From: Saccharolobus solfataricus
Lineage (GTDB): Archaea; Thermoproteota; Thermoprotei_A; Sulfolobales; Sulfolobaceae
Direction: 5' to 3'
NCBI RefSeq assembly: GCF_900079115.1
Contig: NZ_LT549890.1
Location: 2,040,001-2,072,000 of the forward strand
Length of the DNA stretch: 32,000 bases
Each line of letters starts with the position of its first letter. The stretch's first letter is position 1. The notes beneath the pieces are model-generated. The model saw only the letters and a list, made by a program, of their open reading frames with translations, did no database searches and had not been told where the DNA came from. The position numbers and the translations under genes are program-made. Positions 1 to 32,000 of this stretch are shown here, one piece after another.

Positions 1-1564
1 TTTGCAATTCTTGTATATATCTCATTACTGGATTTAATGGAGTTCTAGTATCGTTTTGAGAGTGAATTATGCATAGGGGTACTTTGACGTTCCTAACATA
101 GGTGATAGGAGACCTTTCCTTCATTAAATCAATATTCTTACCATTAAATAGTATCTCCATGAACCCCCTAAACAAGGAATCAGAGAGATCATACATCTCA
201 ACCCAATCCGCTACAGCCGCACCAGCAATACCGAAATCCCACTTATCTGGTTCTTTTCCTACTGCCAATAAAGTCATATATCCACCATAACTATAACCCA
301 TTATTCCTACTTTATTTGTAATTCCAGTCTCTATTGCGTAATCCCTTACCTTTACCACGTCTCTTAAATCACCGCCTCCAGCATCTCCAATATTCATGAA
401 CATGAATTTACTCCCATATCCCGTCGATCCCCTATAGTTAGGTGCAATTACATTATATCCAGCTAATACTAGAGGTGCAATTAGTAAATTCCAGCTATTA
501 TCAACCTCAGACCAAGGGCCTCCATGAATATAAATTATTGTATTACCCGGAATTTTCCTCTTTATAACCCAAGTAGGTACTTCAACATCCGTCTTTACCT
601 TAACATACTCTACCTCACCCACATCAACCTTCCTATTATCTACAACCACCTCAATCTTCCCATATCTACTTACCTTGTATATCTTATGTGGCGACACTAA
701 GGAGGAATGGGAAAAGTATATTTCGTCGCCAATTCTGGTAGCGCCACTAATTGTACCTTTAGGGGTGTTAATTTCTTTACCGTTGTCAAATAGTCTGGAT
801 TCACCATCCTTCTTTGCTATTATTAACAAATCCTCAGGGTCATAATATATTTCTATTGCCTTAAATTCGAATCCAGGGATCTCAACTCTATCGTACTTCT
901 TACTCTCTATATCATATATGTAAATCCAGTAAGATTCCCCTGGTGTTTCGTAATCGCTTATTAAGTAAACTTTATTTCCCATTAGATAGTAAGCGTTGGT
1001 TACACTTCCTTCCTTTGGTGTTAATATCTCAATATTCCCACTAAAATCTGCTATGAAGAACTCCTGTGATCTTGGATTTCCCTTCAATACCCCTGAACCT
1101 ATAATATATTTTTCATTGACATCGGTAACAAATGAGAAGGGTGGTATGGTAGTCAGTTTACTTAATTTCCCATTTTCAATAACATATAATGAGGTTTCAT
1201 TTTGTGAAGAGCCAGTGAATACTATTCGCTTATCATCGTAGGTCAGTGATGAAATTCTAACCCTTGGCGATTCAATCTGAAATTCCTCTCCTTTCAAATT
1301 TGCTATATGTATTGCATGAATTTCTTTCCCCTTTTCAACGTCTCTTGCAAAGGGTATAAAGTCTAGGCTTGATTTTGGTCTAGTTGAAATTGCTATTGGC
1401 GATTTTGTTAACTTTACATTCTTTCCACCTATTAGAGCATAGATGCTTATTTCTCCCTCAGATGTTGCCAAATATATTAAATTATTCTTTAACTTACCTA
1501 ATATGGCATAAAATGGAATTCTTACCGTTTCCTCTAACAGCTTTATTAGTTCTGAGTACTCCAT
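1..1564 (-). CDS. S9-family serine peptidase (prolyl oligopeptidase / acylaminoacyl-peptidase type); 3' end lies beyond the left window edge
   Basis: Absent from the ORF track because its stop lies outside the window. Hand translation of the minus strand from ATG 1564-1562 (MEYSELIKLLEETVRIPFYAILGKL...) stays open to position 2, with an in-frame stop upstream at 1658-1660. The N-terminal part looks like a beta-propeller. The C-terminal alpha/beta-hydrolase part has the nucleophile elbow GYSYGG (281-298) and HSQNDTRTP near the edge. An AT-run/TATA-like box at 1585-1600 sits about 28 nt upstream of the ATG. Confidence 0.85.
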   Translation of the reverse strand, partial: MEYSELIKLLEETVRIPFYAILGKLKNNLIYLATSEGEISIYALIGGKNVKLTKSPIAISTRPKSSLDFIPFARDVEKGKEIHAIHIANLKGEEFQIESPRVRISSLTYDDKRIVFTGSSQNETSLYVIENGKLSKLTTIPPFSFVTDVNEKYIIGSGVLKGNPRSQEFFIADFSGNIEILTPKEGSVTNAYYLMGNKVYLISDYETPGESYWIYIYDIESKKYDRVEIPGFEFKAIEIYYDPEDLLIIAKKDGESRLFDNGKEINTPKGTISGATRIGDEIYFSHSSLVSPHKIYKVSRYGKIEVVVDNRKVDVGEVEYVKVKTDVEVPTWVIKRKIPGNTIIYIHGGPWSEVDNSWNLLIAPLVLAGYNVIAPNYRGSTGYGSKFMFMNIGDAGGGDLRDVVKVRDYAIETGITNKVGIMGYSYGGYMTLLAVGKEPDKWDFGIAGAAVADWVEMYDLSDSLFRGFMEILFNGKNIDLMKERSPITYVRNVKVPLCIIHSQNDTRTPLNPVMRYIQELQ

Positions 1565-1919
1565 ATAGTGGAATTGTATTTGCAATATATATATTAATAT
1601 CTTTTTATAACACTAATGCTTTCAGAAAGTTTATAGCTTTAGGCAAAGGATATACCACTAGATCATAGTCTAAGAACTTTTCCAAAATACCAACGGTTTG
1701 TGAACTTGTTGAATTTTCCAGAAGAGTTAGAAGGATCACAAAGCTAAATTGAACATCTCAACATTAGTTGAAATAAAGGTAATGAGTTTGGACAACGATT
1801 TTGTTAATTGACGATAAACTATAAATAAAAGACTTGAAATAAAAAGAGAATTATTATTTGACAAAATGAAGACAAGTCTCGAATGAGAGTGTTTGGATCC
1901 TTTTATAAGGCCTAAAAAG

Positions 1920-2189
1920 TTATTTCTTCAACTTATCTTCTATATATTCTATAATTTCCGCTATATTCTGGGTTGATTCATCGTTATTGAAGGTCTTATT
2001 TAAATCACTACTCTTTATTATAATATGTCGTAATTTTTCATCGCAGTAGAAAAGTTCTATTTTTAAGTCCTTATAGATGTATTCATCTACTTTAATTATT
2101 CCCTCGTAGACATAACTCCTAACCTTAAATATGTTAGTTTTTGCCCTTAAGAAGTCTTCAACTTCTTTTAGGGTATTTTTATTTTCCAT
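1920..2189 (-). CDS. Hypothetical small protein (89 aa from the internal ATG; the track ORF extends to 2249)
   Basis: The track ORF is 1920..2249. I prefer Met21 (MENKNTLKEVEDF...) because a TATA-like gatataaaat (minus strand, about 2212-2222) lies about 27 nt upstream of ATG 2189. No recognisable motif. Confidence 0.45.
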   Translation of the reverse strand: MENKNTLKEVEDFLRAKTNIFKVRSYVYEGIIKVDEYIYKDLKIELFYCDEKLRHIIIKSSDLNKTFNNDESTQNIAEIIEYIEDKLKK

Positions 2190-2254
2190 AATTACTATAC
2201 TATGGAGTGAGGATTTTATATCTATTATTTTTGATAGAAACCTCATCACTATCG

Positions 2255-2420
2255 TACTTATTATAGACGTGGTGAGCTACCCCCTCATAAATGAGGGAGC
2301 TTCCTGCTTCACAGCTCTGCCATGCCAGTACCGAAGTGCTGGTACTGGTAGAGGGCGGAGCTCCACAGGCACTAAGGGTCGCTCCTACCCCGATCCACGT
2401 AAGATGTTAAGAGAAGCATT
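2255..2420 (-). ncRNA. Putative omega (reRNA) guide-RNA scaffold of the TnpB element
   Basis: This GC-richer region overlaps and follows the tnpB stop (2385-2387). It has an 8-bp hairpin ccagtacc/ggtactgg (2325-2332 / 2341-2348), a 6-bp hairpin ccctca/tgaggg (2282-2287 / 2292-2297) and gggt/accc (2376-2379 / 2387-2390). Position and strand match known TnpB omega RNAs. Extent is approximate and transcription is not shown. Confidence 0.45.
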
Positions 2421-3510
2421 ATAGTCACGATCTGCAATCCAACCACAGTTGGGACAAACGAAAACACGATCAGAAAGTGATAGATCTTCTTTTACGTACC
2501 CGCACTTAGCACAAGTTTTGGAAGTGTATGCTGGGTTGACCAGGATGAGTTTCTTACCGTATTTCTCCAACTGATACTTAATCAAATCTCTAAGCTCGCT
2601 GAACGCGACGTCACTCAATCTCCTCCTCAGAGACCTTAATGACTTACCTATCAACTGCTTAACATGAATACCCTCCATGACTGCAACATCGTAATGCTCA
2701 GCAAACCATTTACCCAACTTCATGTAAAGATCCCTCCTCAAGTTCTTCAAATGCTCATAAGCCCTAGCAAGCTTAACCTTAGCCTTAAACCAATTATTAG
2801 AGAGGAACTTCTTTCTTGAAAGTTCTCTGTGTAGATGCTTCACTTTCCATAACGCCTTTTCAAGAGGTCTCAGATTGGGGAAATATTCACCATCCGACGT
2901 TACGATCAGCTTCTCTATGCCAACATCTATCGCCACTTCCTTACCAGTGTTAGGTAACTTGGGGAATTCGTGATCAACTACGAAAGTGATGTAAATCCTC
3001 TCAGATCTTGTTAGCTTCACTACCATTCTCTTTACTTTGTCAAGGGGAAAGTCTCGGTGAACTATTACCTTGAACGTACCAAGATTTGATAGTTTAAGCG
3101 TTATTAGTTTCTTCTTATTCTTCTTGCTTCCTTTTTCTTATTTCTCTAACTTGAAGTATTTTCCAACCGTACTGGGGATAGACAAGGGAGTAGTATTTGT
3201 GAGGTTTCTTTTCTTTCGGGAAACGTGCTAAACCTTCGAAAAACCTCTGTCTAGCTTCGTAGTAACGGTCGGCTATTTGTTGAACTACTTGAGAATAGAG
3301 TTGCTTATACTCATCATCTTGTTTTCTCAGATCTAGAGCCAACTGTCTTAACTCAGTCTGCGTTAGTCCTTTCCCATCCCTCTGATAAAAGTATATGTCT
3401 GCCCACCTTAAGGTGTTGTAGATTTTGCACGCTAACTTCAACTGGGCTTTTAACGCCCTAAGGGTTTGTTCGTCAGCGTAAGCACGAAAGCGAAACCCTA
3501 AGGTGGGCAT
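2385..3510 (-). pseudogene. tnpB: tnpB (OrfB-type RNA-guided nuclease) split by a single frameshift
   Basis: Track ORFs 3115..3510 (N-terminal 131 aa) and 2385..3026 (C-terminal 213 aa) are in different frames. The downstream frame is open back to 3127 ([42 protein letters not shown]). Removing one A from the A5 run (T5 on the plus strand, 3132-3136) gives one 374-aa frame. RuvC-like residues are intact: IDVGI, VMEGI and ADRDYNAS, plus the zinc finger CAKCG...CPNCG. Confidence 0.85.
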
Positions 3511-3682
3511 TGATGTGTATTTCGTTATTTTCCTATTTTAACTTTTCTACAAAGGGATCCATCTCAAAGAGAAGTTTTCCGCCCCCTTTGAACCCCCGTC
3601 TGTTATAATTAGTGTAATTGTTAATGACAGTCCTCACGGTTGTAGGAGTAGTGATACTATTAATGTCCCAAACCCCTTCCTA

Positions 3683-3699
3683 CAGTGGTGTTTCACCAA
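3683..3699. repeat. Left terminal inverted repeat of the 1439-bp IS
   Basis: cagtggtgtttcaccaa is the exact reverse complement of 5105-5121. The pairing extends to 21 bp (3679-3699 / 5105-5125) with one mismatch. Confidence 0.9.
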
Positions 3700-3936
3700 T
3701 TTTACTCAAAATGATACAATTTCTATGGAAGAGAAAAATATCAGAGCGGAGTTAGAAAAATCGGCTTATTTCAACACAAGAAGCAAAAAATTTTCATATT
3801 TGTTGAAGAAACTAACAGAAAACGAGTTTATATATAAAGAGTAATACCATTTGTCTAGTATTATCAATAGAGGAAAGTAGGTGGAAGGACGAGATGAACA
3901 AGAAAAGGTTAAAGCGAGGGACTCCATAACTCCGTT

Positions 3937-4902
3937 ATGCAAACCATACAAGTATCCAAAACGGAGCTGAAGTCCCTCGCTATAAATTTAGCAACAAACA
4001 ATATTAACGTTATCTCTCAAGATCTAGACCCGGAAATAGTGAAAGCAGCACCATCCTTGCTAACCGGAAACAGAGGAAAATACTACTTGAAGGTAGTAAG
4101 ACGAGGCGAGAAAGTAATTAGTAAAGGTCAGAGAACCTTCAAGTTCTACCCAATCTACAGAGAAGTAAAGGGAGAGATCAACGTAGTCGCTGTAGATGAG
4201 ACCGGATTAACCGTGGGAGAAAAGGAACAAGAAAAAGCAGAGGGCTTTCTACTCTACAACTGGAAGAGAAAAGGAGTAAAGATGAGATCCTTGGACCTCG
4301 TATATCCCTTAAGGTTACCCCTCCTAGTGGAGGTAGCAGATTTGAGAAGCGACAGTCCATCACAGTTCCTACTCAGGAGCGTGAGGGAAGTAAGCCAATA
4401 CATGGAAATAGATTACGTTGTAGCTGACGCCGGATTCTTGAACCTAGGGGTCATCAAGGAAATGCCCGTGAAGACCATTGTGAGAGGAAAGTCGAACTTG
4501 AAGGGATTCAAGGAACTATCTAACGTTCCATTAGTTGAGAAGAGATACGAGGTTAAGGACAAGGTTTACGTTGCGTATAGGGTCTTGGAATTTGAAGGGC
4601 TTTATTATTACGATGTGGTTTACGTTAAGGGAAAGCCGAGGCACTTCATGTTCGTAACGAACTTCGAGGGAGATCCCTATGAACTGGCTGAACTCTATAG
4701 GTTGAGGTGGCAGGTTGAGGAGGGTTTTAAGGTTAGGAAGGCAAGGATAAGGTATGTTAGGAAGTTGAGTAATAAGATCTTCTTGTTCCTCTATTATACG
4801 GTTCTGGATTCTGCGTGGAATCTAGTGAATCATCTTCTCTTTAACTTCAAGTCCACGTGTAAGAAGGTTTTGTCCTTCGATTCATTCGTCAAGCTTCTCT
4901 AA
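3937..4902 (+). CDS. IS4-family DDE transposase
   Basis: 321-aa ORF between the IRs. The C-terminal signature YRLRWQVEEGFKVRK fits the IS4-type Y-x2-R-x3-E-x6-K motif. Acidic candidates lie in VVAVDETG and VVADAGF. Confidence 0.9.
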   Translation: MQTIQVSKTELKSLAINLATNNINVISQDLDPEIVKAAPSLLTGNRGKYYLKVVRRGEKVISKGQRTFKFYPIYREVKGEINVVAVDETGLTVGEKEQEKAEGFLLYNWKRKGVKMRSLDLVYPLRLPLLVEVADLRSDSPSQFLLRSVREVSQYMEIDYVVADAGFLNLGVIKEMPVKTIVRGKSNLKGFKELSNVPLVEKRYEVKDKVYVAYRVLEFEGLYYYDVVYVKGKPRHFMFVTNFEGDPYELAELYRLRWQVEEGFKVRKARIRYVRKLSNKIFLFLYYTVLDSAWNLVNHLLFNFKSTCKKVLSFDSFVKLL

Positions 4903-5104
4903 CTTTCTCGGTGTTCAGAGGAGACTATGCACGTCGTTTTCACCACGTGAGAAAAATTCAGAATTCTCCTCTTATTATTAGAATTGTACGCTATATTTTT
5001 TGCAAATTATTTTAACATGTTATGTTTCATAATAATTTTATTGTTTTTCTCTATATCAATCTCTTTTTGAAAGTGCTAATATTATATCTTTCAAATGAAA
5101 TAAT

Positions 5105-5121
5105 TTGGTGAAACACCACTG
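5105..5121. repeat. Right terminal inverted repeat of the 1439-bp IS
   Basis: ttggtgaaacaccactg is the exact reverse complement of 3683-3699. Confidence 0.9.
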
Positions 5122-5314
5122 GAGGTTGCCTTCTTGCTTGAATGTGAAATTAGCAAATTATAACCTAGGGAGGCATTCTGACCTGTAAGGGATTAGGAGA
5201 ATCACTCAATAAGAATATTAGCTGAAAATATAAGTAGTCTCCATGTTATTTGATGTTGTATTAGGTCACCATGAGAAGACACTATCAAGATACAGATACT
5301 GTTATAAAGAAAGA

Positions 5315-5322
5315 TTTATATA
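5315..5322 (+). promoter_or_regulatory. TATA box (tttatata) with A-rich BRE-like aaagaaag upstream; promoter of the pilin gene
   Basis: Centred about 30 nt upstream of ATG 5349, the spacing expected for leaderless Sulfolobus transcripts. Confidence 0.5.
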
Positions 5323-5336
5323 GAACTATAATGTAG

Positions 5337-5783
<447 letters not shown>

Positions 5784-5806
5784 AAAAGAGGAGAAAAAAG
5801 GTGAAA

Positions 5807-5813
5807 TTTTTTT
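5807..5813 (+). terminator. T7 run downstream of the pilin gene (candidate archaeal oligo-T terminator)
   Basis: ttttttt lies 24 nt after the stop at 5783. Oligo-T tracts act as terminators in Sulfolobus. Confidence 0.35.
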
Positions 5814-5898
5814 AATACAATCTTTCTAACTTTAGAGAAATTTTTAACCCTAATCCATATAAACATTATTATTTAAGCCTTTGCGAATACTAATATTT

Positions 5899-6264
5899 GT
5901 GGAATATCCATATTTTGACCTTGAAACCGCTAGAGAGTTATTACCATGGCTTAGAGATCGTTTAATACAATTGAGAAAGATAAAAAACGAAATTGAGCTT
6001 CTTTTGGTTAATGGTGATAAATATGCTTTACAACAATACGCAAGTGAGACTAAAAAAATTATTGACGAAATTATCTCTAAAGGTATTATACTACGAGATA
6101 TCGATATAGGCTTAGTGGATTTTCCAGCTATTATAAATAATAAGCCTGCATTCTTTTGCTGGAAAATAGACGAGAATGACATAGCGTATTGGCATTACAT
6201 GGACGAGGGATTTAGAGGGAGAAAGAGGTTAACTGGCTATGAGGATATTCTAAGTTTACGTTAA
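5899..6264 (+). CDS. DUF2203-like conserved hypothetical protein
   Basis: The track ORF starts at TTG 5881. I prefer GTG 5899 (MEYPYFDLETARELLPWLRDRL...) because the TATA-like ttattatttaag (5866-5876) is about 27 nt upstream. The N-terminal coiled-coil-like segment followed by GIILRDIDIGLVDFP...FFCWK...I.YWH resembles DUF2203 proteins as I recall them. Confidence 0.6.
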   Translation: MEYPYFDLETARELLPWLRDRLIQLRKIKNEIELLLVNGDKYALQQYASETKKIIDEIISKGIILRDIDIGLVDFPAIINNKPAFFCWKIDENDIAYWHYMDEGFRGRKRLTGYEDILSLR

Positions 6265-6296
6265 ATTTATTTATTTAATTCTCTTAACAATTCCCT

Positions 6297-8486
6297 ATGT
6301 ACGTTGGTCAAAGAGTAAAAAGGAAAGAGGATTTAAAGTTGATTACTGGTTCTGGGAGATATATTGACGATATTGAGTACCCCGGAACTTTGTACCTTTA
6401 CATCGTTAGGAGTAACGTGGCCCACGCTAAAATTAAATATATTGACGTTAGGGATGCGTTAAAAGTTAATGGTGTTGTCGGAGTTATAACTGGCTTGACA
6501 ATTCCTTTTGAGAACAGACCTAATAATTGGCCGATGGCTAAGGACGAGATTTTATATGTTGGTCATCCTATTGCGGCAATTTTAGCTACTGATAAGTATG
6601 TTGCTGCTGATGCGGCTGATTTGATTCAAGTGGATTATGAAGAGTTACCTGCAGTTATTAACCCAGAGAAGGCTTTAAAGGATGATGTTAAGGCTATTGA
6701 GGGTAGGAGTAATATTGCTTATAAGAAGACTTACAGTTCAGGTGACCCAGAGAAGGCTCTTTCAAATTCGGATATTGTATTAGAGGAGAAGTTTGAAATT
6801 TCAAGAGTTTATCCTTCACCGATGGAAACTAGAGGTTTACTTTCGGTATATCAAGAGGATAGTTTGCTAGTTTACGCCTCTACGCAATCCGCTCATTACA
6901 TGAGGAGGTATTTATTGTCAGCCTTTGGTAACAAGGTAAAGGATATAAGGGTTATTCAGGCTGATGTAGGAGGTGCTTTCGGAGCTAAGTTATTCCCATA
7001 TTCTGAGGATTTCATAACTGTTTACGCTAGTTTGCAATATAGGAGACCAGTAAAATGGGTTGCATTAAGGAGTGAAGATATAAGGGGTATGTATCATGGT
7101 AGAGGACAGATTCATAAGGTTAAGTTTGGAGCTAAAAGGGATGGTACTTTAACTGCAATAATAGATGATGCTATTATTGACTTAGGTGCTGCTTCTCATG
7201 GAACTTACTTAGTGGATATAGCAGCTACAATGTTACCTGGACCGTATAAAGTTAGGGATCTAAGGGTTAATGCTTATGGTGTTTACACTAATAAGACTCC
7301 TTTAGACCAGTATAGGGGAGCTGGTAGACCAGAGGCTGCTTTCGTTTATGAGAGGATAATGGATATTATCGCTGATGAGTTGAAATTGGACCCAATTTAC
7401 GTTAGAAAAAGGAATTTAATCACTGAATTACCTTATGTTAATCCTTTTGGGCTAAAATACGATTCCGGAAATTACCTAAAATTGTTAGAAAATGCTGAGA
7501 AGGTTTATAGGGAATTTGAGAAGAGGGCTAATGAGTTGAGGAAGCAAGGTAGGAGAGTTAGCGCTGGATTATCATTCTATTTGGAACAAAATAACTTTGG
7601 TCCTTGGGAGAGCGCTTCAGTTAGAATTAAGGCTGATGGCAAGGTTCAAGTTATAATAGGTGCTAGTCCACATGGTCAAGGTGCAGAAACTGGTATTGCT
7701 CAAATTGTTGCTGATGAGTTAGGGATAAGTGTAGACGACGTTGAAGTGATCTGGGGTGATACTGCTCTCATAGGTGAGGGTTTTGGTACTTACGGCAGTA
7801 GAAGTTTAACTTTAGCTGGTAATGCTGCGTTGTTAGCAGCTAGAAGAGTTAAGGATAAGGTTCTAAGGTTAGCTGCGCAATTCATGAAGTCCGATGTTCA
7901 AGAGTTACAGTATAAGGATGGTAAGGTAATTAATCCTAAGACTGGTAAGACAATGAGCCTAAAAGAAGTTGCCTCACGTAATATGGCTAGTCTAGGTGGT
8001 ATTTGGGAATATAAGGAGGAACCTGGGTTAGAGGCCACGGGTTATTTCGGATTTGATAATTTAACTTATCCCTATGGTTCACATGTTGTTTTAGCTGAGG
8101 TTGATAATTCCGGTAAGGTTAAGATTTTAGATTATTACGCTATCGATGATATAGGTACTGTTGTTAATCCAATGCTAGCTGAGGCTCAAGTTATAGGAGG
8201 AGTGATTCAAGGCTTTGGTGAGAGTGTTTTGGAAGAAATTGTGTACGATGAAAATGGCAATTTACTAACTGGAAATCTATTCGATTACGCAATACCTACT
8301 GCTGTTGAGGCATTTAATATTAAATGGGAGTACATGGAAGAGGGGAAATCCAATGCTCCTTTACCAGCTAAGGGAATTGGGGAGGGTGCAACTATTGGTA
8401 CTCCACCAGCGTTGATAAGGGCAATAGAAAAGGCAATAGGTAAGAGGTTGACCAGATTGCCGAGTAGGTTAGAGGATTTGCTATGA
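6297..8486 (+). CDS. Molybdopterin-binding hydroxylase large subunit (xanthine dehydrogenase / aldehyde oxidoreductase / CoxL-CutA family)
   Basis: 729 aa. The N-terminus MYVGQRVKRKEDLKLITGSGRYIDD is typical of the family. Also present: GGAFGAK, QYRGAGRPEA, GASPHGQG.ETG..Q, and the C-terminal GIGEGATIGTPPA. No medium (FAD) or small (2Fe-2S) subunit gene is adjacent. Confidence 0.9.
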   Translation: MYVGQRVKRKEDLKLITGSGRYIDDIEYPGTLYLYIVRSNVAHAKIKYIDVRDALKVNGVVGVITGLTIPFENRPNNWPMAKDEILYVGHPIAAILATDKYVAADAADLIQVDYEELPAVINPEKALKDDVKAIEGRSNIAYKKTYSSGDPEKALSNSDIVLEEKFEISRVYPSPMETRGLLSVYQEDSLLVYASTQSAHYMRRYLLSAFGNKVKDIRVIQADVGGAFGAKLFPYSEDFITVYASLQYRRPVKWVALRSEDIRGMYHGRGQIHKVKFGAKRDGTLTAIIDDAIIDLGAASHGTYLVDIAATMLPGPYKVRDLRVNAYGVYTNKTPLDQYRGAGRPEAAFVYERIMDIIADELKLDPIYVRKRNLITELPYVNPFGLKYDSGNYLKLLENAEKVYREFEKRANELRKQGRRVSAGLSFYLEQNNFGPWESASVRIKADGKVQVIIGASPHGQGAETGIAQIVADELGISVDDVEVIWGDTALIGEGFGTYGSRSLTLAGNAALLAARRVKDKVLRLAAQFMKSDVQELQYKDGKVINPKTGKTMSLKEVASRNMASLGGIWEYKEEPGLEATGYFGFDNLTYPYGSHVVLAEVDNSGKVKILDYYAIDDIGTVVNPMLAEAQVIGGVIQGFGESVLEEIVYDENGNLLTGNLFDYAIPTAVEAFNIKWEYMEEGKSNAPLPAKGIGEGATIGTPPALIRAIEKAIGKRLTRLPSRLEDLL

Positions 8487-8487
8487 A

Positions 8488-8493
8488 TTTTTT
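8488..8493 (+). terminator. T6 run immediately after the Mo-hydroxylase stop
   Basis: tgaattttttattt: an oligo-T tract starts 2 nt after the stop codon. Confidence 0.35.
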
Positions 8494-8735
8494 ATTTATA
8501 TACTCTGAAAATAAAACTCTAGATTAAACTTAGACACATCTTATTATATTTATCCTTGATCTATCTCATTACTTAACTTTGGCTTTTAAAAGGTAACAAT
8601 CACAAACTAAAGCAAGATCTCACACTTATTGCTATTCCTATGAAATTTCCCTTTTTTGTAAAATAATTTAAAATTCTTTTAACAGTAGTATAGATAGAAA
8701 ACTATTTAAGTAAAAATAAACACTGTTAAAGTAGC

Positions 8736-9077
8736 ATGACTCAAGTAATAGAATCCTATTCCTCACCCTTTTATAAGAACATAATCGACTTACCTCCATC
8801 AATGGTAAGGAAATTATGGAAAAGCGGAAAGATAATGATACTCGATATTAGAACACCACAAGAATATGAGGAACATCACATACCGGGGGCAATCTTAGCA
8901 CCCCTAGATTATTTAGAGCATTTAACTGAACTTTTCGAAGATAAGGAAGTCGCTGTTGTATGCGAGCACGGAAATAGGGCTAGGTACGCCACATACGGTA
9001 TGCCTCATCTTTATAAGAAAAGAGCTTACTACATGATTGGTGGAATGGCATTGTGGATGTGTTTACCCGTGGCGTAA
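8736..9077 (+). CDS. Single-domain rhodanese-like sulfurtransferase
   Basis: ILDIRTPQEYEEHHIPGA followed by the active-site loop VVCEHGNRA (C-x5-R-type) in a 113-aa protein. Confidence 0.8.
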   Translation: MTQVIESYSSPFYKNIIDLPPSMVRKLWKSGKIMILDIRTPQEYEEHHIPGAILAPLDYLEHLTELFEDKEVAVVCEHGNRARYATYGMPHLYKKRAYYMIGGMALWMCLPVA

Positions 9078-9111
9078 CTTCTGCTTACTTTTAACCACTT
9101 CTAATTCCGCC

Positions 9112-9232
9112 ACGGGCACCCCTCTTGAGGGCTCATACACACTCACCCTCAACTCATTGGGGCTAGTCGAGGGAAACACCACTACCCTCCCATCCGTATT
9201 TGTCGCCCCAATACCTCGTGAGCATAGCCCGT
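9112..9232. other. GC-rich multi-stem element (candidate structured RNA or MITE-like element); strand unresolved
   Basis: All stems are perfect Watson-Crick. Outer stem acgggc/gcccgt (9112-9117 / 9227-9232). Hairpin ttgaggg/ccctcaa (9125-9131 / 9146-9152). Hairpin attggggc/gccccaat (9156-9163 / 9205-9212), which encloses gaggg/ccctc (9169-9173 / 9185-9189). It sits in an otherwise AT-rich spacer. Confidence 0.4.
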
Positions 9233-9424
9233 CATCAGTATGGAGTTCATCAATTTATAATGTAGAGGAAATAATATATAAACATAATCATAATAAAGAT
9301 CATATTGTGAAATGATTAAAAGTATTTAAAAGTTATGCAAATGTGTTACAGTCTTTGGGTTACGAAGTTGAAAGTGGAATGGATGAAAATGAATTACTAT
9401 GGCAAAAGATTCTAGAAAGGAAAT

Positions 9425-9823
9425 TCAACTATTAACAAGCTGAGCTTCCACAGGAATGTAAATAGTGTCTTGATTGGTCACTACTACTAGGGTCAAAGTG
9501 ACCGTTTGGATCCCATTAGGAAAGGTAAATCCAGTGTTAATGGTATATTTATTTAGACCTACTGATATTGTATAGGTAACTTTATGTAAAGTTGCATTGT
9601 AGATTACCCCTACTATCTTGGCGTTACTAAAGGAATTCTCCAAGGTGATGTTGAGTTCACCGTTTTGCGTTATGAGAGCTGTACCTATTTGTTTCACGTA
9701 TCCATAGTTGCTTCCAAAATATCCTAGATATGTGAATAATATGGAAACTACTGTTATTGCTAAGATTACTGAGGCTAGTAACACTATCATCATTGTAACG
9801 GAATCGCTTAAACCTTTTCTCAT
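9425..9823 (-). CDS. Type IV pilin-like protein with class III signal peptide (paralog of 5349..5783)
   Basis: The track ORF is 9425..9838 (MLNIYMRKGLS...). MRKG|LSDSVTMMIVLLASVILAITVVSILF is a class III signal-peptide context. It aligns by eye with the other pilin (GLS..VT..I..ASVI.A..VV...F...G.F....V.Q.GTA....L..TL.N). The start could be ATG 9838 or ATG 9823. Confidence 0.7.
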   Translation of the reverse strand: MRKGLSDSVTMMIVLLASVILAITVVSILFTYLGYFGSNYGYVKQIGTALITQNGELNITLENSFSNAKIVGVIYNATLHKVTYTISVGLNKYTINTGFTFPNGIQTVTLTLVVVTNQDTIYIPVEAQLVNS

Positions 9824-9849
9824 ATATATGTTTAGCATTTATCGGAAAA

Positions 9850-11005
9850 TCCTGGCAGTTCAAGAGGCCCATAAAAACTTTTTAAAATTAGAACCTTTAA
9901 TTTTGGTATGACCAAAGAATTGACGAGGGAGGAGTACTATAAGGCATTGGAAAAGGCAGTTAACGAGGTCATACTATCCATGACTGGAACGAGGAAGGAC
10001 GTTGCCAAGAGGCTACTCTTGGGGGCGGTTGTGGGAAGAAATGCTACCGAGATAGCTCAAGAGGCCGAGATGGACTACGAGACCGTACTGAATAACTTGG
10101 ACAAGGCAGCTCAAGCCAAACTAATCGAGGTCGTGAAGAAGTTAGTCGGGGATCATCCTGTCCTTCTCATAGTGGACGACACCCACGACCACAAGCTCTA
10201 CGCTAGGGCCATGCCGGTCTCCAGAAACGGGGCGCAGATCTTCTACTGTAGGGCGCACAAGAGGTTCGAACCCGCGATCCAACTCCTTGTGATTGGCGTC
10301 AAGGATCTGGTGAACAACCAGATCTACGTGATCCACATAATTGCCTACATACCCCGAAAGGTGGAAGAGGAGCTCAAGCGTAGGGGTGAGGAGGTGAAGT
10401 TCAAGACCAAGATAGATGCCCTCTTGGAGTTTCTCTCCTCCCTCTCAGGTTTGAATGTAAAAGCTAGGGTCTTCGACTCATGGTACGTGAACTCGAGGAC
10501 TCTCCAAGGGAATACTGTGGGGGAACTCAAGTCCAGCGCGCGAGTCGTCGAGGGTGGCAGATCCGTGCCCGTTAGCGAGTTCCCCCAAGGGGAGTACCTG
10601 GTAGAGTACTTGGGGACTCCCATAAAGTTACTTGTTATAGATGACTATAAGGGTTACGGGAGGAGGTATTTCTTCTCCACCGACCTTAACGACACGGCTG
10701 AAGATATCATAACGACCTGGGAGAACCGTTGGGACATAGAGGTCTTGATCAGGGAGCTCAAGGCCTTGGGACTCGAGGGTGGGTCCTTCTTGACCTGGGT
10801 TAGGAACTCAGGCTTCGTGGCCTTGAAGGCTCTCTCCCTCCTCGTTGTTCAATACTTCAAGTACTCCACGGGTCTGATGCTCGGGGCCAAAAGGTTGGCC
10901 AGATTGATAAAAAGTATTTACCGTGAGGCGGGTGGGATCAAAAAACTGTTCAAGAGGAGGAGAAAACCGTAAAGTGCTATATGTTATTCAGTCTTGGCTG
11001 AATAT
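9850..11005 (+). mobile_element. ISC1217-like DDE-transposase insertion element; boundaries approximate
   Basis: A single 354-aa transposase ORF sits in a block visibly GC-richer than its flanks. A hairpin attcag/ctgaat (10986-10991 / 10998-11003) follows the stop. I could not identify convincing terminal inverted repeats or a target duplication. Confidence 0.5.
9908..10972 (+). CDS. DDE transposase (IS4/IS701-like; resembles the Sulfolobus ISC1217 transposase as recalled)
   Basis: Candidate DDE triad in LLIVDDTHD, ARVFDSWY and WENRWDIEVLIRELK (the W-x-IE-x5-LK motif of DDE_Tnp_1-type enzymes). The N-terminal segment is HTH-like. Confidence 0.9.
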   Translation: MTKELTREEYYKALEKAVNEVILSMTGTRKDVAKRLLLGAVVGRNATEIAQEAEMDYETVLNNLDKAAQAKLIEVVKKLVGDHPVLLIVDDTHDHKLYARAMPVSRNGAQIFYCRAHKRFEPAIQLLVIGVKDLVNNQIYVIHIIAYIPRKVEEELKRRGEEVKFKTKIDALLEFLSSLSGLNVKARVFDSWYVNSRTLQGNTVGELKSSARVVEGGRSVPVSEFPQGEYLVEYLGTPIKLLVIDDYKGYGRRYFFSTDLNDTAEDIITTWENRWDIEVLIRELKALGLEGGSFLTWVRNSGFVALKALSLLVVQYFKYSTGLMLGAKRLARLIKSIYREAGGIKKLFKRRRKP

Positions 11006-11076
11006 AAATTAGACTGTTTTATATAGATTTTTTATACTTATTTTTATATATGGTTATACGAGTATAGTAAAAAAGA

Positions 11077-11084
11077 TTTATATA
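11077..11084 (+). promoter_or_regulatory. Orphan consensus TATA/BRE (aaaaag-atttatata)
   Basis: The 16-mer aaagatttatatagaa (11072-11087) is identical to the pilin promoter core (5310-5325). Only a 10-codon ORF (ATG 11113) follows, and ape2 starts about 390 nt downstream. Confidence 0.35.
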
Positions 11085-11469
11085 GAATAGAAACATTTGA
11101 TATTCTTTTCCTATGATGAAGGAGACGAATTACCCGACCCTTTAGGATATGCCAAATACTTTTAGTAGTTTTAGGAAATTCCCTTATCATAAAAAGTCAA
11201 AATATTTATCCATGTATTTATAAATATCTTTCATTGCACTTCTTAATATTATAGCTTATCAATAAACATTTCTCATCTAACGAGGAAAGATTCGTTATAT
11301 ATTTTTAATGTAACGTAAAAGTGTAACGATTTTCCTATAAACGCTATACTTTTTTACCAAAACTAAGAGGTTCGTATATATGTCCTTTGAACCCCCTAAA
11401 ATCCACCCTTGATAACGATATTTCGAGTTAATAGAAAACACTTTAAACCTTATTATATCATAAAAACAC

Positions 11470-13827
11470 ATGATTAAGGTTAATAGATACGAGATTTTTC
11501 TTGATTTTAGCTTTCAAACTGGAGATTATAAGGGATATGAGAAAATCGAAATGGAAAGCGATGAAGAAACAGTAGTACTGGACGCTGTAGGTTTGAAGAT
11601 AGTAAAGGCCAAGGTAAACGGAAAAGAGATTGAATTCTCTCAAGATGAGAGTAGAGTCAACGTGAAGAGCGGATCCTTTTCCGGTATTTTAGAAGTGGAA
11701 TTTGAGGGAAAGGTTACTGAAAGGAAGTTGGTGGGTATTTATAAGGCCTCTTATAAAGACGGATACGTTATTAGTACGCAGTTTGAGGCTACACATGCTA
11801 GGGACTTTATACCTTGTTTCGATCATCCTGCAATGAAGGCCAGGTTTAAGTTAACTGTTAGAGTTGATAAAGGACTTAAGGTAATATCCAATATGCCAGT
11901 AGTGAGAGAAAAGGAAGAGAATGGGAAAGTAGTATATGAATTTGATGAAACGCCTAAAATGTCTACCTATTTACTATACCTAGGAATTGGAAACTTTGAA
12001 GAAATTAGGGATGAAGGTAAAATCCCGACAATTATAGTAGCCACAATACCGGGCAAAGTACAAAAGGGAAGATTCTCTATGCAGATCTCAAGAAATTCTA
12101 TAGAGTTCTATGAAAAGTATTTTGAAATTCCCTACCAATTGCCTAAGGTTCATTTAATCGCAATACCGGAATTCGCATATGGTGCAATGGAGAATTGGGG
12201 TGCTATTACATTTAGGGAGACTGCTTTATTGGCTGACGATTCTTCATCTGTTTATCAGAAGTTTAGAGTTGCTGAGGTTGTTGCTCATGAGTTGGCTCAT
12301 CAGTGGTTTGGTAATTTGGTTACTTTGAAGTGGTGGGATGATTTATGGTTAAACGAGAGTTTCGCAACATTCATGAGCCATAAGGCTATTTCACAATTAT
12401 TCCCTTCATGGAACTTCTGGGACTATTTCGTTTTGAACCAGACTTCTAGAGCCTTAGAAAAGGACTCTGTATCGACTACACACCCAATAGAGGCACACGT
12501 AAGGGACCCCAATGAAGTAGAGCAGATGTTTGACGATATTAGTTATGGTAAGGGGGCTAGTATTTTGAGGATGATTGAGGCTTATGTTGGTGAGGAGAAT
12601 TTTAGGAGAGGGGTTGTTAATTACTTAAAGAAGTTCTCGTATTCAAACGCTCAAGGTTCTGATTTATGGAATTCAATTTCTGAAGTTTACGGTTCCGATA
12701 TTTCTCCAATAATGGCTGATTGGATAACTAAACCTGGTTATCCAATGGTTAGAGTTAGCGTCTCTGGAAAACGCGTGAGCTTAGAACAGGAGAGATTTTC
12801 GTTGATAGGAAATGTCGAGAACCTACTTTATAAGATTCCTCTTACCATGGAGGTTAACGGCAAGGTTGTAACTCATTTATTAGACAAGGAGAGAGATACT
12901 ATGGTATTTGAGGAAGATGTAAAGAGCTTAAAGGTTAATGTAAATAGGACTGGGTTTTACAGAGTATTTTATTATAATAACTCCGATCTAGTGTTTAACA
13001 GTAATTTATCAGAACTTGACAAGTGGGGTATTATAAACGATTATTGGGCTTTCCTATTGGCTGGTAAAATAGGTTTCAAGGAATATGAAAGGGTAATATC
13101 TAAATTCTTTAACGATAAGGATTTCTTACCGGTTAATGAGCTTTCTAATGAATTATTTACACTTCATGCAATAAATCCAGATAAATATCAAGGTATTGCA
13201 AAGGAATTTCATAGAATTCAGCTAAAGAATTGGAGAAATTCAAAGGATGAATTAGGAAGATTAACGTACTCAAATATTCTCTATAGACTTGCTGCAATAG
13301 ATGATGAGTTCTCTTTAGGCCTTTCAGAGCTATTCAGATTCTATGGCTCTCTAGATTCTGATACTAGACAAGGAGTAGCTGTAGCATATGCTATAACCTA
13401 TGAAGACAATTCCGTTGACGAGTTGTTAGAGAGGTTTAGGAAGGAAACCTTTGATGAAGAGAAGCTTAGATATTTAACTGCTATGTTATTCTTCAGGAAG
13501 CCTTACCTCGTGGGTAACACTTTAAGCTTAATACTGAGTGGTGAGATTAAGAAGCAAGATATTCCTTTAACTTTAAGCACAGCTGCTTACAATCCTTACG
13601 CTAAGAGTGCAGTACTAAACTGGATTAAGATGCATATTAACTTCATGAGAGAGGCCTATAAGGGTACTGGAATACTTGGGAGAAGACTTGCGGAGGTTAT
13701 TCCGTTAATAGGAATAGGGGCGGAAAGAGAAACTGAGCAGTTCTTTAGTAATCTTAATATGCCAGAAGCGGAGAGGGGAATAGGGACAGGGTTAGAGTTA
13801 CTTAAAGCGTATTCAAGGTTAAAGTAA
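11470..13827 (+). CDS. ape2: M1-family zinc aminopeptidase (leucyl aminopeptidase / tricorn-interacting-factor F2/F3-like)
   Basis: GAMEN exopeptidase motif (AYGAMENWGA) and zinc site HELAHQWFGNLVT...WLNESFA. The 785-aa length matches my recollection of Sulfolobus Ape2 (symbol unverified). Confidence 0.9.
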   Translation: MIKVNRYEIFLDFSFQTGDYKGYEKIEMESDEETVVLDAVGLKIVKAKVNGKEIEFSQDESRVNVKSGSFSGILEVEFEGKVTERKLVGIYKASYKDGYVISTQFEATHARDFIPCFDHPAMKARFKLTVRVDKGLKVISNMPVVREKEENGKVVYEFDETPKMSTYLLYLGIGNFEEIRDEGKIPTIIVATIPGKVQKGRFSMQISRNSIEFYEKYFEIPYQLPKVHLIAIPEFAYGAMENWGAITFRETALLADDSSSVYQKFRVAEVVAHELAHQWFGNLVTLKWWDDLWLNESFATFMSHKAISQLFPSWNFWDYFVLNQTSRALEKDSVSTTHPIEAHVRDPNEVEQMFDDISYGKGASILRMIEAYVGEENFRRGVVNYLKKFSYSNAQGSDLWNSISEVYGSDISPIMADWITKPGYPMVRVSVSGKRVSLEQERFSLIGNVENLLYKIPLTMEVNGKVVTHLLDKERDTMVFEEDVKSLKVNVNRTGFYRVFYYNNSDLVFNSNLSELDKWGIINDYWAFLLAGKIGFKEYERVISKFFNDKDFLPVNELSNELFTLHAINPDKYQGIAKEFHRIQLKNWRNSKDELGRLTYSNILYRLAAIDDEFSLGLSELFRFYGSLDSDTRQGVAVAYAITYEDNSVDELLERFRKETFDEEKLRYLTAMLFFRKPYLVGNTLSLILSGEIKKQDIPLTLSTAAYNPYAKSAVLNWIKMHINFMREAYKGTGILGRRLAEVIPLIGIGAERETEQFFSNLNMPEAERGIGTGLELLKAYSRLK

Positions 13828-13876
13828 TAAAGGTTTTTTAACATCTACCTTTTAACTTTTAACGGTATTATACATT

Positions 13877-14227
13877 ATGGATAAGTATAAACTAGCTCTA
13901 TTAGGCGAAGCTGGTGCAGCCGGATTAGATAGGGGATTTTCAATTAGATATAAGATATTTCGTGAGTCCTACTCAAATGAGATGTATCACTGGAAGTATT
14001 TTCAGAAGTATAGGAGGTCTTTCCTAGAGAAACCAGTATATTATGTTTTTTCAATATTGGGTTTTATAATCTCGCTATTTGGAATAGAGGCAGTTAAGAA
14101 GGTTAATGAAATTGTGGAAAGAAACGCTATTGATTTTTACAAGAATAACTTCAATGAGGACGACGAGGATATAATGAGAATTTTAGAGGACGAGAAAAAA
14201 CACTTCGCAATGTCAGTTGATGCTTAA
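13877..14227 (+). CDS. Hypothetical protein with one hydrophobic segment, possibly ferritin-like/rubrerythrin-like
   Basis: 116-aa ORF in the same direction as its neighbours. The C-terminal RILEDEKKH resembles an E-x-x-H di-iron motif, which is weak evidence for function. Confidence 0.45.
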   Translation: MDKYKLALLGEAGAAGLDRGFSIRYKIFRESYSNEMYHWKYFQKYRRSFLEKPVYYVFSILGFIISLFGIEAVKKVNEIVERNAIDFYKNNFNEDDEDIMRILEDEKKHFAMSVDA

Positions 14228-14256
14228 ATACGTTTTTGTATAACAAGTTTAAATTG

Positions 14257-15087
14257 ATGGCAAAGATTTATTTAGGTCCCGCTGGGGTTCCTCATTCGGC
14301 TAAAAAGAAGAATACTGTGGAGGGTATAAGGACTGTTAAAGAGTTGGGCTTAAACGCTATGGAAGTTGAGTTTGTTCAAGGTGTAAGGATGAGTAAGGAA
14401 ACCGCAGAGGAAACTGGACAAGTTGCAAGGGAATTGGGAGTTAGGTTATCGGTCCACGCTCCATATTTTATAAACCTATGTTCTGAGGAAAAGGAGAAAA
14501 TTGAGGCTTCGAAGCAGAGAATTTTAGATACTGCTGATAGAGCTGAGTTAATGGGGGCTGACGCTATAGCTATTCATATTGCATTCTATGGGAAAATGAC
14601 TCCAGAGGAATGTTATCAAAACGTTAAAGAAGGATTAGAAGAGGTAATAGATAAGGCTAGGGAAATGGGGATAAGGAACGTTAAGTTTGGTGTTGAAACT
14701 ATGGCTAAAGAAACTGCCTTTGGGACTTTGGATGAGGTTATTTCAATATCTAAGGAATTAAAGGGTGTGATACCCTATATAGATTGGGCTCATACTTTTG
14801 CTAGGCAGGGTGGAGAAATAGATTACGGGAAGATTATAGATAGGCTAATTAAGGAGCTAGGTTTAACTCATATAAATTCCCACTTTGAATCTCTAGTTTA
14901 TAGAAGAGGAAAATATGTAGATGAGCACATTCCCATAGACGCTAACGCTCCGCCATTTGAACCATTAGCGAAGGAGTTGCTTAAAAGGGATATTTCAATA
15001 ACATTAATATGTGAAAGTCCAGAATTAGAAAGAGATGCGTTAAAAATGAAGGAGGTATTAGAGAGGCTTGGATATAGGCTCGAATGA
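14257..15087 (+). CDS. Endonuclease IV-family / xylose-isomerase-like TIM-barrel protein
   Basis: The track ORF starts at TTG 14236. I prefer ATG 14257 (MAKIYLGPAGVP...) because the TATA-like gcttaaatacg is about 27 nt upstream. LSVHAPYFINL, the ADAIAIHIAFYG-type motifs and the WAH.F pattern fit the AP-endonuclease-2 TIM-barrel fold. Confidence 0.8.
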   Translation: MAKIYLGPAGVPHSAKKKNTVEGIRTVKELGLNAMEVEFVQGVRMSKETAEETGQVARELGVRLSVHAPYFINLCSEEKEKIEASKQRILDTADRAELMGADAIAIHIAFYGKMTPEECYQNVKEGLEEVIDKAREMGIRNVKFGVETMAKETAFGTLDEVISISKELKGVIPYIDWAHTFARQGGEIDYGKIIDRLIKELGLTHINSHFESLVYRRGKYVDEHIPIDANAPPFEPLAKELLKRDISITLICESPELERDALKMKEVLERLGYRLE

Positions 15088-15769
15088 AATATTAGTAGCT
15101 TCAGATTATGATAGGACGTTAGCCAGTGAAGAGAATAATTTTGTAATATCACCGATTGTTTCACAAAAAGTAAATGAATTTTCAAAAAAATATAAATTTG
15201 TAGTGGTAACTGGTAGGGAGAAGAAATTTATTGATAAATTGGCTGTTGGTTTGAAACCCACTGCATGGATACTGGAGAATGGTTCCCTAATACTTTTCAA
15301 CGATAGAGAATTTGTGCTTTGTGAAAAAAGTTGGTTTGAAAGAGATAGGAAGAAGATTATTGAAATATTAGATAACCTTAAGGTTAGGTATTCCATAGGT
15401 AGGATTATATTGTATGTGGATGGCTATGGATCTAAATTAGATATGTTAAGTGAAATAGAAAAGTATGGGAGAATAGAGGTAAATAGAAACGATGCTATGA
15501 TACTACCTAAAGGTGTGGATAAGGGTGTAGGAGTTTTGAAGTTTAAGGAATTAACTGGGTTTAAGGGAAAGATAATAGCCTTAGGAGACAGTGAAAATGA
15601 TTATGCGTTGTTTAGAGTTGCCGACATTAAAGTAGCAGTTGCAAATGCAATACCTCAAATAAAGGAAATTGCTGACATAGTTACCGAAAATCCTAATGGT
15701 TTAGGAGTCGTGGAGATTTTAGATAAGATACTATCTGGAAATTTTGGAAAAGAAGTAGATATCTACTAA
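15068..15769 (+). CDS. HAD-superfamily hydrolase, subfamily IIB (phosphoglycolate / sugar-phosphate phosphatase-like)
   Basis: Motif I is ASDYDRTL (DxDxT) and motif IV is GDSENDYALF. TTG start overlaps the upstream gene by 20 nt. Confidence 0.75.
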   Translation: MDIGSNEILVASDYDRTLASEENNFVISPIVSQKVNEFSKKYKFVVVTGREKKFIDKLAVGLKPTAWILENGSLILFNDREFVLCEKSWFERDRKKIIEILDNLKVRYSIGRIILYVDGYGSKLDMLSEIEKYGRIEVNRNDAMILPKGVDKGVGVLKFKELTGFKGKIIALGDSENDYALFRVADIKVAVANAIPQIKEIADIVTENPNGLGVVEILDKILSGNFGKEVDIY

Positions 15770-16339
15770 GAACTCGTGAACTCTTCTCATATGCCATGGG
15801 TAATAAGGTTTTAATCTAAACCTCTCAGACAATATTTCAGTAGAAAACCCATAGTCTTTAGCCATTGTAATAATGATTTCTCTTGATCTCTCGTTGGACT
15901 TATGTATTGAGTATACCACATCAGAGATACTAAACGCTGTTTGTAAAAACTTGATATCTATTCCTCTATTTACTACTCCAAATGGTGGATTCTGAATTAC
16001 AGTATCAAATTTAGAATAAAATTGAGTTGCATCAGCATTAATTAGCTCTATATCTAAATCCAATTCACTTTTCATATTCTTTACAGTGTCTAGTGATTCC
16101 ATATCAATTTCCACACAAGTACAATAAGCACCTAAAAGTGATGCCGCTAAACAGAAGACGCCAGTCCCACAGCCTAAATCAACTACCTTTTTACTACTTA
16201 GATGTCCAGATATATAAGCATGCCAAATTATTTGAGCTACTATTGGTGAAGGCGTTACGTACTGTTCTAGTTCGTATTTGGGATTTGGATGGGGTCTTGA
16301 GTACTTCTCTAGGAATTTCTCAATTTCTCTTTTACTAAT
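15731..16339 (-). CDS. Class I SAM-dependent N6-adenine-type methyltransferase (METTL5-like small RNA/DNA methylase); start codon uncertain
   Basis: Motif IV is VIQNPPFG. Motif I, VVDLGCGTG, lies in the same open frame but upstream of the first canonical start (GTG 16114, the track start). The frame is open back to a stop at 16358-16360. The only start-like codons there are ATT (16354, 16339). Confidence 0.65.
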   Translation of the reverse strand: MSKREIEKFLEKYSRPHPNPKYELEQYVTPSPIVAQIIWHAYISGHLSSKKVVDLGCGTGVFCLAASLLGAYCTCVEIDMESLDTVKNMKSELDLDIELINADATQFYSKFDTVIQNPPFGVVNRGIDIKFLQTAFSISDVVYSIHKSNERSREIIITMAKDYGFSTEILSERFRLKPYYPWHMRRVHEFLVDIYFFSKISR

Positions 16340-16977
16340 TCTAGTGCCTCCAATAAATTACTCACCTTATTTTCCCTGATTTCGGGGTAAAACCCTAATC
16401 TATCTAAAAGTATTGCTTCAAGACCTGCTCTTTTCGCCCCAATTACGTCTATTTCATAAATATCACCTATATGAATCCCATCACTTTTAGCGATTTCCAT
16501 TGCATAGGAAAATATCTTCGGGTGAGGTTTCATAATGTTTAAGTCACACGAAGCAACTATACCGTCAAAGTATTTCTTAATCCCCAGATCTTCAACTATT
16601 TTATAGATACTTCTAGTTGCGTTACTGACTAAGACCAATTTAAATCCAAGTCCTTTGGCTTCCTCCAAAAACGTAATAGAATCGTCATAGAGTTCGTACT
16701 CCCCAGATAATAGGTTCTTACTATTTAATCTTGTTATTAATTGCTCATCTGGATATATATTAAGCTCATAAAACAGTTCCCTAAAATCAAAAGCTGAAAG
16801 ACCTCCATATTCTTGACTAGGATAATGATGTTTTCCTAGAATCTTCGCAACTGCCTTGAAGACCCTCCTTTCATCTACATTATATCCAATTTCCTTAAGA
16901 GCATAAGCAATATTTTCATGATATCTAGGCTTGAAGTGCACTAGAGTTTCTCCTAAGTCTACGAATATTGTCTTCAT
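16309..16977 (-). CDS. HAD-superfamily hydrolase, subfamily IA (haloacid-dehalogenase-like)
   Basis: MKTIFVDLGETLV (motif I variant), LVSNAT (motif II), K...GDIYEIDVIGAKRAG (motifs III/IV). Confidence 0.8.
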   Translation of the reverse strand: MKTIFVDLGETLVHFKPRYHENIAYALKEIGYNVDERRVFKAVAKILGKHHYPSQEYGGLSAFDFRELFYELNIYPDEQLITRLNSKNLLSGEYELYDDSITFLEEAKGLGFKLVLVSNATRSIYKIVEDLGIKKYFDGIVASCDLNIMKPHPKIFSYAMEIAKSDGIHIGDIYEIDVIGAKRAGLEAILLDRLGFYPEIRENKVSNLLEALELVKEKLRNS

Positions 16978-16988
16978 ATATATTCGCT

Positions 16989-17294
16989 TTACTTGTTCCT
17001 AATTAAAAATTTTGGCATTTCAATTTTCTCAGATTTGCAAATAGGACATCTACTAGGCTTTTTTATTTTGTCAGAATTAAATACGTAACCACAGCTCTTG
17101 CACTTTGCTGGTATTATTATAAGCATATAACCTTTCCTTTTGCTTGACCTCGCCAAATGCTCTAAATGATCGTAAACTTCTTTCTCTTTCCTAACGTCCA
17201 ATCTTCTCATTATCTCCCTAGCACTCAAAGGTTCATCTGAATAAAATAACAACAAGAATATTTTTTCCCTAGTTGTTAAGAAGTCTGTACTCAA
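16989..17294 (-). CDS. Transcriptional regulator: winged-HTH fused to a C-terminal zinc ribbon
   Basis: PLSAREIMRRL...VYDHLEHLARS is HTH-like. It is followed by CKSCGY...RCPICKS (CxxC...CxxC). Confidence 0.65.
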   Translation of the reverse strand: MSTDFLTTREKIFLLLFYSDEPLSAREIMRRLDVRKEKEVYDHLEHLARSSKRKGYMLIIIPAKCKSCGYVFNSDKIKKPSRCPICKSEKIEMPKFLIRNK

Positions 17295-18036
17295 TTAAGC
17301 TCAATATACTCTCTTTTGCGTCGATTTTAATATTATATGCTCTTAAAAGCCAATCATCTAGCGAAAAATCCCTCTGTCGATTATCAATTTCAATAACTTC
17401 ATTTCCAAAGATATCTGAAAGGTAACTACATATGTCAAAAAGAGATACTCTATTGCTCCCTACGTTTATTACTCCTCTTGCTTCCTTATCAATAAGTAAT
17501 TTAATTACCTTAGCTAATGTATTTAAATCGATAATTGAGATATAAAAGTTTTTATTACACTTTAGGACTTTCCCCATTGTGGAGGCTTTAATGAATGGAA
17601 ATAGAAAACCCCTATATGATAATGAAAATAATGCGCCAACTCTTAAAACTAAGTAATTACCCAAAGAGATAATACTACTCTCCCCCACTAGTTTAGTTAA
17701 TCCGTAATAATTTAGTGGATGAGGAGTATTATGTTCTTTGTAAAAACCTCTCTTCCCATCGTAAATTAAAAAAGAGGAAAGAAATACATTTACGCTCCCC
17801 GCCTTAGACCCAGCTCTAGCTATGTTAATTGCGTACCACGTGTTAAATGACCAGGCTAAAGGAGGATTTGCGTTACTTTCAAAAATTGGTATTTCAAATG
17901 TATGTATTATCACATCTGGTTTTTCCCTTATAACCTTGGAGGGATTATCCACAACTATAATTTCATTGCCTTTACCACCAAGAAATTTGGCAATTGCTTT
18001 AGCAACTTCTCCTTCATCAGTAACTGCAATTTTCAA
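17269..18036 (-). CDS. RmlD-like / NAD-dependent epimerase-reductase family protein (dTDP-4-dehydrorhamnose reductase-like)
   Basis: The catalytic-type YGLTKLVGE (YxxxK), the overall length and the FLSS..IYDG pattern fit RmlD. The N-terminal dinucleotide motif is degenerate (VTDEGEV instead of TGxxGxxG). Overlaps the downstream regulator gene by 26 nt. Confidence 0.6.
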   Translation of the reverse strand: MKIAVTDEGEVAKAIAKFLGGKGNEIIVVDNPSKVIREKPDVIIHTFEIPIFESNANPPLAWSFNTWYAINIARAGSKAGSVNVFLSSFLIYDGKRGFYKEHNTPHPLNYYGLTKLVGESSIISLGNYLVLRVGALFSLSYRGFLFPFIKASTMGKVLKCNKNFYISIIDLNTLAKVIKLLIDKEARGVINVGSNRVSLFDICSYLSDIFGNEVIEIDNRQRDFSLDDWLLRAYNIKIDAKESILSLIEYRLLNN

Positions 18037-18114
18037 TATCTATAATTCTTACTACCTAGAATTAAAAAGTTTCGATTACTATATATCATTATACGAGTAC
18101 GTTAAAAAATTGCT

Positions 18115-21100
18115 CTAGCTCAAGATTTTGCTTATCTCAGTTGTAATAACAGTTTTCAGTCGATCAATGTTATCCCTTAATAGCTGTATGACAGCAGAGA
18201 TCACTACATTCTCATCATATTCCTCTGTTACCTTACTTTTCAGTAATGAGGCAAACGGCTGTATAATCTTATCTAATTCAATTGCTGACAAAGTATTGGA
18301 TATTTCTTTTATATACTCAGCCAGTATAATGGCCTTATCTATTGAAGACTCTGAAGATTTTTGCCTTATATTACCAGATAATTTAGATGCAATTATCTTA
18401 CCTATATTGTCCACTACTTGAACTATAATGGGTTCAATAATCTTCTTATACTCGTCAACACCTGAAGTGGAAAATGCTGCTGTATCAGCTATTAAATTAA
18501 CTTGGGAATTAAGAGAAGATAATATACTGGAAATTAGTTCTTTCCTTATATATTCCTTACTATTCTCATCTAGTTGGAAAGATGCTACTTGATATTGCAC
18601 GCTTTGTATCCCTAATTTCTCTGCCAGGAATTCTATTAACGTCACGGCATTTATCCCAACACTTCTGAACTTAGCAGCAGCCAATGGACATAGTGTAACT
18701 ACTTTTCCATATCTCTCTCCTATAGCTCTAGCCATTAAGTCAGCTCTCTTTCCTAAACTCTTTTCTAGGATTGCACCTGAACAACCCTCAACCTTTTTAA
18801 CCCTGAATCCTTTCTCGCTTAACCTTCTAATTACCTCATCTGAATATTCCGAGGAGAAACAAGCTACATGTAAATTTACATTTTCATTACTTCCATCAAT
18901 GACTATAGACTTTAGCAGTCTAAGTTCTAACGGTACTACTTCGAAAATTACCTCTGTTCCAGCCAATTTAGAGTAGTCCTTATACGCTGTGGAGAATGTT
19001 CTATAATCCTCAGGAGTAATAGTAATTATTTCTAACGCATTATTAACTGCATCTAAATTATATTTCATTTTCTCTAAGAATTTATTCCCATTTCCACTTA
19101 TATAATCCAGAAATCCGCTGTCTGCTGATGTACCTATCACTTTAACCTTTAATCCCATCTTTTTAAGTATCTTTAACGCTGTGATCGCCACTGCGGGGTT
19201 ACTAACTGCATTCTTCCCAACCCACAATATGAATTGGCTATTTGGATCATTAACCGAAGCTAACTCTGGATCAGAAAAGAGAGATAACTCTACTCCCGGT
19301 TCCTCTGGTAATTTCTTAGCTACTAGACTATTTAATTTGATTAATAGTGTTGAGATTGGAATTCGCGCTGGACATACACCATCACAAAGACCGCACTTAT
19401 GACAACCAGAAATCTCGGCTATCACGCTATCTGGTATATCGATGGAACCGTTTAATTCATAATAAGCCACTGCACCTCTGACGAAATCAAACATACCTTT
19501 TGGGGCATAAGGCCATTGAGGAATTAGTCTATATTGAGGACACACGGTAACGCACATTGAACAGTCTATACACATGAGGCTGTAATCTGCAAAATCCTCC
19601 AAATACCTTCTTACATGCTTAAAACCCTCAACCTCACCACCTGGAGATAGCCTTTTAACAAAGCCAATCGCAAACCTAAAGTTTAAAGCTTCTTGCTGCC
19701 TTCTTGGAATTTCCAGAACAGCTTTAGCTCTAATCTTCGGATCAAAGAGCTTTCCCGGATTGAAAATTTCTTCTGGATCAGTTTCTTCCTTGTACTTCCT
19801 TATTACCTCGTATCTATCAACTCCTAACTCAGTAAATGTTTTGCCCATACTGCTTAATCTATTTTTAGCATACTTGTGAGCAAAAATACCTACTGATAAT
19901 AGGGAACCATCAACTTTTACGAACTCATCCATCATTAGTGTGTTCTTAGCTAAATCATACAGTATTTTCTTATCGACAGGGCTTACTGAAATCTGAGTAA
20001 ACGCGTTAACTAAAAGGACTTCCCTCCTCTCTAAAGCTATATCTACATCAAACCCACCATCTGAAGACAGCTCACCTAATTTACCTAAAGCCTTTTCTAG
20101 ATTCCTTAATAAGTCTAAAAGCCTCGTATAGTGTATTAAACCGTGTTGATGTATTAATAAACCTTGTGTCCTTAATGCTGCCGCAACACCATGATTAAAT
20201 GACCACCAACCAGTCCATTCTCCTTCAAAAACTTTACCACCATAAGACTGGGCAATCTTATAAATTTTTGGTTCCACTAGAGGTGACCTAGGAGAAGGGT
20301 ATAGTATTACCATATTCCACTTTTGAGGTTCAAATGGCGCCTTATATTTCTCAGCCATATATGTAGAAATGTATGGACCTCTAACTTGAACGTGCCAAGC
20401 TGGAATCACTTCTCTATAGAATTCTCCTACTGCATGCATCATTTGATCTAAATTATCAAAGGAAATGACCATAGCTTCAGTTGGAGAGAAATTCCTAAGC
20501 TTTAACCCAGCTTTAGCTATTATCCCGGTAGTACCTTCCGCTCCACATACTAACGCTAAATCCTTGCCCTCTAGTCTAACTAAGTCCCCTTTTGGATTTA
20601 CCATTTCAACGAAGCTTACATTGTCTGAAATAAAACCATATTCATATGAACCTATTCCTAAAGCGTCTCCAGCTATCCCTCCTCCCACAGTGGAATCGTA
20701 TGAAGATGGGAAGGTCCTTAATTGCAGTCCCTTCTGCTGAGCATAGATATCAACAAGCTTCCAGGTAGCACCGGGCTCAACTATTGCCATCTTATTCGAT
20801 TCATCTATAGTTACGTTGGTCATCTTTGAAAAGTCAAGTAATATTCCACCATCTGCTGGTATTGCGTTACCATATCTATTTGTACCTCTGCCATAAGGGA
20901 CTATTGGTATTTTATATTTGAGTCCTAATCTAACTACGTTAATAATATCTTCCACCGACCTAGGATAAGCAACGTAGTCTGGGACAATGTTAATCTTTAT
21001 TCCAGACCACACTAGTTCTGGAACGAAACCGAAATCCACTGAATGAGATAGTCTCTCTACTAATTCATCATGAAAACTATCCCCTAGTAAACTTTTCAAC

Positions 21101-21117
21101 TCCTCTTCCAAACCCAT
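18115..21117 (-). CDS. Fused FAD-linked oxidase (GlcD/D-lactate dehydrogenase-like) and Fe-S/CCG-type (GlcF/HdrD-like) oxidoreductase, 1000 aa
   Basis: An N-terminal FAD_binding_4-like region (PRSVEDIINVV...IPIVPYGRGTN). Two ferredoxin-type cluster motifs, CIDCSMCVTVCP and CHKCGLCDGVCP. Two CCG-like repeats follow, then a 153-aa extra C-terminal tail. Confidence 0.85.
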   Translation of the reverse strand: MGLEEELKSLLGDSFHDELVERLSHSVDFGFVPELVWSGIKINIVPDYVAYPRSVEDIINVVRLGLKYKIPIVPYGRGTNRYGNAIPADGGILLDFSKMTNVTIDESNKMAIVEPGATWKLVDIYAQQKGLQLRTFPSSYDSTVGGGIAGDALGIGSYEYGFISDNVSFVEMVNPKGDLVRLEGKDLALVCGAEGTTGIIAKAGLKLRNFSPTEAMVISFDNLDQMMHAVGEFYREVIPAWHVQVRGPYISTYMAEKYKAPFEPQKWNMVILYPSPRSPLVEPKIYKIAQSYGGKVFEGEWTGWWSFNHGVAAALRTQGLLIHQHGLIHYTRLLDLLRNLEKALGKLGELSSDGGFDVDIALERREVLLVNAFTQISVSPVDKKILYDLAKNTLMMDEFVKVDGSLLSVGIFAHKYAKNRLSSMGKTFTELGVDRYEVIRKYKEETDPEEIFNPGKLFDPKIRAKAVLEIPRRQQEALNFRFAIGFVKRLSPGGEVEGFKHVRRYLEDFADYSLMCIDCSMCVTVCPQYRLIPQWPYAPKGMFDFVRGAVAYYELNGSIDIPDSVIAEISGCHKCGLCDGVCPARIPISTLLIKLNSLVAKKLPEEPGVELSLFSDPELASVNDPNSQFILWVGKNAVSNPAVAITALKILKKMGLKVKVIGTSADSGFLDYISGNGNKFLEKMKYNLDAVNNALEIITITPEDYRTFSTAYKDYSKLAGTEVIFEVVPLELRLLKSIVIDGSNENVNLHVACFSSEYSDEVIRRLSEKGFRVKKVEGCSGAILEKSLGKRADLMARAIGERYGKVVTLCPLAAAKFRSVGINAVTLIEFLAEKLGIQSVQYQVASFQLDENSKEYIRKELISSILSSLNSQVNLIADTAAFSTSGVDEYKKIIEPIIVQVVDNIGKIIASKLSGNIRQKSSESSIDKAIILAEYIKEISNTLSAIELDKIIQPFASLLKSKVTEEYDENVVISAVIQLLRDNIDRLKTVITTEISKILS

Positions 21118-21153
21118 ATTACTACCCTTAAATGTTATATATTATTCTAGCAT

Positions 21154-21573
21154 TTATATATTCTTTAAAGTTTCTATTATTGCTTTTTGTACGTACTCGT
21201 AATATTCCCTTGACTGTTCTTTTCTTGGTACGAAATCTTTCATTATATCTGGATCTTGGGACCATGTTGGAACTATATGAAAATGAGAGTGAAATACCAC
21301 TTGCCCTGCACTCTTTCCAATATTGGTTAATATTCTTATACCATCAGCCTTCAAAGCTTTCTTTACTGCAATTGAAATCTTTCTTACAGCTGTACATAAA
21401 TATGGTATGACGTCTTCAGAAATCTCTAAAAAATTCTCATAATGTGTTCTAGGTACTACCAAAGTATGTCCAGGTGTAATAGGAAATTTATCCAGAAATG
21501 CGACTACTCTATCGTTACTATACACGATATACCCATGATCCCTTCCTTCAACAATGTTGCAAAAGATACACAT
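21154..21573 (-). CDS. HIT-family (histidine triad) nucleotide hydrolase/transferase
   Basis: N-terminal CIFC, and the histidine triad HSHFHIVP. Confidence 0.85.
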   Translation of the reverse strand: MCIFCNIVEGRDHGYIVYSNDRVVAFLDKFPITPGHTLVVPRTHYENFLEISEDVIPYLCTAVRKISIAVKKALKADGIRILTNIGKSAGQVVFHSHFHIVPTWSQDPDIMKDFVPRKEQSREYYEYVQKAIIETLKNI

Positions 21574-21730
21574 CTGTATTGACCCTCATTACTACAAAAT
21601 TATAAGTTTAGTTACAAAAAATCCCTTTGCTATTCAACTGGATTTCTTCATTCATGAAGATTCCATTTTTAATATTAAGTTTTGTGTAGGGAAGTCAAAT
21701 TATGAAACATCACTGCTTTTAAGCTTATTA

Positions 21731-22111
21731 TCAAGGGTCTTCTATGCAGACTTCTTTTCCTTTCTTAAACTCTATGTGTAATATTTTTTGTAATTCTCTT
21801 CCTAAAAGCGAAATTTCCCTACCAAGAATAGGACTTTCAATAAGAGTGTCAAGTTTAATTTTACCAATCTTTATAATAGCCTTAGCAACTCTAGTTTTAA
21901 CAATTCCGTTAAGCGTTGCGTAAACTCTTGGATTCTCTAGCTCAAGGGAATTTACTTTATTGTAAACAGAAGGAGGGATTAAAAGATAACCGGAAAATCC
22001 AGTGTCAATTAATGCTCTAACTTCCATGAAATCCCCATTATAAGGATCTATTACGGTAACCGGTAAAGTAGGTTTATCATTTATTCTAAAGCAATCGAAG
22101 ACCATCCCCAA
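21731..22111 (-). CDS. Retropepsin-like clan AA aspartic protease (DTGF type, AF_0612-like family)
   Basis: A 126-aa protein with one catalytic motif, ALIDTGFSGYLLIP, so it would act as a homodimer. A later ILGREISLLG resembles the retropepsin flap/G-R-D/N region. Confidence 0.7.
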   Translation of the reverse strand: MGMVFDCFRINDKPTLPVTVIDPYNGDFMEVRALIDTGFSGYLLIPPSVYNKVNSLELENPRVYATLNGIVKTRVAKAIIKIGKIKLDTLIESPILGREISLLGRELQKILHIEFKKGKEVCIEDP

Positions 22112-22446
22112 TCTCCTATCTCTTGCTTATCGTAATTCTTACTACCTATCATACATTTCTTGTGCCCCTTCCCCTTTTCAACTGCCTCCTTTTCACTATC
22201 AAATGCACCTATATATTCTCCGTCACAAGCTAAAACATACTTTCCTTCATTATATGCATTTATTGCTTCAGGATTAGTCTTAAGTACGATGTAATTATAA
22301 TCACCTATTCCTTCGGTAACGTTGAGCCACAAAGAAATAGCCTGCTGTATTGCTTCAGAGACACTTATCCCTAATAGTGCAGCTCTAGCTTTTAACATCC
22401 TATAAAGCTGCTCGTCCATATTCTTTATCAGCACCTTTGTTGCCAT
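22081..22446 (-). CDS. Ribbon-helix-helix (CopG/Arc/antitoxin-like) protein with a C-terminal small alpha/beta domain
   Basis: The track ORF starts at 22503. I prefer Met20 (ATG 22446) because a TATA box tttattatattt (plus-strand 22464-22475) lies about 24 nt upstream. KVLIKNMDEQLYRMLKARAALLGISVSEAIQQAISLWL has the strand-helix-helix pattern. The C-terminal KYVLACDGEYIGAFDSEKEAVEKG resembles small archaeal antitoxin-associated domains. Overlaps the protease gene by 31 nt. Confidence 0.65.
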   Translation of the reverse strand: MATKVLIKNMDEQLYRMLKARAALLGISVSEAIQQAISLWLNVTEGIGDYNYIVLKTNPEAINAYNEGKYVLACDGEYIGAFDSEKEAVEKGKGHKKCMIGSKNYDKQEIGDWGWSSIALE

Positions 22447-23084
22447 ATGTTTAACTTGGTAAGAAATATAATAAAGTTTATCTTTAATACATGAGTCTGA
22501 CAAAAAGAACGATAAGCCTCGTCCCTTCTCGATAGATTAAAACTCACTATCTATATAATAACTTGACATAAGGATAAACGGAATTATAAAAGTAAATAAG
22601 AATATATCTATATTAAGGTAATTATTCAACTCAGACTCCAAGGAGAGGGAGAACTCACTTCCACGGGGAATCAACGCGAAACTAGAGAACGAATAAAACC
22701 AAGTATTATAAGAGAAAAGGAAATAAGCAAATAAGAGAAATATTAACATAAGCCCAGGCACTCCGAGGGGATAAAACCCCATTCAAGAGGCTAGCTGTAA
22801 AACCTCTAGAAAACAAGAGAGGATCAAACACCGAGTAGGAGGTTGTACCCAAACTACTCTAGGGGCTGAACATAGTTAATATTATGCAAGAAAAACAAGG
22901 TGTTATGACCACAAGGAATATATAGGGGTACATGATTGACACCCATAGATTCTCAATTCCCCCAGCTCTGTTAGAGGTGAAGCTTGTAGGGCCTCTTGAT
23001 ACATCAAGTAGACTTCAAAGCGTTAAAAAAGCAAATAGATATATTTCGAATTTATCTTGAGGCTTTTTGTAAAATTAAAACTAG

Positions 23085-23300
23085 TCAGATACTAAACTTG
23101 GCTTTAATATAATCGCCTTTTTCAGTTATCAATTCTATTATATGATCACCCTTTATAGGGGTAAAATCGTTTATTTCTATTGTTATATTTTTAACTCCAT
23201 AGGGTATGTATTCTGGATTATATCTATACGTCATCTTACCATCGATTCTAATTGCTACGATCTTACCTGAAACCTTATCAGTTTGCAACCAAACTTTCAT
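23085..23300 (-). CDS. Hypothetical small beta-rich protein (71 aa)
   Basis: An ORF with a TATA element about 28 nt upstream of its ATG. No recognisable motif. Confidence 0.5.
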   Translation of the reverse strand: MKVWLQTDKVSGKIVAIRIDGKMTYRYNPEYIPYGVKNITIEINDFTPIKGDHIIELITEKGDYIKAKFSI

Positions 23301-23324
23301 ATTTACAAACTTCCTTGCATAATG

Positions 23325-23332
23325 TTTAAAAG
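23325..23332. promoter_or_regulatory. Single TATA element (tttaaaag) shared by divergent genes 23300(-) and 23356(+)
   Basis: The centre at 23328.5 is 28.5 nt from ATG 23300 (minus) and 27.5 nt from ATG 23356 (plus). The whole spacer is only 55 bp. Confidence 0.4.
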
Positions 23333-23355
23333 TAATAACGCTATCCTATAGAGTA

Positions 23356-23961
23356 ATGTTAACGGCCCAAGAACTAATAGTAATATTCGTTATCTCGTTC
23401 ATAACAAATGCAACTCCATTCTTTGGAGCTCCTTACACCCTGATAACTACGTCAATATTAATAAAGAGTGGAGTATCACCTTTGTCGCTAATCTTGGCTG
23501 TAGTATTAAGCGGGCTTGGTGCATCCTTATCTAAGTTAGTAATGTACGCATTGGGAATAGCCATAAGAAAACCTCTAAAAGACAATAAGAATATTCTGCT
23601 TATAGAGAAGATTAGCAAGAGTTACGGATTTTATGCAGCTCTATTCATATTGACCATATTACCATTTTTACCATTAGACGACTACATATTTCTCGCGGGA
23701 GGAGTAGCTAGGCTTTCAGTTTTTAGAATGATACTGATTTCAATAATAGGTAAGACACTAAAAAGTGGAATTGAGATAAGTATAGAACTTACTGGAATTT
23801 CTTTAATAGCCTCAATATTTAGCATAAACGAATTTGAACTTTCTATAATTTCTATTATAGTATTCATTTTACTTGGAATTCTGTTATTCAAATTAGATTG
23901 GGAAGAAATTCTGAAGAGGGGAGAAAAATTCTTAAGAGAAAAATTAAAAATTAATTTATGA
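23356..23961 (+). CDS. Integral membrane protein, DedA/VTT-domain-like
   Basis: 201 aa with about 5 hydrophobic segments. The N-terminal FITNATPFFGAPYTLI and LPFLPLDDYIFLAGG resemble SNARE-associated/DedA family motifs. Confidence 0.65.
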   Translation: MLTAQELIVIFVISFITNATPFFGAPYTLITTSILIKSGVSPLSLILAVVLSGLGASLSKLVMYALGIAIRKPLKDNKNILLIEKISKSYGFYAALFILTILPFLPLDDYIFLAGGVARLSVFRMILISIIGKTLKSGIEISIELTGISLIASIFSINEFELSIISIIVFILLGILLFKLDWEEILKRGEKFLREKLKINL

Positions 23962-24458
23962 AGATTTTTAGTGGTAAAAAATTTGAAGTGCACATAGATA
24001 AGGTGAAATTGCCTAACGGATATGAAAGGGAATTAGAGTTCGTGAAGCATAGGGGTTCTGTCGTAATAATACCTAAGATAAACAATGAAATTATATTGAT
24101 AAGGCAATTTAGGCCTGTAATAGATAAATGGATATATGAGTTACCAGCAGGAACGATTGAGGAAGGAGAAGATCCATTAAATACTGCAAATAGAGAATTA
24201 ATTGAGGAAATAGGATATGAAGCTGGGAAAATGAAAGAAATAATAAGTTTCTACGCTTCCCCTGGCATAACTACAGAGTATATGAGATTATACTTGGCTG
24301 AAGATCTTAGATACGTCGGAGCTAAACCGGAACCATATGAAATCATAGAACCCATTAGACTAAGTATAGAGGAGGCAATAAAAATGATAAGAGAAAGGAA
24401 AATAGAAGACGCAAAAACGATAATAGGAATATTTACATTAAAGGAGCTCTTAGAATAA
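23958..24458 (+). CDS. Nudix hydrolase (ADP-ribose pyrophosphatase-like)
   Basis: Nudix box GTIEEGEDPLNTANRELIEEIGY (G-x5-E-x7-REUxEExGU). The start overlaps the upstream stop (ATGA). Confidence 0.85.
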   Translation: MKIFSGKKFEVHIDKVKLPNGYERELEFVKHRGSVVIIPKINNEIILIRQFRPVIDKWIYELPAGTIEEGEDPLNTANRELIEEIGYEAGKMKEIISFYASPGITTEYMRLYLAEDLRYVGAKPEPYEIIEPIRLSIEEAIKMIRERKIEDAKTIIGIFTLKELLE

Positions 24459-24506
24459 AAAGAGAAGCGTAGAAAAATCTAAAATTGTGTAATATTACAG
24501 AATGTT

Positions 24507-24848
24507 ATGACAAGGTTCCCAATCGATGTGAGATCTCAGTATGAATTGAACGTAAATACTGCAATTAACGTGGCAAATGGATTAAAGATGAATGAGGCAG
24601 AGGATGTGAAAATCGTATTTTTAGTCTCAAGTATAACTATACTCGATATTGAAAATAGGTTGTCGGAGATAGTTAAAAAGAGTGCCGAGCCTCTTAAGAA
24701 AAACTCAGTTAAAGTTTTCAAATGTTAAATGGCTATGGAAAAATTATAATGTGAGCAAGGATAGTCTAGTATATGTAGACGAGATAAGTAGAGGTGTGAA
24801 TGTTTAGTAAGAATGGCTAACGAAGGATACGAGATACTAACATTTTAA
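24507..24848 (+). pseudogene. DsrE/DsrF-like (COG1416-type) small protein gene disrupted by frameshifts
   Basis: Frame 1 gives 73 aa ending VKVFKC-stop (24729). The family-like continuation NYNVSKDSLVYVDEISRGVNV is in another frame (about 24745-24807). The C-terminal LVRMANEGYEILTF-stop (to 24848) is back in frame 1. The total span is 114 codons, the normal length for this family. Confidence 0.6.
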
Positions 24849-25516
24849 ATTAAAAATAGATCTAAGCCCCTTAGCTCTCCAACTAGTATTGGTTCTTCTT
24901 TTGTTATCCATTTTCTTGCCTTGACTTCTCTAAGAGCCTCTACCACTTCAACCCAATTCTCTATTTCTGGAATCTCATAAACTACGACGAACTCATAATC
25001 ACCTACTCCAAAAGAGTAAGTAGTATATGATCTAATTCCCTTGTTCTTTGGATGAGTTCGAGCAGTTTCAATATGTTCTTTCATGATTTTTTCCCTTTCT
25101 TCAAAAGGTAGAAGATACCATTCTACGTCTTTTTTCATGGGATATGCTACAAAATACCTTAAAGGCTCTAATGAGAGGACCTTATTAATGTCAAAATTTC
25201 CTCTTGTATATGGAGACGACCTATATACGGAAAACAAGGATAGTGATTCATAACCTAAATCCCTTATTTTAGAAAGTAAAGTATATTTAAATTCTAACAA
25301 TTTCGATGTATCGGAGGAAGTTACCCAATAAATAATATCACTATCATTCCTAAGAGATATGTATCTTTTTAGTGAAATTAGATTATTCCTAAACTGTGAT
25401 TCTACAGATTCTATCTCATTTATTGCGCTTCTTCTTTCCTCTCTACTACTACTCCACCATCTATTTGTAAGCTTTATCGAGGAAATATAAAAGTATGCTA
25501 AACTATTTTGGCTCAT
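24845..25516 (-). CDS. Chlorite dismutase-family protein (Cld / HemQ-ChdC-like)
   Basis: EREKIMKEHIETARTH...IRSYTTYSFGVGDYEFVVVYE...W.EVVEALREVKARKW follows the family pattern around the proximal histidine. It is 223 aa. Confidence 0.8.
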   Translation of the reverse strand: MSQNSLAYFYISSIKLTNRWWSSSREERRSAINEIESVESQFRNNLISLKRYISLRNDSDIIYWVTSSDTSKLLEFKYTLLSKIRDLGYESLSLFSVYRSSPYTRGNFDINKVLSLEPLRYFVAYPMKKDVEWYLLPFEEREKIMKEHIETARTHPKNKGIRSYTTYSFGVGDYEFVVVYEIPEIENWVEVVEALREVKARKWITKEEPILVGELRGLDLFLI

Positions 25517-26690
25517 TATCCTCTAAGTCTTGAATAATGTCATTATACAATATTAATACTTCTTCCAAATTTGCCAAATAAGCTATGAAGTTGTTGGATA
25601 AATTCTGTCTAACATATTCGTCAAGTAAATCTAATCCATCCGCTGTAGGACCATTTATTATTCTTTCAACATACTCTTCAAATTTTTTCTTTGAATCAGC
25701 AAGTATTATAAAAGCAATAGGTATGATACTTAATATATCCTTGGATGTGAAATTGACGTCCTTTACTACATCAGAGCTAACTCCGCTATAGTGAATAGAA
25801 CTTAATCCATGTTTCTTAGTTACTTTACTTTCGACCTTATTTTTTAACTTATCTATAGATAAAGGTAGGTAAGAAATAGGAGACGGATTGCCAATAATAA
25901 CATCTACTCCAATATTATTGGAAATTCTATCCAAGTACATTATTGCCCTAAGCAATCTGGCTAATTTGTGTTTTTTAACCGAGCTAGGCTTCTTTCCTAC
26001 GTTAAACCCTATAAGGTATTTGAAGATACATCCCGCGTAAATAGTTTTACCATTTTGTATAGGATTTTCAGCTGGTAATAGATTATATTCTACAAACTCC
26101 CTATAAATCAAAGTATATTCCTCCTCGTTTATCAAAGACTTTAAGTAGTCTTCGAAGTTCTCTATGTTTTCTCTCCTCGATTCAACAACTTGGCCCAACT
26201 CGTTGTATTTCTTAATTATCGGAGGATTATACGACATGTCAATAAATATTTGAAGAATAGGAAAGGAATCTTCACTCCTTAATACAGTGGCTGCGTAAGC
26301 ATTGTTAGGAAATCTAACAACACCCACTATTACTCTAGAATTGACATCGCTAGATAACGCTACATGTTTTGAAGAAGCTAAGGCTAATCTTTCCATATCA
26401 AACCATTCTTTACTTAATCGTAGAGTCTCTGAATTAGTATCAATATTTCCGTAATTGTAAACTATTGAATCTACCTTTAATTCCTCCGCTACTTCCTCTA
26501 TTACGTCCTTAATGAGAGAATCTATTTGGGGAATTGGTGGTAAAATATAGTGCTCCTCAGTCTTATATATATGGACGCCATTATCTTGTAGTTTTATTAA
26601 CATTATCTCCTTTCTATTACCCTTGTCGTCAATTAGAGAGCATAGAATCTCTGGTTTTTCAGGGTTTGAGTATACTTCTAATAGTCCCAC
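25503..26690 (-). CDS. Hypothetical 395-aa protein, no recognisable motif; translationally coupled to the Cld-family gene
   Basis: A long ORF with a GTG start. Its 3' end overlaps the downstream start by 14 nt. I found no Walker, metal-binding or other known signature. Confidence 0.7.
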   Translation of the reverse strand: MGLLEVYSNPEKPEILCSLIDDKGNRKEIMLIKLQDNGVHIYKTEEHYILPPIPQIDSLIKDVIEEVAEELKVDSIVYNYGNIDTNSETLRLSKEWFDMERLALASSKHVALSSDVNSRVIVGVVRFPNNAYAATVLRSEDSFPILQIFIDMSYNPPIIKKYNELGQVVESRRENIENFEDYLKSLINEEEYTLIYREFVEYNLLPAENPIQNGKTIYAGCIFKYLIGFNVGKKPSSVKKHKLARLLRAIMYLDRISNNIGVDVIIGNPSPISYLPLSIDKLKNKVESKVTKKHGLSSIHYSGVSSDVVKDVNFTSKDILSIIPIAFIILADSKKKFEEYVERIINGPTADGLDLLDEYVRQNLSNNFIAYLANLEEVLILYNDIIQDLEDNEPK

Positions 26691-27073
26691 TATCCCATCC
26701 TACTTAAATTTGTTAATACAGATACTTTTATTAGGATTATGGTAGAAAAACCTTTTCCATGTCTAATAACAATAGTTCATCCACCACCAGCTAATTCTCC
26801 TTATTCCTTAGGTAAGTTTTACTCCAAACCTCATTATAATAACGTTATCATTCGAAAACAGTTCTCCCATCATATAGAGATATGTTTAGTTCAAAACTTC
26901 TCCATACCTTAAAAGGTCTCCTGCATAAGTTCTATGTGATAGGATTAAGAGTGTCATATATATCCGTTTAAATCTAAATTTAAGGCATTAGCCAGCTATA
27001 ACTTGATCTGGATTACGAATATCTAAAATAAGTGATAAATAAAGATAAATCAGTAGAGTCATTGATATAATCG

Positions 27074-27601
27074 ATGTTAGAAGAGTCGAAGAATGCTTTA
27101 AGGGTATTTATAACTGGTAACCCCGGTGTTGGGAAAACTACAATATTACTCTTTTTAATTAATAAATTAAGTGAGAATAATTACAAAGTTGCTGGATTTT
27201 ATTGCCCAGAGGTGAGAGAGAATGGAAGAAGAATAGGTTTTAGAATAGTAGATATAACTACCAATGAAGGAGACTGGTTGGCTAAAGAAAACGCGCCTGG
27301 AAGAGTGAAAATAGGGAAATATACAGTTTTAGAAGATAGTGCTAAAAGAATAACTGAGATTACATTGTCTAACATTAATAAGGCAGATGTTTTAGCAATA
27401 GACGAAATTGGGCCAATGGAGTTAAAAATACCTACAATAAAGAAATTAATTGAGACTATTCTAAATAATCAAAAACCTTTGATTGCAGTGTTACATAGGA
27501 CACAAAAACCCATGGGAGGAAGAATCTACGTAATTACCGTTGAAAATAGGGATTCGATAAAGTACGAGATTTTGAATTACATATTAAGTAGCCTAGATTA
27601 A
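27074..27601 (+). CDS. THEP1-type nucleoside triphosphatase (P-loop NTPase)
   Basis: Walker A is GNPGVGKTT and Walker B is VLAIDEIGPMEL. It is 175 aa. Confidence 0.8.
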   Translation: MLEESKNALRVFITGNPGVGKTTILLFLINKLSENNYKVAGFYCPEVRENGRRIGFRIVDITTNEGDWLAKENAPGRVKIGKYTVLEDSAKRITEITLSNINKADVLAIDEIGPMELKIPTIKKLIETILNNQKPLIAVLHRTQKPMGGRIYVITVENRDSIKYEILNYILSSLD

Positions 27602-27681
27602 CTTCTTCTATGGCCTTTTCTAAATTCTCTTCATTCAGATGGTATTATACGTTAAATATTTGCTCAACAAATATTCTCATA

Positions 27682-28524
27682 ATGGTAATGCATGAATATA
27701 TCAGAAAATCACTCACAATAGATTGTGAAGCTGTTACTAACTATATTGTGGAAAGGATAAGGGAGTATCTTGAATTTAGCAATAAGAAAGGAGGAGTAAT
27801 AGGGGTAAGCGGGGGAGTGGATTCAGCGGTAACTGCAACGCTTCTTGCTAAAGCTACTGATAATTTCTTCATACTTCTCATGCCTTCCTCTTCAACGCCA
27901 AAGATAGATTTGGATGATTCATTCGAAATGATAAAATTCCTTAATGCACAAAATAAATACAAATTAATTAATATAGATGAAATTGTGAAGTCATTTTCAA
28001 ATAAAATAGAAACAGAAAATAAATATATAATAGGCAACATAAAAGCTAGAGTTAGAATGATAATACTTTACGCTTATGCGCAAATGTTAGATTACTTGGT
28101 GGTAGGAACTGGAGACAAGAGTGAGCTACTATTAGGATACTTCACAAAGTATGGGGATGGAGGTGTTGATGTTTTACCAATAGGTGATTTGTACAAGACA
28201 CAGGTTAGAATGCTAGGAAAATGTTTAGGGTTACCGGAAAGAATAGTCACAAAACCAAGTTCCCCAGCCTTATGGGAAGGACAAACAGCAGAAGGAGAAT
28301 TAGGAATTGACTATGAAACAATAGATTCAATACTATATTTAAGATTCGATGAAATGAGAAGCGAAGACGAGATAGTGAAAATGTTGGGAATTCCTATAGA
28401 TATTGTTAAAAAAGTTGATAGACTAGTTAAAATCTCTCAACACAAGAGGCTACCCCCAGAGATCTTTAGGTTAAGTGGAAGGGCAATAAACTCAGACTGG
28501 AGGTTCCCTAGAAGATGGGCATAA
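27682..28524 (+). CDS. nadE: NAD+ synthetase (NadE, PP-loop ATP pyrophosphatase)
   Basis: PP-loop GVSGGVDSAV, then GTGDKSELLLGYFTKYGDGG and DLYKTQV. The track ORF starts at 27610. I prefer ATG 27682 because the TATA-like gttaaatatt is about 27 nt upstream. Confidence 0.85.
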   Translation: MVMHEYIRKSLTIDCEAVTNYIVERIREYLEFSNKKGGVIGVSGGVDSAVTATLLAKATDNFFILLMPSSSTPKIDLDDSFEMIKFLNAQNKYKLINIDEIVKSFSNKIETENKYIIGNIKARVRMIILYAYAQMLDYLVVGTGDKSELLLGYFTKYGDGGVDVLPIGDLYKTQVRMLGKCLGLPERIVTKPSSPALWEGQTAEGELGIDYETIDSILYLRFDEMRSEDEIVKMLGIPIDIVKKVDRLVKISQHKRLPPEIFRLSGRAINSDWRFPRRWA

Positions 28525-29327
28525 AAGTGGAATTAGCCCAAATAAGATCTTATCCCGGGGACGTCTATAGGAACTACAAGAAACATTTAGAAATAATAGA
28601 GAGCAGTAGCGCAGATTGTGTAATCTTTCCAGAACTGTCCTTAACTGGTTACATTATAAAGGACTTAACATATGAAATATACAAAGACGCAGAGGAGGCT
28701 ACACAGAAAATAGCAGAGAAAGTTAACAAGTGTGTGGTGTTTGGAACAATAAGGCAAGTTAGGAAAGGAATATTAAGAAACTCAGCAGCAGTTATCATTA
28801 ACGGGAAATTGGATTACATATATAAGTTTTATCTTCCAACATATGGATTATTTGAGGAGAGGAGATATTTCCAAAGAGGAGATCCACTGAAAGATCTGAA
28901 AATTTTTGAGTACAAAGACTTAAAATTTGGAGTAGTAATTTGTGAGGATGCTTGGCATCCGGAACCAATAGAGGCGTTATCGCTTATGGGAGCTGACGCA
29001 ATTTTCATACCCTCAGCCTCACCAATGCGAAAACTAAGAGAAAACTTGGCAATAGAAGAGAGTTGGGACTCGCTTTTGAAAGCTCATTCATTAATGAATA
29101 CTGTATGGACTGTTTTCACAAATGTTGTAGGTAGTCAAGAGGAGGAGTACTTTTGGGGAGGATCTAGAGTAGTTTCGCCATTAGGAGATGTAAAACTTAA
29201 ACTAAAACTATTTTATGAGGATAGGGGAACTATAGAGATCACTGAAAATGAATTGCTTAGAGCTCGGTTCTTTAGTAGTTATAGGGATCATATAAGGGAG
29301 TTCCATTCAATTCTTGATAAACTATAA
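28515..29327 (+). CDS. Carbon-nitrogen hydrolase (nitrilase superfamily), likely glutaminase partner of NadE
   Basis: Candidate E-K-C triad: FPELSLTGY (Glu), a Lys in the YKFYLP region, and VVICEDAWHPE (Cys). The start overlaps the end of nadE by 10 nt. Confidence 0.8.
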   Translation: MGIKVELAQIRSYPGDVYRNYKKHLEIIESSSADCVIFPELSLTGYIIKDLTYEIYKDAEEATQKIAEKVNKCVVFGTIRQVRKGILRNSAAVIINGKLDYIYKFYLPTYGLFEERRYFQRGDPLKDLKIFEYKDLKFGVVICEDAWHPEPIEALSLMGADAIFIPSASPMRKLRENLAIEESWDSLLKAHSLMNTVWTVFTNVVGSQEEEYFWGGSRVVSPLGDVKLKLKLFYEDRGTIEITENELLRARFFSSYRDHIREFHSILDKL

Positions 29328-29363
29328 CTTTTATAACTCTACATACGATATACATAATTGAAT

Positions 29364-29648
29364 ATGATTTCTCAAAGGTTTAATCTCAATCTCTTACTTT
29401 TACTTATAATTATAATTCTGCTCATCATAGCCATTTTCTATCCAGTGGCTCTTATTCCTGCAGCCCTAGTGGGCGCGTTTATAGACGGCTATCCTTTTGC
29501 AAGAATTTTTATACCGATACCATTATTAATATTATTTCTTTTAGGTCTTCATAACGATTTTTACCCATTTGGCACACTAGCAATGATATTATTATTACTT
29601 CTTTTATTTATTAGAAGTATTACCAAGAATGGAAACTTTAAATTTTAA
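29364..29648 (+). CDS. Small hydrophobic membrane protein
   Basis: The track ORF 29358..29648 has a TTG start, with an ATG two codons in. It has three hydrophobic stretches and is low complexity, so coding status is uncertain. Confidence 0.4.
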   Translation: MISQRFNLNLLLLLIIIILLIIAIFYPVALIPAALVGAFIDGYPFARIFIPIPLLILFLLGLHNDFYPFGTLAMILLLLLLFIRSITKNGNFKF

Positions 29649-29679
29649 ATTTATAAACTACTTCTGCACTATTTTATAT

Positions 29680-29808
29680 ATGGACAATTTAATAAAGGCG
29701 CTACTGATACTAAATCTAATCTTATCACTCACCCTGTCAGAACTATTTGTAATTCCTCTCGTTCTACTCACAGCTAAATTCATTTTATCTAGTGCAAAAA
29801 GAGATTAG
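29680..29808 (+). CDS. Possible 42-aa hydrophobic peptide (MDNLIKALLILNLILSLTLSELFVIPLVLLTAKFILSSAKRD)
   Basis: Hand-found ATG..TAG ORF below the track's size cutoff. The only support is its hydrophobic character and position. Confidence 0.2.
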   Translation: MDNLIKALLILNLILSLTLSELFVIPLVLLTAKFILSSAKRD

Positions 29809-29859
29809 AACACTTGTTCTAAGGCGTAGGGTTTTATCACCTTCTACAATTTTTAATAT

Positions 29860-30129
29860 ATGCTACTAAGATTAGATGAGATCTTCCAAAATAAGGGATG
29901 GGATACGAGAAAAAAGATATTAAATGAATTGGAAGAGAAACCACAAACTGCTTATGAATTATCGAAAAAATTGGGATTAAATTACTCTACTGTAAAATAC
30001 CATTTAGAAATTTTAGAGAAATTCGGATTAGTAAATATTAATAGAGATAAAAATAAATGTTTCTATACTGTGACAAAGAATTATAAAATAGTTGAAAAGT
30101 ATTTAGAGGAGGAAATAAGAAAAAGATAA
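29860..30129 (+). CDS. ArsR-family winged-HTH transcriptional regulator
   Basis: KKILNELEEKPQTAYELSKKLGLNYSTVKYHLEILEKFGLV is a classic ArsR/SmtB HTH segment. Confidence 0.75.
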   Translation: MLLRLDEIFQNKGWDTRKKILNELEEKPQTAYELSKKLGLNYSTVKYHLEILEKFGLVNINRDKNKCFYTVTKNYKIVEKYLEEEIRKR

Positions 30130-30140
30130 CTGAGAAAAGT

Positions 30141-31040
30141 TTGAACGGCAGTTCAATATTTTTCATAGTATTATATCTAATATTTTTAATTATAGGCAAG
30201 ATAAAATATGTAAAAGAAGCCGAGAGAATCGTAGACATCGTAGTTATACTTCTAATATTGACAATCTCATATTGGGCAGGAGAAGAGATCACGAGCAATC
30301 AAGTCTTTAGCCTAGTTATAAGTTCACTAATACTGAGCATATTTTCAATAATTATCACATATTTTTCTGGAGTCGCAATAAGATCTTTTAATAATAGCAC
30401 AAAACTCCTAGTAAAAACTAATAAAGAAAAAGTACCTAATAGAAGCAATAGACAGACGATAATAAAGTATATGTTACCTTTCATATCAGGATGGATCTTT
30501 GGATTATTGTTTCATATAAATGATAATATTGTCATAAACTTAGTAGATTACGAATTGTATGCTTTGGCCTCAGTGCTAGGCTATACGATGGGAAAGGACG
30601 TTAATCGTAAGGTAATTCTAAATAGTAGTAAGGATTCTTTAATCTCATTATTCATAACAATTCTTGGAGATATCATACTAGCACTAGTTATTTACATGTT
30701 ACACATAGCTAACCTTACCATTTCATTTGCTATTGCGTTGGCCAGTGGATGGTATAGTTACGTTGGACCGTTAGTAGCAGTAAGCTCTAATCCCTATTTG
30801 GGTACTCTAGCCTTTCTAATAAATTTCCTTAGAGAACAACTAACTTATGTTTTAGTACCTTTTCTTCTTAGAGTGAAATTTGAACCTAGATCTGCAGTAG
30901 CTGTAGGAGGTGCGACAGCAATGGATACTACACTTCCACTCTATGTAGAAGTTTTGGGAAAAGAGTATGCTCTATCCGCAATGATTACAGGTGTAATATT
31001 AACGCTTATAATACCAATTATTTTACCTCTAATAATCTAA
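30141..31040 (+). CDS. Polytopic membrane protein, possibly DUF340/LysO-type exporter
   Basis: 299 aa with about 8 hydrophobic segments and an internal hydrophilic linker. SGWYSYVGPL resembles DUF340 proteins as I recall them. The family call is tentative. TTG start. Confidence 0.6.
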   Translation: MNGSSIFFIVLYLIFLIIGKIKYVKEAERIVDIVVILLILTISYWAGEEITSNQVFSLVISSLILSIFSIIITYFSGVAIRSFNNSTKLLVKTNKEKVPNRSNRQTIIKYMLPFISGWIFGLLFHINDNIVINLVDYELYALASVLGYTMGKDVNRKVILNSSKDSLISLFITILGDIILALVIYMLHIANLTISFAIALASGWYSYVGPLVAVSSNPYLGTLAFLINFLREQLTYVLVPFLLRVKFEPRSAVAVGGATAMDTTLPLYVEVLGKEYALSAMITGVILTLIIPIILPLII

Positions 31041-31591
31041 ATCTTACCTATTTTTATCAGCAAAATTACTGCAACAATTATTACAATAAGGAGAACAATC
31101 AACGGTAAATAACTATATATTGTTGGGGATGGTGATTCATTTTCAGAATTTATCTGGAATATATATATATGTACGTTTTTACTAGTACCGTTTGCTTGAT
31201 AAAGTATATTGTTGTGATAAATTAGGTTTAATACTATTTCACTCCTATTTAATTTTAAAAATCCCTTATATACAGATATATTTGTGTTATTTTCCATTTT
31301 ACTTAGGATAAGAGTATAATTTCCAATAAGGCTCGCATTTATAAGTAATGCTGGTGGAAATAGGGAATAGTTAGAGATTGTGAAGACCTTATTATAAATT
31401 ATACTTCCATTAGAATTATAGATTGTAAAATTATAGGTTAAAGGAGATATTGATAATATAGTATAATTATATACATATAGATATAAAGTATTATTATAAA
31501 TTATCTGAACGTTATAGGAAAAAGATTGGTGAGGAGAAAGAGGTATTGAAATTAATAATATAAGAAATATAAATGCTAATTGATAAACCAT
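31037..31591 (-). CDS. Exported, C-terminally anchored, sequon-rich (N-glycosylated type) protein
   Basis: It has an N-terminal signal-like segment and a C-terminal TM segment (LPLIVLLIVIIVAVILLI). About 12 N-x-S/T sequons occur in 184 aa. Confidence 0.55.
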   Translation of the reverse strand: MVYQLAFIFLILLISIPLSPHQSFSYNVQIIYNNTLYLYVYNYTILSISPLTYNFTIYNSNGSIIYNKVFTISNYSLFPPALLINASLIGNYTLILSKMENNTNISVYKGFLKLNRSEIVLNLIYHNNILYQANGTSKNVHIYIFQINSENESPSPTIYSYLPLIVLLIVIIVAVILLIKIGKI

Positions 31592-31625
31592 ACATTAATA
31601 ACTCTCTTTTAACTTTATAAAATCT

Positions 31626-32000
31626 ATGAGCGACGAGTGGATTAAAATCTTTGAATCTGATTTTTACGTTCGTGAGATGATAAAAGTATGGGATGAGGGA
31701 GAAAAGTGGGCTAATTGGATAGATGAAGTTGTGAGTAAATACAAGTTAGAAAAGAAGGTTCTAGATATACCTTGTGGAATTGGTAGAGTTTCGTATTTTC
31801 TTGCAAATAGGGGTTATAAGGTTACTGGAATAGATATTTCTGAAAGAATGATATCAATGGCAAGATCCAATATTCAAAACGGAAAATTTATAGTAGGCGA
31901 TATGAGAAAAATAAAGGAAATAATTGGTAATGAAAAGTACGACCTTGTGATAAATATTTACAACAGTTTAGGGTACTATTCCGAAGAAGATGATCTAAAG
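31626..32000 (+). CDS. Class I SAM-dependent methyltransferase, 5' part (continues beyond the right window edge)
   Basis: Hand translation from ATG 31626 gives MSDEWIKIFESDFY...KKVLDIPCGIGRVSYFLANRGYKVTGIDISERMI (motif I plus the acidic loop). The frame is open to the window end. Confidence 0.75.
   Translation, partial: MSDEWIKIFESDFYVREMIKVWDEGEKWANWIDEVVSKYKLEKKVLDIPCGIGRVSYFLANRGYKVTGIDISERMISMARSNIQNGKFIVGDMRKIKEIIGNEKYDLVINIYNSLGYYSEEDDLK

Follow-up and report, generated by a model that had tools for sequence, protein, structure and literature searches.

A ribbon-helix-helix/DUF5678-like protein and a retropepsin-like aspartic protease encoded in overlapping genes of Saccharolobus solfataricus look like an undescribed toxin-antitoxin-type module

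What does a small retropepsin-like aspartic protease do in an archaeon, and why does its gene overlap that of a small protein with a predicted ribbon-helix-helix (RHH) domain? The question is raised by a gene pair in the window, the whole 32,000-nucleotide stretch of Saccharolobus solfataricus DNA analysed here. The upstream protein (the partner) carries, besides its RHH region, a domain resembling DUF5678, a domain of unknown function. Prokaryotic retropepsin-like proteases of the free-standing kind (COG5550 / TIGR03698) were catalogued in 2009, and we know of no role assigned to them since then. COG5550 has itself been called little known (PMC2642776). Judged by its sequence, the pair looks like an undescribed module of the toxin-antitoxin (TA) type. 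Our preferred reading, to which we give a probability of about 0.45, is that it forms an autonomous, horizontally mobile operon resembling type II TA or addiction systems, whose effector would be a homodimer of the retropepsin-like aspartic protease.

Both open reading frames were confirmed on the minus strand of the window (Table 1). Because all homologues of the partner begin at an equivalent Met, and because the promoter block falls inside the alternative extension from TTG 22503, ATG 22446 is taken as the partner start, which upholds the 121-aa first protein of the first-pass annotation. The protease most likely starts at ATG 22105, the start also annotated for P0013 of S. islandicus L.S.2.15. 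The 31-nt overlap and 126-aa protease described earlier assumed a TTG start; counted from ATG 22105, the overlap is 25 nt and the protein 124 aa. The arrangement of the junction, with an SD-like GGAGAT preceding the protease ATG, suggests translational coupling. In most archaeal homologues the genes overlap by 21–47 nt, with a short gap in a few, and bacterial homologues have a 4-nt ATGA overlap. As the first reading had it, a HIT gene lies downstream of the pair and ~580 nt upstream are free of ORFs. This upstream intergenic region gave no Rfam match, no phage similarity and no significant fold (z = –1.6). An upstream 71-aa ORF (motif SGKIVAIRIDGK) was considered as a homologue of the partner core and rejected at an hhalign probability of 9%.

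Table 1. Coordinates of the gene pair, its promoter region and its protein features in the window
Feature	Position	Strand	Description
Candidate target stretch, with AAAGATAAAC in it	22447-22500		Candidate for DNA binding by the RHH domain
Promoter block AAAGATAAACTTTATTATA	22485-22467	(-)	Read as BRE + TATA; TATA-like TTTATTATA at 22467-22475
Partner gene	22446-22081	(-)	121 aa + stop; RHH domain, DUF5678-like core, tail; antitoxin-like product
RHH DNA-binding domain (predicted)	22446-22312	(-)	Residues 1-45; beta-strand KVLIKNM, helix 12-25, turn G26-I-S28, helix 29-45
DUF5678-like core	22248-22141	(-)	Residues 67-102 (GKYVLACDGEYIGAFDSEKEAVEKG...); beta-beta-alpha-beta, preceded by helices 50-66; presumed protease-binding domain
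C-terminal tail	22140-22084	(-)	Residues 103-121, ending GDWGWSSIALE; predicted disordered in isolation
Gene junction	22116-22081	(-)	SD-like GGAGAT (22116-22111), protease ATG (22105-22103), 25-nt overlap with partner end (stop TAA 22083-22081)
Protease gene	22105-21731	(-)	124 aa + stop; TIGR03698 / COG5550, retropepsin-like aspartic protease
Catalytic D34-T35-G36 in ALIDTGFSG	22006-21998	(-)	Invariant across 34 diverse family members
Putative flap glycine G67	21907-21905	(-)	Nearly invariant (34 sequences)
LLGRE motif	21808-21794	(-)	Residues 100-104; equivalent of the retropepsin I-I-G-R-N helix-start motif

Conservation of the promoter block stands out from its surroundings. Its 19 nt are identical in 21 loci and always precede the partner ATG by ~20 nt, although beyond the block these loci have unrelated upstream sequence and their proteins are down to 67–72% identity. 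The distance between block and ATG points to a leaderless transcript that starts at or near ATG 22446. The TATA-like TTTATTATA, ~25 nt upstream of this ATG, agrees with the earlier claim that the pair has a TATA box of its own. The block may also hold an operator for the RHH domain, TAAAG-N5-CTTTA, whose 5-nt symmetry falls below the threshold of the repeat finder and was not reported by it.

The downstream protein matched the NCBIfam model TIGR03698 (clan_AA_DTGF) with 110.1 bits (cut-off 57.35), which confirms the ALIDTGFSG protein as a DTGF-type clan AA protease; a bacterial relative scored 60.5 bits against the same model, and the Pfam families Asp_protease_2 and gag-asp_proteas matched the window protease weakly. 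In a PDB fold search, the AlphaFold2 model of the protease (pLDDT 72, moderate confidence) matched the EIAV protease best (probability 1.00, TM 0.57/0.65), followed by the Ddi1 RVP domain and the foamy virus (SFV) protease. Like the putative flap glycine, L100 and G102 are nearly invariant among the 34 sequences, and a PDB profile alignment to RSV protease spans the LLGRE motif. By these comparisons the catalytic motif is intact and under purifying selection. By analogy, the protease is expected to act as a homodimer. In its DTG, flap glycine and GR motif, and in a fold of ~120 aa that is expected to be homodimeric and matches that of retroviral proteases, it is like the single-domain prokaryotic retropepsin-like proteases (COG5550 / TIGR03698, AF_0612; COG3577 / TIGR02281, ApRick, P. 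aeruginosa Rlo) and the eukaryotic Ddi1 RVP domain. The bacterial enzymes of this kind that have been characterised, in contrast, are secreted or anchored in the membrane, and none has an upstream partner dedicated to it, whereas the window protease is cytoplasmic and strictly paired. The DTGF-type family had been described as archaeal in the first-pass annotation, but it is also found on conjugative plasmids of cyanobacteria.

Evidence for the RHH domain of the partner came from profile searches and structure prediction. Pfam matches of the window partner stayed below threshold, at 22 bits against 27 for FitA-like_RHH and 20.0 against 20.5 for RHH_1, and PDB profile matches of the region were weak (AvtR, E73 and ParG at E 0.04–0.9); a relative (P0010) scored above the RHH_1 threshold with 22.7 bits. 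Both RHH helices are present in the AlphaFold2 model (pLDDT 79; residues 12–25 and 29–45), and its best PDB fold matches by Foldseek were RHH repressors and antitoxins, namely SvtR, FitA, CopG, CdbA, PutA and VapB, with probabilities up to 0.95 (0.85–0.95 for SvtR, FitA, CopG and CdbA) and TM-scores of 0.55–0.75 relative to the target. The predicted helices and these matches support the RHH fold proposed for the first protein.

The C-terminal half has a different character. AlphaFold2 gave the DUF5678-like core a pLDDT of ~90, and a PDB fold search with this domain returned no convincing match. Neither the window partner nor its C-terminal 69 aa matched PF18929 (DUF5678) in Pfam, even at E 10. 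A full-length profile, however, linked the window protein to 58 homologues, of which 23 match PF18929 (best E 2.7e-9) over a stretch that aligns to window residues 61–94. The earlier suggestion that the C-terminal domain is DUF5678 therefore stands at the level of the family, but not as a direct Pfam match of the window protein. In the tail, residues 107–121 have a pLDDT below 50, and the window partner shares a GEWxWxSI motif with partners of the Bathyarchaeia type. Archaeal tails may owe part of their conservation to the fact that their codons also encode the beginning of the protease, a confounding that counts against the TA reading. We propose that it is through the tail that the partner contacts or blocks the protease.

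The pairing is no local peculiarity. A co-directional partner ORF lies directly upstream in all 65 protease loci for which upstream sequence was available (40 clusters at 80% partner identity; the sample comprises only proteases carrying IDTGFSG[YF], and a scan of genome contigs alone had given six loci). In most of the 65, it overlaps or abuts the protease gene, with short gaps in a few. These loci range from Sulfolobales and Bathyarchaeia to cyanobacteria, Armatimonadota, Gammaproteobacteria and plasmids of Nostocales. In the reverse direction, partner-seeded look-ups found a protease gene in all seven cases with downstream sequence. That 65 of 65 protease loci have a partner is far beyond chance, and the pairing is kept outside close relatives, from Sulfolobales to cyanobacterial plasmids.

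Three types of partner can be told apart, type A with a GEWxWxSI tail, type A6 with an RLGLRTR tail and the bacterial type B with a WVIRIGH..FG tail. Each goes with a tail and a protease subgroup peculiar to it, a pattern suggestive of co-evolution, and the tails are kept within each subtype, including subtypes without gene overlap. Archaeal and bacterial partner cores align in hhalign with E 1e-4 and a probability of 58%. The bacterial partners have no RHH and no recognisable DNA-binding domain, and nothing in NCBIfam or Pfam matches them. The conserved core of the module is the DUF5678-like domain together with the protease, with RHH an archaeal addition; the RHH-protease combination, from which the first-pass annotation had started, is not the shared part. 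This weakens the idea that the ancestral role of the protease was to process an RHH regulator. The bacterial partners are at the same time a point against the TA reading, as type II antitoxins without a DNA-binding domain are unusual.

We examined the surroundings of the pair at 26 loci. Within 650 bp, TA families were the only recurrent Pfam families (PIN 4, MazE/AbrB 3, DUF5615 2, DUF433 2, TumE 1). VapBC follows the pair directly in four lineages, ParDE adjoins it on pCC7120alpha, and MNT/HEPN is close by at one locus (L073). These neighbours could reflect residence in the same genomic islands without shared function. The genomic context of the pair is different in each genus of Sulfolobales; in one copy, only the segment corresponding to window positions 22492–21975 is shared with the window, and the surrounding DNA is otherwise unrelated. 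Conjugative plasmids of cyanobacteria (Nostocales) carry the pair in the same arrangement. The archaeal protease had no match in the plasmid collection, the phage collection or the viral contigs, which speaks against the TA reading. So does the position of the window copy, which lies among housekeeping genes in a region syntenic with S. islandicus L.S.2.15 and hence is stably inherited there.

The two genes decay unequally. The protease was found inactivated beside an intact partner in nine lineages and the reverse in one (binomial p = 0.02). Inactivation was by IS605 insertion, truncation, frameshift or nonsense mutation (CAA>TAA, TGG>TGA), and affects about one quarter of the non-redundant loci. 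As the protease motif served as the seed of the search, its bias runs against this 9-to-1 result. In the single reverse case (L079), whose contig may carry indel errors, the partner is broken and the protease intact, which counts against the TA reading.

Gene order, partner architecture, promoter block, TA neighbours, variable context and asymmetric decay all fit a type II TA-like operon in which the protease takes the place of the toxin. As in such systems, the pair consists of adjacent, co-directional small genes with the antitoxin-like gene first, is kept as a unit and is horizontally mobile. Type II operons with RHH antitoxins (FitAB, VapBC with RHH VapB, ParDE, CcdAB) are likewise small, antitoxin-first bicistrons with overlapping genes, are found beside other TA genes, on plasmids and at varying places in the chromosome, and preferentially lose the downstream gene. 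Their antitoxins also combine an N-terminal RHH domain with a C-terminal partner-binding region and a disordered tail, the binding being presumed in our case. The pair differs from them in having a clan AA aspartic protease as its downstream product, a class not found described as a toxin in the literature searched, and in that the partner has an extra folded DUF5678-like domain and, in bacteria, no DNA-binding domain. The type II TA-like reading proposed at the outset is indirectly supported by neighbourhood, mobility and asymmetric decay, but the RHH domain is not the conserved part. Our search for a link between retropepsins or aspartyl proteases and antitoxins or TA systems found nothing relevant, and no published characterisation of the pair turned up in the same literature. 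The first-pass annotation, too, was aware of no characterised module of this kind; a retropepsin-like protease linked to type III CRISPR-Cas in Sulfolobales, however, has been known since 2014 (PMC3973734).

If the pair is a TA system, we envisage that it works as follows. A leaderless transcript would start from ATG 22446, and translation of the protease would be coupled to that of the partner gene overlapping it. The partner would dimerise through its N-terminal RHH domain and probably repress its own BRE/TATA promoter. Its DUF5678-like core and disordered C-terminal tail would bind the protease and hold it inactive. Stress, infection or disappearance of the element would remove or titrate the partner, and the freed protease would then cleave cellular or invader proteins, at a presumed cost to the cell.

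A serious rival is a protease-gated transcription switch resembling ImmA/ImmR or CalpL/CalpT, in which a signal leads to cleavage of the RHH-DUF5678 repressor and derepression of the operon and possibly of other targets; the protease would then be a signal transducer and no toxin. The linker between the RHH and C-terminal domains (~residues 42–50), poorly conserved and of lower model confidence, would suit such cleavage, and the conserved promoter block speaks for the switch as well. Protease-regulator relays are known in type III CRISPR-Cas cassettes, and a close orthologue of the pair lies inside one. The COG2856-Xre module offers a precedent (PMC2701414; PMC10440598): ImmA/ImmR and RosmerTA likewise set a small protease, which may act on its partner, beside a small DNA-binding protein in mobile or defence contexts. 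The resemblance is one of functional analogy only. ImmA is a zinc metalloprotease (HEXXH) and ImmR an Xre-type HTH protein, whereas here an aspartic DTG retropepsin-like protease meets an RHH/DUF5678 protein; gene order and fusions differ as well. We consider the switch unlikely overall. Since the bacterial pairing is equally strict without a DNA-binding domain, repressor cleavage cannot be what the conserved core does; the window and each other locus contain a single copy of the 19-mer, which leaves no regulon in sight; and no sensor domain could be recognised in either protein. Nor would a switch whose two halves are useless on their own be expected to lose its protease so often while the partner is retained. 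That same decay, with about one quarter of loci inactivated, argues against a needed housekeeping role and bears on another rival that we likewise regard as improbable, a dedicated but non-toxic pair with a housekeeping or stress role. The partner would be needed for the protease to fold or dimerise, as a pro-segment acting in trans or as a chaperone, or else it would be the protease's own substrate, from which, for example, an aromatic C-terminal peptide is released. Strict co-occurrence with translational coupling, the tails kept within subtypes even without gene overlap and the syntenic housekeeping surroundings of the window copy are in keeping with this, as are the physiological roles of other bacterial retropepsin-like enzymes (bioRxiv 10.1101/2025.03.18.643919). 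The patchy distribution, the new context in each genus, the plasmid copies and the repeated TA-gene surroundings are not, and there is no obvious reason why a chaperone or substrate should carry an RHH domain.

Two more specific explanations fared worse. The pair could be an accessory module of Sulfolobales type III CRISPR-Cas immunity, with the window copy a detached orphan. An orthologous pair (85% and 79–80% identity) does lie between the type III effector operon and cas6 at three loci (L082–L084). Association of a Sulfolobales retropepsin-like protease with type III CRISPR-Cas has been on record since 2014 (PMC3973734), when Vestergaard et al. listed a retropepsin-like 'Asp_prot' with type III-D/VIII-1; the DUF5678/RHH partner is not mentioned in that report. 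This 'Asp_prot' (Saci_1895; PADLOC PEPT_D) is also a small retropepsin-like protein, and the PADLOC PEPT_D model matches the window protease. The match is weak, however (20.6 bits, E 1e-4), which marks a different subfamily; the PADLOC set lacks a model of the partner and gave no better than weak matches for the protease. No cas genes were found in the 32-kb window, nor around the copies in S. islandicus, M. hakonensis, A. brierleyi, HS-7, Bathyarchaeia or bacteria, and TA pairs are common beside Sulfolobales CRISPR loci in any case (PMC3973734). We therefore give this explanation little weight. Least credible is a Gag-Pro-like mode of expression, in which ribosomes would undergo a programmed –1 frameshift within the overlap and so make a fusion of the partner with a self-excising protease. 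The protease frame of the window is indeed –1 relative to the partner and open for seven codons upstream of its ATG, and this frame relation recurs in most loci. It varies between loci, however (+1, 0, –1), and some pairs have no overlap or only ATGA; the overlap holds no slippery heptamer, and the SD-like GGAGAT stands ahead of the protease ATG. Given the differing frame relation, the fusion was rejected as largely refuted.

Returning to the TA reading, a strict operon that extends from Sulfolobales to cyanobacterial plasmids joins two families and gives each a testable function. Somewhat more tentatively than for the window pair, we consider it possible that TIGR03698/COG5550 proteases and DUF5678-like partners together form an unrecognised, widespread TA or abortive-defence family of bacteria and archaea, in which the partner tail would inactivate the protease from within its substrate cleft or dimer interface. 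Archaea lack ClpP, and the recurrence of VapBC directly downstream, together with the type III CRISPR link, leads us to speculate that antitoxins or regulators may be what the protease degrades in these organisms. The pair may also account for the unexplained "Asp protease" accessory genes at Sulfolobales type III CRISPR-Cas loci. If the TA reading is true, aspartic proteases would be a new enzymatic class of toxin, with this protease as its first example. The pair would then provide a simple system in which to study how a retropepsin dimer is held inactive, as a cellular, free-standing counterpart of the retroviral retropepsin that is kept inactive until release.

The first-pass annotation had reported two overlapping ORFs, a partner with a ribbon-helix-helix (RHH) pattern and a retropepsin-like aspartic protease, and this observation of the gene pair was confirmed; its 126-aa protease and 31-nt overlap depend on a TTG start at 22111, which is possible but less likely. 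We prefer ATG 22105 because a 98% identical protein of S. islandicus L.S.2.15 is annotated at 124 aa and because an SD-like GGAGAT (22116-22111) lies 5 nt before it, and the two genes therefore overlap by 25 nt. Judged from the alignments, ATG 22446 is the partner start. TTG 22503 was ruled out as an alternative: from there the ORF would run through a conserved promoter block, and every aligned homologue begins MTTKVL...

Positions of the pair, its relatives and neighbouring features (L numbers denote loci carrying a homologous pair or protease)
Feature	Sequence	Position	Strand	Detail
Partner gene (ORF1)	window	ATG 22446 to TAA stop 22083-22081	-	121 aa
Protease gene (ORF2)	window	ATG 22105 to TGA stop 21733-21731	-	124 aa
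19-mer promoter block AAAGATAAACTTTATTATA	window	22467-22485	-	identical in 21 loci
Segment shared with a copy in unrelated DNA	window	22492-21975		promoter to mid-protease
Stretch between pair and 71-aa ORF	window	22504-23084		about 580 nt
Conserved 71-aa ORF	window	23085-23300	-	contains SGKIVAIRIDGK
Two IS matches	window	9908-10972; 25503-26690		placed by ORF size only
Split protease gene	L001 (Acidianus brierleyi)	4302-4478 / 6944-7051		partner intact
IS605 OrfB/TnpB gene	L001	5742-6938		in inserted DNA
Protease with in-frame nonsense	L059	1037-1489		CAA>TAA
Protease with in-frame nonsense	L067	145-675		TGG>TGA
VapB-like + PIN genes after protease	L002	4860-5478
VapB-like + PIN genes after protease	L008	3491-4215
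VapB-like + PIN genes after protease	L072	4844-5531
VapB-like + PIN genes after protease	L080	3917-4584
Orthologous pair	L082	10001-10716
Pair beside type III CRISPR-Cas effector operon, upstream of cas6	L082	2462-13215

The pairing held outside close relatives. Look-ups of partner homologues gave likewise overlapping pairs in Metallosphaera hakonensis and Sulfolobales HS-7, and genome and metagenome scans seeded with the protease motif yielded 66 loci, a sample limited by that motif. At all 65 loci with upstream sequence, archaeal and bacterial, a partner homologue immediately preceded the protease gene in the same orientation, overlapping or abutting it in most and separated from it by a short gap in a few; the paired loci formed 40 clusters at 80% partner identity. 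Hosts, by record titles, include Sulfolobaceae, Bathyarchaeia, the cyanobacterium Stenomitos, Chthonomonadaceae and Pseudohongiella. The protease also occurs on plasmids of Nostoc, Tolypothrix and Trichormus, and in the two of these that were inspected, pCC7120alpha and Tolypothrix PCC 7712 plasmid unnamed2, the bacterial partner profile matched a hypothetical gene that shares 4 nt with the protease gene.

The protease matched TIGR03698 (clan_AA_DTGF, NCBIfam) at 110 bits against a cut-off of 57, with weak matches to Pfam Asp_protease_2 and gag-asp_proteas; the TIGR03698/COG5550 family to which it belongs has been called little known (PMC2642776). A PDB profile search returned weak matches, in all cases to retropepsins (RSV, ApRick, Ddi1, HIV-1), and the AF2 model (pLDDT 72) best matched EIAV protease (probability 1.00), then the Ddi1 RVP domain and foamy virus protease. 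When 34 diverse relatives were aligned, D34-T35-G36 was invariant and G67 (putative flap), L100 and G102 (retropepsin G-R motif) were nearly so. The retropepsin dimer interface is formed by the N- and C-terminal strands. In the window protease these strands carry C5 and C120, respectively, both invariant in 11 archaeal-type proteases, and the pair may be a disulfide or metal site in these thermophile enzymes.

The RHH proposed for the partner was borne out by its AF2 model (pLDDT 79), in which an N-terminal extended segment precedes helices 12-25 and 29-45, and by Foldseek, whose top matches were RHH repressors or antitoxins (SvtR, FitA, CopG, CdbA, PutA, VapB); the Pfam RHH matches fall slightly under threshold. 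Next come helices 50-66 and a beta-beta-alpha-beta unit (70-102, pLDDT around 90), the C-terminal unit having no Foldseek match among PDB structures, and a tail (107-121) with pLDDT below 50. The earlier guess of DUF5678 for this part stands for the family but not for the window protein itself, which reached no DUF5678 score in Pfam. A Bathyarchaeia homologue exceeded the PF18929 threshold (26.1 vs 23.2 bits), a profile search gave 67 relatives, and among 58 that were aligned DUF5678 was matched by 23, FitA-like RHH by 17 and RHH_1 by 10. The N terminus is an RHH, and the core is DUF5678 at profile level only.

Type A partners, in Sulfolobales and Bathyarchaeia-like loci, combine RHH, DUF5678 and a GEWxWxSI tail; type A6 has an MGVITLKIDD-type RHH and an RLGLRTR tail; and type B, the bacterial form, lacks the RHH and consists of an N-terminal helix (PRYSKEEFARRG.ELYE), a GKIVAIDIETG core and a WVIRIGH..FG tail. 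Conservation of the type A tail is confounded by dual coding, because its Trp codons share sequence with the region of the protease ATG. The bacterial protease likewise scored above the TIGR03698 cut-off; its partner had no match in Pfam, NCBIfam or PADLOC, and the partner core aligned with the archaeal DUF5678 region (hhalign E 1e-4, probability 58%). Since type B partners have no RHH but an alignable core, the conserved unit is a DUF5678-like protein plus the protease, and the RHH is a lineage-specific addition.

The 19-mer promoter block, shared by Saccharolobus-, Metallosphaera- and other Sulfolobaceae-type copies, always preceded the partner ATG by about 20 nt; farther upstream the sequence was unrelated between loci, and the encoded proteins were 67-72% identical. 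It includes a TATA-like TTTATTATA and a purine-rich BRE position, and its spacing to the ATG implies a leaderless mRNA. Inside it are a short TAAAG-N5-CTTTA symmetry, with 5-nt arms that went unreported by the repeat finder, and a direct repeat, TAAAG/TAAAC; in HS-7 a tandem TAGTTTAAC repeat takes their place. We infer that these elements are candidate RHH operators. A group of near-identical contigs (L007, L029-L033) has frameshifts in both genes and the promoter block still exact; one is labelled a Methanobacteriota MAG despite a Sulfolobales-like sequence, perhaps through a binning error.

The neighbourhood of the pair differs from genus to genus. The window and S. islandicus L.S.2.15 are 95% identical over 10.4 kb with the same gene order, the pair's neighbours being HIT and FAD/Fe-S oxidase genes. 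Elsewhere the window consists of housekeeping genes with a few IS elements, and an ISC1217-type DDE transposase and an IS605 OrfB/TnpB (Cas12f1-like TNB) are among the Pfam matches. The neighbours are metallo-beta-lactamase and VapBC in M. hakonensis, AAA_14 and glycosyltransferase in HS-7, and PIN, MazE and CcdA genes in A. brierleyi; one copy lies in unrelated DNA and has nothing but the stretch from promoter to mid-protease in common with the window. In a Pfam scan that took in every ORF up to 650 bp from 26 loci, the recurrent families were exclusively toxin-antitoxin (TA) ones: PIN (4 loci), MazE/AbrB (3), DUF5615 (2), DUF433 (2) and TumE (1). ParDE adjoins the pair on pCC7120alpha, and MNT/HEPN genes lie near it at locus L073. 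In four separate lineages VapB-like and PIN (VapC) genes directly follow the protease gene on the same strand, an arrangement that could be a simple TA island or a functional four-gene unit, with the protease acting on VapB, for example.

The stretch upstream of the window pair has no ORF resembling a genuine gene, the longest of its short, unsupported ORFs reaching 81 aa. It shows strong strand asymmetry (AT skew +0.25 to +0.40, the minus strand being T-rich) and locally raised GC; comparisons with Rfam and with phages were negative, and its RNA fold was not significant (z = -1.6). The 71-aa ORF beyond it had no Pfam match, and its likeness to the partner core motif GK-h-VAI-D-G was taken as chance (profile comparison probability just 9%).

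Gene decay was asymmetric. In nine non-redundant lineages the protease was inactivated and the partner intact; the reverse was found at one locus (L079), and both genes were broken at two. The binomial p for 9 versus 1 was 0.02, and any bias from seeding the search with the protease motif would lessen this asymmetry. The protease was truncated beside an intact partner in L024-L028 and L078, with further truncations in L062 and L065, and frameshifted beside an intact partner in L009, L066 and L068. In A. brierleyi inserted DNA with the TnpB gene parts its fragments, and in the unrelated bacterial loci L059 and L067 a single nonsense codon leaves the remainder of the frame and the partner gene intact.

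A close orthologue of the pair (L082, also L083 and L084; partner 85%, protease 79-80% identical) lies, divergently oriented, between cas6 and a type III effector operon of five RAMP genes and a 774-aa Cas10-like gene. This location agrees with the report of a retropepsin-like accessory gene, "Asp_prot" of roughly 100 aa, in Sulfolobales type III-D/VIII-1 cassettes (Vestergaard et al. 2014, PMC3973734). The window protease matched the corresponding PADLOC model weakly, and the 32-kb window contains no cas genes.

We believe that a type II TA-like or addiction-like operon is the best-supported reading, with a probability of roughly 45%, because it fits the architecture, strict pairing, subtype-specific tails, mobility, TA neighbourhoods and decay asymmetry. 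The archaeal partner would repress its own promoter through the RHH domain, its DUF5678-like core and disordered tail would keep the dimeric protease inactive, and protease freed from the partner would be deleterious. Caveats are that the bacterial partners appear to have no DNA-binding domain and that the window copy is stably syntenic among housekeeping genes. The first-pass interpretation as a TA-like module or regulator is partly supported: the pairing proved widespread and strict, with TA-like hallmarks, and the unit of RHH plus protease gave way to a core of DUF5678-like protein plus protease.

Bacterial partners without an RHH, together with an operator block that occurs only once, weaken the case for a protease-gated repressor switch like ImmA/ImmR, which we consider unlikely; the module is not ImmA/ImmR itself, because its protease and its repressor each belong to another class. 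That the pair is non-toxic, the partner serving as pro-segment, chaperone or substrate, is doubtful given its patchy, TA-embedded distribution and the frequent protease loss. A type III CRISPR accessory would suit the location of one orthologue but neither the window nor most relatives, and is very improbable as a general account. Variable frame relations across loci and non-overlapping pairs contradict a Gag-Pro-like -1 frameshift fusion of partner and protease, to which we give hardly any credence.

In its working the module would resemble type II TA systems; as membership is defined by toxicity neutralised by binding, we do not yet file it there. An incomplete literature collection yielded no link of retropepsin-like proteases with antitoxins or DUF5678. 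The comparisons show a widespread, strictly conserved operon of DUF5678-like partner and retropepsin-like protease with TA-like hallmarks. The TA-like kind itself is already known; the new aspect would be that an aspartic protease takes the place of the toxin.
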